Positions 1 to 64,000 of a stretch of DNA of 64,000 nucleotides are shown here, one piece after another. Both the position numbers and the translations under genes were made by a program. Each line of letters begins with the position of its first letter. The first letter of the stretch is position 1. The stretch is taken from NCBI GenBank assembly GCA_002840435.1, contig PHAT01000010.1:26393-90392 (forward strand), in the 5' to 3' direction. The DNA is from Deltaproteobacteria bacterium HGW-Deltaproteobacteria-6. Its GTDB lineage: Bacteria; Desulfobacterota; Syntrophia; Syntrophales; Smithellaceae. The notes beneath the pieces were generated by a model, which ran no database searches, had not been told where the DNA came from, and was given only the letters and a program-made list of their open reading frames with translations.

Positions 1-198
1 ATTGAACCCGGCGTAATTTTAATGGGCGTCAAAGTGGCCGACGGCCGCTACGTGCCGGTCGGATCGGTCATCAAAACCCAGGCCGAAGCGGATGCGCTGC
101 CCGTGATCACCGCCGACTATCCGCTCAAGGATATGAATAAAGGCGTGCTGCACGTGAATAAGGCGCTGGCCAAGGGCTATCTGGCAGCAGCAAAATAG
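1..198 (+). CDS. gamma-class carbonic anhydrase (Cam-type), C-terminal fragment; the 5' end lies outside the window
   Basis: Frame 1 is open from the window edge to TAG at 196-198. The translation ...VKVADGRYVPVGSVIKTQAEADALPVITADYPLKDMNKGVLHVNKALAKGYL aligns by eye with the C-terminus of Methanosarcina Cam (..IPDGRYIPAGMVVTSQAEADKLPEVTDDY...VVYVNVHLAEGY). Confidence 0.6.
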   Translation: MEPGVILMGVKVADGRYVPVGSVIKTQAEADALPVITADYPLKDMNKGVLHVNKALAKGYLAAAK

Positions 199-215
199 TT
201 ATTTGGAGGACAGGC

Positions 216-257
216 AAAACAGCCGGTTCCTGTCATGATCTGGAACCGGTTGTTTTT
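216..257 (+). terminator. rho-independent terminator after the carbonic anhydrase gene
   Basis: The stem aaaacagccggttcc (216-230) pairs with ggaaccggttgtttt (242-256) with one mismatch and is followed by a T-run. Confidence 0.6.
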
Positions 258-266
258 CATTAAGTC

Positions 267-989
267 ATGTTAATCAAAAGCCCTTCCGTTAAAAATGAAA
301 AGAAAAATGCCTGTCTTTCCTGCGGCACGACTAAAGATATTAAAAATCGCCGCTATTGTTCTGTAAAATGCCGTCAGCATCTGCGGCAAAAACTCAACAC
401 CCGGAGCGGTCTGCTGCAGGCCTTGAACACGCGCTACGCATCCTTTTATTTTACCGACGAAATGATCATTCTGGATGTTGTCCCTCATGGTATCCGGGAA
501 ATATTCCGTTATACGGCTTTACGCACGGATGACTTGAAACCGGCCGAGGATTTCGGAGTTCTGACCAACAGGCTGGGTGATGCCTGGTGGGCGGAAGAAA
601 AGAAGACCAAGAAAAACTATCTGGCTTCCCGTCGGGTTCTGGAACTGGCGGAAAGACATGTGATTTCAGAAGGGCTGATGCGGCCGCGATTAATCAAGGT
701 TGCCACAGCCAAACCGGAAAATTTAGTGCTGCTGGATATGGCCAAGGCTGACCTGAGCTCCCGCGAACTGATTAAAATGATCAAAAACGCTTACCGGCGG
801 CAGGTTAAAATTCATCATCCTGATGCGGGCGGCAAGGCCGCCACTTTCCGCAAGATCCATGAAGCCTATAAAGAACTGCTGCTCTGGGCCGAACATCCGA
901 CATTCATCAGGCGCCGCGGCTTTTCCGACAAATGGTATTATGACGGCGACAACAAAAAATGGGTTCAGCCGGTGCCGGTGAAGAAATAA
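267..989 (+). CDS. J-domain protein with an N-terminal 4-Cys zinc ribbon
   Basis: The N-terminus has CLSCG-x13-CSVKC (C-x2-C...C-x3-C). The C-terminal region AYRRQVKIHHPDAGG...FRKIHEAYKELL carries the HPD tripeptide typical of J domains. There is no DnaJ Gly/Phe or Cys-repeat region. Confidence 0.75.
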   Translation: MLIKSPSVKNEKKNACLSCGTTKDIKNRRYCSVKCRQHLRQKLNTRSGLLQALNTRYASFYFTDEMIILDVVPHGIREIFRYTALRTDDLKPAEDFGVLTNRLGDAWWAEEKKTKKNYLASRRVLELAERHVISEGLMRPRLIKVATAKPENLVLLDMAKADLSSRELIKMIKNAYRRQVKIHHPDAGGKAATFRKIHEAYKELLLWAEHPTFIRRRGFSDKWYYDGDNKKWVQPVPVKK

Positions 990-1149
990 TCTGAAGGCTG
1001 AATGAAATATCTTTTAAGCAAATTCTATATTCATTCTGTCACCTGGAAAAGGTGTTCCTTCGCCATGTGATCCCGGAATGCAATTCAACTCAGTCAGGCT
1101 TTACAGCAAAATCTGCAAGAACCGCGTCTTTCAAAAAAGGCTCTTGCAT

Positions 1150-2667
1150 TTATTTTTCGCCGCCGCCCAGCGCCTTATAGAGCGCAACGGCATTGTTGAG
1201 ACGGGCAAGCTGCAACATGATCAAACCCTGTTGTGCGCCGTAGAGAGAGCGCTGCGCGTCAAGAACGGAGAGGTAACTGTCAATGCCCTTTGCATAACGG
1301 GACCCGGAGAGGCGGTAAGCCACGGCAAGAGCGTCAACCAGAGATTGCTGCGCCTCGATCTGCTGATTCACCGTGCCCTTCACGGCCAGTGCATCGGCAA
1401 CTTCCCGAAAAGCCGTCTGGATGGCCTTCTCATACTGAGCCACGTATATTTCCTTGTCTATTTTGGTGACATCGTATGCAAACCATGTTCGGGCGTCGAA
1501 GATCGGCATAACAATCTGCGGAGTGAAGCTCCATGCACCCGAACCGGATTTGAAGAGTCCTGAGAGATCGGCACTGGCGGTTCCGAGAACAGCCGTCAGT
1601 GAGATGCGGGGAAAGAAAGCCGCACGTGCGGCGCCGATATTGGCGTTGGCCGCCTTGAGCTGATGTTCCGCCGCCAGGACATCGGGCCGGCGCAAGAGCA
1701 GTTCTGAGGATAGACCGGCGGATATCTCCCGGGGCGGGCGAATGCCGGCTAATTGGGACGGCAGGAGTTCCGGCAATACCGGAGTTCCAACCAGAAGATG
1801 CAGAGCGTTTTCAGCCTGCGCCGTAAGCTGCGTGTAACGGGCGACATCGCCCCGCGCTATATCCACCTGGCTTTGGGCGCGCATTAGATCCAACTCGGAT
1901 GTCATGCCGACATCATGGCGTTTCCTGATTATTTTGTAGGTAGATTCCTGGGTCTCCAGTGTTTTCGTCACCAGTTGGAGCGCTTCCCGGTTTGCAGCCA
2001 GGGCCAGATATGCCTGTGTCACTGTGGATATCAACACCATCTGCGCGCTGCGGCGGGCCTCGTCCGTGGCCAGATATTGTTCCAGTGCCTGGTCTTTCAG
2101 ACTGCGGATACGGCCGAAGAAGTCTATTTCCCAGGATGTGATGCCGAGGTTGACATCGTATCGTTCAGAAGTCATGGCGCTGCCGGAGGATGAAAGGTCA
2201 GCCGGAACACGTGCTTTAGTCCAACTCCCTGTGGCGTTGACCGAAGGCAGGATGGATACCTTTCCGATGCCGTAAAGCGCTTCCGCCCTCTCTGCATTCA
2301 GCGCCGCCACACGCAAATCGCGGTTGTTTTTCAAGGCGGCTTCAATAATTTTTTGCAACGTCTCGTCGATGATGAACTCACGCCATGCCAGCTCTGATAC
2401 GGCAGGAGCCGGTGCTGCGGATGCCGTATTATAGGCTGCGCCGGTCGGCCATTGGGACGGCACCGGAGCATCCGGGCGTTCATATCTGGGGGCGAGGGTA
2501 CAGCCGCCCAGTAAGAAGACGATGACAACTAGAAGAAGGAAGAACTTTGGATCCGTGTCATTTCGACCGCAGGGAGAAATCTTGAAAGTTTGGAAACGTT
2601 TAGATTTCTCGTCGTTGATCTCCTCGAAATGACAAAATTCGAAGGTTTTGAGGAAGGTTCTGTTCAT
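1150..2667 (-). CDS. RND efflux outer membrane factor lipoprotein (NodT/OprM family)
   Basis: It has the lipobox LLGGC followed by TLAPRYERP, which is typical of NodT-family outer membrane factors, and two TolC-like repeats. Its ATG lies 1 nt after the RND pump stop, suggesting translational coupling. The region before the hydrophobic core is unusually long, so the true start is uncertain. Confidence 0.9.
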   Translation of the reverse strand: MNRTFLKTFEFCHFEEINDEKSKRFQTFKISPCGRNDTDPKFFLLLVVIVFLLGGCTLAPRYERPDAPVPSQWPTGAAYNTASAAPAPAVSELAWREFIIDETLQKIIEAALKNNRDLRVAALNAERAEALYGIGKVSILPSVNATGSWTKARVPADLSSSGSAMTSERYDVNLGITSWEIDFFGRIRSLKDQALEQYLATDEARRSAQMVLISTVTQAYLALAANREALQLVTKTLETQESTYKIIRKRHDVGMTSELDLMRAQSQVDIARGDVARYTQLTAQAENALHLLVGTPVLPELLPSQLAGIRPPREISAGLSSELLLRRPDVLAAEHQLKAANANIGAARAAFFPRISLTAVLGTASADLSGLFKSGSGAWSFTPQIVMPIFDARTWFAYDVTKIDKEIYVAQYEKAIQTAFREVADALAVKGTVNQQIEAQQSLVDALAVAYRLSGSRYAKGIDSYLSVLDAQRSLYGAQQGLIMLQLARLNNAVALYKALGGGEK

Positions 2668-2668
2668 A

Positions 2669-5600
2669 TCATTTAACCTCTGGTGGATTCACATGACTTT
2701 CACCGGTCGATTTCGGGTTCCTTTTAGCAAAAAACTTTTCGAACATAGTAAAAAAGGAGCTTTGATCTTTCGTGCCGTCCGGTTTCTGTTTTTGCCTTTT
2801 TCCGAAGAGCTTTTCAATCAGGACAAAGAATAAGGGTGAAAAAATAACCACCAGGACCGTGGCGCTTATCATGCCTCCCAGCACGCTCGTTCCGATGGCA
2901 TTCTGGGCCCCGGCGCCTGCACCCGTAGTGAGTGCCAGGGGCAGAACCCCGAAACCGAAGGCGAGCGATGTCATGAGAATCGGTCGGAATCTGAGTTTTG
3001 CTCCCTCAATTGTGGCTTCGATAAGCTCCATGCCCCTTTCCTCAACGCCGCTCTTGGCGAACTGGGCGATCAGAATGGCGTTCTTGGTGGCGAGCCCCAG
3101 CGTGGTGAGCAGGCCGATCTGGAAATAGACGTCATTGGCCAGTCCTCTCATACTTGAAGAGATGACACCGCCGATGACCCCCAGTGGCAGCATAAGCAGG
3201 ATGGCGATGGGGATGGTCCAGCTCTCGTAAAGCGCGGCCAGACACAAAAAGATCACGAAAATGGAAAAGGCATACAAAAGCGGCGCCTGGGAGCTGGCCA
3301 TCCGCTCCTGGTAGGAAAGTCCGCTCCAGTCAAAACCGAAACCGCTGGGAAGCTTTCCCATCGCTTCTTCCATGGCCTGCATGGCTTCGCCTGAACTTTT
3401 GCCGGGCGCGGGTTCTCCCCAGATGTTGATGGAGGGAAATCCGTTAAAGCGCGTCAGTCTGGGAGATCCGGACGTCCAGCGACCCGCGGCAAACGAAGAA
3501 AAGGGGACCATCGTGCCCGATTTATTGCGAACGTAAAGTTTTTCCAGATCCTTGGGCAGCATACGGAAGCGGGCATCCGCCTGTATGTATACCCTTTTGA
3601 TGCGGCCGCCCTGAACGAAGTCGTTGGCATAGGCGCTGCCGAAGGCCGCTGAAAGCGTGTTATGGATAGAGGTAATGGGAATTCCGAGGGCGCCGGCTTT
3701 CGCCCAGTCCACATCGATGCGGTACTGGGGGACATCCGCCATGCTGTTGGGCCGGACTTTGATGACCCTCTCATCCCTGGCCATGAGTCCGAGCAGCTGA
3801 TATTGTCCGTCCATCAGGGCCTGATGACCCAGACCCCCGCGGTCCAGCAGCTGAAAGTCGAATCCCATGGACATGCCCAGTTCAGGAACAGGCGGCGGCT
3901 GGAAAGCGAACACCATGGCGTTGCGGTAACCGGAAAAGGTTTTCATGGCTCTTCCCACGATGGCCTTGGCTTTCAAATCAGCCCGGCCCCGCAAATGCCA
4001 GTCCTTGAGCCTGATCCAGACCATTCCGTTGTTCTGCGCCCGCCCCGAAAATCCGATACCGGTAATGGCCATCACCATTTCCACTGCTTCTTTTTCGTTT
4101 TCATTAAAATACTTTTCAATTTGTTTCGTGAGCTCTCCGGTCTGTTCCAGGGTCGTACCGGTGGGCATGATGACCTGGGCCAGCAGGATTCCCTGGTCTT
4201 CATCCGGAAGATAAGCGGTGGGCATGCGCAGAAACAGGACGCCCATGATCACGACAATTACGAGAAAGACGACCAGATAGCGTTTCTTCCTGGAGAGGGA
4301 ATGGCCGATCAGTTGCACGTAACGGTCCCGAAAACCGAAAAAAGCGCGATCAAACCACCGGAAAAAAGGCTTCATGAAAAAAATGGCATTTTCCGCCGGT
4401 TGATGTCCGGCTTTCACCGGTTTGAGGAGCGCGGCGCACAAAACCGGCGTCAGGATCAAGGCCACAACCACTGAAAGAAGCATTGCTGAAATAATCGTAA
4501 TGGAAAACTGGCGGTAGATGACGCCGGTTGAACCCGGGAAGAAGGCCATAGGGCCGAAAACGGCGGAGAGCACCAGTCCGATGCCGATGAGCGCGCTTGT
4601 GATCTGTTCCATGGACTTTGCGGTGGCTTCTTTGGGTGGAAGTCCTTCTTCGGCCATGATCCGTTCCACGTTTTCCACCACTACGATGGCGTCATCCACC
4701 AGAAGTCCGATGGCCAGCACCATGGCAAACATCGTCAGCATGTTGATCGAGAATCCAAAGAGGCCCAAAATAGCGAAAGTTCCCAGAAGCACCACCGGCA
4801 CGGCGATCGTGGGAATCAGGGTGGCCCGCATGTTGCCCAGGAAAAGCCACATCACCAGGAAGACCAGCACGATGGCGATGAACAGAGTCTTGATCACTTC
4901 ATCGATGGAGACTTTGATGAATTTGGTCGAGTCACTGGGATAGACGACTTTTAATCCGGCGGGGAAAAACCGGCTCATCTCCGCCATTTTTGCTTTTACC
5001 GCATCAGCCGTATCCAGGGCGTTGGCGTCCGGAGACTGCCGGATAGCGATGCCCGCGGCAGGTCTGCCGTTGTTGGAAACCTGGATATCGTAAATCTCAG
5101 TGCCCAGTTCGGTTCGTCCGACATCGCTGATTCGCACAATGGAGCCGTCCGGATTGGTGCGAAGAGGAATGGCCGCGAATTCTTCCGGCGTGGAAAGCAT
5201 ATTCTGAACGATGATGGAGGCATTTAAACGCTGGCCGGGAACGGCGGGCGCCCCGCCGAACTGGCCTGCGGAAACCTCCACATTATAGGCTTTGAGTGCG
5301 GCCAGCACATCCTCCATGGTCATGTTGTAAACCGTCAGGCGTTCCGGGTTAAGCCAGACGCGCATGGCATAGCCGCCTCCGAAAACTTCCACCTCACCAA
5401 CGCCGGGGACGCGCGCCAGAATTTTTTCCAGATTGGATTTGGCATAGTCTCTCAGATCCGTACCGTCCATGGAGCCGTCTTCCGAAACCAGGCCGACAAA
5501 CAAAAGATAGTTCCGGGTGGACTTGGAGACCTGAACGCCCTGACTCTCCACCACATCGGGGAGGTTCGTCATGGCGGATTGAACTTTGTTTTGCACCTTG

Positions 5601-5917
5601 GCCCAGGCGATATCCGGATCGGTCCCCGGCTTGAAGGTCAGCTCCAGACGGGAGCCGCCGGCAGAATCGCTGGAGGCGGACATGTAGATAAGATTATCCA
5701 GACCGGTCATCTTCTGCTCGATGACCTGGGTGACGCTGTTTTCCACCGTTTCGGCTGACGAGCCGGGGTATGAGGCTGAAATCGCAATAGTGGGCGGAGC
5801 CATCTGCGGATATTGGGAAATGGGCAGGTTATAGATGGCGATACAGCCTACCGCCATGATGATGATGGCAATGACCCATGCGAAAACCGGACGATCCAAA
5901 AAGAATTTTGATAGCAT
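2669..5917 (-). CDS. RND multidrug efflux inner-membrane transporter (HAE1, AcrB/MexB-like)
   Basis: The 1082-aa product starts MLSKFFLDRPVFAWVIAIIIM and has AcrB-like motifs (GLLVDDAIVVVENVER; 12-TM layout with two large periplasmic loops). It sits between the MFP and OMF genes. Confidence 0.95.
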   Translation of the reverse strand: MLSKFFLDRPVFAWVIAIIIMAVGCIAIYNLPISQYPQMAPPTIAISASYPGSSAETVENSVTQVIEQKMTGLDNLIYMSASSDSAGGSRLELTFKPGTDPDIAWAKVQNKVQSAMTNLPDVVESQGVQVSKSTRNYLLFVGLVSEDGSMDGTDLRDYAKSNLEKILARVPGVGEVEVFGGGYAMRVWLNPERLTVYNMTMEDVLAALKAYNVEVSAGQFGGAPAVPGQRLNASIIVQNMLSTPEEFAAIPLRTNPDGSIVRISDVGRTELGTEIYDIQVSNNGRPAAGIAIRQSPDANALDTADAVKAKMAEMSRFFPAGLKVVYPSDSTKFIKVSIDEVIKTLFIAIVLVFLVMWLFLGNMRATLIPTIAVPVVLLGTFAILGLFGFSINMLTMFAMVLAIGLLVDDAIVVVENVERIMAEEGLPPKEATAKSMEQITSALIGIGLVLSAVFGPMAFFPGSTGVIYRQFSITIISAMLLSVVVALILTPVLCAALLKPVKAGHQPAENAIFFMKPFFRWFDRAFFGFRDRYVQLIGHSLSRKKRYLVVFLVIVVIMGVLFLRMPTAYLPDEDQGILLAQVIMPTGTTLEQTGELTKQIEKYFNENEKEAVEMVMAITGIGFSGRAQNNGMVWIRLKDWHLRGRADLKAKAIVGRAMKTFSGYRNAMVFAFQPPPVPELGMSMGFDFQLLDRGGLGHQALMDGQYQLLGLMARDERVIKVRPNSMADVPQYRIDVDWAKAGALGIPITSIHNTLSAAFGSAYANDFVQGGRIKRVYIQADARFRMLPKDLEKLYVRNKSGTMVPFSSFAAGRWTSGSPRLTRFNGFPSINIWGEPAPGKSSGEAMQAMEEAMGKLPSGFGFDWSGLSYQERMASSQAPLLYAFSIFVIFLCLAALYESWTIPIAILLMLPLGVIGGVISSSMRGLANDVYFQIGLLTTLGLATKNAILIAQFAKSGVEERGMELIEATIEGAKLRFRPILMTSLAFGFGVLPLALTTGAGAGAQNAIGTSVLGGMISATVLVVIFSPLFFVLIEKLFGKRQKQKPDGTKDQSSFFTMFEKFFAKRNPKSTGESHVNPPEVK

Positions 5918-5931
5918 TTGGGTGCTCCCCG

Positions 5932-7113
5932 TTAATTTGTTTTGGCGGGCGGGGCGGTATGCTTCGTTTTCCCGCCGTTTTCAAAAGGAACAGCTTTTAC
6001 GGAAACACCGGGTTTCACCTTCATTGTCCCCTCGATAATAACCCGTTCGCCTTGCTCAATGCCGGATGAAACAAGCCAGGCATCACCGATGGCACGGTCA
6101 AGCGTAATCTGCCGCTGTTGGACCATTCCCTTGTCGTCCACAATTAATGTCAGAGGATTCCCTTTGGGATCACGCGATACGGCCTGTTGGGGAATCAGAA
6201 TGGCATTTTTACGAATACCTTCCTGGACGATGGCCCGGACAAACATGCCCGGCAGCAGAACACCATTCGGATTGGGAAACACAATACGTAGAATGACGGA
6301 TCCCGTGGTCGGATCGACGGTGACGTCGCGAAATTTAAGGTCCCCTTTCAATGGATACTCTTTGCCATCAACTAAAACGAGTCGCACCTTTTGCTGATTT
6401 TTGCTGTTCTGATCCAGTTGACCTTCCTGTATCTGGGTTCGCAAACGAAGAATCTCAGTGGTGGACTGGGTAACATCCACATACATGGGATCCAGCTGCT
6501 GTATGGTGGCTAATGCCACGGGCTGCTGAGTTGTCACCAGGGCGCCCTCCGTGACGCTGGATCTTCCAATACGGCCCGAAATAGGCGCGCTAATGGTGGT
6601 GTATTTCAGGTTAATGCGGGCTGTTTCAAGCGTTGCTTTTGCATATTGTATGTCTGCCTGCGTTTGTTTCAATGCCGCGGATGCATCGTCATAATCCTGT
6701 TGACTGACAGCCTTTTCAGCAAGCAATTCCCGCAATCGATTCGTTTTCAATTGAATGGCTGTAAGCTGAGCCTCGGAACGGGCCAGCGCGGCTTTGGCAT
6801 TTTCGAGTGCCGACTGATAGAGGGCGGGATCGATTTGAAAGAGTACCTGACCGGCCCTCACATCAGCGCCTTCCGTGAACAGGCGCTTTTGGATGATACC
6901 GCCCACTTGGGGACGCACTTCGGCAACTAAATTGGCGGATGTCCGGCCGGTCAGTTCGGTTGTGGTAGCCACCGGCTTCGACTGGATGGTGACAACTGCA
7001 ACTTCGGGAACCGGAGGAGGACCGCCCTTCTTGTCACCGCATCCGCCCAGAAGCAAACCCACGGTAATAAAGACTGTAGCAGTCATCAGCCCGACTCTGT
7101 AATCTTTTTTCAT
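5932..7113 (-). CDS. RND efflux membrane fusion protein (AcrA/MexA-like periplasmic adaptor)
   Basis: It has a lipoprotein signal (LLLGGCG), a coiled-coil hairpin region, and lipoyl/beta-barrel motifs (ISAPISGRIG). It lies immediately upstream of the RND pump. Confidence 0.9.
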   Translation of the reverse strand: MKKDYRVGLMTATVFITVGLLLGGCGDKKGGPPPVPEVAVVTIQSKPVATTTELTGRTSANLVAEVRPQVGGIIQKRLFTEGADVRAGQVLFQIDPALYQSALENAKAALARSEAQLTAIQLKTNRLRELLAEKAVSQQDYDDASAALKQTQADIQYAKATLETARINLKYTTISAPISGRIGRSSVTEGALVTTQQPVALATIQQLDPMYVDVTQSTTEILRLRTQIQEGQLDQNSKNQQKVRLVLVDGKEYPLKGDLKFRDVTVDPTTGSVILRIVFPNPNGVLLPGMFVRAIVQEGIRKNAILIPQQAVSRDPKGNPLTLIVDDKGMVQQRQITLDRAIGDAWLVSSGIEQGERVIIEGTMKVKPGVSVKAVPFENGGKTKHTAPPAKTN

Positions 7114-7210
7114 TGGATACCCCTACTATTCGAGATTTTGCGGCCATCACCGATGATGTCCGTGTGACGGCATCGTGATCATGGTCGAAACAAAGTGGAA
7201 CAATTTAATG

Positions 7211-7230
7211 TGAATACAAATGGGTATTCA
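7211..7230. promoter_or_regulatory. inverted repeat TGAATAC-N6-GTATTCA, a candidate TetR operator in front of the efflux operon
   Basis: It has perfect 7-bp arms and lies between the tetR stop (7275) and the MFP start (7113). It shares GAAT...ATTC ends with the palindrome at 7882-7897. Confidence 0.35.
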
Positions 7231-7274
7231 TAATTCAAAATAAAAAATCCGGTATTTTAGCATAAAAAAGCGTT

Positions 7275-7859
7275 TCACCTCTTAATTGCATCCCAGCAGG
7301 CTTCGGTAATTTGCCGGATCAGAGGTTCCTCCAATACAACAAAACCGAGGGTATGGTCACGTATCACATAGAGCATGGGACCGATGGCCAGTGAAGAAAG
7401 CACACTCACCGGTAAATCTTTCAATATCTGCTGAGAGATCCCCACGTCGAAGATTTCTTTGAGTGCGTCACGTCTATCCTGATTGATATTTTTGCCCGAA
7501 AGTTTGTCGCGGCGTTTGGAGATTCCGTAGGGGGAGTTGAAAAACTGTTCCATATAACGGAAATGAAGCGGATTTGTTAATAAATATCGGCAAAGTTCAC
7601 CGAATACATAAAAAAATTGTTCTTTTACGGGCTTTCTTTCAGGATAATTGGACAGGAGAACCTCCATTAACCTGTCTTCAATTTCCTGAAACAACTCATT
7701 AATGAGCACGTCCTTGTTTTCGAAGTACCGGTAGATCGTTCCGGCGGCCACTTGCGCATGATCGGCTATTTCAGACATCGGAGCGTCGTGAAAACCCCGT
7801 TCGGCAATAAGTTCCAGGGCCGCTTGCATAATATCGGTGCGTTTATCGGAAGTCAGCAA
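7275..7859 (-). CDS. TetR/AcrR family transcriptional regulator
   Basis: The N-terminal HTH region is IMQAALELIAERGFHDAPMSEIADHAQVAAGTIYRYFENKDVL. It is encoded directly upstream of the RND efflux genes on the same strand. Confidence 0.9.
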   Translation of the reverse strand: MLTSDKRTDIMQAALELIAERGFHDAPMSEIADHAQVAAGTIYRYFENKDVLINELFQEIEDRLMEVLLSNYPERKPVKEQFFYVFGELCRYLLTNPLHFRYMEQFFNSPYGISKRRDKLSGKNINQDRRDALKEIFDVGISQQILKDLPVSVLSSLAIGPMLYVIRDHTLGFVVLEEPLIRQITEACWDAIKR

Positions 7860-7881
7860 AGTATTTGTGCTCCATAGCTAT

Positions 7882-7897
7882 GAATGAACGTTCATTC
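7882..7897. promoter_or_regulatory. perfect 16-bp palindrome GAATGAACGTTCATTC, a candidate autoregulatory TetR operator
   Basis: The sequence is exactly self-complementary and lies about 23 nt upstream of the tetR start codon. Confidence 0.4.
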
Positions 7898-7967
7898 TTG
7901 TTATGAAAAATATCTATATCAGAAGGAAAATGCTGTCAAGATGTTTATACAGGTGAAAAACAGCTCA

Positions 7968-8564
7968 TTATTTTTCGATCAACTGCTCCAGATCTTCCGG
8001 TGTGTTCAAATTTTGAAAGAGACGTCCGTTTTTGTTAAACGGGGAAATCTGATGTTCATTAATCGGTAGCACGCGCATGTCCCTGTAAAAACCGGTGATC
8101 TTGAGTTTATCCATCAGCAGCAGACGTTTAATGGAAGGCAGACAATTGCGCGAGTAAATGGCGTGCAGGGGCTGATACCCTTCGGCAAGTTCCGGGACGA
8201 TGACATCGTGCTTTCCTGATTGACCGGTCAGATATTCGATGAAATCCTGATTGAGAAACGGCATGTCACAGGGGCAGGCAAATGCGTAATTATTTTTCGC
8301 GTAAAAAAGCCCTGTGTAGATACCCCCGAGCGGTCCCTTTCCTTTGTAAATATCGGTGACAATAATCGCGTTTGTGAATTCGACATAGGACAGGGGATCG
8401 TTCGTGACGATAATGATTTCGGAAAATAGCTCATGATAAATATTGATTGTCTTATCAATCAGGCGAATTCCGTCGATTTCCAGAAACGCTTTGTTAGTCC
8501 CCATGCGGGAATTTTTGCCGCCTGCGAGAATTATCCCTGTGGTGCCGTTTTTCTTATCCGTCAA
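7968..8564 (-). CDS. mobA: molybdenum cofactor guanylyltransferase
   Basis: It has the N-terminal nucleotide-binding motif GIILAGGKNSRMG-TNKAFLEIDG, and its size and overall pattern are those of MobA. Confidence 0.85.
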   Translation of the reverse strand: MTDKKNGTTGIILAGGKNSRMGTNKAFLEIDGIRLIDKTINIYHELFSEIIIVTNDPLSYVEFTNAIIVTDIYKGKGPLGGIYTGLFYAKNNYAFACPCDMPFLNQDFIEYLTGQSGKHDVIVPELAEGYQPLHAIYSRNCLPSIKRLLLMDKLKITGFYRDMRVLPINEHQISPFNKNGRLFQNLNTPEDLEQLIEK

Positions 8565-8726
8565 TTTCCATGCTCCTTCCAGATCGAAACTTCATTTACC
8601 ATAAAACAATAAATAGTTGATGCGGAATTTTATAACCAAATTTTAGACATTTTTATTGACTCTTGAAATATTAAACTATAAAAACCGAAAATCGAAATAT
8701 TTACTAATTTTATGAGGGGGTATTTA

Positions 8727-9947
8727 ATGAGTAACGATGTCAAGCTGTTTGGACTGCCTGCGGAAAGTGGCAGGTGGGTTTATGTGGTTTTGGGATTGAT
8801 TATGTGTGTGTGTCTGGGGGCGGTTTATGCTTACAGTATTTTTCTGGCACCGGTCAGAAAAGCCTTTGACGTTTCCGCGTCCATGGCGAACCTGCCTTTT
8901 ATGGTTTTCCTGGCGTTTTTTGCCGTTACCATGTTTTTCGGTGGGCGCATGATGGAGAAATTGGGTCCGCGCAAACTGGGAATCATTGGCGGTATTATTG
9001 TCGGGTTGGGCTGGTTTTTATCCAGTTTCGCATCGAATATCTGGGTTTTGACCCTGACCTATGGGGTGATTGCCGGCTCGGGTGTCGGCCTCGTCTATGG
9101 CTGCCCCGTGGCCATGGGGGCCAAATGGTTCCCGGATAAAAAAGGATTGGCTGTCGGATTGACGCTGGCAGGTTTCGGCGGCACGGGCAAGCTTGCTTCC
9201 TTGCTGATTCCTTCTGTTGGATTGTCGAACACCTTCCTGTATTTCGGTGTTGCATTCGGTATTATTCTGGTTGTCTTAAGTCTGCCTTTCCATTTTCCCG
9301 CCGCCGGTTGGGTGCCGGCGGGTTGGAAGCCGGCCGCGGGAGCAGTCGCCGCAACGGATTTTACCCCCGGAGAAATGGCGAAAACATCGACATTTTGGGG
9401 ATTGTTTTTCTGCTTTCTTATCGGGTCGATTGCCGGACTGATGGCTATTGGTATATCCAAACCGGTGGGCAACGAGATCATCAAAATTACAGGTGAGACG
9501 GCTGCGACGCTCGTCGGTGTATTCGCTATTTTCAACGCGCTGGGTCGTCCGCTATTCGGATTTTTGACGGACAAGATTAATCCCCGCAATGCCAGCATCC
9601 TTAATTTGATCGTGATCCTTGTTGTGTCAATTATTATGATTGCGGCCAAAGAAGGTGATACGGGACTCTATACATTCAGCTTTATCGGATTCTGGCTTTG
9701 CCTGGGGGGGTGGCTGGCCATTGCTCCGACTGCAACAGCGGCATTCTTCGGGATGAAAAATTATGCGCGCAACTATGGCGTGGTTTTTTTTGCATACGGC
9801 GTGGGCGCTATCGTCGGTGGTATTATCTCCGGTCAGGCCAAAGATGTGTTCGGGACATACACCTATGCATTCTATCCCACAGCCGTTCTCGCGGCTGCAG
9901 GAATCGTTCTGGCGTTTGCATTGCTTAAACAGCCGAAAAAAGCTTAG
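8727..9947 (+). CDS. MFS transporter, oxalate/formate antiporter (OFA)-like
   Basis: It is a 12-TM hydrophobic protein with OFA-like motifs (RWVYVVLG...AVYAYSIF, FPDKKGLAVGL). Its ATG at 8727 is preceded by a GAGGGGG RBS; the ORF track starts 15 nt earlier. Confidence 0.8.
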   Translation: MSNDVKLFGLPAESGRWVYVVLGLIMCVCLGAVYAYSIFLAPVRKAFDVSASMANLPFMVFLAFFAVTMFFGGRMMEKLGPRKLGIIGGIIVGLGWFLSSFASNIWVLTLTYGVIAGSGVGLVYGCPVAMGAKWFPDKKGLAVGLTLAGFGGTGKLASLLIPSVGLSNTFLYFGVAFGIILVVLSLPFHFPAAGWVPAGWKPAAGAVAATDFTPGEMAKTSTFWGLFFCFLIGSIAGLMAIGISKPVGNEIIKITGETAATLVGVFAIFNALGRPLFGFLTDKINPRNASILNLIVILVVSIIMIAAKEGDTGLYTFSFIGFWLCLGGWLAIAPTATAAFFGMKNYARNYGVVFFAYGVGAIVGGIISGQAKDVFGTYTYAFYPTAVLAAAGIVLAFALLKQPKKA

Positions 9948-9971
9948 AGATGATCTTCCGAATGCGCAGAT

Positions 9972-10002
9972 AAAAAAAGCGGGCCTTGTGCCCGCTTTTT
10001 TT
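9972..10002. terminator. bidirectional rho-independent terminator between convergent genes
   Basis: The sequence aaaaaaagcgggc-cttgt-gcccgcttttttt has a GC stem flanked by an A-run and a T-run. Confidence 0.7.
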
Positions 10003-13000
10003 ACCGGATAATCTTTCTGTCTATCGCCGCCGGTTTTGCGCCTTCCCGCTCTACCATGGAATGGCTGTCTCCTTTGCCGCGGAATCGCTTGACGTTAAGC
10101 ATGAAAATTTCCAGTTTGCTTAAAACATTGGGCGGTAAAAGGTTCCCGTCGATTTCAATGGAAATCGCCGGATATTTTCTTTCTCTGGCCCATGGCGTGA
10201 ATAATCCTTCGATGACGCGGCCGATCAGGCAGGCAAACGGGGAAATGTTGACGATGCCCGAATAGCCGTCCATCATGGCGGTAGCGGCCACGCCGCTGGA
10301 GATGCTGATTTCCGAATGCAGTTCATGGCTGACAAAATGCTTTTCCGTGTTTTTCATGATGGCTTTCATATCATGAGGCGTACTGGGCACCAGTCCGGTT
10401 ACGCGCAGCGTGTCGCGAATGTTTTTTTCCACATTTTTTTTATAGGTATGTTCAATTTTCCAATCGATGATGTCGCGAAACTCCCGGGCGAATAAACGCC
10501 TGTACCACGGCGTCAGGTTCAATTTCTTTTTGAGCTCGTAGTGCCGGACGAAGTCGCAATAGTAAAACCATTCGGCGACATTCGATACCTTGCCGACGAT
10601 GCCGTGACGGCTGAACTGTTGAATCAGTTCATCAACGGCGAAATCGTCGCGCCGGACGTAGATTTCACCCACAATCAGCACTTTCGGGCAGTCTTCCATT
10701 TTTCTGGCCAGCGGTATTTGAGAAATTGTCGAGGCGATATCCTTGAGAACCGGCAGAACTTTGGTAATATCCTGCTCGGCTACGCTGAGCATTTTTTGCC
10801 AGATCTGATCATAGATCCTCATAGCCTCGACAGGATCGGCCGCGCATGTCCGCAAAGATGTTTCGACATCTTTCATATAGTCGCCGATGACCGTCGCCCA
10901 CCAGGCGTACTTGGTGAATTCCGGACCCAGTTCGGTGTAGGAATTATCTGCCTCCAGGGTGAAGACAAGGACATTTTCCAGACGCAAATCCTTGAATAGG
11001 TTTTCATAGAAAACAAAATACTGACCGGTTCGGCAAGGGCCGGTTGTTGTGGGCACAAACAGAATATAGATTTCATCCTTGCGATATTGGTCGGAGGATA
11101 AATACTTGAGAGCGCTGCCTAAGACAAGGTGCGACGGCAGGCACTCTTTGCCGGAGGCGTGATTGCGAGCCATCTGCAGCGTATAGATGTCCGGCACCGG
11201 CATGGCTTCCGCGTTGACGCCCAACCCCCGGATTGTTGCGCCGATCAATTCCGCCGAGAGTCTGCCCATATTGGATAGGAGCAGTTTGACACGCGGGTTT
11301 CCTTTAATCGGGATTTTTTCGCCGGTGATGATATTTTTAATGTGGATTTCCTCACCGGGATTGTTGATGAACCGCAGGCCATTGTCGTATCGTTCCTCAC
11401 GAATATCGGTGAGTTTGGAACGGTAACCTTCGATGATATCCAGAAACGCCTCAATGCGGGTATCGACGCCGGCATCCGCCGTGTGGGAATCCAACTCCAG
11501 AATCAGAAATGGTTTGGTGCCCATGATCCATTTTAAATAATGCAGCATGAAGGAATCAGGGGCGCAGGAAAAATTGGAAATGTAGGTGACAAAAATGTTG
11601 TCTTCATCCTTCAGGAGTGCGCCGGCTTTCATATCCTGCTGGCCGTAATACCAGTACATGTTAGGATAGATAGTCTGATCTTCGAAGGGAAGAATATCAA
11701 ACGGAATGATCGAATAACCGCGGGAGGTGTATTTCCGGGGGATGCCCATATTGGCATCGGCGGTAAAGGAGTTATAAGGACGTCCCAGAACGGCGATTAC
11801 CGCACGCCTGGCCAGACGGGCCTCTTCAAGCGCTTGTTTTCCCAATCTGGAAAATTGGGAAAAACATTCCATTTGTTTTTCATAGGCGACGGCAAAAGCA
11901 TTTTTCGCCTCGCTTTCGCCGAAGCCCAGTTTGGCGGCCATCGTGACAAACGGTTCGGCGGCTTTTTCAAGTCCATACATAAAGCTGACCACCGGCGCTA
12001 AATATTTTTCGTCTGGAATCTCCGGAAAAGCCTTCTGGATATAATAGGGCAGGCTCTGTGTGATCGGGCAGAAATTGGCCGGAGCAATTTTTTCATAACT
12101 TTCCATATCGCGGAAATGCGGCAGGAAGATATAATCGATTTTGCGGTTAAAGATATCCTGAACGGCGCCATGCGCGATTTCCGCCGGGAAACAGTAACTG
12201 CTTTCCACACGCGCCGTTCCTTCGTGAGAAATCTCTTCGGAGACAAATGTTTCCACTCCCAGCGTATGGAAAAACCAGGAATAGAGGGGCCAGAGCGTAT
12301 AAATGGAAAAACAGCGGGGGATGCCGACGATATAATCTTTTTTTCTGATCAGCGTGGCCGGATCGGGGGCGCATTCCTTAAAAAGGATGTCATTGCGTTT
12401 TTCAATGTAGTCGATCACGCAGGCTTCATTGAAAACTTTTTTCTTCCGCATATTGGCGTATTTATTACAGCGGCCGCCGAACATGTATTTGTGGCCATTG
12501 ACATTGAGAATGCGGATCGGACAGAAATTGTCGCAGGCTTTACACTGAAATTCCTTTTCATAGATAATGCTGGTGGCGAGGATTTGATCAATGTCATAGG
12601 CGCCTTTGGTCAGAAATCCTTCGGTGACTTTTTGCTTGGCCAGAATGCCCACGCCGAAGCAACCCATCAGTTCGGGATCAGGCGGCACCAGAATGTCCTT
12701 ATCCAGAAGCATCGCAAAGGCCAGCGGGACGGCTTTGTTCTTGGCGACGCCGCCCTGCAGTACAATATTTTTGCCGATGGTCCGATTACCCACGACGCGA
12801 TTGAGGTAATTGGACACGATAGAGGTGACAATGCCCGCGGTAATATCTTCGCGCGTTGCGCCCTGCTGAATGGCGTTGCGTATATCGGAATTGATAAAGG
12901 CGGAGCAGTGTTCGCCGAACTTCAGTGGCTCTCTGGCGGCAAGCGCGATGTCGCCGATCAGAGCGGCGTCGGAAATATTCAGATCGCCCTGCGCCGATTC

Positions 13001-14311
13001 TTCCAGGAATGATCCGGTTCCCGCGGAACAGGCTTCATTCATGGCGTAATCAATCGGGACTTTGTTTTTCAGAGACACATACTTGGCGTCCTGTCCGCCG
13101 ATTTCGAAGATGGTGTCGATATTGTCCCGGTAAAAGGAAGTGCCGACGGCATGTGCAATGATCTCATTATAAACGGCAGGTGTTTCCAGAAACACGCCGA
13201 GAATTTCCCGCGAAGAGCCGGTTGTGGAAGCCAGCGTGATGTTGATTTTCCCGTCGCCGATATCTTCCCGAATTTGTTTTTTTATTTCGATGAGACAGTT
13301 TTTAAGTGAGTTGACCGGATCGCCGTGCGTGCGGCCATAAAAAGATGCGGTAACTTCACTGGTTTCGATGTCGATGAGGCAGGCTTTTGTAGTGGTGGAA
13401 CCGCCATCGACGCCGAGGATATATTCATGGCCGGCTTTGACTTTGCCTTTTTGTGAAGGCAGGTAGGTCACTCTCCCCTGAGCGGTTTGCAGGCTTTTAA
13501 ATCTTTTAAACTGAATGTGGCTCTTTTTAAACAATGAATTTAAAGAAGGCAGGCTGCTTCCGGAGATTGCGGCCATCAGCGCCGCTCCGTACGCTTCGAA
13601 ATAGGCCGCCTCTTCGGGGACAATGAATTCGATGTCCGGCATACGCTCACGGATGAAGCGCAGAATGTACGGATTTTGCGTTACGCCGCCAACGAGCAGG
13701 ACTTTTCCTTTTTCGATTCTGGCTCTTTTCAGAAAGTCGACGACTTTGATGGCCATGACATCGGAGAGCGATAAGACAATATCGCCGGTTTTGGCTTCGC
13801 CCTTGTTCAAACGGTGTGTGCAATCGCTTTTCATGAAGACCGAACAGCGCGAAGAAAGCTTCAGCACCCGGCAGTCTTTAGGGATGTTGTTAATATCGCT
13901 GAGCTTCATGTTCATCCGTGCGAGCTGCTGTTTGAAAAATTCGCCGGTGCCGGACGCACATTTGTTGCCGGAAAAACTGGTAATGATTTTATTATTCTTG
14001 TCGATGGTATAGACGACAAGATCTTCTCCTCCGAGAGAAACAAGCGCATCAATTTGATGATTGAGCTTTTGCAGAGCTCTTTCGATGCAGAGAGGTTCAA
14101 TGACACTATTGATATTTAAAAGATGCCGGCCTTCGGTACCGGTGGCCAGTGTTTTGATGTCCAGTGGTAAATGACGGCTTGAAAGAATCTTTTTGAGGGT
14201 ATCGAGAAAGTTTCCTTCATGAGGTTCTACGGCGCTCCATGCAATATCATCTCCTTCCAGCATGGCTACCTTAACATTCGAGGAGCCGATATTAATTCCC
14301 AGACTGTGCAT
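10001..14311 (-). CDS. fused tandem BcrAD/BadFG/HgdC-type ATPase (acyl-CoA dehydratase activase-like) plus a large DUF2229-like C-terminal region
   Basis: The 1436-aa product has two actin-fold ATPase modules (LGINIGSSNVKVAML...GNKCASGTGEFF and LGVDGGSTTTKACLI...NEACSAGTGSFLEE). These are followed by about 800 aa resembling the uncharacterised 'CoA enzyme activase' extension. The substrate is unknown. Confidence 0.8.
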   Translation of the reverse strand: MHSLGINIGSSNVKVAMLEGDDIAWSAVEPHEGNFLDTLKKILSSRHLPLDIKTLATGTEGRHLLNINSVIEPLCIERALQKLNHQIDALVSLGGEDLVVYTIDKNNKIITSFSGNKCASGTGEFFKQQLARMNMKLSDINNIPKDCRVLKLSSRCSVFMKSDCTHRLNKGEAKTGDIVLSLSDVMAIKVVDFLKRARIEKGKVLLVGGVTQNPYILRFIRERMPDIEFIVPEEAAYFEAYGAALMAAISGSSLPSLNSLFKKSHIQFKRFKSLQTAQGRVTYLPSQKGKVKAGHEYILGVDGGSTTTKACLIDIETSEVTASFYGRTHGDPVNSLKNCLIEIKKQIREDIGDGKINITLASTTGSSREILGVFLETPAVYNEIIAHAVGTSFYRDNIDTIFEIGGQDAKYVSLKNKVPIDYAMNEACSAGTGSFLEESAQGDLNISDAALIGDIALAAREPLKFGEHCSAFINSDIRNAIQQGATREDITAGIVTSIVSNYLNRVVGNRTIGKNIVLQGGVAKNKAVPLAFAMLLDKDILVPPDPELMGCFGVGILAKQKVTEGFLTKGAYDIDQILATSIIYEKEFQCKACDNFCPIRILNVNGHKYMFGGRCNKYANMRKKKVFNEACVIDYIEKRNDILFKECAPDPATLIRKKDYIVGIPRCFSIYTLWPLYSWFFHTLGVETFVSEEISHEGTARVESSYCFPAEIAHGAVQDIFNRKIDYIFLPHFRDMESYEKIAPANFCPITQSLPYYIQKAFPEIPDEKYLAPVVSFMYGLEKAAEPFVTMAAKLGFGESEAKNAFAVAYEKQMECFSQFSRLGKQALEEARLARRAVIAVLGRPYNSFTADANMGIPRKYTSRGYSIIPFDILPFEDQTIYPNMYWYYGQQDMKAGALLKDEDNIFVTYISNFSCAPDSFMLHYLKWIMGTKPFLILELDSHTADAGVDTRIEAFLDIIEGYRSKLTDIREERYDNGLRFINNPGEEIHIKNIITGEKIPIKGNPRVKLLLSNMGRLSAELIGATIRGLGVNAEAMPVPDIYTLQMARNHASGKECLPSHLVLGSALKYLSSDQYRKDEIYILFVPTTTGPCRTGQYFVFYENLFKDLRLENVLVFTLEADNSYTELGPEFTKYAWWATVIGDYMKDVETSLRTCAADPVEAMRIYDQIWQKMLSVAEQDITKVLPVLKDIASTISQIPLARKMEDCPKVLIVGEIYVRRDDFAVDELIQQFSRHGIVGKVSNVAEWFYYCDFVRHYELKKKLNLTPWYRRLFAREFRDIIDWKIEHTYKKNVEKNIRDTLRVTGLVPSTPHDMKAIMKNTEKHFVSHELHSEISISSGVAATAMMDGYSGIVNISPFACLIGRVIEGLFTPWARERKYPAISIEIDGNLLPPNVLSKLEIFMLNVKRFRGKGDSHSMVEREGAKPAAIDRKIIR

Positions 14312-14437
14312 AAAAACTCCCTTAAATAAATAATCCCAAAGGTCAATATTACTATTGAATCATATCGTCAAGCATCAGATGAGATAAATTTAAAAAATCT
14401 TCATAAGACAAAGAGTTAGACAGCCTCGGTAAAAGAA

Positions 14438-14479
14438 GAAAAAAGCAGCTGATAGCGATTGCCGTCAGCTGCTTTTTTT
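14438..14479 (-). terminator. rho-independent terminator downstream of atpB (symmetric A/T flanks)
   Basis: The stem agcagctga (14444-14452) pairs with tcagctgct (14465-14473), with an A-run on one side and a T-run on the other. It lies about 70 nt after the atpB stop. Confidence 0.65.
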
Positions 14480-14546
14480 GTTGTTACTATATTATATGTT
14501 TGTTGGTCAGGATACTATCTTTGTTTAATGCCAACTCACCGCAATG

Positions 14547-15218
14547 TTAATGAGCTTCCTCCATCGCGCCGCCGATATACATCATGGACAGCAGCATGAA
14601 AACCAGTGTCTGAACGACTGAGGTAAAGATCATCAAGAACATAATGGGCAGCGGAACAATCAGCGGCACCAGAAGCAGAACAACCAGGAGAACAATGTCT
14701 TCACCTGCGATATTGCCGAATAACCGGAAGGTCAGAGACAAAGGCCGCGACAGATGACTGATGAGCTCAATAGGTAGCATGAGTGGAATCAGCCACCAGA
14801 CAGGTCCCAGAAACTGTTTGATATACTTGAAGCCGTGGGTGATGATGCCGATGACATGTGTTGAGAAGAATACAACCAGTGCCATGGCCAGATTTGTGTT
14901 GATGTTGGCAGTAGGTGATTCAAATCCGGGAATGATTCCGATCATGTTTGACGTAAAGATGAAAAGCCCGATCGTGGCGATTAACGGAAAAAACTTTTTT
15001 CCATGGGTTCCCATCGTGTCGAGCAACAATGTGTGAAGGCCGTCCACGATGACTTCCATAACATTTTGCAGACGTCCCGGGTAAACCTGCAAACGCCGTG
15101 TTGCCAGGAAGGAAAGCACGGACAGCAGAAGAACTATAAACAAAGTATTGAAAACAATGGTCATGTTAATGCCCACATCTTTCAGCCAGGTCGTGTGGAA
15201 GAATATTAGGGGTTCCAT
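14547..15218 (-). CDS. atpB: F-type ATP synthase Fo subunit a
   Basis: The conserved subunit-a C-terminal region is present ([22 protein letters not shown], with the essential Arg). The product is 223 aa with about 5-6 TM helices. Confidence 0.9.
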
Positions 15219-15224
15219 TTGTTT

Positions 15225-15620
15225 CTAACTAACCTCCTCAATAAAGTTTTTTTTTGCCAGGGTGGTAATCACCGTGAAAACGATATTGATTACCACCACG
15301 GAAAGTCCAATAAGCAGGCCGATGATATTTACGGTATCAGTGGCGATTAGAAAATACAAAACAACAGCGGTCAAGGCCAGGCGAATGTAATATTTGACCA
15401 TGGTCGGTCGTTTGACATTTCCGGAAGGATTTCTGAAAAGACCGCGCAAACCAAGTTCCATTCCGTAAAAGTTGAGAATGCTGATAAAACCGCCCAGGAG
15501 AACGCCCAGGTAGAATTTTGTCGGTGCAAAAATGAAAGAGGGGATGACCAAGACTGCCAAAATGATCCAGTTGGCAATTTCAAGTTTTCTTTGGAGCGGG
15601 TCTTTGGCGATGAGGTTCAC
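15225..15620 (-). CDS. atpI: ATP synthase protein I (AtpI-like small membrane protein)
   Basis: It is a 131-aa protein with four hydrophobic helices, located immediately upstream of atpB. The call rests on position and topology. Confidence 0.6.
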   Translation of the reverse strand: MNLIAKDPLQRKLEIANWIILAVLVIPSFIFAPTKFYLGVLLGGFISILNFYGMELGLRGLFRNPSGNVKRPTMVKYYIRLALTAVVLYFLIATDTVNIIGLLIGLSVVVINIVFTVITTLAKKNFIEEVS

Positions 15621-15864
15621 TTTTTAAACTCTTTATGATGGATTCTTCATCTCTGAAATTTCTTTGCACTAAAACATATATGTTACGAAATCCGGCCGAA
15701 ATTCCGATCAATAGAAAAACGACGGTGAATACATGGCCGGAATCAAATTTCCGATCTAAATAACTTCCTAAAAGGAGGCAACCAAAAATTGCCAGAACCA
15801 TTGCGATTCCAATACTGCTGGCATAGGCCATCTGGATGCCCAATTTTTTGGTTTCGCTATCCAT
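15580..15864 (-). CDS. atpZ: AtpZ/AtpI-family small membrane protein (putative Fo-associated)
   Basis: It is a 94-aa protein with two TM helices and a basic tail, located upstream of atpI-atpB as in many atpZIB(E) operons. It overlaps the next ORF by 41 nt. Confidence 0.55.
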   Translation of the reverse strand: MDSETKKLGIQMAYASSIGIAMVLAIFGCLLLGSYLDRKFDSGHVFTVVFLLIGISAGFRNIYVLVQRNFRDEESIIKSLKSEPHRQRPAPKKT

Positions 15865-15927
15865 TTAGTGATGAGCTCCTTAACATGTGCGATAAACAAA
15901 GTCAAACAAAAACATGACCGGCGTTCA

Positions 15928-16896
<969 letters not shown>

Positions 16897-17928
16897 TTAA
16901 CTTATTCTTTCAGAGTTTGCACAGGTAAAACCCGCATCCATCAGAGTTTTTTCCTTTTTAGCTAATTCCAGATCGGTTGCGATCATCATATCTACGAGCT
17001 CGTCAAAGGAAGTTTTGGGCTGCCAGTTCAGAGCTTTTTTCGCTTTGGATGCGTCTCCCAGTAAAACGTCAACCTCCGTGGGACGGAAATAACGGGGATC
17101 AACTGCCACATGCTGATGATAATCCAACCCGAGTTTGCTGAATACTTTTTCAGCAAACTCGCGCACCGAGTGAGTTTCACCGGTAGCGATTGCATAATCA
17201 TCGGGTTTATCCTGCTGGAGCATCAGCCACATTGCTTCCACAAAGTCGCCGGCAAAGCCCCAGTCTCTTTTGGCTTCCAGATTGCCCAGGTAAAGCTTGT
17301 CTCTAAGCCCCAGCTTGATTTGTGTTGCCGCGCGGGTAATTTTACGGGTGACGAATGTTTCACCGCGCCGCGGCGATTCGTGATTGAAAAGGATACCGTT
17401 GGTCGCAAAGATGCCGTAAGCATCACGGTAGTTTCGCACAATGTAATAGGCATACACTTTGGCTGCGGCATAGGGGCTGCGAGGCTGAAATAAAGTATTC
17501 TCGTTTTGTGGTGGTGGCGCCGCGCCGAACATTTCGCTGGAGGAAGCCTGATAAAATTTTGTTTTGATGCCGGTCTTTCTGATTGATTCCAGAATTCTCA
17601 AGGTTCCCAATCCGGTAATGTCACCGGTGTATTCGGGCATGTCAAAACTGACGCGTACATGACTTTGCGCGCCCAAATGATAAATTTCGTCGGGGTTGAT
17701 GGAGGCGAGCAAATCCATGAGCTGACCGGAAACGCTCAAATCACCATAATGCAGGAATAATTTTGTATCCGGTTCATGGGAATCGTGGTAAAGATGATCG
17801 ATACGATCCGTGTTAAATGTGCTGGAACGGCGAATCAAACCGTGAACTTCATATCCTTTGTTTAATAGAAACTCAGCCAGATATGATCCATCCTGTCCGG
17901 TAATTCCTGTAATAAATGCTTTTTTCAT
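16897..17928 (-). CDS. gmd: GDP-mannose 4,6-dehydratase
   Basis: The translation [36 protein letters not shown]... is strongly Gmd-like. The ATG at 17928 is preceded by AAGGAGA; the 17-codon upstream extension in the ORF track was rejected. Confidence 0.95.
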
Positions 17929-18129
17929 AAATCTCCTTAATGTTGAGTTAGCTTTAAATCGCTCCAAGAGTTTGTGCACGGAGACCGTGTCTGATCCGGT
18001 TCAAAGATGGTTTTCATATTGAGAAGGATCAGAATTATCTTCATGTTCAGGATTCCCGATTAGTCTAATATTTTAAGACAAACGGATGAAATGTCTTACC
18101 GTATCGATTGTTAATTGTCAATAAACCGG

Positions 18130-19413
18130 TTACAGGGTTTTTAATGTTTCCGCTAAAGCGGAAAGGGTCTGGTCGATGTCTTTATCCGTATGCGCAAAGG
18201 ATAAGAACCCTGCTTCAAATTGCGATGGGGCCAGCCAGACATTGTGTTTGACCATACCGTGAAAAAAACGGGCATAGAGGTTGGTTTTTGATTTCAACGC
18301 CGTGTTCAGATCGTACACCGGTCCTTCCTGAAAAAAAATGGTGAACATTGAACAGAACTTGTTGATGCAGACGGCAATGCCCTGCTTCGCGAATATTTTT
18401 TCCGCTTCCTGGCAAAGATCATCCGCCCGGTACGTTAATGATGCAAAAGAAGTTGTTTGGGATTTGAGAATGTTGAGCGTAGCGATACCGGCGCTCATGG
18501 CGAGCGGATTTCCGGAAAGGGTTCCCGCCTGGTAAATATCACCGATGGGGGCGAGTCTTTCCATGATTTCTTGTTTGCCTCCTAATGCGCCTACCGGCAT
18601 GCCGCCACCGATGATTTTTCCCAGACAGGTCAGATCAGGTTTAATGCCGATCAGGTTCTGGTATCCGCCGAAGTGAAATCGGAAACCCGTAATGACTTCG
18701 TCGAAAATCAGCACGATGCCGTTTCGGGCTGTCAGATCCCGCAATTTATTTAAGAAACCATCCTGTGGGAGAACAACGCCCATGTTGCCCACGATCGGTT
18801 CAATGATCACAGCGGCCAGTTGCGATGCGTAACGCTCAATCGCGTTCTCCAGGGCATTAATATCATTGTATGGAAGGCTCAAAGTAAGCCTGGCCAGCTC
18901 TTCGGGAATCCCCGGCGAGCCCGGAATGCCGAGTGTTGTTACACCGGAGCCGGCTTTAATTAAAAGAGAGTCGGAATGACCGTGGTAGCAGCCGTCAAAT
19001 TTAATGATCATGTTTCTGCCTGTATAGCCTCTGGCCAGGCGAATAGCCGTCATGGTGGCCTCTGTGCCGGAACTGGTCATTCGCACCCGTTCAATGGATG
19101 GAATCGCTTCACTGATCAGCCGGGCCATGTTTGTTTCAGCATCGGTGGGAGCTCCGAAACTGGTTCCTTTTTGCGCTGCCTGACAGATAGCGGCAATGAC
19201 CTCCGGATGAGCGTGTCCCAAAATCATCGGCCCCCAGGAGAGAACATAATCGATATACTCCCTGCCCGTGGAATCATAAATTTTACTGCCTTGAGCGCGG
19301 CTCACAAAAACCGGATCACCGCCAACCGATTTCCAGGCGCGTACGGGGGAATTCACGCCGCCTGCGATCACTTGACTGGCTGCGGCAAACGGATTTTCAA
19401 TATTAGCGGTCAT
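18130..19413 (-). CDS. hemL: glutamate-1-semialdehyde 2,1-aminomutase
   Basis: The 427-aa product has the class-III aminotransferase pattern with HemL motifs (GGVNSPVRA, YVLSWGPMILGH, FDEVITGFR). Confidence 0.95.
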   Translation of the reverse strand: MTANIENPFAAASQVIAGGVNSPVRAWKSVGGDPVFVSRAQGSKIYDSTGREYIDYVLSWGPMILGHAHPEVIAAICQAAQKGTSFGAPTDAETNMARLISEAIPSIERVRMTSSGTEATMTAIRLARGYTGRNMIIKFDGCYHGHSDSLLIKAGSGVTTLGIPGSPGIPEELARLTLSLPYNDINALENAIERYASQLAAVIIEPIVGNMGVVLPQDGFLNKLRDLTARNGIVLIFDEVITGFRFHFGGYQNLIGIKPDLTCLGKIIGGGMPVGALGGKQEIMERLAPIGDIYQAGTLSGNPLAMSAGIATLNILKSQTTSFASLTYRADDLCQEAEKIFAKQGIAVCINKFCSMFTIFFQEGPVYDLNTALKSKTNLYARFFHGMVKHNVWLAPSQFEAGFLSFAHTDKDIDQTLSALAETLKTL

Positions 19414-19880
19414 TAAAAATACTCCGGAGATGTTTTTTTATATTCATGCAGGCTTTCCAGAATAAGAAAATCGTTGCTGCTGATTAATTCGGACATGGTG
19501 CTGAGCATGGACGAGATGTCATCATCCTGTGCATGCAGCATCGTAAAGAGATTATATTTATTTTGAAAAGCCGGCTTTCTTTCGTAGCAATGTGAAATGA
19601 ATGGTAGTCCGGCAAATAGCTTGCCGGCATTCTCGACGGCATCAATCGGAACTGACCACATCACCAGGGCATTCTTGCGATATCCGGCTTTTTGATGCCT
19701 GAGAATTGCGCCGAACTTTCTTACAACACCTTTTTGGGAAAGCTCTTTAAGCCAGGCTATTAATGCATCGCTTTTGAGACCGCAGGTATCGGCAATTTGC
19801 GTAAAAGGTTTCATGACAAGCGGAATGTCAGATTGGAGGATTCGGGCCGCTCTTAATTTCTGTTTGCTGAATGTTTCCAT
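19413..19880 (-). CDS. siroheme decarboxylase subunit (AhbA/AhbB, NirDLGH family; AsnC-like fold)
   Basis: The 155-aa product has the motif FISHCYERKP...KYNLFTMLHA typical of NirD/L/G/H and AhbA/B proteins. Its stop overlaps the hemL start. Confidence 0.7.
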   Translation of the reverse strand: METFSKQKLRAARILQSDIPLVMKPFTQIADTCGLKSDALIAWLKELSQKGVVRKFGAILRHQKAGYRKNALVMWSVPIDAVENAGKLFAGLPFISHCYERKPAFQNKYNLFTMLHAQDDDISSMLSTMSELISSNDFLILESLHEYKKTSPEYF

Positions 19881-20096
19881 AGCCGTTGTTTCTATCCTGC
19901 TTGCGTTATAAAATCAAGTCGGGTGTTCAGGTAAATATTTAGTCACCTGTTTTGCAAATATTTCTTGACAATCTCTTTATTGATCGTTAAAAAAGAATAC
20001 AAATGACCGGTAGTCGTCGAAATTTAAGGAAGGGAGGTTATAAAAAATAAAATACTTGACGGTTTCGGGCATAACAAAAAAATCAGGAGGCTTTAA

Positions 20097-20474
20097 ATGA
20101 AAAAGAGTTTGATTTATTCCGTGCTGGCGTTCGCGTTGGTTATTGTTTCCGCTCCCTTTGTATTTGCAGCTCCCGAAGCGGCTCAGGCTGCCACAGCAGG
20201 TGTTGATTACACAAAAGCCATTGTTATCGGTTGCGCTCTGCTTGGCGCTGGTTTTGCAATTGGTTTCGGCGCAGTAGGCGCAGGTCTTGGTCTTGGGCAG
20301 GCAACAAGCGGTGCAAGTAATGCAGTGGGTAGAAATCCCGAAGCTCAGGGTAAAGTTATGTTAACCATGATGGTCGGTATGGCTATGACGGAATCCGTCG
20401 CAATTTACGCGTTGGTTATCTCTCTGGTTATGCTGTTCGCCAACCCGTTAGTAAAGTTGGCCGGTATCGGTTAG
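20097..20474 (+). CDS. atpE: F-type ATP synthase Fo subunit c with an N-terminal signal-peptide-like extension
   Basis: The C-terminal ~80 aa form a c-subunit hairpin (GLGLGQATSGASNAVGRNPEAQGK...GMAMTESVAIYALVISLVMLFANP). The first ~25 aa (MKKSLIYSVLAFALVIVSAPFVFA) resemble a Sec signal peptide. An AGGAGG RBS is present. Confidence 0.9.
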   Translation: MKKSLIYSVLAFALVIVSAPFVFAAPEAAQAATAGVDYTKAIVIGCALLGAGFAIGFGAVGAGLGLGQATSGASNAVGRNPEAQGKVMLTMMVGMAMTESVAIYALVISLVMLFANPLVKLAGIG

Positions 20475-20497
20475 TCAAAAATAATTAGCTATTTTAT

Positions 20498-20542
20498 AAA
20501 GGGAGAAGAAGCAAATAACAAAGGACTTCTTCTCCCTTTTTT
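20498..20542 (+). terminator. rho-independent terminator of atpE
   Basis: The stem aaagggagaagaag pairs with cttcttctcccttt and is followed by a T-run, about 24 nt after the atpE stop. Confidence 0.8.
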
Positions 20543-20842
20543 AGTTCACCTTAAATTCCCGAAGTGAAGCGCATAACCTAAAGGTCACAAGCGGAAATTT
20601 TAGGTGAACTTATCCCGCGCAACGAAGTGAAGCGGGGTTAATGACACCTTAAATTCCCGAAGCGAAGCACACTGAAATTTGCAAGTCGAATACAATGCCA
20701 CCATGAACCGAGCCGCTTGCGGGGAGGTGAGAGGGGCAAATCAGAATAATAACCTTCTCTAAGTATCGAAGCGGTTTGTCTGCTTGCAGACAAATGCTTC
20801 AATCACCCCCGAGCGAAGCGGGCGGGGTTAACGACACCTTCA
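20543..20842. repeat. non-coding repeat cluster of short direct and inverted repeats built around CGAAG(T/C)GAAGC
   Basis: CACCTTAAATTCCCGAAG(T/C)GAAGC occurs at 20547 and 20645. GAAGCGGGGTTAA(T/C)GACACCTT occurs at about 20627 and 20817. An imperfect 18-nt inverted repeat lies at 20543-20560 and 20593-20611. A perfect hairpin tttgtctgc-tt-gcagacaaa lies at about 20773-20792. Confidence 0.5.
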
Positions 20843-21250
20843 CTATTCCTCGACTACAACTTTACCGCGCAATTCTTTTTTCTGGGCTTGCTGATGTTTG
20901 GCCGTAAGTATCTTTTCTTTTGCCCGTTTGCTTCGTTTTCTCTTCTGGCGGCGCAATTTTTCAATTTTATCCTGTTCCTGAGCGATAAATCCCTTTTGCT
21001 GCAATTCAATTTTGTCCAGTAATAGACGACGCGCCAGATGGCGGTTCAGTGATTGTGATCTTTCCCGCTGGCATTTGACGGCAAGGCCTGTCGGGATATG
21101 GAGAAGATGAACACAAGAAGATGTCTTATTGACTTTTTGTCCACCGGGGCCGGAAGAACGGACGAAGGATTCCTCAAAATCGTTTTCTGAAACGCCGAGT
21201 TCCTGCATTCTGGCAGCAAGTGCTTTTTCTTTATCTGAAGATACCGGCAT
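20843..21250 (-). CDS. ArfB-like peptidyl-tRNA hydrolase (class I release-factor GGQ domain protein)
   Basis: The 135-aa product has the motif SGPGGQKVNKTSS and a strongly basic C-terminal tail (RRQKRKRSKRAKEK...), matching the ArfB/YaeJ architecture. Confidence 0.75.
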   Translation of the reverse strand: MPVSSDKEKALAARMQELGVSENDFEESFVRSSGPGGQKVNKTSSCVHLLHIPTGLAVKCQRERSQSLNRHLARRLLLDKIELQQKGFIAQEQDKIEKLRRQKRKRSKRAKEKILTAKHQQAQKKELRGKVVVEE

Positions 21251-21265
21251 GGTCGATCCTCAAAA

Positions 21266-21697
21266 TCAAGGGATCGAATAAATCTCGTCGCCTATCAGAT
21301 TTATCCAGTTTTCTGTAAGAATTTCTCTGGCTTCTTCCAGTTTATCGACGCCGATAATGACGATGGTTTCCTTGCCGATACGGTTAATGGTGGTATAAAG
21401 GTAAAGGATATTAATATCCGCTTTAGCCAGCGGTTTCAGGATAGCGTTGATCCGGCCTGCATGGAGGGGAACTTCGGCCGCCAGTACGGGTGTTACTTCA
21501 ATGTTAAAATTGAAACTGCTTAAAAGCGCTGCGGCGCGGTCGGGATCATTTACGACGAGGCGGACGCGGCTGTCATGTTCGATACTGGCGGCGGATACGG
21601 CGATGGTGCCGATATCTTCCGTATCCAGAATATGGGTGAGTTTGGCGAAAGATCCGGGAATGTTGCCTAATAAGACAGATATTTGTTTGACAGCCAT
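21266..21697 (-). CDS. ACT-domain (amino-acid-binding) regulatory protein
   Basis: The 143-aa product shows two ACT-like beta-alpha-beta-beta-alpha-beta repeats. It is the last gene of the oxidoreductase operon. Confidence 0.65.
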   Translation of the reverse strand: MAVKQISVLLGNIPGSFAKLTHILDTEDIGTIAVSAASIEHDSRVRLVVNDPDRAAALLSSFNFNIEVTPVLAAEVPLHAGRINAILKPLAKADINILYLYTTINRIGKETIVIIGVDKLEEAREILTENWINLIGDEIYSIP

Positions 21698-21706
21698 AAA
21701 GTATCC

Positions 21707-22246
21707 TTAATCTTTAACGTAATCGAATCCGGCGGCAAAGGCTTTGCGGTTTACTTCCGCAAGGGCTTTCTTTCTGCTGCCCATAATTGTTTCCAGACTT
21801 TTAAGATAAATTTCAGAAGAAACGACACCTGATTTTTTAATGAAGGCGCCCATCATGATGATGTTGGCCACGCGGCTGTTGCCGAGTTCCTGAGCCATGT
21901 CGGCGCAAGGGACACAGATGGTTTTGACATCCTGGCGGTTGGGACGCGCGTCAATGATGGATGAATTAATAAAAATACTCCCGCCGGCACTTACTTTATT
22001 CTGAAATGTAAACAGGGAAGGTGAGTTCATCACAATCAGATAATCCGGTTCCGAAGCAACAGGTGACGCAATCTCCTCGTCGCCTACCGCTACGGTGCAG
22101 TTGGCCGTGCCGCCTCTCATTTCCGCGCCATAGGCGGGAAGATACGTGACGTGATAGCCTTTGTTCATTGCGCTGTTGGCCAGACTGATGCCCATCATTA
22201 AAACGCCCTGGCCGCCGAACCCGGAAAAAATGGTTTTCACGATCAT
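21707..22246 (-). CDS. 2-oxoacid:ferredoxin oxidoreductase, gamma subunit
   Basis: The translation MIVKTIFSGFGGQGVLMMG...AYGAEMRGGTANC matches the conserved POR/KOR/VOR gamma-subunit pattern. Confidence 0.85.
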   Translation of the reverse strand: MIVKTIFSGFGGQGVLMMGISLANSAMNKGYHVTYLPAYGAEMRGGTANCTVAVGDEEIASPVASEPDYLIVMNSPSLFTFQNKVSAGGSIFINSSIIDARPNRQDVKTICVPCADMAQELGNSRVANIIMMGAFIKKSGVVSSEIYLKSLETIMGSRKKALAEVNRKAFAAGFDYVKD

Positions 22247-23016
22247 GACGCTGCCTCCGCGTCTTTCTTTGTTTCGGCGATGGTGTCTTTAAATACACCG
22301 GGGGGAAATTCTTTGCTCAGAACATCATCAATCCATTTACAGGAATCAATTGATGACATTTTCCAGTTGGTCGGACATAAAGACAAAATTTCCACCATTG
22401 AAAATCCAAGACCGTCGATCTGGCACTGAAATGCTTTTTTGATGGCTTTTTTTGTTTTGTTAACGCCGGCCGGAGAACTAACCGAACATCTCTCAATATA
22501 GGTTGATCCTCCCAGCTGTGAAAAGATCTCACTGACTTTGACAGGATGACCGTCCAATTCTTTTTTACGGCCGGTCGGGCTGGTCGTTGTTTTTTGAGTG
22601 AGCAACGTGGTCGGGGCCATCTGCCCGCCAGTCATGCCGTACACAGCATTGTTGATAAAAATGACGGTAATATTTTCGCCGCGATTGGCGGCGTGAAAGC
22701 TCTCCGCAATTCCGATGGCGGCAAGGTCTCCGTCGCCCTGATAAGAAAAAACGACGCGATCGGGGAGTGAACGCTTGATGGCTGAGGCCATGGCCGGGCC
22801 GCGTCCATGGGGCGCTTCGATCATATCTACGTCAAAGTAGTTGTAAGCCAGAACGGCGCATCCCGCGGGAGGAACGCCGATGGTAATGCCTCTTATGCCC
22901 ATCTCATCAATTACTTCGGCAACCAACCGATGGACAATACTGTGACCGCAACCGGGGCAATAGTGGTAAATAGCTTCTTTTAAGCTTTTGGGGTGTTGAA
23001 AAACTATCTTTGCCAT
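22243..23016 (-). CDS. 2-oxoacid:ferredoxin oxidoreductase, beta (TPP-binding) subunit
   Basis: It has the motifs HYCPGCGH, GDGDLAAIG (TPP binding) and NNAVYGMTGGQ. The start was placed at ATG 23016 (MAKIVFQHP), because the longer ORF would overlap the alpha subunit. Confidence 0.9.
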   Translation of the reverse strand: MAKIVFQHPKSLKEAIYHYCPGCGHSIVHRLVAEVIDEMGIRGITIGVPPAGCAVLAYNYFDVDMIEAPHGRGPAMASAIKRSLPDRVVFSYQGDGDLAAIGIAESFHAANRGENITVIFINNAVYGMTGGQMAPTTLLTQKTTTSPTGRKKELDGHPVKVSEIFSQLGGSTYIERCSVSSPAGVNKTKKAIKKAFQCQIDGLGFSMVEILSLCPTNWKMSSIDSCKWIDDVLSKEFPPGVFKDTIAETKKDAEAAS

Positions 23017-23050
23017 ATATTTGTGATCCTTAAGCGTGATCAATAGTCTA

Positions 23051-24109
23051 TTAATCTTTTTTGTCGTAAATTTTGGCGACGACATTGGCCAGTTCCGCGG
23101 GCGTCGGCACAGCGCCGCCCGGTCGTCCATGAAAATCAATGTTGGCATAACCCTGCAAAGCCAGACGAACATCTTCCAACATCTGGCCGGTGCTCATTTC
23201 AAAAACGAGATAATTTTTAATTTTTGACGACAGGGTTCGTAATTTCAATTCCGGGAAGGGCCAGAGGGTGATCGGACGAAACAGGCCGACTTTCATGCCG
23301 TGTTCGCGTAATCTTTTAATGGCGCCCTTGGCAATACGGGCGGCTGTGCCATAAGCCACGATGACCAGTTCCGCATCGTCTACTCTATGTTCTTCAAAGA
23401 GGGGCTCATTTTTAGTAATTACTTCATATTTACGAGCCAGTTTCCAATTGTGTTCTTCACTGTCAATTGCATCAAGGAGAAGGCCCCGGATGAATTTGCT
23501 CTTACCTGTTCCCGCACCGCGCAGCATGAACTTTTCAGGGTATTGACGGGGCTTGGGTTTCTTGAAAATAACAGGTTCCATCATTTGTCCCATCATGCCG
23601 TCCGCCAGGATCATCACGGGTGTGCGATACTTATCGGCCAGATCAAAAGCATCCATGGTTAAATCCGCCAGTTCCTGGCAGGTTGCCGGAGCAATCACGA
23701 TGGTGCGGTAGTCGCCGTGGCCTCCGCCGCGGGTGGCCTGAAAATAATCACCCTGTGAAGGGCGGATATTGCCTAATCCCGGGCCGCCGCGCATGATATT
23801 GACGATGATCCCGGGAAGTTCACAGGCGGCCATGGAAGAAATGCCTTCCTGTTTTAATGAAATGCCGGGGCTGGAGGAGGATGTCATGACTCTTGCACCG
23901 GTTGCGGCGGCCCCGGCGATCATATTGATGGCGGCGACTTCGCTTTCCGATTGGATAAACACGCCCCCCTCGGCATTCCTCATATGTTCAGCCATATACT
24001 CGGTGATTTCGTTTTGCGGGGTAATGGGGTAACCGGCATAAAAACGGCAGCCCGCGCGAATTGCAGCTTCAGCGATAACATTGTTTCCTGACATTAATAC
24101 TTTATTCAC
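23051..24109 (-). CDS. 2-oxoacid:ferredoxin oxidoreductase, alpha subunit
   Basis: The N-terminus GNNVIAEAAIRAGCRFYAGYPITPQNEI is typical of KorA/VorB/PorA. The GTG at 24109 lies 6 nt after GAGG; an alternative ATG is at 24094. Confidence 0.9.
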   Translation of the reverse strand: MNKVLMSGNNVIAEAAIRAGCRFYAGYPITPQNEITEYMAEHMRNAEGGVFIQSESEVAAINMIAGAAATGARVMTSSSSPGISLKQEGISSMAACELPGIIVNIMRGGPGLGNIRPSQGDYFQATRGGGHGDYRTIVIAPATCQELADLTMDAFDLADKYRTPVMILADGMMGQMMEPVIFKKPKPRQYPEKFMLRGAGTGKSKFIRGLLLDAIDSEEHNWKLARKYEVITKNEPLFEEHRVDDAELVIVAYGTAARIAKGAIKRLREHGMKVGLFRPITLWPFPELKLRTLSSKIKNYLVFEMSTGQMLEDVRLALQGYANIDFHGRPGGAVPTPAELANVVAKIYDKKD

Positions 24110-24347
24110 GGTAAACCTCAATTGCCACATCCGGACACATTGTGGCGCAAATCGCGCAGCCGTTGCATTCCTTTTCTTCATTGGCGCATACAGGATGATA
24201 TCCTTGAGCGTTATACTCATTGGATGCCATTATGTGGCCTTTCGGACAAAAATGAATGCAGAGGTGACACTCCTTGCAAAGTTCCTTCTTTATCTTGATA
24301 TATCCTTTCAAAGCATGTCCCCAAATCAGTTTTTGCCTGTGATTCAA
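24102..24347 (-). CDS. 2-oxoacid:ferredoxin oxidoreductase, delta subunit (2x[4Fe-4S] ferredoxin-like)
   Basis: The 81-aa product has two Cys clusters (CKECHLCIHFCP and CNGCAICATMCP). It is the first gene of the delta-alpha-beta-gamma set. Confidence 0.85.
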   Translation of the reverse strand: MNHRQKLIWGHALKGYIKIKKELCKECHLCIHFCPKGHIMASNEYNAQGYHPVCANEEKECNGCAICATMCPDVAIEVYRE

Positions 24348-24434
24348 TCACGTTCGGCGGAAGCTATCTTGCTCAGAATGTTCAGAATGTCAAGTATTTT
24401 TAGATTAACATTCATGTCACTAATATAAAGATCG

Positions 24435-24935
24435 TCAAATCTTACCGATTTGAAAACCTTCCAGCTTAATGGCCACGGAGCGCTGCATCAGATCGATGGA
24501 AATAACGAAGAGTTCCTTTTCCGGATCGCTTTTAATGACCGTGCCCTCAATGCCGGCAAAGGGTCCATCCATAATCCGCGCCGGTTCGCCCAATTTAGGA
24601 TACTGGATGGCGAACATTTCCACTTTTTTATCCACGATGCGTTGGAGAGCGATAATTTTTTCTTCCGGTATCGGCAGAGGTTCCGCATTTTCCTTTTTTC
24701 CCAGAATTCGAACAACACCGGTTGTTTTCAGGATGACCAGTTTGGTTTCGTTATCCAAAGAGGCTTCAACAAACAGATAGCCGGGGAAGAGCGGCACACT
24801 AATCTTCTTTTTTCGGTCTTTTCGCTTGCTCCATACTTCCATCTCCGGTAAAAACGTTGTCAGATTTTTTTGGGAGAGTCCGGTGAGGGCTTTATATTCG
24901 TGACGGCTTTTAGTGGAAATTGCATACCATGGCAT
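24435..24935 (-). CDS. NusG-family paralog (RfaH/UpxY-like specialised antiterminator)
   Basis: It has an NGN domain (WYAISTKSRHEYKA...PLFPGYLFVEA) and a KOW motif (GEPARIMDGPFAGIEGTV). The start was placed at ATG 24935 (MPWYAI..); the 68-codon upstream extension was rejected. It is not in a secE-nusG-rplK context. Confidence 0.8.
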   Translation of the reverse strand: MPWYAISTKSRHEYKALTGLSQKNLTTFLPEMEVWSKRKDRKKKISVPLFPGYLFVEASLDNETKLVILKTTGVVRILGKKENAEPLPIPEEKIIALQRIVDKKVEMFAIQYPKLGEPARIMDGPFAGIEGTVIKSDPEKELFVISIDLMQRSVAIKLEGFQIGKI

Positions 24936-25027
24936 GGCCAAGCACCAACCTTTAATATGTTGAGAATCCGTTTCGTAAAGTTTGAGGACATTTACAATAG
25001 CTATTAAGTTTTTGCAATGGAGAAAAA

Positions 25028-26647
25028 ATGCGAGTAATCCGTCTGAATGGTTTGCAACTGAATTTAGATGATACCGGGGAATGCCTCGCCCGAAAAGCAG
25101 CTGACGCGTTGGGCATTCAGACGGCCGATATTGCTTCATTGACAGTGATCAAAAAAGCGCTGGATGCCAGGCGCAACAAGCCTCCGCATTTTGTTTACGC
25201 CGTTAAAATCAGTTTGGCTGACACGGTGATTCTGCGGGAAAAGATGCCGGACGGAATACAGATCCAGCCTTTTAATGATGAACCGGACCTTGAGACGCCC
25301 TTGGCCGGTCCACCACGCAGATTGTCAGGGAGACTTCCCGTTGTGGTCATCGGGAGCGGCCCCGCCGGTCTTTTTGCTGCCTACACGCTTGCCGTAAGCG
25401 GACTATCCGTTCTGCTTCTGGAGAGGGGGCGGCCTGTTGAAAAACGCGTAGCGGATGTGCGGGCATTCTGGAAAGAAGGTGTGCTTGATCCGCAAAGCAA
25501 CGTTCTTTTCGGTGAAGGAGGCGCCGGGACTTTTTCCGACGGAAAACTAACCAGCCGGACGAAGAATCCTTATGCGGGCTGGGTGAAGAAAGTACTGGTG
25601 GAAATGGGCTCGCCCGAAGCCATTCTGACGGACGCCAAGGCGCATATCGGAACGGATAAACTCCGTGAAGTCATCATTCACTTGAGAAATAAGTTAAGAG
25701 AACTGGGTTGTGTCGTTCAATTTGAAGCCCTGGTCACCGACATCATAATCCGGCATAACGAAATCGCGGCAATTATTGTCAACGGCCGGCAGGAAATAAA
25801 AACGGATAAAGCGATTCTGGCGATCGGCCAGAGCGCCGATGACACCTACCGGATGCTGCATGAACGCGGCGTAAAAATGGAGGCCAAACCGTTTGCGATG
25901 GGGTTGCGCGTCGAACATCCGCAGAGCCTGATTAATTCCATGCAATACGGCCGGTGGTCGAAGCATCCTCATTTGCCGCCGGCGGAATATTTTGTCACCG
26001 CCGCCATCAGTAAATTGAATCGCTCCGTTTATACATTTTGCATGTGCCCGGGAGGGCAGGTGATTGGCTGCAGCGCGTTTCCAGGATTTATTATTACCAA
26101 CGGCATGAGCAACAGCGAGCGCAACGGAGAATTTGCCAACAGCGCCGTCGTTGCCAATGTCCGTGTTGAAGACTTTGCTTTGGAGAACGAGCCTTTGAGC
26201 GGTCTGGCCTTTCGCAGCTTGTGGGAGAGCAGGGCTTTTGAGGCAGGCGGTGGCAACTATTGCGCTCCCGCTCAGCAGCTTTCCGAGTTTGTCGAAAATA
26301 AATCATCCGGGGTTGTCGGCCGGACCAGTTTTTTGCCCGGCGTCAAGGCCGCAAAACTTGCTGACGTGCTGCCGGAATTTGTTGCCGATGCTTTGCGGGT
26401 TGGGATAAAACAGTTCGATAAGAAAATGCCCGGTTTTATTTCGCCTGATGCTCATTTAATCGGTGTGGAGACCAGAACGTCGTCGCCTTTGCGGATTTGC
26501 CGCGAATCCGATTCTCAGAGCCTGAATGTCCGGGGACTATACCCCTGCGGGGAAGGTGCCGGTTACGCCGGAGGAATTATCAGTTCGGCGCTGGATGGTG
26601 TTAAGGCTGCAAAGAACGTGATGGCATCAATACGCGGCTGTCCATGA
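25028..26647 (+). CDS. FAD-dependent oxidoreductase (COG2509-like uncharacterised dehydrogenase)
   Basis: It has an N-terminal small domain (MRVIRLNGLQLNLDD...KALDARRNKPPHFVY), the dinucleotide motif VVVIGSGPAGLFAA, and a C-terminal GEGAGYAGGI. Confidence 0.75.
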   Translation: MRVIRLNGLQLNLDDTGECLARKAADALGIQTADIASLTVIKKALDARRNKPPHFVYAVKISLADTVILREKMPDGIQIQPFNDEPDLETPLAGPPRRLSGRLPVVVIGSGPAGLFAAYTLAVSGLSVLLLERGRPVEKRVADVRAFWKEGVLDPQSNVLFGEGGAGTFSDGKLTSRTKNPYAGWVKKVLVEMGSPEAILTDAKAHIGTDKLREVIIHLRNKLRELGCVVQFEALVTDIIIRHNEIAAIIVNGRQEIKTDKAILAIGQSADDTYRMLHERGVKMEAKPFAMGLRVEHPQSLINSMQYGRWSKHPHLPPAEYFVTAAISKLNRSVYTFCMCPGGQVIGCSAFPGFIITNGMSNSERNGEFANSAVVANVRVEDFALENEPLSGLAFRSLWESRAFEAGGGNYCAPAQQLSEFVENKSSGVVGRTSFLPGVKAAKLADVLPEFVADALRVGIKQFDKKMPGFISPDAHLIGVETRTSSPLRICRESDSQSLNVRGLYPCGEGAGYAGGIISSALDGVKAAKNVMASIRGCP

Positions 26648-27710
26648 TTACATCCGCGCCTTTTCTTGCAACGCGTTTCACGGATAATAATTTTGCTTCT
26701 TTAAGATCGCGTATGTTGAGATCGCCTATTGCTTCTATGCCTTTGCCGATGATTTTCGGAGCAATGATCGTGACCAGGCGATTAACCAGATTGTCTTGAA
26801 GGGCAGTTGTAATGATTTGCGCGCCGCCTTCGATCAAGACGGAAGAGATATTTCTGGCGGCAAGAATCTTCAAGAGTTTTTTCAGATGGATACGATTATT
26901 GTCATCAGAATCAACTGTGACCAATTCCGCGCCTGCCGCCGTCAGCTTCTGGAAATATGGATCGGAAGCAGTCTTCGTCGTGACGATCAGAGTCGGTGTC
27001 CGGGAAAGATCTTGCATGATGTTGCTTGAGGTGGTGATGGTCAAACCGGAATCCACGACAACTCTCAGCGGATTGCGACCGTGAACTCTCCTGACCGTCA
27101 GCGTCGGGTTATCTTTCAGAACGGTTCCGATTCCGACCAGTATCGCGTCATGTTGAGCCCGCAGTTGATGAGCAAATTTCAGGGATGCGGGAGAACTGAT
27201 CCATTGCGATTGTCCGGTTGCCGTGGCGATGCGCCCATCCAGCGTTTGTGCGTATTTGACGGTCACAAAAGGCATTCCGGTCTCCATATAATGAAAGAAG
27301 ACTTCATTAAGATTGCGGCATTCATCTTCCATTACACCGGTTGCAATTTCAATTCCTGCGCGTTTCAGGCGGTTCACGCCCTGACAGGAGACCAGCGGGT
27401 TGGAATCAGTCGTGCCGATTACAACCCGCGCGATTTTATGCCGGATAATGAGATCCGTACAAGGGGGTGTTTTGCCATGGTGGCAGCAGGGTTCCAGCGT
27501 CACATAGAGCGTGGAACCGGCGACATCTTCCGTTGCGCTTTGAATCGCATTGACTTCCGCGTGATTCTGACCGCAGCATTGATGATACCCCTGGCCGACG
27601 ATTCGTTCATTCTTGACCAGAACGGCGCCGACCATCGGATTGGGGCTGGCGTAGCCACTGCCCTTGGCGGCCAGTTTTATGGCCAGTTTCATATAGTGTT
27701 CATCATCCAT
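26601..27710 (-). CDS. ribD: bifunctional riboflavin biosynthesis deaminase/reductase
   Basis: It has the CMP/dCMP deaminase zinc motif (HAEVNAI...TLEPCCHHGKTPPC) followed by a RibD C-terminal reductase domain (YAQTLDGRIA). Confidence 0.95.
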   Translation of the reverse strand: MDDEHYMKLAIKLAAKGSGYASPNPMVGAVLVKNERIVGQGYHQCCGQNHAEVNAIQSATEDVAGSTLYVTLEPCCHHGKTPPCTDLIIRHKIARVVIGTTDSNPLVSCQGVNRLKRAGIEIATGVMEDECRNLNEVFFHYMETGMPFVTVKYAQTLDGRIATATGQSQWISSPASLKFAHQLRAQHDAILVGIGTVLKDNPTLTVRRVHGRNPLRVVVDSGLTITTSSNIMQDLSRTPTLIVTTKTASDPYFQKLTAAGAELVTVDSDDNNRIHLKKLLKILAARNISSVLIEGGAQIITTALQDNLVNRLVTIIAPKIIGKGIEAIGDLNIRDLKEAKLLSVKRVARKGADVIMDSRVLMPSRSLQP

Positions 27711-27858
27711 GGTGATTTTATTACCTCATTGACCAAACCAATGCAAAGAAATTTATTGTTGATGCCCTTACTGTTATGTTAAGACGTCACTAAAGTACCG
27801 GCGCCGCGAATTTCGCAAGAAATGATCATTTTTGGTGATTAGAATCACAATATTGCTA

Positions 27859-27886
27859 TTGACTTCTGCCGAAAAAAAAATATGAT
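27859..27886 (+). promoter_or_regulatory. sigma70-type promoter candidate for the riboswitch-pilD transcript
   Basis: It has TTGACT (27859-27864), a 16-nt spacer, and TATGAT (27881-27886), immediately 5' of the GEMM-I-like element. Confidence 0.45.
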
Positions 27887-27892
27887 GTGCAT

Positions 27893-27990
27893 CCAAGCTG
27901 AAAAGGGCAAACCATCTGAAAAGGCGGGACGCAAAGTTACTGGCCTAAGTCTTTGAAAGGATAAGGCGGCAGGGCTGCGGGGCTGTTCGA
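27893..27990 (+). promoter_or_regulatory. c-di-GMP-I (GEMM-I) riboswitch aptamer candidate
   Basis: The sequence AAAAGGGCAAACCATCTGAAAAGGCGGGACGCAAAGTTACTGGCCTAAGTCTTTGAAAGGATAAGGCGGCAGGGCTGCGGGGCTG matches the Vc2-type core blocks in order. These are GGGCAAACC, a GAAA-capped hairpin, GGGACGCAAAG, a CCUAAG/UAAGG tetraloop-receptor-like helix, and GCGGGG. It lies about 67 nt upstream of the pilD ATG. Confidence 0.8.
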
Positions 27991-28057
27991 AAAAAGTCCG
28001 GTATTCCTGAACAAATCACATTGATATAAAGAAATTACAATTAAAAAAAGGTTTGCC

Positions 28058-28828
28058 ATGGTTTTGTTTCTTTATTGTCTTATCTTCATTTTCGGCGCCG
28101 TCATCGGCAGTTTCCTCAATGTCTGCATCTTTCGCATACCGGCTGAGGAATCCATTGTCAGACCTCTTTCCCGGTGCCCCGCCTGTCACCACCCGATTCG
28201 CTTTTATGACAATATCCCGATCATCAGTTTTATCCTTCTCCGCGCCAGATGCCGGGACTGCGGTGAAAAGATTTCATGGCGCTACCCGATGGTGGAGTTG
28301 ATTACCGGCCTTCTGGCCTTGTTGCTGTTCATGAAATACGGCCTCACGCTCATTTTCCTCGTTTACTTTATTTTTACCGCAGTTTTGATTATCATCAGCT
28401 TCATCGATCTGGATCATCAGATTATTCCTGATATCTTATCCTTACCCGGCATCCCCGTCTTTTTCATTTTAGCTGTGTTTGTTGTGAAAGTGCCCTGGAT
28501 GGAGGCGGCAATCGGTCTGCTAGTCGGCGGTGGTGTCCTTTTTACCATTGCCTTTGTTTATGAGTTGATAACCAAGCGCGAAGGAATGGGCGGCGGTGAC
28601 ATTAAATTGCTGGGCATGATTGGCGGATTTTTAGGATGGAAATCGTTGATTTTCATTTTGCTGGTCAGTTCTCTGCTGGGAGCAGTGGTAGGCATTGCCG
28701 TTATGGTGATAAAAAAACAGGATATGAAATATGCTGTTCCCTTCGGGCCGTTTTTGTCGGCGGCGGCAGTCGCCTATCTGTTTTTTGGCGATGTTTTTAT
28801 GAGATTCCTCTTGTGGCCGCAATATTAA
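28058..28828 (+). CDS. pilD: prepilin peptidase / N-methyltransferase (A24 family)
   Basis: The N-terminal CPACHH...CRDCGEKI zinc motif is present, along with the two catalytic Asp contexts (FIDLDHQIIPD and GGGDIKLLG) and about 8 TM helices. Confidence 0.9.
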   Translation: MVLFLYCLIFIFGAVIGSFLNVCIFRIPAEESIVRPLSRCPACHHPIRFYDNIPIISFILLRARCRDCGEKISWRYPMVELITGLLALLLFMKYGLTLIFLVYFIFTAVLIIISFIDLDHQIIPDILSLPGIPVFFILAVFVVKVPWMEAAIGLLVGGGVLFTIAFVYELITKREGMGGGDIKLLGMIGGFLGWKSLIFILLVSSLLGAVVGIAVMVIKKQDMKYAVPFGPFLSAAAVAYLFFGDVFMRFLLWPQY

Positions 28829-28992
28829 AATGGACGGTGAAAATAACCGGCGAATATGTTTAAATCACCAAATTGGATAATAATGTTTTAACACAGAGAA
28901 AATTGACAGGAGAGATGATTAAGCGTAATATGCTGTTATGAAAAATAATATGTATCGTTTCGTGATAATAGATTAATAGAGACGTTACATAA

Positions 28993-29008
28993 TGGCATGT
29001 GTCTTGCG
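28993..29008 (+). promoter_or_regulatory. sigma54-type (-24/-12) promoter candidate for the minor-pilin operon
   Basis: TGGCAT-gtgtc-TTGCg has the GG and GC dinucleotides spaced exactly GG-N10-GC. It lies about 42 nt upstream of the first pilin-like gene, and an AT-rich region upstream could bend or bind IHF. Confidence 0.55.
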
Positions 29009-29049
29009 GGACCTACAACCTTGAAAGTTAATTGGTCTAGGGGTTAATT

Positions 29050-29532
29050 TTGCAATTAAATACTAAAAAAGGCTTCAGCTTAGTTGAATTGATGGTTGTG
29101 ATAGGCATCGTCGGGGTGCTGTTGTCAGTAGCCGTTTTTAACTTGCAACGTTACACCAATAACACCAACCTTAAAAATATGGCAAGAGATATCGCATCCG
29201 ATTATCAGAAATGTAAAGCGAAGGCAGTTTCAGAGAGCAGGATTTACTATATGGTCTTTTCCGCCGGAACCAGCAGCAGATATTGGATTTATTCACTGGC
29301 AACGGCTTCACATCCCCTCGTGTTGACGCAAAAGTTATCGAGCGACTACGGCAGCAGCATTCAGATACAGTCAGCCAGTTTTACCGGAGGGCCATGGGTA
29401 AACTGGATCCAGTTTGAAACCCGTGGAACGAGTTCCACGGGGACAGTCGTATTGACCAACTCAATCGCATCAAAGGCAACCATTAAGTCCAATGTTACAG
29501 GTAAAGCCTATGTTACGTTTGATATGAAATAA
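29050..29532 (+). CDS. type IV minor pilin / pseudopilin, GspH/FimT-FimU-like
   Basis: It has a class III signal (MQLNTKKG|FSLVELMVVIGIVGVLL) with Glu at +5. The product is 160 aa, with a TTG start preceded by AGGGG. Confidence 0.75.
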   Translation: MQLNTKKGFSLVELMVVIGIVGVLLSVAVFNLQRYTNNTNLKNMARDIASDYQKCKAKAVSESRIYYMVFSAGTSSRYWIYSLATASHPLVLTQKLSSDYGSSIQIQSASFTGGPWVNWIQFETRGTSSTGTVVLTNSIASKATIKSNVTGKAYVTFDMK

Positions 29533-29576
29533 TCGAGAATTAGAAGAGACGATTTTAAATACTGCGGGAAATACTT

Positions 29577-30032
29577 ATGGTACGGTTGGTACAAAATAAA
29601 AAAGGTCTGGGGATGCTGGAAGTGGTCATGGCCATGTTTCTGACGGTTGTAGCCGTACTGGCCGTATTCTCACTGGTTTCTCCGGCCTGGAAGAATGCTG
29701 CGAAATCAGACTTTATGGGCAGAGCATCGGGAATATTGTATGAACAGCTGGTGAGGCAGGAAGCGAGGCTCATGAATCCCTGCTGCAGCGTTACGACAGG
29801 CACTTTAACACCGGTCGTGGTTAACGCCAGCGGCCAAGGGGTTGCTCAGTCCGGCGACGCTCAGTTTACTGTCACCGGCTCGATCACCAGCCTGGCAACG
29901 AATGTATGGAGAGTTACCTTGCGCGTAGCCTGGACAGGCCATACAGGGATTTCGGAAAGCCTGGTCGTCACGAGGCAGGATGGCTTCACTTTCCCTGCCG
30001 GATGCGCCACGGGGGGGAGTGCCTGCCAATGA
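29577..30032 (+). CDS. type IV minor pilin, PilV-like
   Basis: It has a prepilin-type leader (NKKG|LGMLEVVMAMFLTVV) with Glu at +5. The 151-aa product is second in the fimT-pilVWXY1-like order. Confidence 0.65.
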   Translation: MVRLVQNKKGLGMLEVVMAMFLTVVAVLAVFSLVSPAWKNAAKSDFMGRASGILYEQLVRQEARLMNPCCSVTTGTLTPVVVNASGQGVAQSGDAQFTVTGSITSLATNVWRVTLRVAWTGHTGISESLVVTRQDGFTFPAGCATGGSACQ

Positions 30033-30736
30033 AAAACGACAAAGGATTCACGCTGGTGGAGTTAATGATTGCCATGGCCGTAAGCATGTTTATTCTCGCG
30101 GCCGTCTACGTAGCGGTCAATTCCACGCAGCGTCATTCCACCAACATCGAACGGAAAGTGACGGCCCAGCAGGACGTGAAACCTGCTTTGGACATCATGG
30201 CTCTGGAGATTGGAATGGCCTCCTATAATCCGACAATCGCCACTGGTCTCTGGGTTGTTCCCTCCGGCACCTGTTTGGGCACCGCGGCTAATCAGACCTA
30301 TCGCGGTATTCAGGAGGCAACAGCCAACTCCCTTGTTGTTGAAATGGATATCAGTGATGGCAGCGGCGGTGATGGTGACGGCATGCTGGGTGATGCCAAT
30401 GAAGTTATCCGTTATGCCTACGATACGGGCAATCAATATATCACCAGGGAGACGAGTTGCGGAGGCGGACAGCCCTTCCTGGGCGACACGGTTGCCGGCC
30501 GGAAAACCATCCGGGTTATTAACGGCACTCTGGGCATTCCCGTTTTCCGGTATTTTAACGGCGCGGGGGCGGAAATTGCAGTAAGCGGCACCAACCTCGG
30601 CGGGCTTATCCCGAACATCCGCCGGATCGAGATTGTGCTGGCGGTAGAAACAGAAGGCGTTGATGTCACTACCGGTCAGAGCAAAAGACTCATCTATTCC
30701 ACAAGCGTCATACCGAGGAATCATGCAATACAGTAA
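30029..30736 (+). CDS. type IV minor pilin, PilW-like
   Basis: The leader is MKNDKG|FTLVELMIAMAVSMFIL. Its ATG overlaps the pilV-like stop (ATGA). The upstream extension in the ORF track was rejected. Confidence 0.7.
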   Translation: MKNDKGFTLVELMIAMAVSMFILAAVYVAVNSTQRHSTNIERKVTAQQDVKPALDIMALEIGMASYNPTIATGLWVVPSGTCLGTAANQTYRGIQEATANSLVVEMDISDGSGGDGDGMLGDANEVIRYAYDTGNQYITRETSCGGGQPFLGDTVAGRKTIRVINGTLGIPVFRYFNGAGAEIAVSGTNLGGLIPNIRRIEIVLAVETEGVDVTTGQSKRLIYSTSVIPRNHAIQ

Positions 30737-31202
30737 ACGAGTGCTATCATCGGAAAAGGGGTTTATCCTGGTCACGGCGGTTTTAGCCTGCATGATCCTT
30801 TTGGCCATTACCATAATGATTATCAATATTACAACCAGCGATCTGCAGGTCAGTATCCAGAACGTGGGCCAGAAGAAGGCCTTAACCGCCGCGGAGACGG
30901 GAATTCACCGGATGATGCAGAGTTTCGATCCCCAGAATATGGCGGCATCGGCCGTCACCGGGGTTCAGGTGGATTCAGCCAATGATCCCAATTCCGTCTA
31001 TACCATCTCTACGCCCACCATGCCTACGGGCGGCCCGGAATTTCTGCCCCTGACCGGCTACGCTATCGGCGGCGGCCAGCAATGGGGACAGCGACGCTAT
31101 AATGTCGATGTCACGGGCATTAACACGCAATATAGCACAAGAGTCACCATAGGAGTGGGCATCGGTTACGGTCCCATAGAAATTTCAACGATGATGCGTT
31201 AA
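30723..31202 (+). CDS. PilX-like minor pilin (PilX N-terminal type, no Glu+5)
   Basis: The N-terminus SSEKGFILVTAVLACMILLAITIMIIN resembles the PilX N-terminal domain. The gene overlaps the 3' end of the pilW-like gene and precedes the pilY1-like gene. Confidence 0.6.
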   Translation: MQYSKRVLSSEKGFILVTAVLACMILLAITIMIINITTSDLQVSIQNVGQKKALTAAETGIHRMMQSFDPQNMAASAVTGVQVDSANDPNSVYTISTPTMPTGGPEFLPLTGYAIGGGQQWGQRRYNVDVTGINTQYSTRVTIGVGIGYGPIEISTMMR

Positions 31203-31211
31203 GGAGGTTCT

Positions 31212-34200
31212 ATGAAACCGCGAAGATTCATTTCCCTGATATCGGGAATTGCCCTTTTAATGCTTTTCGCCGGTACCGGGAATGCCACGGCGCCCGTATC
31301 GGGAGAAGAGGCCCTTTTTGTTTCGTCCACGCAGCCGGACGCTCTGATTGTATTGGATCTCTCGGGAAGCATGGCATATAATCCGGCGGGTGGATCGGAT
31401 ATATGGGGAAATTCATCGTGTTCCGGGCCTTTTCACTCCAGTTCCGGTGTTGGACATAATGTTGATTGCAGTCGCCTAGCTATCGCCAAACGGGCCATCT
31501 TCAAAATTCTCGATGACACGGGCAACGGCACAATTGACAGCCAGGACGAGGGCAGTTTGGGTATCCGCATGGGTTATATGCGGTTATATGACTGCTGCCG
31601 AAGCTCCGTTTGCGGTGCTACAGACGCTAATTCTGAGGAACACCGGGGGGTTTACAGCTATACTACCGGTTGCAATCAAATCCCCGGCAGCAGCAATAGC
31701 AGAAGGTATATTGGTTCCAAATACAGCCAGATTTATTGCAACAGCAATACGAGTTGCACTGTTTCCAGTACTGGTTCCTATTCAGTGGGCGGGGCCGCGG
31801 CCAGCGGCGGCACACCGGCTGCTGTTGCTTTGCATGAGGCCAAGACCTATCTTGATGTCCATAAGGCGGCCGACGCCGCCGCCGCCTGCCGGAAAAAATT
31901 TGTGATTTTTATTACTGACGGCGCCGACACTTACGTATGCGGCGGCAACGGACAGGAATGCCAGGAAAACCAATATAAGAGGCGTCGGGAAGTCGTTGCC
32001 CGGACTAAGGCGCTAGCCGATGCGGGCTACAAGGTATTTGTCATCGGTTTCGGCGCTGCCATGCCTGACTATCAGGAAAGAACGCTCAACTGGATGGCGT
32101 ATTATGGCGGGACGGACAATCCGAACCAAGCCAATACGGGGAGCGTGACCGGCTTTACACCGGATACGGCTGGAGCCTGCACGGTGGCAACCGATGTTGC
32201 GGATGCCACCTGCGAGGGAAGTAATCAGCCCAATTTCAAAGCCAATACCAACGATCCGGGCTATGCAGCTCTATCCGGCTATGCTTTTTTAGCCGCAGAC
32301 GCCGATCAAGTGTCCACGTCTCTGCAGGCTGCCATCAACATCATCAGGGAAGCCACTTATTCCTTCTCACAGGCCTCGATCCAGTCCTCCCGGACGGCAG
32401 ATGAGAACTTCGTCTATGAAGGATCCTTCCAGCCCATTAACGGCGACCCCTTCTGGTTCGGGCATCTGCGGAAATATGCAATTACCACGGAGGATGTCAA
32501 AAATGCCGCAGGCGTTGTTATCTCACCTGCCGGTTCCGTCGGCGCCATGCTTCTGGATGCGGGAACGGTCCTCCAGTCAACGTCCTATACCAGCAGAAAT
32601 ATTTACACCTGTGTGGGCTGTACCACAACATCGCCGACCACTCTTGCCTCTTACAGCTACACACTGACCGGCTTTTCAACCAGTATTGTCCCGACCTATT
32701 TTGGCCTTACCGACGACACATTCACTTCGCAACGGGATGCCATTGTCGGTTACATTCAGGGAAATGCGACATACAATCCGGACAACTGGAAGCTGGGCGA
32801 TGTTTTCCGATCCACACCCATCACAGTGGGAACGCCGTCGGCTTTTTTTGATGACTTTCGGGATACCAGTTCCAGTTCCGTCACCTGTTGTCCCGACAAC
32901 AGCACCAAAACGGTTAACGCCTTCGGCGCCCATCGCTGCACCCATTGCCGGACTTCGGCTATCGGCAACCGCCTCATCGTCTCGGGGGCAAACGACGGAC
33001 AGTTTCACGCTTTCAAAACCAGTGACATGACGGAAGCCTGGAGCTTTGTTCCCCCTAATCTCCTGTCAAAATTAAAAAATATCACGCATGCGGCGGAGCC
33101 CACTGCTTTGCTCCACCAGTACTTCGTTGATGGTCCCGTTTCCGGCGCCGATGTCTGGCTGGGCAGTGGTACCGGCACGTCCAAATCTGCTGCGGACTGG
33201 AAGACCCTTCTAGTTTTCGGCGAAGGCAGAGGCAGCACGGACCGCCTCTGGAGCTCCGCTGCAGACTGCGCTTCCGGTTTATCCCCGACCTACAGCGCTA
33301 CCTATCCCAATTACTGCGGCTATTATGCCCTTGACCTGAACGATTCGCTGAACCCGAGGTATATGTGGCGTTTGAATGGCTTCGACGCGACGACTCAGGC
33401 GCCCTATATGGGGGAATCCTGGAGCAAGATGTTCATGGGACGCATCCTGACGAAGTCCGGCTCGACCGTGACGGAAAAATGGGTCGGCTTTCTGGGCGCC
33501 GGCTACAATGCAAACGCTTGTCCTTCAAACGGCACCTGTGACGACAAAAGGGGGAAGGGGTTTTATGTCGTGGATTTGAGCAATGGTCAGATCCTGTGGA
33601 GTTTTACCCATACAAGCGACACTGCTTCTAATACCCGGAGCCCGTCAATGAGATACAGCTTTCCGGCGCCGCCTTCCATTGTGGATTCGGATAATGACGG
33701 GTTTATCGATACGGCCTATATCGGCGATCTGGGCGGCAATATGTGGCGCTTTAAATTCTGTACGAGGGCGATGCTTGATGCCGGAAGCTGCGGCACTTCC
33801 GATTGGCAAGGGACGATCTTTGTCGATTCCTCCAGCGGCAGCATCCGGCCGATCCATACCGGCGCCGCCGTTGCGCGTGATGCACTGGGAAACATGTGGG
33901 TTTTCTATGGCACGGGAGATAAAGTTGATCCCACGGCTTCCAACGCCCAGGAGTATTTTTATGCCGTTAAGGATATCGATCGGACATCGACTATCAACGG
34001 CGTTTCCAGCATCGATCAAATCGTCACTGCCAGCCAGGTGTACGACGCAACTAACAAGCCTACAGGGTACCGCATCAGTTTGCCCGGGAGCGGCCAGAAG
34101 ATTCTCGCGGAACCGACCGTATTCGGCGGCGTTGCCTATTTTACGAGCTTTACACCCGGCCAGACAAATGATCCCTGCAATCAGGCAGGCGTCGCATCTC

Positions 34201-34460
34201 TCAACGCGGTCAATTTCACGACAGGCGCAGGAGTCTTTAACACGACGAATCCCCGTCAGATGGATATCGGTACCGGAATCGCCTCGGCGCCCATTCTCTC
34301 TCTGAAACCGACCGGCGTAAGCGGATCGGCCGCAGACCTCTATGTCACGGTCAGCGGCGGGGGGGCCAGTTCGTCCAGCACCCAGAAAATAAATTTCGAT
34401 CCGCCGGGGGTCTCCAACCGCACGAACATGATTTACTGGAAGGACAGGCGTATCGAGTAA
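31212..34460 (+). CDS. PilY1/PilC-like pilus tip adhesin with an N-terminal vWA domain
   Basis: It has a signal peptide, a vWA MIDAS-like VLDLSGSM plus FITDGADT, and a C-terminal beta-propeller region. That region carries the PilY1-type Ca-binding loop DSDNDGFIDTAYIGDLGGNMWRF. The product is 1082 aa. Confidence 0.85.
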   Translation: MKPRRFISLISGIALLMLFAGTGNATAPVSGEEALFVSSTQPDALIVLDLSGSMAYNPAGGSDIWGNSSCSGPFHSSSGVGHNVDCSRLAIAKRAIFKILDDTGNGTIDSQDEGSLGIRMGYMRLYDCCRSSVCGATDANSEEHRGVYSYTTGCNQIPGSSNSRRYIGSKYSQIYCNSNTSCTVSSTGSYSVGGAAASGGTPAAVALHEAKTYLDVHKAADAAAACRKKFVIFITDGADTYVCGGNGQECQENQYKRRREVVARTKALADAGYKVFVIGFGAAMPDYQERTLNWMAYYGGTDNPNQANTGSVTGFTPDTAGACTVATDVADATCEGSNQPNFKANTNDPGYAALSGYAFLAADADQVSTSLQAAINIIREATYSFSQASIQSSRTADENFVYEGSFQPINGDPFWFGHLRKYAITTEDVKNAAGVVISPAGSVGAMLLDAGTVLQSTSYTSRNIYTCVGCTTTSPTTLASYSYTLTGFSTSIVPTYFGLTDDTFTSQRDAIVGYIQGNATYNPDNWKLGDVFRSTPITVGTPSAFFDDFRDTSSSSVTCCPDNSTKTVNAFGAHRCTHCRTSAIGNRLIVSGANDGQFHAFKTSDMTEAWSFVPPNLLSKLKNITHAAEPTALLHQYFVDGPVSGADVWLGSGTGTSKSAADWKTLLVFGEGRGSTDRLWSSAADCASGLSPTYSATYPNYCGYYALDLNDSLNPRYMWRLNGFDATTQAPYMGESWSKMFMGRILTKSGSTVTEKWVGFLGAGYNANACPSNGTCDDKRGKGFYVVDLSNGQILWSFTHTSDTASNTRSPSMRYSFPAPPSIVDSDNDGFIDTAYIGDLGGNMWRFKFCTRAMLDAGSCGTSDWQGTIFVDSSSGSIRPIHTGAAVARDALGNMWVFYGTGDKVDPTASNAQEYFYAVKDIDRTSTINGVSSIDQIVTASQVYDATNKPTGYRISLPGSGQKILAEPTVFGGVAYFTSFTPGQTNDPCNQAGVASLNAVNFTTGAGVFNTTNPRQMDIGTGIASAPILSLKPTGVSGSAADLYVTVSGGGASSSSTQKINFDPPGVSNRTNMIYWKDRRIE

Positions 34461-34547
34461 GCCGTTGTTCAATAATAACTGTAACATTTTGATATCATAA
34501 CCGGCATAAGGGGCCGTAACGAAATGGATAGAAATATAACAGTCTTG

Positions 34548-34572
34548 CCACCCGCATGGGTGGTTATTTCTT
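34548..34572 (+). terminator. short hairpin terminator candidate downstream of the pilY1-like gene
   Basis: The sequence is ccaccc-gcat-gggtgg followed by ttatttctt. It is nested inside a second 7-bp pairing (aggggcc 34509-34515 with ggcccct 34576-34582). Confidence 0.45.
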
Positions 34573-34642
34573 AAAGGCCCCTAAGCAAACAGATGTGTTA
34601 AAAAAATTACCGACATAAGAACAGTAGATGGATACTGTTTGC

Positions 34643-34685
34643 AATGACAAGCGGCTAATGATAAAAGCCGCTTGTCATTTTTTTT
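34643..34685 (+). terminator. rho-independent terminator upstream of argS
   Basis: It has a perfect 13-bp stem (aatgacaagcggc with gccgcttgtcatt) followed by a T-run of more than 7 nt. Confidence 0.75.
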
Positions 34686-34709
34686 GTAAGAAAGGTTATT
34701 ACACTGTCC

Positions 34710-36374
34710 ATGAAGAACAAACTTGCTCTCCTGATCGCCAATTCTGTAGCAGCCTGCACGCAAAAGGGTCTGCTGCCGGACGTGAATCTGCCGCAAATTG
34801 AAATCGAAGTGCCGGCCAATCCGGAGCATGGCGACTATGCCTCCAATGTAGCCATGATTCTGGCGTCCCAGGCCAAACAAAATCCCCGGAAGATTGCGCA
34901 GGCTATCCAGGAAAACCTGACCGATCCGGAAGGAATCATCGAAAAAGCACAAATTGCCGGTCCCGGCTTTTTGAATTTTATGATTAAAGACGATTTGTGG
35001 CGGAAAATTCTGCAAAATATTCTGGATCAGAAGGAAAGGTACGGCTGCCTGAATATCGGACGGGGAAAGAGAGTTCAGGTGGAGTTTGTCAGCGCCAATC
35101 CCACGGGCCCCTTGCACATCGGCCATGCCCGCGGTGCCGTGGTCGGTGATGTCCTGACTAATCTTCTTCAAACCTCCGGTTACTGTGTCACCAAAGAATA
35201 TTATATCAATGATGCCGGCAATCAGATGAACAATCTGGGAAAATCGGTGCTGTACCGATATCGGGAGCTTTTAGGAGAAAAAATCGAGTTTCCCGAAAAT
35301 TGCTATCGAGGCGATTATATTAAAGATGTTTCGGCGGATATCATCAAAAAAGAAGGAAATCGCTATCTGACCCGACCCGAAGAAGAGACGGTTCCGTATT
35401 TCAACGGTATTGCCGGCGGCGTTATCCTGGAAGAAATCAAACAGGATTTGAAGGATTTCGGCGTGACCTTCGATTTTTATTTCAGTGAAAAGGAATTATA
35501 CAAAGATAACGGCGTGAGTAATCTTTTGTCCTCTTTACAGCAACAGGGTGTTATTTATTCGGACGGCGAAACATTATGGTTTAAAACAACCGCCTACGGC
35601 GATGAAAAAGACCGCGTCGTTATCCGCAAAAACGGTGATCCGACTTATTTTGCCGCTGATATCGCCTATCATCAAAATAAATTTGCCCGCGGCTTTGATA
35701 TCCTGATTGATATCTGGGGCGCGGATCATCACGGGTACATGCCCCGCCTCTGGGCCGCCATTCAGGCGCTGGGGTATGAGAAAAACGATCTGAAGATCAT
35801 TCTGGTGCAGCTGGTGAATCTGCTGCGGGCGGGCGAGCCGGTGGCAATGTCCACAAGGTCCGGTGAATTTGTAACGCTGCGTGAAGTACTCGACGAGGTG
35901 GGAAAAGACGCAGCCCGCTATAATTTTCTGATGCGCCGGTCGGACAGCCATCTGGATTTCGACCTGGAAGTCGCGAAAAAGCAATCCAATGAAAATCCGG
36001 TCTTCTATGTCCAGTATGCGCATGCCCGAATCTGCAGTATTATCCGGATGGCCGTTGAGCGGGGTATGGCATTACCCGCTTATGAAAATATTAATCCATC
36101 GCTTCTGATCGAACCGGAAGAAAGATCTTTGATTAAAATGATGGCGTGCTATCCTGAAATGCTGGAAGGCGCGGCAAAGTCGCTGGAGGTTCACCGCGTT
36201 ACTTTCTATCTGAATGAACTGGCCGGTGTTTTTCACAGCTACTACAATAAGAATAAAGTTGTGACGGAAGATGCGGCGCTTTCAGCCGCGCGGCTGGTTC
36301 TGGTCGATGCGGTGCGTATTGTGCTGGCGAACGCACTGAAAATATTAGGTGTCAATGCGCCGGAGAAGATGTGA
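34710..36374 (+). CDS. argS: arginine--tRNA ligase
   Basis: It has the class I motifs ([15 protein letters not shown] as HIGH; MSTRSG as the KMSKS equivalent) and the C-terminal anticodon-binding region. The product is 554 aa. Confidence 0.95.
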
Positions 36375-36384
36375 GAGGCAGGAA

Positions 36385-37146
36385 ATGGGTACCGGTAATA
36401 TTAAAAAATTTGAATTGAAACTTGGAAAGACGGGTTTGATTATTGTTATCGGCGGGATGACCGCTCTGTTGTGCCTTTCATTTGTCCTGGGCGTCGGGGT
36501 CGGTAAAAACATCGATACCTATCCCGAAAAGATTTCTTCCATGCCGCAACAGGTTCTGGCTTTGTTCTGGCGGCCGGCCAAAGTTTCCAGCGGACAAAAA
36601 GTTGTGGAGAGCAAGGACGCTCAGCCTGATAAAAGCAGCATGGATCTGACATTTCATAATGCCCTGACCAGTCCGAAGACGCCGTCGATGCCGCCTGCAG
36701 GCAAGCAGGCTGTCGTAGCGGATCAAAAAGTAACGCCGCAAACAATACCGGTGCCATTACCCAAAAATAAAAAAGCGGTTTCATCAGAAGAAGATGTTAT
36801 AGGACAAAAAATTCTGGACAGAGAAAAATCGCTGGAAGAAAACAAATCAAGGAATAAAGAGGTTTCAGCTGTTGCGCCTCCGGTACGGGCTTTATTTTTC
36901 ATCCAGGTGGCGTCTCTCAAGGATAAGGTCAAAGCCAATCAGATTCATAAAACAGTTGCCGCGATGGGTTATCCATCAAAAGTTTTGAAAATGGACATTA
37001 AAGAGAAGGGAATATGGTATCGCGTGCTTGCCACGGGCTTTGAAACGAAGACACAGGCGCAGACCGCCGCAGACAGGATTTCTAAAAAAGTTAAGGTAAA
37101 GTGTATTGTTCGGACTGTCGGTTCGAATACGGATAAGAATGAATAA
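36385..37146 (+). CDS. SPOR-domain (septal peptidoglycan-binding) membrane protein
   Basis: It has an N-terminal TM helix, a low-complexity linker, and a C-terminal SPOR fold pattern (FFIQVASLKDKVKANQ...GIWYRVLATGFETKTQAQ). Its ATG at 36385 follows the argS stop. Confidence 0.8.
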   Translation: MGTGNIKKFELKLGKTGLIIVIGGMTALLCLSFVLGVGVGKNIDTYPEKISSMPQQVLALFWRPAKVSSGQKVVESKDAQPDKSSMDLTFHNALTSPKTPSMPPAGKQAVVADQKVTPQTIPVPLPKNKKAVSSEEDVIGQKILDREKSLEENKSRNKEVSAVAPPVRALFFIQVASLKDKVKANQIHKTVAAMGYPSKVLKMDIKEKGIWYRVLATGFETKTQAQTAADRISKKVKVKCIVRTVGSNTDKNE

Positions 37147-37158
37147 AAGGTTTGGACT

Positions 37159-38487
37159 ATGTTTGAAAGTTTAGCGGAAAAACTCGAAGGTATTTTTAAG
37201 AAACTCAAGGGTCGTGGCGTCCTCAATGAGGAAAATGTCAATGCCGCGCTCAAGGAAATCCGGATGGCGCTTCTGGAAGCCGATGTAAACTTCAAGGTCG
37301 TCAAGGATTTTATAGAAGATGTGCGGTTGCGCGCCGTCGGCAGGGACGTGCTCGAGAGCATTACACCGGGACAGCAGGTGGTCAAGATCGTCCATGACCG
37401 TCTGGTCGAACTGATGGGGAGCACAAGCGCCAATATCAAATTCGGATCACGGATTCCCGCTCCGATCATGCTGGTCGGTTTGCAGGGGTGCGGAAAAACG
37501 ACAACGGCCGCTAAACTGGCGCGGCTTCTGTCCAGAGAAAAAAAGGTCTATCTGGTATCCGCTGACGTCTATCGTCCGGCGGCGATAGAGCAGCTGGCTG
37601 TTTTGGGACGGCAGATTAAAGCGGGAGTATTCGATGCAGGTGATCTCCGCGATCCTGTCAAGATATGTGTTGAAGCGGTTGAACAGGCCAAAAAAGAAGG
37701 TTACGAGGTGGTTATCATTGATACCGCCGGGCGATTGCATATTGATGATCTGTTGATGGAAGAGCTCATGCGGATTAAGAACGAGGTCAATCCGGCGGAA
37801 ATTCTTTATGTGGCGGACGCCATGACCGGCCAGGATGCGGTTAATGTCGGCTTAAAATTTAATGAGCTGATCGGGATTGACGGCGTGATCATGACCAAAA
37901 TGGACGGCGACGCACGCGGCGGAGCAGCCCTTTCATTGAAAGCTGTTGTCGGCAAACCCCTGAAATTTGTCGGGATCGGTGAAAAAATTGACGCGCTGGA
38001 GGTGTTTCATCCGGAGAGGATGGCTTCCCGGATTCTGGGCATGGGGGACATTCTGTCACTGGTGGAAAAAGCCCAGGCCACCATTGATGAGAAATCCGCC
38101 CGGGAGATGGAACAAAGCCTGCGCAAAGGTGATTTTACGCTGGAGGATTTTCGCAATCAGCTCCGGCAAATCAAAAAAATGGGTTCAGTAAAGGATATGG
38201 TGGGGATGATTCCGGGCATGAGCAAAATCAAAGCGCTCAAGGGCGTTGAACCGGATGAAAGGGAACTGGTTAAAACGATGGCGATTATCGATTCCATGAC
38301 CAAAAAAGAACGTAGCAACTATCTGATCATTGATGGGCGCAGGCGCAAAAGAATCGCTTTGGGCAGCGGCACCATGGTTCAGGACGTCAATCGGCTCTTG
38401 AAAAATTACATAGAGATTCGTAAAATGATGAAAAAAATAAATCAAAAAGGCGGGATAAAATCTTTGATGAGGAATTTTCCCTTTTAA
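37159..38487 (+). CDS. ffh: signal recognition particle protein
   Basis: It has an N domain, the G-domain motifs (GLQGCGKTTT, DTAGRL, TKMDGD), and a Met-rich M domain. Confidence 0.95.
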   Translation: MFESLAEKLEGIFKKLKGRGVLNEENVNAALKEIRMALLEADVNFKVVKDFIEDVRLRAVGRDVLESITPGQQVVKIVHDRLVELMGSTSANIKFGSRIPAPIMLVGLQGCGKTTTAAKLARLLSREKKVYLVSADVYRPAAIEQLAVLGRQIKAGVFDAGDLRDPVKICVEAVEQAKKEGYEVVIIDTAGRLHIDDLLMEELMRIKNEVNPAEILYVADAMTGQDAVNVGLKFNELIGIDGVIMTKMDGDARGGAALSLKAVVGKPLKFVGIGEKIDALEVFHPERMASRILGMGDILSLVEKAQATIDEKSAREMEQSLRKGDFTLEDFRNQLRQIKKMGSVKDMVGMIPGMSKIKALKGVEPDERELVKTMAIIDSMTKKERSNYLIIDGRRRKRIALGSGTMVQDVNRLLKNYIEIRKMMKKINQKGGIKSLMRNFPF

Positions 38488-38557
38488 AATCAAATAAACT
38501 ATGATAGAAAAAAACCATATCACTATTTTTTATGAAGGAGGTTTTAAGTAAAACTAA

Positions 38558-38812
38558 ATGGCAGTTAAAATAAGACTAACTCGTATGGGCGCTAAAGGCA
38601 AACCATTTTACCGTATTGTAGCAGCGGATAAGGAATATCCCCGCGATGGAAGATTTTTAGAAATATTAGGGAATTATGATCCCAAAAAAAATCCCGCAGA
38701 AATAACTTTAAAAGAAGATCGCGTTCGCGATTGGTTGTCCAAGGGAGCTAAACCGACGCTGACCGTTTCTCATTTATTGAAAACTAAAGGCATTGAAGCC
38801 AGCGTTAAATAG
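38558..38812 (+). CDS. rpsP: 30S ribosomal protein S16
   Basis: The translation [24 protein letters not shown]... is canonical S16. Confidence 0.95.
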
Positions 38813-38948
38813 CCAAACTGTTGCGTTATTAGTAAAGGTATGAGACGACGCGTTTTAAAGCCTCACATCGTTTAAATTTATTCAGGCAGTGCGAATATTG
38901 AAGCGAATTTTCCAGATGCGTTAACCAAAACCAGTGGAGGTGCTGACG

Positions 38949-39179
38949 ATGAAGGAATTGATCAAGTATATCTCTCAATCTTTAGTTGATAATCCCGACA
39001 AAGTGGAAGTAACTGAAGTCATCGGTGAGCAAACGTCCGTCATTGAGTTGCGTGTGGCAAAGGAAGATTTAGGAAAAGTTATCGGAAAGCAGGGAAGAAC
39101 CGCTAAGGCTATCCGCACGATTTTGAGTGCGACGTCTGCCAAGGTGCATAAACGGGCGGTTCTGGAAATTATTGAATAG
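38949..39179 (+). CDS. KH-domain RNA-binding protein (YlqC/UPF0109 family)
   Basis: It has the KH core [16 protein letters not shown]. Its ATG at 38949 lies 8 nt after GGAGG. The gene sits between rpsP and rimM as in many bacteria. Confidence 0.85.
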
Positions 39180-39181
39180 CG

Positions 39182-39682
39182 ATGGATCTTTTTGTATTTG
39201 GGAAGATCGTCAAAACGCATGGTCTTCGCGGCTGTCTTAAAGTTCTGTCTTTTCTGGAATCACAAAATATTTTGGACGGACTTGATTTTATTTATCTGGA
39301 ATCAAAGTCCGGCCGAAAAAGCCGTCATGAAGTTAAAAAGATAAATCCTTCCGGGAAATTTCTCTTTCTTGAATTGAAAGATGTTGTGGATGTGGACAAA
39401 GCGCAGGAGTTTGTGGGGGCGTCGTTGTCATTTCCACGGGATTTGCTTGAAGTTCTGCCGGATGATGAATATTACTGGCAGGACATCATCGGACTTGACG
39501 CCTATACAATGGAAGGTCGCCATCTGGGCCGGATCGAGTCAATATTCCCAACAGGGAGTAATGATGTTTATGTTTGCCGGGGAGATGATGGAGAAATTCT
39601 CATTCCGGCAATTGCCGATGCCATCATGCGGATAGACCTTGAAGGACGCAGAATAACCGTAAAACTGCTGGAAGGCCTTTAA
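39182..39682 (+). CDS. rimM: 16S rRNA processing protein RimM
   Basis: It has the N-terminal motif [15 protein letters not shown] and a PRC-barrel C-terminus, and it sits in the conserved position upstream of trmD. Confidence 0.9.
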
Positions 39683-39684
39683 CC

Positions 39685-40422
39685 GTGATCCGATTTGATA
39701 TTTTGTCTGTTTTCCCGGAAATGTTGCATTCCCCCCTCCAATTCAGTCTTTTGAAAAAAGCCCAGGAAAAGGGGCTGATCGAAATCGGTCTGCATGATAT
39801 TCGCGATTGGGCGGAAGACAAGCATCACATGACCGATGATGCTCCCTATGGCGGCGGATGCGGGATGGTGATGAAAGTTGAACCGGTGGAGCGGGCGTTG
39901 GCGGCGGTGAAGCGCACGGATGTTCAGTCGCTGGTGATTTTGATGACCCCTCAGGGTGAAAAGTTCAGTCAGAAAATCGCCTCCGAGCTTTCGGAAAAAA
40001 AACACCTCATTTTAATTTGCGGACGTTACGAAGGATTTGATGAGAGAATCAGACAACATCTGGCAGACCGGGAAATATCCATCGGTGATTATATTTTAAC
40101 GGGAGGGGAACTTTCCTCACTGGTAGTCGTCGATGCGGTCTCCCGCTTGATTCCCGGCGTCCTGGGAAACGATGAATCCGCAACGACGGAATCTTTTTCA
40201 GGAGGACTTCTGGAATATCCGCAATATACGAGGCCTGCCGAATATAAAGGATGGTGTGTTCCCGATGTGCTGGTTTCCGGAAATCACGCGCAGATTGAAC
40301 AGTGGCGAAGGATCGAAGCGCTTAAAAGGACCTGGCGCAGAAGGCCGGATTTACTTGAAAAAATAGAATTATCCGGAGAGGATGAAAAGAAATTGGAAAA
40401 AATTAAGCTGGATCAGATATAA
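39685..40422 (+). CDS. trmD: tRNA (guanine37-N1)-methyltransferase
   Basis: It has the motifs [12 protein letters not shown]..., [14 protein letters not shown] and [12 protein letters not shown]. The start codon is GTG. Confidence 0.95.
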
Positions 40423-40515
40423 AGTCTTGATTTTCAGACGGGTTTGCGGTATTTAGGTCAACTTTTTTTATCGGGGTAAATGGTTTCTAATGAAAGATCA
40501 GTCCCCAAAGTGAAT

Positions 40516-41070
40516 ATGCTTTATATCGCTCTTTTACATTATCCGGTGATTAATAAAGAAGGCAAAGTGGTTGCCACAGCCATTGCCAATATGGATATTC
40601 ACGACATCGCCCGAACGGCGAAAACATTCGGGGTGGAGAGATTTTATGTGATTAATCCGATAGCGGCTCAGCGCCTCTTGGCAGGCCACATCACAAGCCA
40701 CTGGCGGGAAGGTTATGGCGCAGGATTCAATCCGTCCAGAAAAGACGCTTTTGAAAAGGTGAGCATCAAATCTGATTTGAATGAAGTGCTTGCCGAAATT
40801 TCTGCAGAGAATGGATGCAAACCGCAAATTATTGTCACGGGGGCTAACTTTCAGGGAGAGGTCTTAACATGTGTTAAACTGAAAGAAGCCCTTGAAAGTA
40901 ATCGATTGCCTTATCTTTTAATTTTTGGTACAGGGTCCGGCATTGCACAGGAAGTAATTGATCTGGCGGATTATCGCCTTGAGCCGATCAGAGGGAAGGA
41001 CGGTTATAATCATCTGGCGGTAAGGTCCGCCGTTGCCGTTATTCTGGACAGGGTTGTAGAAATATCATAA
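40516..41070 (+). CDS. SPOUT-like putative RNA methyltransferase (TM1570-like protein of the trmD operon)
   Basis: The translation ([46 protein letters not shown]...[14 protein letters not shown]) shows an alpha/beta-knot-like pattern. Its position between trmD and rplS matches my recollection of Thermotoga TM1570. The start is uncertain (40480-40516). Confidence 0.5.
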
Positions 41071-41105
41071 AAAAATATTGCGAGTGTCGCGGGAGGAAAT
41101 ATAAA

Positions 41106-41453
41106 ATGAATGTTTTGGAAATGATTGAAAAAGAACAGATGAGAGGGGATATTCCCGCTTTTAAAACGGGTGATACCGTTAAAGTATATGTGCGCATCAT
41201 CGAAGGTCAGAAACAGAGAATTCAGGCTTTTGAAGGTGTTGTGATCCGCAAACGCCGCGGCAACAGCCGGGCGAATTTCACCGTCAGAAAAGTTTCCTAT
41301 GGTATTGGTGTAGAAAGAACATTTCCCATGCATTCGCCGGTTATTGACCGTGTTGAAGTCGTGACCAGGGGCTTGGTGCGCCGTTCACGTCTGTATTATT
41401 TGAGAAACCTCAGAGGCAAAAAAGCAAGAATCAAGGAAGCGGCCAACAACTAA
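41106..41453 (+). CDS. rplS: 50S ribosomal protein L19
   Basis: The translation ...[32 protein letters not shown] is canonical L19. Confidence 0.95.
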
Positions 41454-41613
41454 GACTGCTCCATCTTTGCTGCAAACATGCGTGGCTTGCCATGAGGGCG
41501 CCTTGATTTGAGGATCGTTATGCGCCGGGTCATTCGTTCAGGTATGGATGAAGCCCGGCGGATGATATCGCACAGGTCTTAATCAGGCAGAAAGGCTCCT
41601 TCATCTTTTTGCG

Positions 41614-42234
41614 ATGAATACATTCGAAAAGCTTGCTTATGATGAAGGCTACCGATGCATCGCGGGCGTTGACGAAGCAGGTCGAGGACCGCTGGCCGGA
41701 CCTGTTGTCGCCGCGGCAGTCATCTTTCCTCCCCATTATCAAAACTCCGAAATTAATGATTCTAAAAAACTAACCTCCCGCAAAAGGGATGAACTCTACA
41801 AGGTCATCCTGAGTGAGGCCGTCGGCGTCGGGGTGGGGGTCGCTGAAGCCGATGTGATAGACCGGATCAATATTCTCCAGGCGTCGCTTCAGGCGATGTA
41901 TGAAGCGGTTCTCGAGCTTTCGGTTTCTCCCGATTTTCTCCTGGTCGACGGTTTATACACCATTGCAGTCAACGCGCCGCAGAAGGCGCTGGTGAAAGGT
42001 GATTCGCTGAGCATGTCCATTGCCGCGGCGTCCATCATTGCAAAGGTGTCGCGGGACAGAATTATGGAGATCTATCACCGCCAGTTTCCTCAATACAATT
42101 TTCTGCAAAACAAGGGATACGGCACCGCCGAGCATCGAAAAATTCTTCGAGAAATCGGTATGTGTAAAATCCATCGCCGGTCGTTTCATCTTAAAAATGA
42201 AGATATTCATCAAACCATCCTGGACTGGTCCTGA
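41614..42234 (+). CDS. rnhB: ribonuclease HII
   Basis: It has the motifs GVDEAGRGPLAGPVVAAAV, DSKKL and the C-terminal GYGTAEH. Confidence 0.95.
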   Translation: MNTFEKLAYDEGYRCIAGVDEAGRGPLAGPVVAAAVIFPPHYQNSEINDSKKLTSRKRDELYKVILSEAVGVGVGVAEADVIDRINILQASLQAMYEAVLELSVSPDFLLVDGLYTIAVNAPQKALVKGDSLSMSIAAASIIAKVSRDRIMEIYHRQFPQYNFLQNKGYGTAEHRKILREIGMCKIHRRSFHLKNEDIHQTILDWS

Positions 42235-42617
42235 TGAACGAAGAAAAAGACAGAGGGAAAATAGCCACAGGAAAAAAGGGAGAAAACCTTGCCGCTGATT
42301 TTTTGAAAAAAAGCGGCTATAAGATCGTTGAAGTCAATTATCGTTGCCCGATCGGTGAAATCGATATTGTGGCCCGGGATCAGAAAGAGATGGTTTTTGT
42401 GGAAGTCAAAGCCAGAAAATCCAGTGCGCTGGGTTATCCCGAGGAGGCGGTGGGTATCAAAAAACAGAAAAAAATGTCACAACTGGCCCGTTGGTATCTT
42501 CAGGAAAAAAAAATAAACGACACCGATGCCCGTTTTGATGTAGTGGCCATCCTGATGCTGCCTTCCGGCAACGACATTCGTCTGATCAGGAACGCTTTCG
42601 ATTTTATCTCATTTTAA
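42234..42617 (+). CDS. yraN: YraN-family (UPF0102) endonuclease-like protein
   Basis: The translation GEIDIVARDQKEMVFVEVKAR...FDVVAI shows the restriction-endonuclease-like D-EVK motif. The gene follows rnhB as in many genomes. Confidence 0.85.
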   Translation: MNEEKDRGKIATGKKGENLAADFLKKSGYKIVEVNYRCPIGEIDIVARDQKEMVFVEVKARKSSALGYPEEAVGIKKQKKMSQLARWYLQEKKINDTDARFDVVAILMLPSGNDIRLIRNAFDFISF

Positions 42618-42625
42618 AATATTAC

Positions 42626-42746
42626 CCCGGTTCTAAATCAAAGATGATATCGCGGCGGCTAGGAGGAGGCGACGAGGCGTATTAGCTATACGTTGAGGAA
42701 GCCGACGACAACGCCAACAAAGATAGCGCTTTGATTTAGAATCGGG
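42626..42746. repeat. 18-nt inverted repeat flanking an 85-nt GC-rich spacer (long hairpin between convergent genes)
   Basis: cccggttctaaatcaaag (42626-42643) pairs with ctttgatttagaatcggg (42729-42746) with one mismatch. The spacer contains an inner cgtat-tagct-atacg hairpin. Confidence 0.5.
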
Positions 42747-42747
42747 A

Positions 42748-44124
42748 TTAAAGACGGCTCAAGGCCGGCTTCCCGATAGGAAACACATTAAAACCTATTT
42801 CAAAACACTTTTGCTGATCGATGATATTGCGGCCGTCAAAGATAAACGCCGGTTTGATCATCGATTTGTATATTTTACGGTAATCCAGTTTGCGATATAG
42901 ATCCCAATCGGTCATGATGGCCAGTGCATGACAGCCCGCGGCTGCGCGGTAGGGATCTTCAATATAGCTGATTTTCCCGTCAACCTGTGCCATGTCAATG
43001 GCGGCATTGGTGAGCGCTTTGGGATCGGAAATAACCACTTCGGCATGTTCCGCCAGCAGCTTGCATGCAATATTGATCGCCGGGCTTTCACGCGTGTCCC
43101 CGGTATCCGCCTTGAAGGCAAAACCCAATATACAGATTTTCTTTCCGGCCAGCGTGTTAAACATGGCATTCAGGATAGTCTGAATAAACCGTTCCTGCTG
43201 ATATTCATTGATCTTGACGACGCTTTCCCAATAAGCGGCAACTTCCGGCAGACCGTAATAACTGCAGAGATAGACAAGATTTAAAATGTCTTTTTTGAAG
43301 CAGGAACCGCCAAAACCGATGCCGGCTTTGAGAAACTTACCGCCAATGCGGCTGTCCATGCCGACAGCTCTCGCGACTTCGGATATGTCGGCATCCGCTT
43401 TCTCGCAGAGAGCGGATATGGAATTGATTGATGAGACTCGCTGCGCCAGAAAAGCGTTGGCAACCAGTTTGGATAATTCCGAACTCCAGATATTGGATGT
43501 GATAATTCTTTCCGGGGAAATCCAGCGCGCGTATATTTCCACCAGTTCCGCGCGGGCTTTGAGTCCTGTTCTGGTTTCCCGGGACCCGATCAGGACGCGG
43601 TCGGGATTTTCCAGGTCGCCAATGGCTGTTCCTTCCGCCATGAATTCAGGATTGGAAAGCACCTCGAAGGTGATCTTACCTTTCCCGGATGCCAGTATCC
43701 GCTCCATGGCCAGGGCTGTTTTTACCGGCAGGGTGCTTTTCTCAATGACGATTTTTGAAGATTGGGAATTTTCCAGAATCAGTCTGGCCGTTTTTTCCCA
43801 GTATTGCAGGTCGGCGGCCATGCCTGCGCCCGTTCCGAACGTTTTAGTCGGTGTATTAACGCTGACAAAGATAATATCATTTTCTTTAATCTGATGTTCG
43901 ATGTCTTTTGTAAAAAATAAATTTTTGCCGCGTGTTTTCCGGACGATTTCATCGAGTCCCGGTTCATAGACGGGAAGCTGACTGGAATTCCAGGCGTCGA
44001 TTCGCTGATGGTTAATATCTACGACAGTGATTTTGTAGTCAGGACATTTGCAGGCAATCATGGCCATCGAAGGAGCGCCGACATAACCTGCCCCGATACA
44101 AAGAATTTTCTTTTTGAATTTCAT
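42748..44124 (-). CDS. ugd: UDP-glucose 6-dehydrogenase
   Basis: It has the N-terminal motif ILCIGAGYVGAPSMA and the catalytic Cys context GFGGSCFKKD. The product is 458 aa. Confidence 0.9.
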   Translation of the reverse strand: MKFKKKILCIGAGYVGAPSMAMIACKCPDYKITVVDINHQRIDAWNSSQLPVYEPGLDEIVRKTRGKNLFFTKDIEHQIKENDIIFVSVNTPTKTFGTGAGMAADLQYWEKTARLILENSQSSKIVIEKSTLPVKTALAMERILASGKGKITFEVLSNPEFMAEGTAIGDLENPDRVLIGSRETRTGLKARAELVEIYARWISPERIITSNIWSSELSKLVANAFLAQRVSSINSISALCEKADADISEVARAVGMDSRIGGKFLKAGIGFGGSCFKKDILNLVYLCSYYGLPEVAAYWESVVKINEYQQERFIQTILNAMFNTLAGKKICILGFAFKADTGDTRESPAINIACKLLAEHAEVVISDPKALTNAAIDMAQVDGKISYIEDPYRAAAGCHALAIMTDWDLYRKLDYRKIYKSMIKPAFIFDGRNIIDQQKCFEIGFNVFPIGKPALSRL

Positions 44125-44150
44125 GTTTCCAGATTATCCCTTCACTTTTT

Positions 44151-45092
44151 TTAAGAAGATTTTAAGATGTCGCGAAAATATTGAATGGTCGTGGCCAAAC
44201 CCTGCGTGAGCGCGATCTTCGGTTGCCAGCCCAATTTGGTTTCCGCAAGCGCAATATCGGGCCTGCGCTGGGCCGGGTCATCCGCGGGGAGTGGTTGAAA
44301 ATCGATTTTTGAGCTGCTGCCCGTTAAATCGATGATCGTCCGGGCTAATTGCAGGATGGTGAATTCACCGGGGTTGCCGATATTAACCGGTCCATAAAAA
44401 TCATCGGCGGAGTTCATCATCCTGATTAACCCGTCAATCAAATCATCGCAATAACAGAATGAACGGGTATGATTTCCGTTTCCGTAAATGGTGATATCTT
44501 TGCCTTGGAGCGCCTGAATAATAAAATTGCTGACGACGCGTCCGTCATTAACGGCCATGCGCGGCCCATAGGTATTGAAGATGCGGACGATTTTGGTGTT
44601 GACGGCATTTTGCCGGCGGTAGTCCATCATCAGGCATTCAGCGGCTCTTTTGCCTTCGTCGTAACAGCTGCGGATCCCGATGGGATTGACGCGTCCCCAA
44701 TAGGATTCCGTTTGAGGATGGACATCCGGATCACCATACACTTCCGACGTTGATGCCTGAAGGATTTTCGCTTTGGTTCTTTTGGCAATGCCCAGGACAT
44801 TGATTGCGCCCATGACATTGGTCTTGATGGTTTTGATGGGATTGAACTGATAATGGACGGGTGAGGCCGGACAGGCCAGATTGTAAATTTCGTCCACTTC
44901 CAGGTAAATGGGATTGATGATATCGTGGCGAATCAGTTCGAAGTGCGGATGACCCATCAGTTGGATGATATTATTCTTACTGCCGGTAAAAAAATTATCC
45001 AGACAGACGATGTCGTTTCCTTCTTTTAAAAGCCGTTCACAAAGATGGGAACCTAAAAATCCCGCGCCGCCGGTAATTAATATTCGTTTCAT
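44151..45092 (-). CDS. UDP-glucuronate decarboxylase (UDP-xylose synthase)
   Basis: It is an SDR with [20 protein letters not shown] (YxxxK) and high UXS-like conservation ([17 protein letters not shown]). It lies directly downstream of ugd. An alternative TTG start is at 45101. Confidence 0.85.
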
Positions 45093-45195
45093 TACTTCCA
45101 ACTGTCATTCATGGTAGTATTTTATTATTTTCTTTGCTATTAAAGCCGAAACAAGTCATGGATGTCAACAACAAAAAGTGCTTGAAGATAATTGT

Positions 45196-46065
45196 ATGAA
45201 CAAAAGCGCAGGTGAAAAGCAGGGGACCCTTTACATGGTGGCTACTCCAATCGGCAACCTGGAGGATATTACCCTGCGGGCGCTTCGCATATTAAAAGAA
45301 GTCGACCTGATCGCCGCGGAAGACACGCGTCATTCCAGAATTCTGCTTTCCGCCTATAACATCAAGACGCCTCTGATCAGCCTGCATGAGCATAATGAGA
45401 AGGAAAGAAGCGCACTCGTTGTTTCCAGAATAGAACAGGGGATGAGTGTCGCTTATATTTCTGATGCCGGCACGCCGTGTATTTCCGATCCGGGACACCA
45501 TCTGGTTAATTTGGCGCTCACCAGCAAAATCAGCGTGGTTCCGGTTCCGGGATCTTCCGCTTTAATTACGGCCTTGTCCGTCTGCGGTTTTCCCGCAGAT
45601 CAGTTTTCGTTTTACGGATTTTTGCCGCCTAAAGAAAATAAGCGCCGCCGGTTCTTGGAGGCTATCGGGGACGAAGAGAAAACGGTTATATTCTATGAAT
45701 CCCCAGCCAGAATCATGGAGACGCTGAAAGATGTTTACGACATATTGGGCGACAGGTCAATCGTTGTGGCACGCGAATTGACCAAGGTGTTTGAAGAGAT
45801 TAAGCGGGGGCGGATTTCAGATATCTTATTACAGGCGCCCCTTGGCAAGGCAAAAGGAGAATTTACAGTCATTCTGCAGGGAGTTTCCCGGATGCCTGTT
45901 TCGCTTACGGATGATCAAATTCGGGAAAGTCTCCTGCTGCTATGGGAGGAAAGCCCCATGTCGTTACGTGATGCCGTTGCGGAAGTCGTGCGGCAAACCG
46001 GATTATCCAGGAAAAAAATTTACGATATAGCTGTCAAAATTCGCCCGTCCACCCATCGGGATTGA
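45196..46065 (+). CDS. rsmI: 16S rRNA (cytidine1402-2'-O)-methyltransferase
   Basis: The translation GTLYMVATPIGNLEDITLRALRILKEVDLIAAEDTRHS is canonical for the RsmI tetrapyrrole-methylase fold. Confidence 0.9.
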   Translation: MNKSAGEKQGTLYMVATPIGNLEDITLRALRILKEVDLIAAEDTRHSRILLSAYNIKTPLISLHEHNEKERSALVVSRIEQGMSVAYISDAGTPCISDPGHHLVNLALTSKISVVPVPGSSALITALSVCGFPADQFSFYGFLPPKENKRRRFLEAIGDEEKTVIFYESPARIMETLKDVYDILGDRSIVVARELTKVFEEIKRGRISDILLQAPLGKAKGEFTVILQGVSRMPVSLTDDQIRESLLLLWEESPMSLRDAVAEVVRQTGLSRKKIYDIAVKIRPSTHRD

Positions 46066-46169
46066 CGTCCGGCGCCCTGCATATATTGCTTGAAGAGTTG
46101 CCTGCACTATGGTAACTCCATGGCAAAATCAATAGAAAACTAATAATTCTATTAGCGTGGCGCGGGTCA

Positions 46170-46547
46170 GTGGAGAGCAAAAAAATGGTTGAAGATACCG
46201 GGACAGTTCAGGATAAGAAAATTTACGAACTGACCGAAATAGTCGATGACCGGGATGGACAAAATCGTAATCTGCCGGATGGAAAAAAATCCCAACCCGT
46301 TATTGTGGTTGATGGCCGAGGATATGAACGTGTTAAATCGAATGGCCATCATATCCATGATCTGACGGATGTTGTCGAGGATGTTCCTTCAGTCGATCAG
46401 ATAAACGAAGCGGTCCTGAGACGGGCGTCGGAAATCATCGAAAAAATTGCGCGGGAAATTGTTCCCGATATTGCCGAACGAGTGATAAGAGAAGAAATAG
46501 AAAAAATAAAGGGAATGGGTAAAGATCATTCTGCCAAACAGGATTAG
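46170..46547 (+). CDS. small acidic hypothetical protein with repeated (E/D)LT(E/D)(I/V)V(D/E)D motifs and a PopZ/DUF2497-like C-terminal helix
   Basis: The 125-aa product has YELTEIVDD and HDLTDVVED repeats. Its C-terminus IAREIVPDIAERVIREEIEKIKG resembles the ...LPRIVE.KVEEEVQRISRG end of PopZ by eye. There is no signal peptide. Confidence 0.45.
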   Translation: MESKKMVEDTGTVQDKKIYELTEIVDDRDGQNRNLPDGKKSQPVIVVDGRGYERVKSNGHHIHDLTDVVEDVPSVDQINEAVLRRASEIIEKIAREIVPDIAERVIREEIEKIKGMGKDHSAKQD

Positions 46548-46550
46548 GTT

Positions 46551-47234
46551 ATGAGAAAAAACCTTTTACTGATATTTCTTTTACTGATAGTGCCTTTCCC
46601 TGATTCGGCTTATGCCGGCCAGATATTGACCCATTGGAGTATTCAGGTTGAAGGGACCGCTCCGGTCATTAAAAATGATGTCGCCTCTGCCCGTGAAGAG
46701 GCTGTTAAAAACGCCCTGGAAAAAGCAATTATACAGGCGGCAGCCAAAATCCTGCCGGATAAATTTGAAGATGAGAAATCCCAGGCCGTGAAAAGCGTTA
46801 TGATCGATAAAACCGATCGATATGTAAAAAACTATCGGATGATTTCGGAAAACAGACAGCATGATGATTATTCTGTCAAGGTGAATGTTGTAGTGGCGTT
46901 AGCGGCGGTCAGGGATGATTTGATGCAAATGGGCCTGCTTCAGAGGCAAGGAGAAAAAGAAAGCCGTTCCGTCACTTTATTTTTAACGAGTGTTAACAAA
47001 TATTCGGATTTTGCCCGCATAAAAACATTTTTACAAAATCGTCCGAAAATAGTAAAAAGCATCTATCCTTGTCATTTGGAATGGAAACAGGTTCAGTTTG
47101 ATCTTGCTGTTGTCGGATCTGTCAAAAATCTGGTATCCGAACTTGAAAAAACGGGAAGATATTCACTGGCAGCGCCTGAGAAAAATCAGGGTGGCGCTGA
47201 GATTATTTTACAGGTCAAAGAGGAGGTACCATGA
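46551..47234 (+). CDS. secreted hypothetical protein (FlgT-N/LPP20-like N-terminal domain?)
   Basis: It has a signal peptide (LLLIFLLLIVPFPDSAYA). The mature N-terminus (VEGTAPVIKNDVASAREEAVKNALEKAIIQAA) resembles FlgT_N-type domains. The assignment is tentative. Confidence 0.45.
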   Translation: MRKNLLLIFLLLIVPFPDSAYAGQILTHWSIQVEGTAPVIKNDVASAREEAVKNALEKAIIQAAAKILPDKFEDEKSQAVKSVMIDKTDRYVKNYRMISENRQHDDYSVKVNVVVALAAVRDDLMQMGLLQRQGEKESRSVTLFLTSVNKYSDFARIKTFLQNRPKIVKSIYPCHLEWKQVQFDLAVVGSVKNLVSELEKTGRYSLAAPEKNQGGAEIILQVKEEVP

Positions 47235-47830
47235 AAGTCCATAACATTATTTTTAATTTGTTGATAATATTTTGCTTATGCCTGTTTGCTTGTTCATCGC
47301 ATGCGCCTGCTGTGTCGAAAAACAATCAAGATCAGAAAGCAGTGAACATTATCGCTCTGTTGCCTGTGGAGAACCATGATGCAGACACGAGGGCTTCAAA
47401 AATGCTGCGGACAAAATTATGGAATGAACTCCGCTTTAAAGGTTATCCTCAAATAGCAACTGATTTGATTGACAGTAAGCTGATGCTTTTGACTGGCGGC
47501 AAAGAACTAAAAAATAATGATGTTATCCCACCGAAGATGATAGACGAGTTGCTGGGTGCGGATGCCGCTATGTACTGTTCGATGCAGCAGAGTAAGATAT
47601 CAACAAGATTTTTCTATTCGCCGGTAACTGTTTCTGTCCGATGCGAATTACGCAGCACGAAGACAGGTGAGGCACTTTGGAACGCCCAATACAAATCGAC
47701 AAACACAAGTTTTGATTTGATTCGTACGAGACTTGAAATGAAAGCCCGCGGGGATTTGGAAGCTTCACTGGAAGAGGTAGTCGGTAAAGTCATGGAAACA
47801 TTGCCGTATGGACCGAAATTAAGAGGATAA
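47231..47830 (+). CDS. lipoprotein, DUF799/GNA1162-like (tentative)
   Basis: It has the lipobox LFAC|S. The mature part (IALLPVENHDADTRAS...) resembles the GNA1162-family pattern. Its start overlaps the previous stop (ATGA). Confidence 0.5.
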   Translation: MKVHNIIFNLLIIFCLCLFACSSHAPAVSKNNQDQKAVNIIALLPVENHDADTRASKMLRTKLWNELRFKGYPQIATDLIDSKLMLLTGGKELKNNDVIPPKMIDELLGADAAMYCSMQQSKISTRFFYSPVTVSVRCELRSTKTGEALWNAQYKSTNTSFDLIRTRLEMKARGDLEASLEEVVGKVMETLPYGPKLRG

Positions 47831-47893
47831 TTTCTTGATTTTCGAAGGAACTTTAAGAAAGCCTTTATGAGGGAGATACATAAGGAGAACCCA

Positions 47894-48676
47894 ATGAAAA
47901 AATTGATCACAATTATCTCTTCAGCAATTCTGGTGCTGGTTTTTTTCACCGCTGCTCAGGCTAAGCCGCCGGTAACCGTCAAAATGGCAAAAGGACAGGC
48001 GCAGATCACTGTGTTGACGGGAAAGGCAGAGGCTGTTTGTGCGGGGCAGAAAGCAGTCCGTTATCTTAAAACCAATGATTCTGTTGCTGCCGGGTGCGAA
48101 GTATCGACAGGTGCGGGAAGCCGGTTAGAGATGGTTCTTCCAGATAGAAGTGTTGTTCGTTTTTCAGAAAATACGCAGTTCAAACTTGTCCAGGCTGATA
48201 TTAAAAATAACGGCAGGCGCGCTGTCGGAATTTCCGTGACAATCGGCAAAATCTGGACGAACGTGCGTAAATCTCTGCCGGGCGGGGGGGATAAATTTGA
48301 GATTTCCTGTCAAAATGCCGTCGCCGGCGTTCGTGGAACTATTTACCGCATGGATGTTGAAGTCGACCAGTCTGCGCTGGTAAAAGTATATGATGGCGAG
48401 GTCAGTGTGGCAGGTGCTTCCAGGAAGCAGCCCTCGGCCGTTTCCGCTGTCGGACCGCCCAAGCCCGTTGCCGGGCCAAGTGTGATTGAAGGTCCCAAAC
48501 CCGTGTCGATGGAGCAGTGGGTGTACATTGTTAAGTCGATGCAGCAGATTCGTGTTGCCTCTGATGGTAAACCCCAAAAACCTGAAGATTTTACGGAAGC
48601 GTCTGAGCAGATGGACAGTTGGGTAAACTGGAATAAGAGCAGAGATAAAAAAACCGAAGACATGCAACAGCGCTGA
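47894..48676 (+). CDS. FecR-domain periplasmic protein
   Basis: It has a signal peptide (ILVLVFFTAAQA) and a FecR-like beta-rich region (GCEVSTGAGSRLEMVLPDRSVVRFSENTQFKL...VRGTIYRM). Its ATG at 47894 follows AAGGAGAA. Confidence 0.6.
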   Translation: MKKLITIISSAILVLVFFTAAQAKPPVTVKMAKGQAQITVLTGKAEAVCAGQKAVRYLKTNDSVAAGCEVSTGAGSRLEMVLPDRSVVRFSENTQFKLVQADIKNNGRRAVGISVTIGKIWTNVRKSLPGGGDKFEISCQNAVAGVRGTIYRMDVEVDQSALVKVYDGEVSVAGASRKQPSAVSAVGPPKPVAGPSVIEGPKPVSMEQWVYIVKSMQQIRVASDGKPQKPEDFTEASEQMDSWVNWNKSRDKKTEDMQQR

Positions 48677-48683
48677 ACGATAG

Positions 48684-49241
48684 ATGAATATACCAAATTT
48701 TTTATCATTACTGCGGATTATCCTGGTTCCTGTATTTGTCATTTTTCTGATTCAGATGGAATATGATAAGGCACTGGTAACTTTTGTGGTGGCGGGACTT
48801 ACCGACGCTCTGGACGGGACACTGGCCCGTTTGCTGAACTGTCAGACAACCTTGGGCGCATATCTTGATCCTATCGCGGATAAATTTCTGCTGGTCACCA
48901 GTTTTGTGACGCTGGCAATCTTCGGTCTTATCCCGGGATGGCTGGCCGTTATTGTCATCAGCCGTGATTTTATTATTCTATTGGGCATAGCTATTTTGGC
49001 TTTAATGTCAGTTTCTTACGAGATAAAACCGGCTGTTGTCGGTAAAATTACAACAGCTTTGCAGGTGGCTACCATTTTCCTCGCTTTGCTTTACAAATCG
49101 GTTACCCATGACTTCGCGTATTACTGGATTACCGCCCTTTGCTGGACTACGGCTTTATTTACCGTTATTTCCGGTTTGGTTTACATTATGCGCGGGATCC
49201 GGATATTGAATAAATCCGAAGTCGAAGAGGTTAAAAAATAA
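48684..49241 (+). CDS. pgsA: CDP-diacylglycerol--glycerol-3-phosphate 3-phosphatidyltransferase (CDP-alcohol phosphatidyltransferase family)
   Basis: It has the motif DALDGTLARLLNCQTTLGAYLDPIADK (D-x2-DG-x2-AR...G-x3-D-x3-D). The product is 185 aa and multi-TM. Confidence 0.85.
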   Translation: MNIPNFLSLLRIILVPVFVIFLIQMEYDKALVTFVVAGLTDALDGTLARLLNCQTTLGAYLDPIADKFLLVTSFVTLAIFGLIPGWLAVIVISRDFIILLGIAILALMSVSYEIKPAVVGKITTALQVATIFLALLYKSVTHDFAYYWITALCWTTALFTVISGLVYIMRGIRILNKSEVEEVKK

Positions 49242-49406
49242 GATATTTACTTGACACAGCAGCGTTTTACTGCTAGTTGACCAAACTCTGAAAATTGAAT
49301 TCGTCAGCAAGCGTATACCCTAGAAATTGGCTTCGGAATATGCGGGCGAATAAACAATTAGGATGTTCCTTAAGAATCAAAGATTTCCGACGGAAATCTT
49401 TAATAC

Positions 49407-49481
49407 AGGCAAGTAGCTCAGGGGGAGAGCGCCATCCTGACGCGGTGGATGTCCAGGGTTCAAATCCCTGCTTGCCTACCA
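49407..49481 (+). tRNA. tRNA-Val (anticodon GAC), with encoded CCA
   Basis: A manual cloverleaf fold works. The acceptor stem is AGGCAAG/CTTGCCT and the D arm is GCTC-AGGGGGA-GAGC. The anticodon arm is CCATC-CTGACGC-GGTGG and the T arm is CAGGG-TTCAAAT-CCCTG. The discriminator is A, followed by CCA. Confidence 0.9.
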
Positions 49482-49522
49482 TTTTTAAATGAATGTGCAT
49501 GTGCCGTAAATGCCGATAAAGA

Positions 49523-49556
49523 AAAGGGCATCAGCAAAAATGGTGATGCCCTTTTA
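49523..49556 (+). terminator. rho-independent terminator after tRNA-Val
   Basis: The stem aaagggcatca pairs with tgatgcccttt and is followed by Ts. Confidence 0.7.
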
Positions 49557-49601
49557 AAATGAGATAGAATTGTAAATAGTGGCTTTTGAGTATTGATGAT
49601 T

Positions 49602-51509
49602 ATGAAAGTTGTTTTCCCGGATAAAAATGAACAGACGATTTCTGCGGGTGTGACTGTTGGCCAGGCCATCGGTGGCTGGAAAAAAGATGCTCTCGATTCC
49701 GCTGTCGCTGCCAGGGTGAACGGCGTCTCTGTTGATTTGAGTTTTGTCCTGAAAGAAGATTCAAAAGTCGAGCCGATCGCTATTTCATCGAAAGATGGTC
49801 TTTCCATATTGCGTCACAGCACGTCTCATGTCATGGCGCAGGCCGTCCAGGATGTGTTTAAGGGAGCTAAAGTTACGATCGGCCCGTCGATTGAGGATGG
49901 TTTTTACTACGATTTTGAATATGCTGAAACCTTTACGCTCGATGATTTTGAAAAGATTGAAAAAAGGATGAAAGAAATTGTCGTTCTTGATGTTCCTTTT
50001 ATCCGGGAGGAAATGCCTCGCGAGAAGGCTCAAGAGTTGTTTGCGCAAAAGGGTGAAGATTACAAAGTTGAACTTATTCGTGATCTGCCGTCAGATGTTT
50101 CTGTCGTCAGTCTTTATAAAGACGGGAATTATGTCGATTTATGCCGCGGGCCGCACGTTCCGTCAACAGGGAAAATCAGAGCATTTAAACTACTGAGTGT
50201 AGCGGGGGCTTATTGGCGTGGCGATGAAAAAAACAAGATGCTGCAGCGCATTTACGGTACAGGTTTTGCCGATGAGCAGGCGCTTGCTGATTATCTGAAT
50301 CTGCTGGAAGAGGCCAAAAAAAGAGATCACAGGCGTTTGGGCAGAGAACTGGATTTGTTTCAGGTTAATGACGAAGCAGGCGCGGGGCTGATAATTTTTC
50401 ATCCCAAAGGCATGCTGCTGAGATATATCATTGAAGAGTGGGAGAGAAAAGAGCACTTAAAGCGCGGTTACGATATGGTCATGGGGCCTCAGATTCTTAA
50501 GGTCGATCTGTGGAAGAAATCCGGCCATTTTGATCACTACCGCGATAATATGTATTTTACCGAAGTTGACGAGCAGATTTACGGCATTAAGCCGATGAAC
50601 TGTCTGTCTCATATGCTGATTTATAAATCGAAAATCCGCAGTTACCGCGACCTGCCGCTGCGCTATTTTGAATTGGGTACGGTTCATCGTCACGAAAAAA
50701 CGGGCGTGTTGCACGGGTTGATGCGCGTGCGTCAATTTACGCAGGATGACGCTCATATTCTCTGCATGCCCGAACAGCTTAATTCTGAAATCCGCGCTAT
50801 TGCTGATTTTGTCAATTATGCGATGGGTATTTTCGGTTTTGAATATGAAGTGGAATTAAGCACGCGGCCCCAGCATTCCATCGGGTCCGATGCGGATTGG
50901 GAACTGGCTACTCATGCGCTGGAAAATGCTTTAAAGGACAATCATATCAGCTATGAGGTGAATGAAGGCGACGGTGCTTTCTACGGGCCGAAAATTGATT
51001 TTAAAATCAAAGATGCTTTAAAAAGAAAATGGCAGTGTGCGACGATCCAGTGCGATTTTACGCTTCCGGAGCGTTTTGATCTGAGTTATATTGGCGCCGA
51101 CGGCGAAAAGCATCGTCCCGTCATGCTGCATCGGGTTATTCTGGGTGCAATAGAACGGTTTATGGGCGTTCTCATCGAACAGTATGCGGGTGCCTTTCCG
51201 GTCTGGCTGGCGCCGACGCAATGTGTTTTGTTGACGGTGACGGACAAGCACATTCCTTACGCCCAAACGGTTTTTAACCGATTAATCGATGCCGGCATTC
51301 GCTGTGAGAAATATTTTGACAATGAAAAATTAGGCTATAAAATCCGCCAGGCGCAGATGCAGAAAATTCCTTACATGCTGGTTATCGGCGATAAGGAAAT
51401 GGAGGCCGGGGCTGTTGCGCCGCGTCTTCGTGACGGACAGAATCTGGGCGCGTTGCCGGTTGAACAATTTATTGATTTAGTGCGGGAAATGTGTGAAAAA
51501 AAGAAGTAG
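49602..51509 (+). CDS. thrS: threonine--tRNA ligase
   Basis: It has a TGS domain, an editing domain, the class II motifs ([24 protein letters not shown]) and an anticodon-binding domain. Possible starts lie at 49593, 49596 and 49602. Confidence 0.95.
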
Positions 51510-51546
51510 AATTTTATTCAAGTACTAATTGCTGGGGAGGTGCCGT

Positions 51547-52056
51547 ATAGTTAAGGATTTAAGAATCAACCGAGAAATAAAGTCAGCGACTGTAAGAGTT
51601 ATTAATGAGGAAGGACAGCCACTGGGCGTTATTTCGCTGGATGAAGCAATTGCCAATGCGGAGAGAGTCGGTCTGGACCTGGTGGAAGTATCAGCCAACA
51701 CCGAACCCCCTGTCTGCAAAATCATGGATTACGGCAAGTACCGTTATAAACAAAGCAAAAAAATCCATGATGCCAGAAAGGCGCAGACGGTTATTCATGT
51801 GAAGGAAATCCGTTTAAGACCCAAAACGGAAGCGCACGATTTGCAGACGAAAATAAACCATATTAAGAAGTTTTTAGAACAACATGATAAAGTGAAGATC
51901 TCGATGATGTTCCGTGGACGCGAAATCGCTTTTACAGAGATCGGCCGAAAATTGATGGACAAGATTAAAATTGCGTTGGCCGATGAATGTATTATGGATC
52001 AGGAACCCAGGCTGGAAGGCCGGAACATGGTCATGATTGTTTCACCAAAAAAATAA
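51547..52056 (+). CDS. infC: translation initiation factor IF-3 (probable non-canonical ATA start)
   Basis: The translation RINREIKSATVRVINEEGQPLGVISLDEAI...PPVCKIMDYGKY is canonical IF-3. The strong RBS GGGGAGG (51534-51540) lies 6 nt before the in-frame ATA at 51547. Confidence 0.9.
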   Translation: MVKDLRINREIKSATVRVINEEGQPLGVISLDEAIANAERVGLDLVEVSANTEPPVCKIMDYGKYRYKQSKKIHDARKAQTVIHVKEIRLRPKTEAHDLQTKINHIKKFLEQHDKVKISMMFRGREIAFTEIGRKLMDKIKIALADECIMDQEPRLEGRNMVMIVSPKK

Positions 52057-52085
52057 TTTAACAGGAATGAAAAAGAGGTGAGAAT

Positions 52086-52283
52086 ATGCCAAAGATGAAA
52101 ACACACAGAGGCGCGGCCAAGCGTTTTTCGGTTACCGCCAGTGGTAAGGTGAAACGCAGCAAGGCTTTTGCCAGCCACATCCTTACAAAAAAGACCACCA
52201 AAAGAAAAAGAACTTTAAGGAAATCCACGTTAGTGCATTCAACCAATGAAAGCGCAATCAAGAGGCTTATTCCTTATTTATAG
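52086..52283 (+). CDS. rpmI: 50S ribosomal protein L35
   Basis: The translation [14 protein letters not shown]... is canonical L35. Confidence 0.95.
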
Positions 52284-52331
52284 TCGATAAAGCAATACAG
52301 AAGCTGTATTAATTGAGGAGAGTAAAAGAAA

Positions 52332-52691
52332 ATGGCTAGGATAAAAAGAGGCGTCACCGCCCGAAAGAAAAGAAGATCAATATTAAAAAGGGCTAAGGGT
52401 TTCTTTGGCGCGCGCAGCCGTCTGCTTCGGACCGCCACAGAGGCCGTCAACAAGGCCCTGAGTTATGCCTATCGCGACCGCAGGGGTCGTAAAAGAGAAT
52501 TTCGTCAACTATGGATAGCGCGCATCAACGCCGCCGCACGTCTGAACAATATCTCATACAGTCGCCTGATGGACAGCATGAAGAAAGCAGATATCATGCT
52601 GGATCGTAAGATTCTGGCTGAACTGGCTGTTAATGACCCGCAGGGTTTCGCAAAGATCGTGGCCACAGCTAAAGGCGAGCAGGCTGCATGA
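52332..52691 (+). CDS. rplT: 50S ribosomal protein L20
   Basis: The translation [29 protein letters not shown]... is canonical L20. Confidence 0.95.
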
Positions 52692-53704
52692 TTGGCGATC
52701 TTCAACAACTGGAAAAGGACGCTTTGGCCGAGCTTATAGATGCCCGGACGGAAGATTCGATTCTGGCTGTAAGAACAAAATATCTGGGCCGTAAAGGTCT
52801 GCTCACCGGTCTGTTAAGAAATATTGCCCAGGTTCCGGTTGAGGAGAAACCTCTGTTCGGAAAACGCTGCAATGAAGTAAAAGAGATTCTGGAAACAAAA
52901 ATTACTGAAGCTCTCGAATGTCAGATGCAGGGCAAAAAAGAAGAAATTCTGAACAGGGAAAAAATCGATGTTACGTTGCCCGGCAGAGGCATTCGTCCGG
53001 GTAGAGTTCACCCTGTCATCCAAATCCGTCGTGAAATTTGCGATATCTTCGCTTCTTTCGGTTTTTCTGTGGTCGAAGGACCGGAAGTTGAGTTGGACTA
53101 TTACAATTTTGAAGCGCTCAACATTCCCAAGGATCATCCCGCAAGGGATATGCAGGATACCTTCTATATCGAGGATAATATGGTCCTGCGCACCCATACC
53201 TCACCGGTTCAGGTAAGGATTATGGAAAAGGTGCAGCCTCCCGTGCGTATTCTGTCGCCGGGACGGGTTTACCGGCCGGATTCGGATGTTTCCCACACAC
53301 CCATGTTTCATCAAATTGAAGGGCTGCTGGTTGATCGGGGAGTAAGTTTTGCCGATCTGAAAGGCATCCTGACCGCTTTTCTCAAAAAAGTATTCGGTGA
53401 CGATACGATTTTGCGTTTTCGTCCCAGTTTTTTCCCCTTTACTGAGCCGTCTGCGGAAGTCGATATTTGTTGTGTTATTTGTAAAGGCAAAGGATGCCGT
53501 GTCTGCGGACAAAGCGGCTGGCTGGAGATTTTAGGGTCCGGCATGGTCGATCCTGCTGTTTTTAAAAATGTCGGTTATGATGCCGAAGTTTATTCCGGGT
53601 TTGCCTTCGGACTTGGGCTGGAACGCATCGCCATGCTGAAATACGGCATTACCGATATCCGTCTTTTGTTTGAAAACGATATTCGATTCCTTAAACAATT
53701 CTAG
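52688..53704 (+). CDS. pheS: phenylalanine--tRNA ligase alpha subunit
   Basis: It has the class II motifs ([41 protein letters not shown]). Its start overlaps the rplT stop. Confidence 0.95.
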
Positions 53705-53718
53705 GAGAGCTTTATCTC

Positions 53719-56127
53719 ATGCTCGTCAGTCTCAAGTGGCTTAATGATTATATTGATCTGGAATTAACGGCGCAGGAACTTGCTGACCGCTTAACAATGG
53801 CCGGTCTGGAGGTCGATGAAATCAAAACGCTGGCGCATAAATTTGCAGGTGTCGTGGTCGCCAGGATTTTATCCGTCAGACCGCATCCTGACGCGGATAA
53901 ACTGTCTTTGTGCGATGTGACGGATGGAACCGGGACGTACCCGATTGTCTGCGGCGCTAAAAATATTAAAGCCGGGGATGTGGTGCCTCTGGCGAAAGTC
54001 GGAGCGGTTATTCCCGGTGGATACACGATCAAATCAACGGTATTGCGCGGCGAGAAATCCGACGGCATGCTCTGTTCGGAGGCGGAACTGGAAATCGGTG
54101 ATGACGCGTCCGGTATCATGCAATTACCGGCAGGCCTTGCACTCGGGACGCCACTGGAGACGGCCCTGAATCTGGGTGATACGGTCCTGGATGTCAGTGT
54201 TACACCGAACCGGTCCGACTGCCTGAGCATGATCGGTATGGCCCGTGAAGTTGCCGCCTTAACCGGTAAGAAAGTAAAAATGCCGGCTGTTAAAATCAAA
54301 GAATCAGACGAAGATATTTCTTCGCTTTCAGCGGTATCTATCGTTGATGCGGATCTCTGCCCGCGTTATTCCGCCCGGATGATTAAAAACGTTAAAGTCG
54401 GCGATTCTCCGGTATGGATAAAAACTCGGCTGGAAGCCGCCGGGCTGCGCGCGATCAACAATGTTGTTGATGTGACGAACTTTGTCATGCTGGAAATGGG
54501 TCAACCGCTGCACGCTTTCGATTTCCGTTTTCTGGAAGAGGGGCGCATCGTTGTGCGAAAATCAAGAACGGGCGAAGAATTTGTTTCGCTCGATGAAAAA
54601 AGCCGTATCCTGCCGGAAGACACCCTGTTGATCTGCGATGGCCGGAAACCTGTTGCGATTGGCGGAATTATGGGCGGTCTCAATTCAGAAGTGAAGGAAG
54701 ACACGCAGGTCATTTTCCTGGAGAGCGCTTATTTCAATCCTTCATCCATTCGCCGTTCGTCGCGCCGTATGGCGATGCCGACTGATGCCGCTTTTCGTTT
54801 CGAGAGAGGCATTGACCCGGAGGGCGTAATTCGGGCACTCAATCGCGCGGCTCAATTAATTGCTGAACTTTCCGGCGGTTCTATCTGTAAAAATTATCTG
54901 GATGAATATCCGGAAAAAATAGCGGTTGTGGAAAACATTCCCCTGCGTCTGGACAGAATCCGTGAAATGATCGGCATCGACATTGCGGCCAAAGACGTTG
55001 TTCGTATTCTAAAGAGCATCGGTATGACCGTACGGCAGGAAAGCAAGGGAAAATACTGCGTAACGCCGCCAACGTATCGTGTGGATATTGAGAGAGAAAT
55101 TGATCTGATTGAAGAAGTTGTGCGTCTTTATGGTTATGATCGCGTGCCGGTAACTCTGCCGGCCGTTTCGGTGACAGAGATGGCGGTCATTCCGCGCCTC
55201 GATCTGGAGGCAAGAATCCGTCAGTTGTTAATCGGCAGCGGTTATTCAGAAATCATCAATTACAGTTTTACATCGCCTGCCTCGGTCGATTATCTGTGCC
55301 TGTCACCAACCGATGAACGCCGCAAGTTTGTGGTCATCAAGAATCCTCTGACGGAAGAGCAATCGGTGATGCGGACAACTCTGGCTTACGGATTGCTGGA
55401 AACACTGAAAAAAAATATTAATAATGCATCCTTCAATTTAAAAATATTTGAAATAGGGCGGATATTCCTGCATCGCAAGGCGGGAGAACTGCCGGAGGAA
55501 AAAAATATCCTGGCCGGCCTTTTAACGGGGAAAGTATCGGAAGACCTCTGGGGATCAAAAGTGAACGTTGATTTTTATGATCTCAAAGGCTGTCTGGAAA
55601 ATGTCTTTTATGATTTGAAACTGGAACAGTGCCATTATCGAGCTTGCGTATCGGAACAATTTCTTCATCCCGGTCAATCATGCGGCCTGTATGTCAATGA
55701 GACGCAAATAGGTTACCTGGGCCAGGTGCATCCGGAAGTAATGCAGAAAGCAGATATTAAGGGAACTGCGTATGTGTTTGAAATTAATCTTGATATATTA
55801 GAAAAACAGATATATAAGCAAATCAGTTTCAAGGAAATATCTAAATTCCCGGCTGTTACCCGTGATGTCGCTTTTGTCATTCCTGTGTCGATGGAAGCCC
55901 AGCAGATGCTGGAAATTGTTTTGAGTCAACGTGAAGATTTGCTTGAAAATGTGGGGATATTTGATATATACGCTGGCAAAGGTCTTGAAGAAGGGGTAAA
56001 GAGTTTGGGGTTGAGATTTTCCTATCGTGCTCTTGACAGGACTTTAACGGATACGGAAATCAATTCTATTCACGACAAAATTATGCACAACACTGTCCGA
56101 CTAACGAGTGCAAAAATAAGAGCCTAA
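53719..56127 (+). CDS. pheT: phenylalanine--tRNA ligase beta subunit
   Basis: The 802-aa product has the N-terminal tRNA-binding domain (MLVSLKWLNDYI...), B3/4, B5 and FDX-ACB domains. Confidence 0.95.
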   Translation: MLVSLKWLNDYIDLELTAQELADRLTMAGLEVDEIKTLAHKFAGVVVARILSVRPHPDADKLSLCDVTDGTGTYPIVCGAKNIKAGDVVPLAKVGAVIPGGYTIKSTVLRGEKSDGMLCSEAELEIGDDASGIMQLPAGLALGTPLETALNLGDTVLDVSVTPNRSDCLSMIGMAREVAALTGKKVKMPAVKIKESDEDISSLSAVSIVDADLCPRYSARMIKNVKVGDSPVWIKTRLEAAGLRAINNVVDVTNFVMLEMGQPLHAFDFRFLEEGRIVVRKSRTGEEFVSLDEKSRILPEDTLLICDGRKPVAIGGIMGGLNSEVKEDTQVIFLESAYFNPSSIRRSSRRMAMPTDAAFRFERGIDPEGVIRALNRAAQLIAELSGGSICKNYLDEYPEKIAVVENIPLRLDRIREMIGIDIAAKDVVRILKSIGMTVRQESKGKYCVTPPTYRVDIEREIDLIEEVVRLYGYDRVPVTLPAVSVTEMAVIPRLDLEARIRQLLIGSGYSEIINYSFTSPASVDYLCLSPTDERRKFVVIKNPLTEEQSVMRTTLAYGLLETLKKNINNASFNLKIFEIGRIFLHRKAGELPEEKNILAGLLTGKVSEDLWGSKVNVDFYDLKGCLENVFYDLKLEQCHYRACVSEQFLHPGQSCGLYVNETQIGYLGQVHPEVMQKADIKGTAYVFEINLDILEKQIYKQISFKEISKFPAVTRDVAFVIPVSMEAQQMLEIVLSQREDLLENVGIFDIYAGKGLEEGVKSLGLRFSYRALDRTLTDTEINSIHDKIMHNTVRLTSAKIRA

Positions 56128-56160
56128 CAGTTTACATGACGTTAAAACGGAGGAAAAGAA

Positions 56161-56436
56161 ATGACGAAAATTGATATTATTCAGAATGTTTATGAAAAAC
56201 TCGGTTTTTCCAAAAAAGAATCAGCGGATATTGTTGAATCCGTGTTTGACATCATCAAAGACAGCCTTGCGCAGGGCGAGAGAGTAAAAATATCCGGATT
56301 TGGAAATTTTATGGTGAAAGAGAAACGCGCAAGACGCGGCCGTAATCCCCAGACCGGACAGGAAATATCCATTACCGCGCGCCGGGTTTTGACTTTTAAA
56401 TCCTCCCAGGTTTTGCGTAAATCTTTAAACGGTTAA
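56161..56436 (+). CDS. ihfA: integration host factor alpha subunit (HU/IHF family)
   Basis: It has the motifs ISGFGNFMVKEKRARRGRNPQTGQEI. The gene is located after pheT as in many proteobacteria. Confidence 0.85.
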   Translation: MTKIDIIQNVYEKLGFSKKESADIVESVFDIIKDSLAQGERVKISGFGNFMVKEKRARRGRNPQTGQEISITARRVLTFKSSQVLRKSLNG

Positions 56437-56483
56437 TAATTTTATTCAACTGCACCGTTTATTCTGAAATTTTAAAAAACTAT

Positions 56484-56516
56484 TCCCGTTCATTTTTGGA
56501 CGGGGAGTTTTTTTAT
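56484..56516 (+). terminator. weak hairpin plus T-run after ihfA
   Basis: The short stem cccgt...acggg is followed by gagttttttt. Confidence 0.4.
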
Positions 56517-56562
56517 TTTATCAGGTTGCAGCTGTTTTTCTCCGTAAGGATTCGAGAATTGT

Positions 56563-56901
56563 ATGGATAACATCATTCCCGAAAAGGCTTATTTCCGTAT
56601 TGGAGAAGTGAGCAAAATTCTCAGTGTCGAACCCTATGTTATTCGTTACTGGGAAACGGAATTTAAAACGGTCAAACCGGTACGGACAAAGACGGCTCAG
56701 CGCCTGTACCGGAAAAAAGATGTAGAGGAATTATTAATCATCCGCGAGTTGCTTTATCAGCAGCGTTTCACGATCAGCGGGGCAAAAAAGCAACTGATGA
56801 AAATGCGCGGCGATGAAGAACCGGTGAGTGTATCCGGTCACCATGAAAAATTAACTTTAATTAAAAAAGAATTACAGCAAATCAGAAAGATAATGAGCTA
56901 A
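56563..56901 (+). CDS. MerR-family transcriptional regulator (small, no obvious effector domain)
   Basis: The N-terminal wHTH is YFRIGEVSKILSVEPYVIRYWETEF...RLYRKKDVEELLIIRELL. The product is 112 aa. Confidence 0.85.
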   Translation: MDNIIPEKAYFRIGEVSKILSVEPYVIRYWETEFKTVKPVRTKTAQRLYRKKDVEELLIIRELLYQQRFTISGAKKQLMKMRGDEEPVSVSGHHEKLTLIKKELQQIRKIMS

Positions 56902-56932
56902 AAAGCCGGCAATGATCATTGCCGGCTTTTTA
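56900..56932. terminator. bidirectional rho-independent terminator
   Basis: The sequence aaaaagccggcaatg-at-cattgccggcttttt has a perfect stem with A- and T-runs. It lies between convergent genes. Confidence 0.8.
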
Positions 56933-56953
56933 GCTTTTGAACAGCAGGAATTG

Positions 56954-57235
56954 TTATTTCTTCTTGTTTGCTCTTTTAGAAGCTTTGAGCGGGTTGATCT
57001 TCTGAGTTTCCTTAATTTCAATTTTAACATGTGATGCGGTCGGACAGTTACCGGTCATCCACTTGCTTTTCGGATCCGGATAGACCTTGCAGTATTTCCC
57101 TGTCTCGTATTCGAAAACCTTATTGCAATCCCCGCATTTGTCGATTATCACAACACAACTGCCGCCGAAGAAGCCACAGCCTTTTTTGCTCATGAAAGCG
57201 CATTCCACCCCATTTTTTACTGTCTGGCAAAGCAT
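56954..57235 (-). CDS. PxxKW-family cysteine-rich small protein
   Basis: The 93-aa product has about 10 Cys residues, the motif YPDPKSKW (P-x-x-K-W), and a Lys-rich tail. The family name is recalled from NCBI nomenclature. Confidence 0.6.
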   Translation of the reverse strand: MLCQTVKNGVECAFMSKKGCGFFGGSCVVIIDKCGDCNKVFEYETGKYCKVYPDPKSKWMTGNCPTASHVKIEIKETQKINPLKASKRANKKK

Positions 57236-57491
57236 TTTACACGACCCCCCTTATATAATAAATAAACGATTTCTGAGACGTTGCGGAAAGGAGCATTAGT
57301 CAGGAAGCATCCACAGTCGCCGCTGATATTAAAACCGGCGTGTCCTTAACAGCAAAAAAAACCCCTGTCAAGAAAAATTAAAGCTTATCGATTTGATGTG
57401 ATTAAATTGACTTAGTTTATCATTTATGTTAGTTCCTTCGGCACATAAAAGTAGAAAAATAATCAAGATATATGCGTCTGGGGCCGTCGGT

Positions 57492-58244
57492 ATGAAAAGA
57501 GAGGCTTTAATTCAAATATTTATAAGGTCTTTTTTCATCCACGCTGCATTGAACTTCCGACGAATGCAAAATCTTGGTTTCGTGTATGCGATGATTCCGC
57601 TTCTCCGTGAGCAGAAAATGTCCGGAAAGGATGAAACAGAGATACTGACACGGCATTTGCAAATGTTTAATACGCATCCCTATTTATCGGCGCCGCTGAT
57701 CGGCTCGATCGTCCGGATGGAGGAGCAAAGGCAGGATGTCACTTCCATCATGATGGTCAAGCAAAGTTTAATGGGGCCCTACGCAGCGATTGGCGATACT
57801 TTTTTCTGGGGAGCGCTCAGACCCTGCGCCGGAATATTTGCGGCTGGTCTGGCCTGGATGGGTTGGATGCTGGCACCTTTAGCCTTTATCGTGATCTATG
57901 AACCTATGCATATCTGGGTGAGATTGAAGGGCTTCATGGAAGGTTACCGCCAGGGAAAGCAGGGGATTGAATTTGTCCGTAGAATCGATTTGCCGCGCAT
58001 TGCGGGTCGGGTGCGATGGTTGTCCCTGATCGTTCTGGCCGGTTTTGGCGCCTTGCTTTTGCAGAGTGGGTATTCGGCTTTTGCCGGAATGCAGCGGTTT
58101 GTTGTAGCGGCGGCCGCACTGGCTGTCATCCTGATTTGCTGGCTTTTGATTAAAAAAGGCGTATCGCAAATTTATATTCTATATGGAGCAGTTGTTCTTT
58201 TTTTGATTTTTTCAGCGAAAGAATTATTAATGTGTTGGAAATGA
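57492..58244 (+). CDS. PTS mannose/fructose/sorbose-family IID-like membrane component
   Basis: The N-terminus FIRSFFIHAALNFRRMQNLGFVYAMIPLL resembles the ManZ/IID signature (..NYERMQN.GF..). It is followed by ptsH and ptsI. The start at 57492 is uncertain. Confidence 0.7.
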   Translation: MKREALIQIFIRSFFIHAALNFRRMQNLGFVYAMIPLLREQKMSGKDETEILTRHLQMFNTHPYLSAPLIGSIVRMEEQRQDVTSIMMVKQSLMGPYAAIGDTFFWGALRPCAGIFAAGLAWMGWMLAPLAFIVIYEPMHIWVRLKGFMEGYRQGKQGIEFVRRIDLPRIAGRVRWLSLIVLAGFGALLLQSGYSAFAGMQRFVVAAAALAVILICWLLIKKGVSQIYILYGAVVLFLIFSAKELLMCWK

Positions 58245-58501
58245 AGACATTTAAATTAAAAAATAAGTTAGGACTGCATGCGCGCGCGGCTGCGTCATTT
58301 GTCCGGATCGCACAGAAATATCGTGCGGAAATATTCATTGAGCGCAATGGTCAAACTGTTAATGGGAAAAGCATCCTGGGAATATTGACGCTTGCCTGTC
58401 CGATGGGCAGTATGATAACAGTAACGGCCGAAGGCGCCGACGCGGCCGGGGCTCTGGCCGAGCTTGAAGCGTTGATTGAAAATAAATTTGGAGAAGAATA
58501 A
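58241..58501 (+). CDS. ptsH: phosphocarrier protein HPr
   Basis: It has GLHARAA (the His15 site) and NGKSILGIL (the Ser46 context). Its ATG overlaps the IID stop (ATGA). Confidence 0.9.
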   Translation: MKTFKLKNKLGLHARAAASFVRIAQKYRAEIFIERNGQTVNGKSILGILTLACPMGSMITVTAEGADAAGALAELEALIENKFGEE

Positions 58502-58509
58502 ACCATAAC

Positions 58510-60294
58510 ATGACCGCTGACCAAGGGAAAAAAACATTTGTTCTTAAAGGGATTGGCGTTTCTCCGGGTGTTGTGATCGGAAAAGCTTACCGCTTTGATC
58601 CGCTCGATGCTCAGGTATCCTTTTATAAACTCAATAATGAAGATTTAATCCCGCATGAAATCGAACGTTTTAAGAAAGCTCTGAAAGAATCCTCAAAACA
58701 GCTTTTGGAAATTCAGGAAAACCTCAAAAAAACAAATGTAACTGAACCTCTTTATATTATTGATGTTCATGTTTTACTCCTATCGGACAAAAAATTTGTC
58801 AATCGCACCATCAAATATATCCGACGTTTGGGTGTCAACGCCGAATGGGCGTTGCGTATGACGCTGGATCATTATAAACAGATATTCGAGGGTGTCGAAG
58901 ACGTTTATATCAGCGGCCGCATCAGCGATGTACAGTATATTGTTCAGCGGATCCTGCGCAATCTGTCCGGTGAGAAGCATGAAATTGTCTGGGAAGTCGG
59001 TCAGGAGGGGGTCGTAATCGTTTCACACGATTTGTCGCCGGCCGATACGGCTCAGATGAAACTGGACAAAATCGTCGGGTTTGCCACCGACAGCGGTGGT
59101 CGCACATCGCATACCGCTATTGTGGCCAGATCGATGGAATTGCCCGCTGTGGTCGGTTTGGACAACGTGACCCGTTTTGTGCGGACCGGGGATGATATCA
59201 TCGTTGATGGAACGTCGGGACTTGTGGTGGTCAATCCATATCCCGACATGCTCAAACGATATGAGGAAAAGAAGCGCCATTATGACGACGCCAAAGACGA
59301 GTATCTTAAATATGCGAAGCTGCCGGCCGTTACGCTGGATCGTCATCATGTTCAGATCGGTTCCAATATAGAATTTATCGAAGAGATTCCTTCCGCGATT
59401 TCTCACGGAGCAGAATACATCGGGCTTTACCGGACGGAATTTTTGTACATCTACCGGGATGATTTGCCGACCGAAGAAGACCATTTTAATAATTATCGTC
59501 AGGTGGTGACTGAGAAAAATCTGGCGTGGTCAACCATCCGCACGTTTGATCTGGGCGGTGATAAATTCCCCAACTACCAGAAGCAGGCTAAAGAACTCAA
59601 CCCGCAGATGGGATTAAGAGCAATACGTTTTTGTCTCAAAGAGGTCGATCTTTTCAAAACACAGCTTCGCGCCATCTGGCGCGTGAGCGCTCTGGGCAAG
59701 GTTAAAATTCTGTTTCCGATGATTTCCTGCATCGAAGAAATCCGCGAAGCAAAACGTTTGCTGGATGAAACCCGTCAGGAGCTTTTGTCCCAGGGCGTGC
59801 CGATTGCCGACCGGATGGAAATCGGGGCGATGATTGAAGTGCCCGCTGCCGCCATCATTGCTGATCAGCTGGCGCAGGAAGTGGATTACTTCAGCATTGG
59901 CACCAACGATTTAATTCAGTATTCCCTGGCGATCGACCGTTCCAACGAAAGGGTCACCTATCTTTACGAACCTCTGCATCCCGCTGTTTTGAGGTTGATC
60001 AAGAGAATCGCGGATCAGGCTCATGAAGCAAAAATTCGCGTGGCCATGTGCGGAGAGATGGCGGGCGATCCTCTTTGCTGTCTGATCCTTTTAGGCATGC
60101 AGCTGGATGAATTAAGCATGAATCATCTGGCGATTCCCCGCATTAAAAGAATTGTACAACAGTCTACGCTGGCGGAAGCCAGGAAACTCCTGAAGCAGGC
60201 CATGACTTATAACAACGCGGGTGATGTGCGGGCTTATGTTCAGGATTATATGAGCGATCGTTTTCCGGATGAATTTCAAAAGAAAGAAACATAA
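58510..60294 (+). CDS. ptsI: phosphoenolpyruvate--protein phosphotransferase (Enzyme I)
   Basis: It has the motifs GGRTSHTAIVARSMELPAV (phospho-His), the PEP-utilising C-terminal domain (GLYRTEFLY, FSIGTNDLIQY) and MCGEMAGD. Confidence 0.95.
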   Translation: MTADQGKKTFVLKGIGVSPGVVIGKAYRFDPLDAQVSFYKLNNEDLIPHEIERFKKALKESSKQLLEIQENLKKTNVTEPLYIIDVHVLLLSDKKFVNRTIKYIRRLGVNAEWALRMTLDHYKQIFEGVEDVYISGRISDVQYIVQRILRNLSGEKHEIVWEVGQEGVVIVSHDLSPADTAQMKLDKIVGFATDSGGRTSHTAIVARSMELPAVVGLDNVTRFVRTGDDIIVDGTSGLVVVNPYPDMLKRYEEKKRHYDDAKDEYLKYAKLPAVTLDRHHVQIGSNIEFIEEIPSAISHGAEYIGLYRTEFLYIYRDDLPTEEDHFNNYRQVVTEKNLAWSTIRTFDLGGDKFPNYQKQAKELNPQMGLRAIRFCLKEVDLFKTQLRAIWRVSALGKVKILFPMISCIEEIREAKRLLDETRQELLSQGVPIADRMEIGAMIEVPAAAIIADQLAQEVDYFSIGTNDLIQYSLAIDRSNERVTYLYEPLHPAVLRLIKRIADQAHEAKIRVAMCGEMAGDPLCCLILLGMQLDELSMNHLAIPRIKRIVQQSTLAEARKLLKQAMTYNNAGDVRAYVQDYMSDRFPDEFQKKET

Positions 60295-60345
60295 GCTTCA
60301 GACGATTTTTTGCAGATAACTCCACAGGAAGAAACCGGATTAATT

Positions 60346-62967
60346 ATGAGTGAAAAAGGGTCAGCAGTTGCCGATCATCATGAAGATGAATATTACGCCG
60401 GCTGTATTTATGACAGACAGAATTTCTGGCTTTTTCGACCGGCTGAAACATATCTTTCACGTGTTTCCATTTCCGATGAGGATGTCAAGACTCTCCAGGA
60501 GCTTGCCGGTCAGGGCGTTATCATTTACGCCATTAAGCAAAGAAGCAAGCTCAACAGCCTGATCATTGCCGAACTGGCCGGCCGTAAGGATCTGCCCAGG
60601 CCGGTGTACTGTCATGGCATGAACATGTCCTTCTGGCAGCCTCTGTCCAAGATGATGAAGTTTTTCTGGTCATCCTTTTTGCGCCGCTTCCGTAAAAATC
60701 AGGTCATCCGTCAGGGCAAACTGGATTTTCTGGCAAGAAAAGTTGCCGGTAAAGAAAGCATCATCATCCATTTAGGTGAGTCGGAGTTTATTGACAGTGC
60801 GTCCGCTCAGGATGCCCTGGCCACTCTGATCAATCTTCAAAACAACGTACCCTTTCCCATATTTATCGTGCCCGTCCTTGTGGCTTACGGTCGCCGCCGG
60901 GAAAAGGAAGACGAAAGCCTGATTAACATCCTGTTCGGACAGACAGAGCATATCGGCACGATTCGACGGTTGATTACGTTTATACGCTATTCCCGGCAAG
61001 CCTTTGTGGTTCCCGTAAAGCCGATCAACCTGACCGATTATTTATCCGTTAACCGAAACATTACCGAAGACGAAATGATCCTGTCATTGCGCGGAGAACT
61101 GATTGACCGGATTGAAGAAGAGAAAACAGCGATTGTCGGACCTGCCTTGAAATCCTGCGAGGAACATATCGGCATGGTGATGCATGATCCAAACCTGAAC
61201 CGTTTTATGGATGATTACGCGCAGAAGACAAAAAGAGACAGGGCAAGCATCGCAAAAGAAGCCCGCCGTTATCTTTATGAAATTGCCGCTGATTACCAGG
61301 AAATGTTCATTGAAATCTGGGTGAAAGTCCTTACCTGGATATGGAATACTGTTTATGACGGTTTGTCCGTTGACTCCGAGGGGCTGGCCAAAATTCGCAA
61401 TTTGTCCAAGAAAATGCCTTTTGTCATCATTTCCTGTCACCGCAGTCATTTTGATTATCTGCTGCTGTCTTACGTCTTTTTCAAAAATAATATTCAGATG
61501 CCGTTCATTGCGGCGGGCAACAATCTTTCTTTTTTCCCTTTAGGTTACATTTTCCGGCATTCCGGCGCATTTTTCCTGAGACGCAGTTTCCGCGGCAACG
61601 ACCTCTATGGAGAAGTCTTTTCCAAGTATATGGCCACACTTCTGCACGAGGGCCTTCCCCTGGAATTTTTCATCGAAGGCGGCAGAAGCCGCACCGGAAA
61701 GATGGTCATGCCCAAATACGGACTCTTGTCCATGATTATTCAGGCCTACCAGGACAAATATTGCGAGAATCTGGCTTGTGTCCCCGTCTATATCGGATAT
61801 GACCGGGTCATTGAAGAACGTTCCTATCTCCAGGAACTGTCCGGGGCGCCCAAGGTTCAGGAAAACACCGTTGAAATAATCAAAAACACCAAAATCCTGC
61901 GCAAGCGATACGGCCGGGTTTACATCAACATCGGCGAGCCGATCATCATGAAAGACTATCTGGCGGCGCAGGATAAGCCCATGGATCAGATGACGCTGGA
62001 CGAGCGGCAGAGCCTCTACCGGAAAATCGGGTATGAAACCGTTCTGGAAATTAACAAGGTTTCAGTCGTTACGCCGTTTTCAATGGTGGCATCCGGTCTT
62101 TTGAGTCATGACCGGCGGGGAATCTCTTACGATGAGTTGAGCAACATTCTAAACGAGTTCTATGAGTATTTGTCCACTAGGCAGGTTAAATTTGCCGCGA
62201 CGTTTGCGCATCGGGAAAAGGCAATTGACGACGCTTTGAACATCTTTAATTCGACCGATATCATTTCCAAAATTGAAGCTGATGAAGAAGAAGAGGAAAT
62301 GCAGGAGGTTGTTTATTCTCTCGCGGATGCTAAAAGGCTGAATTTGGAGTACTACAAAAATAATATTTTACATTTCTTCACACCCATTTGTTTTGTGGCA
62401 ACGTCCATGGTGAAAAATCCTGAAGATGCCATGTCCTTAGCCAAGATTATGGGAGACTATAAGTTTCTGAAATGGCTCTTATGGAATGAATTTATTTTTG
62501 ACGAAACCCGGGATGACGTGGATGAAGTGAATGATGTCCTGGCTTATCTGCATACGAGATCCTTGATCGTCACAGCCGAGCGTGAGGGCGAGGTCTGGAT
62601 CGAAGTCAAAAGCAAGGGCGGCGCCAAGCTCAAGCCTTTTGCCGGGCTCATTCATAACTATCTTGAATCCTGCTGGATTGTCATTCGTGGTATGGTTTAT
62701 CTCAAGAAAAAACCTCTGACGCAAAAAGAATGGCTGGCCAAGATCAGGCCTCTGGGCGACCGGATGTTCCGCAAGGGAGAAATCCTGCGCGCCGAAGCCC
62801 TTTCCCAGGTCAACTATCAAAATGCCATTAAATTTTTGGAAGATGCCGAACTGATTGTATCGTCAGCCGGAGAAGAAAAAGGCGGCAAAACCGTACTAAC
62901 CTACACGCTGACTGATAATCGTGCGCAACTGGAAGTGGTGCGGCGCCGCCTGTTTAAGTTTCTCTAG
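60346..62967 (+). CDS. plsB: glycerol-3-phosphate acyltransferase, PlsB-like
   Basis: It has the acyltransferase motifs SCHRSHFDYLLL (H-x4-D), FFLRRSF and FIEGGRSRTGK in a large protein of about 870 aa. The start is uncertain (60310-60346). Confidence 0.8.
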   Translation: MSEKGSAVADHHEDEYYAGCIYDRQNFWLFRPAETYLSRVSISDEDVKTLQELAGQGVIIYAIKQRSKLNSLIIAELAGRKDLPRPVYCHGMNMSFWQPLSKMMKFFWSSFLRRFRKNQVIRQGKLDFLARKVAGKESIIIHLGESEFIDSASAQDALATLINLQNNVPFPIFIVPVLVAYGRRREKEDESLINILFGQTEHIGTIRRLITFIRYSRQAFVVPVKPINLTDYLSVNRNITEDEMILSLRGELIDRIEEEKTAIVGPALKSCEEHIGMVMHDPNLNRFMDDYAQKTKRDRASIAKEARRYLYEIAADYQEMFIEIWVKVLTWIWNTVYDGLSVDSEGLAKIRNLSKKMPFVIISCHRSHFDYLLLSYVFFKNNIQMPFIAAGNNLSFFPLGYIFRHSGAFFLRRSFRGNDLYGEVFSKYMATLLHEGLPLEFFIEGGRSRTGKMVMPKYGLLSMIIQAYQDKYCENLACVPVYIGYDRVIEERSYLQELSGAPKVQENTVEIIKNTKILRKRYGRVYINIGEPIIMKDYLAAQDKPMDQMTLDERQSLYRKIGYETVLEINKVSVVTPFSMVASGLLSHDRRGISYDELSNILNEFYEYLSTRQVKFAATFAHREKAIDDALNIFNSTDIISKIEADEEEEEMQEVVYSLADAKRLNLEYYKNNILHFFTPICFVATSMVKNPEDAMSLAKIMGDYKFLKWLLWNEFIFDETRDDVDEVNDVLAYLHTRSLIVTAEREGEVWIEVKSKGGAKLKPFAGLIHNYLESCWIVIRGMVYLKKKPLTQKEWLAKIRPLGDRMFRKGEILRAEALSQVNYQNAIKFLEDAELIVSSAGEEKGGKTVLTYTLTDNRAQLEVVRRRLFKFL

Positions 62968-63052
62968 TGCTGTATAGCCGGTAAAATCTCGTTATATCGA
63001 CCATGCGAATGAACTTTCCCATCACCCGGATTGAAACACCGGCGGGACTTAT

Positions 63053-63093
63053 AAAAAAGGCGATGTCCTTATCGCAGGGACATGGCCTTTTTT
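63053..63093. terminator. bidirectional terminator between plsB-like and eno
   Basis: aaaaaaggcgatgtcc-ttatcgca-ggacatggcctttttt has a 10-bp stem with one mismatch, flanked by A- and T-runs. Confidence 0.65.
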
Positions 63094-63109
63094 ATAATCT
63101 GATGTTCGA

Positions 63110-64000
<891 letters not shown>

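Follow-up and report, generated by a model that had tools for sequence, protein, structure and literature searches.

The DNA analyzed here is a 64-kb stretch from a member of the Smithellaceae (hereafter, the window). In it, ribD and pilD, which lie on opposite strands, are separated by a 347-nt gap (27711-28057), as a preliminary description of this DNA had put it. According to its Pfam domains, the pilD product is a type IV prepilin leader peptidase/N-methyltransferase. The gap contains the TTGACT-16-TATGAT promoter named in the same description, with 10 of 12 consensus matches, and downstream of it, on the same strand and about 75 nt upstream of pilD, an aptamer. Transcription is predicted to start at about 27892-27895, directly at the 5′ strand of aptamer helix P1. 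The promoter is conserved: the -35 box TTGACT lies at a fixed distance in about 50 of the 53 orthologous leaders discussed below, and the end of the -10 box is located 14-21 nt 5′ of aptamer nucleotide G20 across these leaders. The features of the locus are the following:

26601-27710, minus strand: ribD (Pfam RibD_C and deaminase domains)
27859-27886, plus strand: sigma-70-type promoter (-35 TTGACT at 27859-27864, 16-nt spacer, -10 TATGAT at 27881-27886)
27896-27982, plus strand: GEMM-I aptamer with three helices, P1, P2 and P3 (RF01051)
28058-28828, plus strand: pilD, the first gene behind the riboswitch, 256 aa (Pfam A24_N_bact, 4.6e-37; Peptidase_A24, 1.9e-23)
29050-29532, 29577-30032, 29906-30736 and 30660-31202, plus strand: four minor-pilin-like genes (Pfam N_methyl, PilX_N; no Pfam match for 29577-30032)
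31212-34460, plus strand: pilY1 (Pfam T4P_PilY1)

A class I c-di-GMP aptamer in the pilD leader

The covariance-model search proposed in the preliminary description was run, and a single riboswitch family, Rfam RF01051 (c-di-GMP-I), matched the window. The match spans 27896-27982 on the plus strand and the whole model (1-87 of 87), with 72.2 bits and an E value of 3.2e-12; the gathering score of the family is 35 bits, about half the score obtained. The element had been placed at 27893-27990. Its existence stands, but the model sets its limits at 27896-27982, or at 27984 when the 3′ strand of P1 is included. The sequence blocks attributed to the aptamer were all found, in the order and at the places given for them. 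As read from the sequence and the model alignment, the aptamer is composed of:

27896-27899, plus strand: 5′ strand of P1, AGCU, pairing with 27981-27984 (GGCU), 4 bp with one G.U
27905-27913, plus strand: block GGGCAAACC
27912-27927, plus strand: P2 hairpin CCAUCU-GAAA-AGGCGG, with the GAAA tetraloop at 27918-27921
27926-27936, plus strand: block GGGACGCAAAG
27935-27976, plus strand: P3 helix, 27935-27945 with 27965-27976, and inner stem 27950-27953 with 27958-27961
27944-27949 with 27962-27966, plus strand: tetraloop receptor in P3, CCUAAG with UAAGG
27977-27982, plus strand: GCGGGG block

GEMM RNAs are characterized by a GAAA tetraloop with an 11-nt receptor and by a near-universal AAA linker (PMC1950547), and the GNRA tetraloop, the tetraloop receptor and the AAA linker are all present in the window. 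In some relatives, one half of the receptor has the canonical sequence UAUGG. P2 contains one A.C mismatch in the window (27914/27925), which is common to eight relatives.

The riboswitch is conserved across uncultured Smithella-like syntrophs. The same arrangement of promoter, aptamer and pilD was found in 53 of 81 related loci, the window included, and all 53 belong to Smithellaceae/Syntrophales MAGs. When signature-bearing leaders were tested with the Rfam models, all 18 scored between 57.6 and 79.8 bits. Covariation was assessed by explicit pair counting on the Rfam structure over the 53 distinct aligned leaders. In P2 and P3, 96.3% of base-pair cells are paired (36-50% in slid controls), and nine pairs show compensatory changes on both sides; none of 500 shuffles scored as high. 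The covarying pairs include 4 of the 6 in P2 and 4 of the 10 outer pairs in P3. A whole-leader analysis with RNAalifold on the raw MAFFT alignment was dropped, as P3 was missing from its result and a local hairpin in it was spurious.

Matching blocks by eye can mislead, and this general caution would be the ground for regarding the match as a chance resemblance to GEMM-I within an AT-rich intergenic region. The probability of this is negligible in view of an E value of that order with full model coverage, of the compensatory changes and conservation in 53 leaders, and of the fixed position between promoter and pilD; the finding of the same element 5′ of pilD in 53 of 81 related loci places the match far beyond chance. 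Judged by sequence and conserved structure, the pilD leader contains a genuine class I c-di-GMP riboswitch (GEMM-I, RF01051). The broader proposal, namely a c-di-GMP-I riboswitch at the very 5′ end of the Smithellaceae pilD mRNA which would also switch in the manner set out below, appears to us to be quite probable.

Ligand pocket and P1 helix

The ligand pocket was compared with that of Vc2, whose numbering was taken from PMC6140456 and 10.1101/871194. The corresponding nucleotides of the window are:

27904-27908, plus strand: 5′ side of the ligand pocket (A18 = 27904, G19 = 27905, G20 = 27906, G21/C22 = 27907-27908)
27933-27935, plus strand: AAA junction (A47 = 27933), the three A's being invariant in 53 of 53 leaders
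27978, plus strand: C, the C92 equivalent according to the model alignment

G21/C22 pair with G45/C46 (27931-27932). In complexes with c-di-GMP, G20 reads G-alpha and A47 intercalates between the two guanines of the ligand (PMC6140456; 10.1101/871194), while C92 forms a Watson-Crick pair with G-beta (10.1101/871194). The contact bases of the window are canonical, that is, A27904 (A18), G27906 (G20), C27932 (C46), A27933 (A47) and C27978 (C92), and they are near-invariant across the 53 leaders. The G-triplet which had been described as intact and in contact with the ligand is present; the contact, however, is made by its middle G only, G20 (27906). As all five contact bases are canonical, c-di-GMP is favoured over 3′3′-cGAMP as the predicted ligand of the window aptamer. 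The preliminary description had leaned the same way, and G20, A47 and C92 support it, as against the A20 of GEMM-Ib.

An aptamer sensing 3′3′-cGAMP (GEMM-Ib) or another cyclic dinucleotide would suit a host from the former Deltaproteobacteria, like Geobacter, where a GEMM-Ib aptamer lies upstream of pilM. The orthologous leaders also contain variants that point in this direction: position 20 is G in 49 of 53 leaders and A in the other four (L026, L029, L035, L044), and two leaders, L043 and L065, are the only ones which score best with the clan variant RF03167 (c-di-GMP-I-GGC, clan CL00126; gathering score 59). Taken together, the four A20 leaders and the two of RF03167 type suggest that specificity varies at the pilD locus. 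For the window itself, cGAMP sensing is very improbable. The adenine that marks GEMM-Ib at the equivalent of Vc2 G20 (A14 in Gs1761; PMC6140456) was not found, the window having G27906 at this position together with A47 and C92. Wild-type Vc2, which has G20, binds cGAMP far more weakly than c-di-GMP, with a Kd of about 10 uM versus picomolar (PMC6140456), and RF01051 outscored the other members of the clan, including RF03167, and was retained as the best clan match on the window.

The window deviates from its relatives in P1. In these, P1 is formed by GCUUG/CGGGC, and its pairs are formed in 86% of cases, versus 21-57% in slid controls. The C93 position is occupied by C in 51 of the 53 leaders and by G27979 in the window, which is alone among them in having G there, so that the G14-C93 pair at the top of P1 is absent. 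G27900, the G14 equivalent, faces G27979/G27980 and is unpaired, and the 5′ strand of P1 has lost one U relative to the relatives. Four further contigs, each from a different one of four samples, encode an identical PilD and have exactly this leader, G27979 included. Metagenome contigs were also scanned for the G27979 variant with an exact 18-mer, which gave 102 matches; none of the 80 that were fetched had aptamer context, and they were hence judged to be chance matches. With the G14-C93 pair absent and a P1 of only 4 bp, one of them G.U, the affinity of the window aptamer for its ligand may be reduced.

These deviations could also mean that the window copy is a decaying or weakened riboswitch which no longer regulates, pilD being expressed constitutively from the conserved promoter. 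The substitution at C93 and the lost U, which remove the G14-C93 pair, and the A.C mismatch in P2 agree with this, as does the repeated loss of the aptamer at the pilD locus, by deletion in L025, by replacement in L001 and L052, and by the changes C46A and C92U in L008. We nevertheless consider decay unlikely: 72.2 bits is in the middle of the family range, the direct ligand contacts are all intact, the A.C mismatch is shared with the eight relatives, and the leader persists unchanged in the four further contigs. Moreover, the Cd1 aptamer binds c-di-GMP at 0.25 uM without a detectable P1 (PMC9262584), which bears directly on the weakened P1 of the window.

A competing hairpin and the direction of control

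The 3′ part of the aptamer can enter a second structure that is mutually exclusive with it, as this structure takes up the 3′ strand of P3, C92 and the 3′ strand of P1. The features between the aptamer and pilD are:

27970-28009, plus strand: competing "anti-aptamer" hairpin, in which 27970-27984 pairs with the conserved block 27995-28009 (AGUCCGGUAUUCCUG)
28010-28047, plus strand: A-rich, G-poor spacer (family mean 48% A, 17% C, 10% G, 25% U)
28048-28060, plus strand: ribosome-binding region (SD-like AAGG at 28048-28051, GGUUUGCC at 28050-28057, AUG at 28058-28060)

The competing hairpin is the minimum-free-energy fold of the window leader, and the isolated 3′ region folds into it with -17.7 kcal/mol. 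Family-wide, 78% of its pairs are formed, compared with 28-55% in slid controls, and nine pairs show compensatory changes. Calculated without ligand, it is more stable than the aptamer with P1 in 48 of 53 leaders (mean of -46.1 versus -35.4 kcal/mol). The competing hairpin would be expected to win when ligand is absent, and binding of c-di-GMP would lock P1 and P3 and thereby prevent it.

The earlier remark that no clear intrinsic terminator follows the aptamer proved correct. No U-tract follows the hairpin in the window, a scan of 27983-28057 found no terminator-like site on the plus strand, and a run of at least 4 U within 55 nt of the start of the hairpin 3′ strand is absent from the window and from 41 other leaders. 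Lacking a U-tract, the putative expression platform is not a classical intrinsic terminator. In four leaders (L062, L029, L026 and L012), U-runs come after the hairpin, which might act as a terminator in them; at these sites, the scanner reported no terminator on the plus strand, and folding of the segments in isolation gave other structures.

With regard to translation, GGUUUGCC is a perfect complement of GGCAAACC within the aptamer (27906-27913), and it is partly complementary to GGUAUUCCU (28000-28008) in the block which would be released from the hairpin. The pairing of GGCAAACC with GGUUUGCC is the one of minimum free energy in the window and beats shuffled ribosome-binding regions (p = 0.008). 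Among random genomic 22-mers, 38% reach its duplex energy of -14.9 kcal/mol or a lower one, 18 of 85 ORF starts bind the aptamer as well as or better than the window site, and outside the window the pairing occurs only in a few close leaders (L004, L005, L008, L011). Neither this pairing nor that of GGUAUUCCU with the ribosome-binding site (RBS) is conserved across the 53-leader family. An anti-RBS role of GGCAAACC was discarded as a family mechanism, being neither conserved nor exceptional against the genomic background, and is retained as a weak hint specific to the window. A family-wide search for any anti-RBS segment gave no consistent signal, and neither did the pairing of aptamer and RBS when compared with shuffled sites. 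When RBS accessibility was calculated for the free, aptamer-forced and hairpin-forced states of the 53 leaders, no consistent masking was found; between the two states, accessibility and opening energy gave p values of 0.56 and 0.51 across the family, with 13 leaders leaning one way and 14 the other.

Provided that the switch works, the folding model and the analogy with known switches give a weak lean, slightly better than even, towards ligand-ON control. The lean comes from two observations. A competing stem over the 3′ side of the second aptamer hairpin, as found here, is the design of ligand-ON GEMM switches (PMC1950547), and the cyclic-dinucleotide riboswitch of Geobacter pilM is an ON switch with such a hairpin (PMC9262584). 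Besides, the RBS of the window is costlier to open in the ligand-free than in the bound state (6.7 versus 5.2 kcal/mol). If control is exerted on translation in the window, GGCAAACC freed in the absence of ligand could pair with the GGUUUGCC-AUG region; other possible routes to an ON response are factor-dependent termination and mRNA stability. High c-di-GMP would in the ON case result in more prepilin processing and pilus priming.

The same aptamer could instead act as an OFF switch, which we regard as possible but doubtful. Ligand binding would then release the C-rich block 27995-28009 and pilD expression would fall at high c-di-GMP, either by pairing of GGUAUUCCU (28000-28008) with AGGUUUGCC (28049-28057) or by loading of Rho on the block and the A/C-rich spacer. 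When the aptamer is forced in the window, block and RBS form 8.7 expected pairs, compared with 2.2 for shuffled sites, and this ability of the RBS to pair with the released block as well makes the direction ambiguous in the window. G is scarce in block and spacer, and 35 of 53 leaders have more C than G there; for Vc2, the best-studied GEMM-I riboswitch that has no terminator, translational OFF control has been described (PMC9262584). Across the family, however, the pairing of real RBSs with the released block is slightly below that of shuffled sites (p = 0.017). The spacer has 48% A and only 17% C over about 31 nt, and as a Rho-loading signature its modest excess of C over G, which makes up 10%, speaks neither for nor against Rho. 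The slightly harder opening of the window RBS without ligand and the ON behavior of the Geobacter pilus-gene riboswitch also run counter to OFF control.

With neither a U-tract nor detectable masking of the RBS, the platform might use a route that is new for GEMM-I; that this is so and that the ligand has, in addition, changed among the orthologous leaders as the Smithellaceae evolved is, as a joint proposition, rather unlikely. Candidate routes would be ligand-controlled loading of Rho on the released C/A-rich block or protection of the mRNA 5′ end, the latter suggested by the formation of P1 right at the predicted transcription start. If true, the change of ligand (the four A20 leaders and the RF03167-type variants) would extend RNA signaling of the cGAMP type beyond Geobacter to syntrophs.

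Known relatives, putatively regulated genes and biological meaning

The Vc2 riboswitch of Vibrio cholerae (upstream of tfoY/VC1722; RF01051) shares with the window the three-helix aptamer with GAAA docking into an 11-nt-type receptor, the contact bases A18, G20, C46, A47 and C92, the 5-nt J1/2 segment between the G14 equivalent and G20, and the combination of no intrinsic terminator with an RBS located about 70-100 nt from the aptamer. The stability of P1 is the switching element in Vc2, and is predicted to be so in the window. The two differ in the downstream gene (tfoY versus pilD) and in the G14-C93 pair, which the window lacks; the window has, in turn, a conserved competing hairpin that takes the P3 3′ strand, C92 and P1, and no conserved anti-RBS element was found in its leader family.

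The GEMM-Ib riboswitch of Geobacter metallireducens pilM is likewise a GEMM-I-fold aptamer in a type IV pilus leader of a former deltaproteobacterium. In both, a hairpin takes up the C that pairs with the ligand (C75 in pilM, C27978 in the window) together with the aptamer 3′ strand, which makes ligand binding and hairpin mutually exclusive. The pilM aptamer has A at position 20 and senses cGAMP, whereas the window has G20; its hairpin is a Rho-independent terminator (ON switch), whereas that of the window has no U-tract; and it controls pilM (and pilNOPQ) rather than pilD and minor pilins. The original description of GEMM already listed pilus and secretion genes, namely cpaA, pilM, pilO, pilQ and pulF (Weinberg et al., 2007, PMC1950547). 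With pilD behind it, the aptamer has the 5′ regulatory position expected of GEMM-I RNAs, whose genes fall into environment, membrane and motility classes. The RNAs of that study resemble the window in their position 5′ to genes for pilus biogenesis, among them cpaA, a prepilin peptidase gene family, in the GAAA tetraloop with 11-nt receptor and AAA linker, and in a competing stem over the 3′ side of the second hairpin. The window differs from them in that a PilD-type peptidase (A24_N_bact and Peptidase_A24) heads a minor-pilin/pilY1 cluster, in its Smithellaceae host, and in that the competing stem is not a terminator. Cd1 of Clostridioides difficile belongs to the same aptamer class, but it switches transcription OFF with a terminator, acts on a flagellar operon instead of pilus genes and comes from the Firmicutes. 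A search of the literature for riboswitches in Smithella or Syntrophus, or for GEMM together with "prepilin peptidase", returned nothing specific.

In most related loci, pilD is followed by the minor pilins and then pilY1, as in the window. The gap between pilD and the first minor-pilin gene is shorter than 100 nt in several relatives; in the window it measures 221 nt and contains a promoter-like site (28903-28931). One distant relative (L070) has its GEMM-I aptamer immediately before the minor pilins and not before pilD; no clear terminator was found at this relocated aptamer, so that it speaks neither for ON nor for OFF control. From the gene arrangement, read-through from pilD into the minor-pilin/pilY1 genes is plausible, and the regulated unit would comprise pilD and probably these genes behind it.

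The pilD-leader riboswitch adds to a well-known RNA family, and knowledge of the class is unchanged by it, as GEMM-I riboswitches on pilus genes have been described since 2007 (PMC1950547; see also PMC9262584). For the organisms, it places the maturation of type IV pilins by PilD under putative direct control by c-di-GMP at the RNA level, and the same probably holds for the priming complex of minor pilins and PilY1. The hosts are Smithella-type syntrophs, uncultured degraders of hydrocarbons and fatty acids which live in close physical association with methanogens, and the riboswitch provides a testable link between second-messenger signaling and cell-cell or surface attachment in organisms that are hard to study genetically. 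The locus also offers 53 natural variants of one riboswitch. Some of them differ at the specificity position, others carry natural deletions, and a copy without the G14-C93 pair is among them as well, so that the set lends itself to studies of the tuning of affinity and specificity in GEMM-I RNAs.

The aptamer between ribD and pilD

The 347-nt gap between ribD and pilD had been claimed, in the preliminary description, to hold a promoter followed by the sequence blocks of a GEMM-I riboswitch. All of these elements are present and in the order proposed: the promoter-like site is followed by GGGCAAACC, a GAAA-capped hairpin, GGGACGCAAAG, CCUAAG...UAAGG and GCGGGG.

26601-27710, minus strand: ribD
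27859-27886, plus strand: promoter-like site TTGACT-16-TATGAT
27896-27982, plus strand: c-di-GMP-I aptamer (RF01051)
28058-28828, plus strand: pilD
28903-28931, plus strand: promoter-like site TTGACA-17-TAATAT (10/12 matches)
49407-49478, plus strand: tRNA gene (RF00005, 63.5 bits)

The covariance-model test proposed in the preliminary description clearly bore out the assignment. When the window was scanned with Rfam, RF01051 matched over all 87 model positions with 72.2 bits (E 3.2e-12), the gathering score being 35 bits. By score, architecture, tetraloop and receptor, contact bases and genomic position, the aptamer is a member of RF01051, and RF03167 was dismissed in its favour. Only the aptamer and one tRNA reached the gathering score in the 64-kb window, where no other riboswitch family was found even at E up to 1. 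Sub-threshold matches occur on both strands at 56863-56979, at the 3′ end of ORF 56563-56901 (Thr_leader, 32-35.5 bits versus a gathering score of 55, and microRNA models); their likeliest source is a palindromic hairpin or terminator, not a real leader. Elsewhere in the window, an ORF of 234 aa (24435-25139, minus strand) carries a NusG N-terminal domain and is possibly a specialised NusG paralogue. About 110 nt at its 5′ end are shared with the beginning of an ORF for a FAD-dependent protein (25028-26647, plus strand), so one start codon of the pair is probably miscalled.

The PilD relatives in the genome collection all belong to Smithella, Smithellaceae or Syntrophales MAGs. Of the 81 loci, 53 (window included) have a GEMM-I signature 150-190 nt ahead of the start of pilD. 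All 18 leaders checked with Rfam models were confirmed, 16 as RF01051 (57.6-79.8 bits) and two as the clan variant RF03167. The -35 box TTGACT is found in about 50 of the 53 leaders and the end of the -10 box lies 14-21 nt ahead of G20 (Vc2 numbering), so that the predicted start of transcription falls right at the P1 5′ strand. We counted the base pairs of the Rfam structure in the 53 distinct aligned leaders, with 500 shuffles and slid registers as controls. In the aptamer helices 96.3% of cells are paired (36-50% in slid controls) and nine pairs changed on both sides; none of the 500 shuffles equalled these values. P1, formed by the flanks (GCUUG with CGGGC in most leaders), is 86% paired versus 21-57% in slid controls.

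Ligand-contact bases and a shortened P1

In the Vibrio cholerae Vc2 riboswitch, P1 comprises G9-C13/G94-C97 and P3 C51-A91, and the key residues are A18, G20, C46, A47 and C92 (PMC6140456, 10.1101/871194). Mapped onto the window, all five are canonical:

27904, plus strand: A18 equivalent
27906, plus strand: G20 equivalent
27932, plus strand: C46 equivalent
27933, plus strand: A47 equivalent
27978, plus strand: C92 equivalent

Among the 53 leaders A47 is invariant and C92 is kept in 52; at position 20, 49 leaders have G and four have A. GEMM-Ib (cGAMP) riboswitches have A at this position, and Vc2 with G20 binds cGAMP only at about 10 µM, versus picomolar for c-di-GMP (PMC6140456). Taking into account this weak binding, the canonical contact bases and the presence of G20, c-di-GMP is favoured as the preferred ligand, in agreement with the earlier lean away from cGAMP; GEMM-Ib as the class of the window aptamer is ruled out by G20. 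The leaders with A at the G20 equivalent (L026:1624-1717, L029:1435-1528, L035:3823-3914 and L044:3831-3917) still score 68.6-75.5 bits as RF01051.

The window deviates in P1. It has G27979 where 51 of the 53 leaders have C (C93 equivalent) and its 5′ strand is short by one U, so the G14-C93 pair, which adjoins the ligand-pairing C, is impossible and P1 is reduced to 4 bp (27896-27899 with 27981-27984). Four more contigs, each from a different sample and encoding the same PilD, carry an identical leader, G27979 included, so this base is probably not an assembly error. Absence of the pair may lower ligand affinity. As Cd1 of Clostridioides difficile binds c-di-GMP at 0.25 µM without detectable P1 (PMC9262584), it is plausible by analogy that the window aptamer still binds its ligand.

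The competing hairpin and the direction of the switch

In its minimum-free-energy fold the window leader lacks the aptamer: 27970-27984 (3′ strand of P3, C92 and 3′ strand of P1) pairs instead with 27995-28009, a family-conserved block of consensus GUCCAGCAAUCCUGCC. On the alignment this competing hairpin is 78% paired versus 28-55% in slid controls, with nine pairs changed on both sides, and when the 3′ region is folded in isolation it is the minimum-free-energy structure for the window and for two related loci (L021 and L004). When both folds were enforced in turn, the hairpin state was the more stable in 48 of the 53 leaders (means of -46.1 versus -35.4 kcal/mol for aptamer plus P1). Ligand binding and tertiary contacts would have to make up a gap of this kind; as modelled, this is a classical mutually exclusive switch design. 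In the original description of GEMM, the second hairpin is likewise overlapped on its 3′ side by competing stems, and ligand-ON control was inferred (PMC1950547); in the Geobacter pilM switch, the ligand-pairing C75 is sequestered as is the C92 equivalent here (PMC9262584).

The absence of an intrinsic terminator after the aptamer, already noted in the preliminary description, holds: in the window, as in most leaders, the hairpin lacks a U-tract behind it, and no clean terminator was found in the few orthologues with U-runs behind it. Across the 53 leaders we found no shared anti-RBS segment and no difference in RBS accessibility between states, and opening energies favoured one state in 13 leaders and the other in 14 (median difference -0.03 kcal/mol). 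In the window, GGUUUGCC (28050-28057) is a perfect complement of aptamer GGCAAACC. Opening of the window RBS costs 1.5 kcal/mol more without ligand, which leans towards ON; against ON, the duplex is unexceptional relative to the genomic background and shows no conservation across related leaders, and folding allows the window RBS to pair with the released block too. From the modelling we are slightly inclined to regard ligand-ON as the direction of the switch. That the ligand instead lowers pilD expression is rather doubtful: family-wide, pairing of the RBS with the released block is slightly below shuffled controls, and the higher opening cost without ligand also speaks against it. The short spacer is rich in A and poor in G, and would speak neither for nor against Rho loading.

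Variation among relatives and the pilus cluster

The aptamer is absent from more distant Syntrophales loci, where pilD adjoins the preceding gene, and has been lost in several Smithellaceae lineages, by deletion (L025) or by replacement in the two loci with the closest PilD proteins (L001 and L052, 86-89% identity). L025 keeps promoter and downstream block (about 3560-3733); in L001 and L052 a small unrelated ORF takes the aptamer's place upstream of pilD. The aptamer of L008 (L008:18-207) carries C46A and C92U and looks degenerate. Two leaders at the same site match RF03167, the c-di-GMP-I-GGC variant, best (L043:3825-3904 and L065:3828-3908; 62.7-64 bits); their P3 is short and lacks the tetraloop receptor. 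The L046 leader closely resembles that of L043, both with a GAGA loop on P2.

The gene order is conserved (pilD, four minor-pilin-like genes, pilY1), and in several relatives less than 100 nt separate pilD from the first minor-pilin gene. In the window this gap is 221 nt, contains the second promoter-like site and yielded no strong terminator; judging from the sequence, read-through from pilD is plausible and the minor-pilin and pilY1 genes may, besides, own a promoter. L070, a distant Syntrophales MAG, lacks the aptamer in front of pilD (590-1363) but has a 72.3-bit GEMM-I aptamer (L070:1650-1737) between this gene and the first minor-pilin gene (2010-2534), so there GEMM-I targets the pilus cluster from another entry point. 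In the window, the genes after pilY1 are argS and housekeeping genes, and neither GGDEF nor EAL genes were found near the pilD-pilY1 cluster.

GEMM riboswitches on pilus genes, including pilM/O/Q and cpaA, a prepilin peptidase gene family, have been known since 2007 (PMC1950547), and the GEMM-Ib switch of Geobacter pilM has been studied in depth (PMC9262584). A literature search for riboswitches in Smithella or Syntrophus found nothing. The pilD riboswitch of the window is genuine, well conserved and of an already known class. Unusual are its expression platform, with neither terminator nor RBS masking detected, the lack of a G14-C93 pair, and the fact that orthologous leaders naturally differ at the specificity position. 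An A at the G20 equivalent is the hallmark of cGAMP-sensing or bispecific GEMM-Ib riboswitches, and ligand specificity may have shifted among orthologues at one single locus, the pilD leader.
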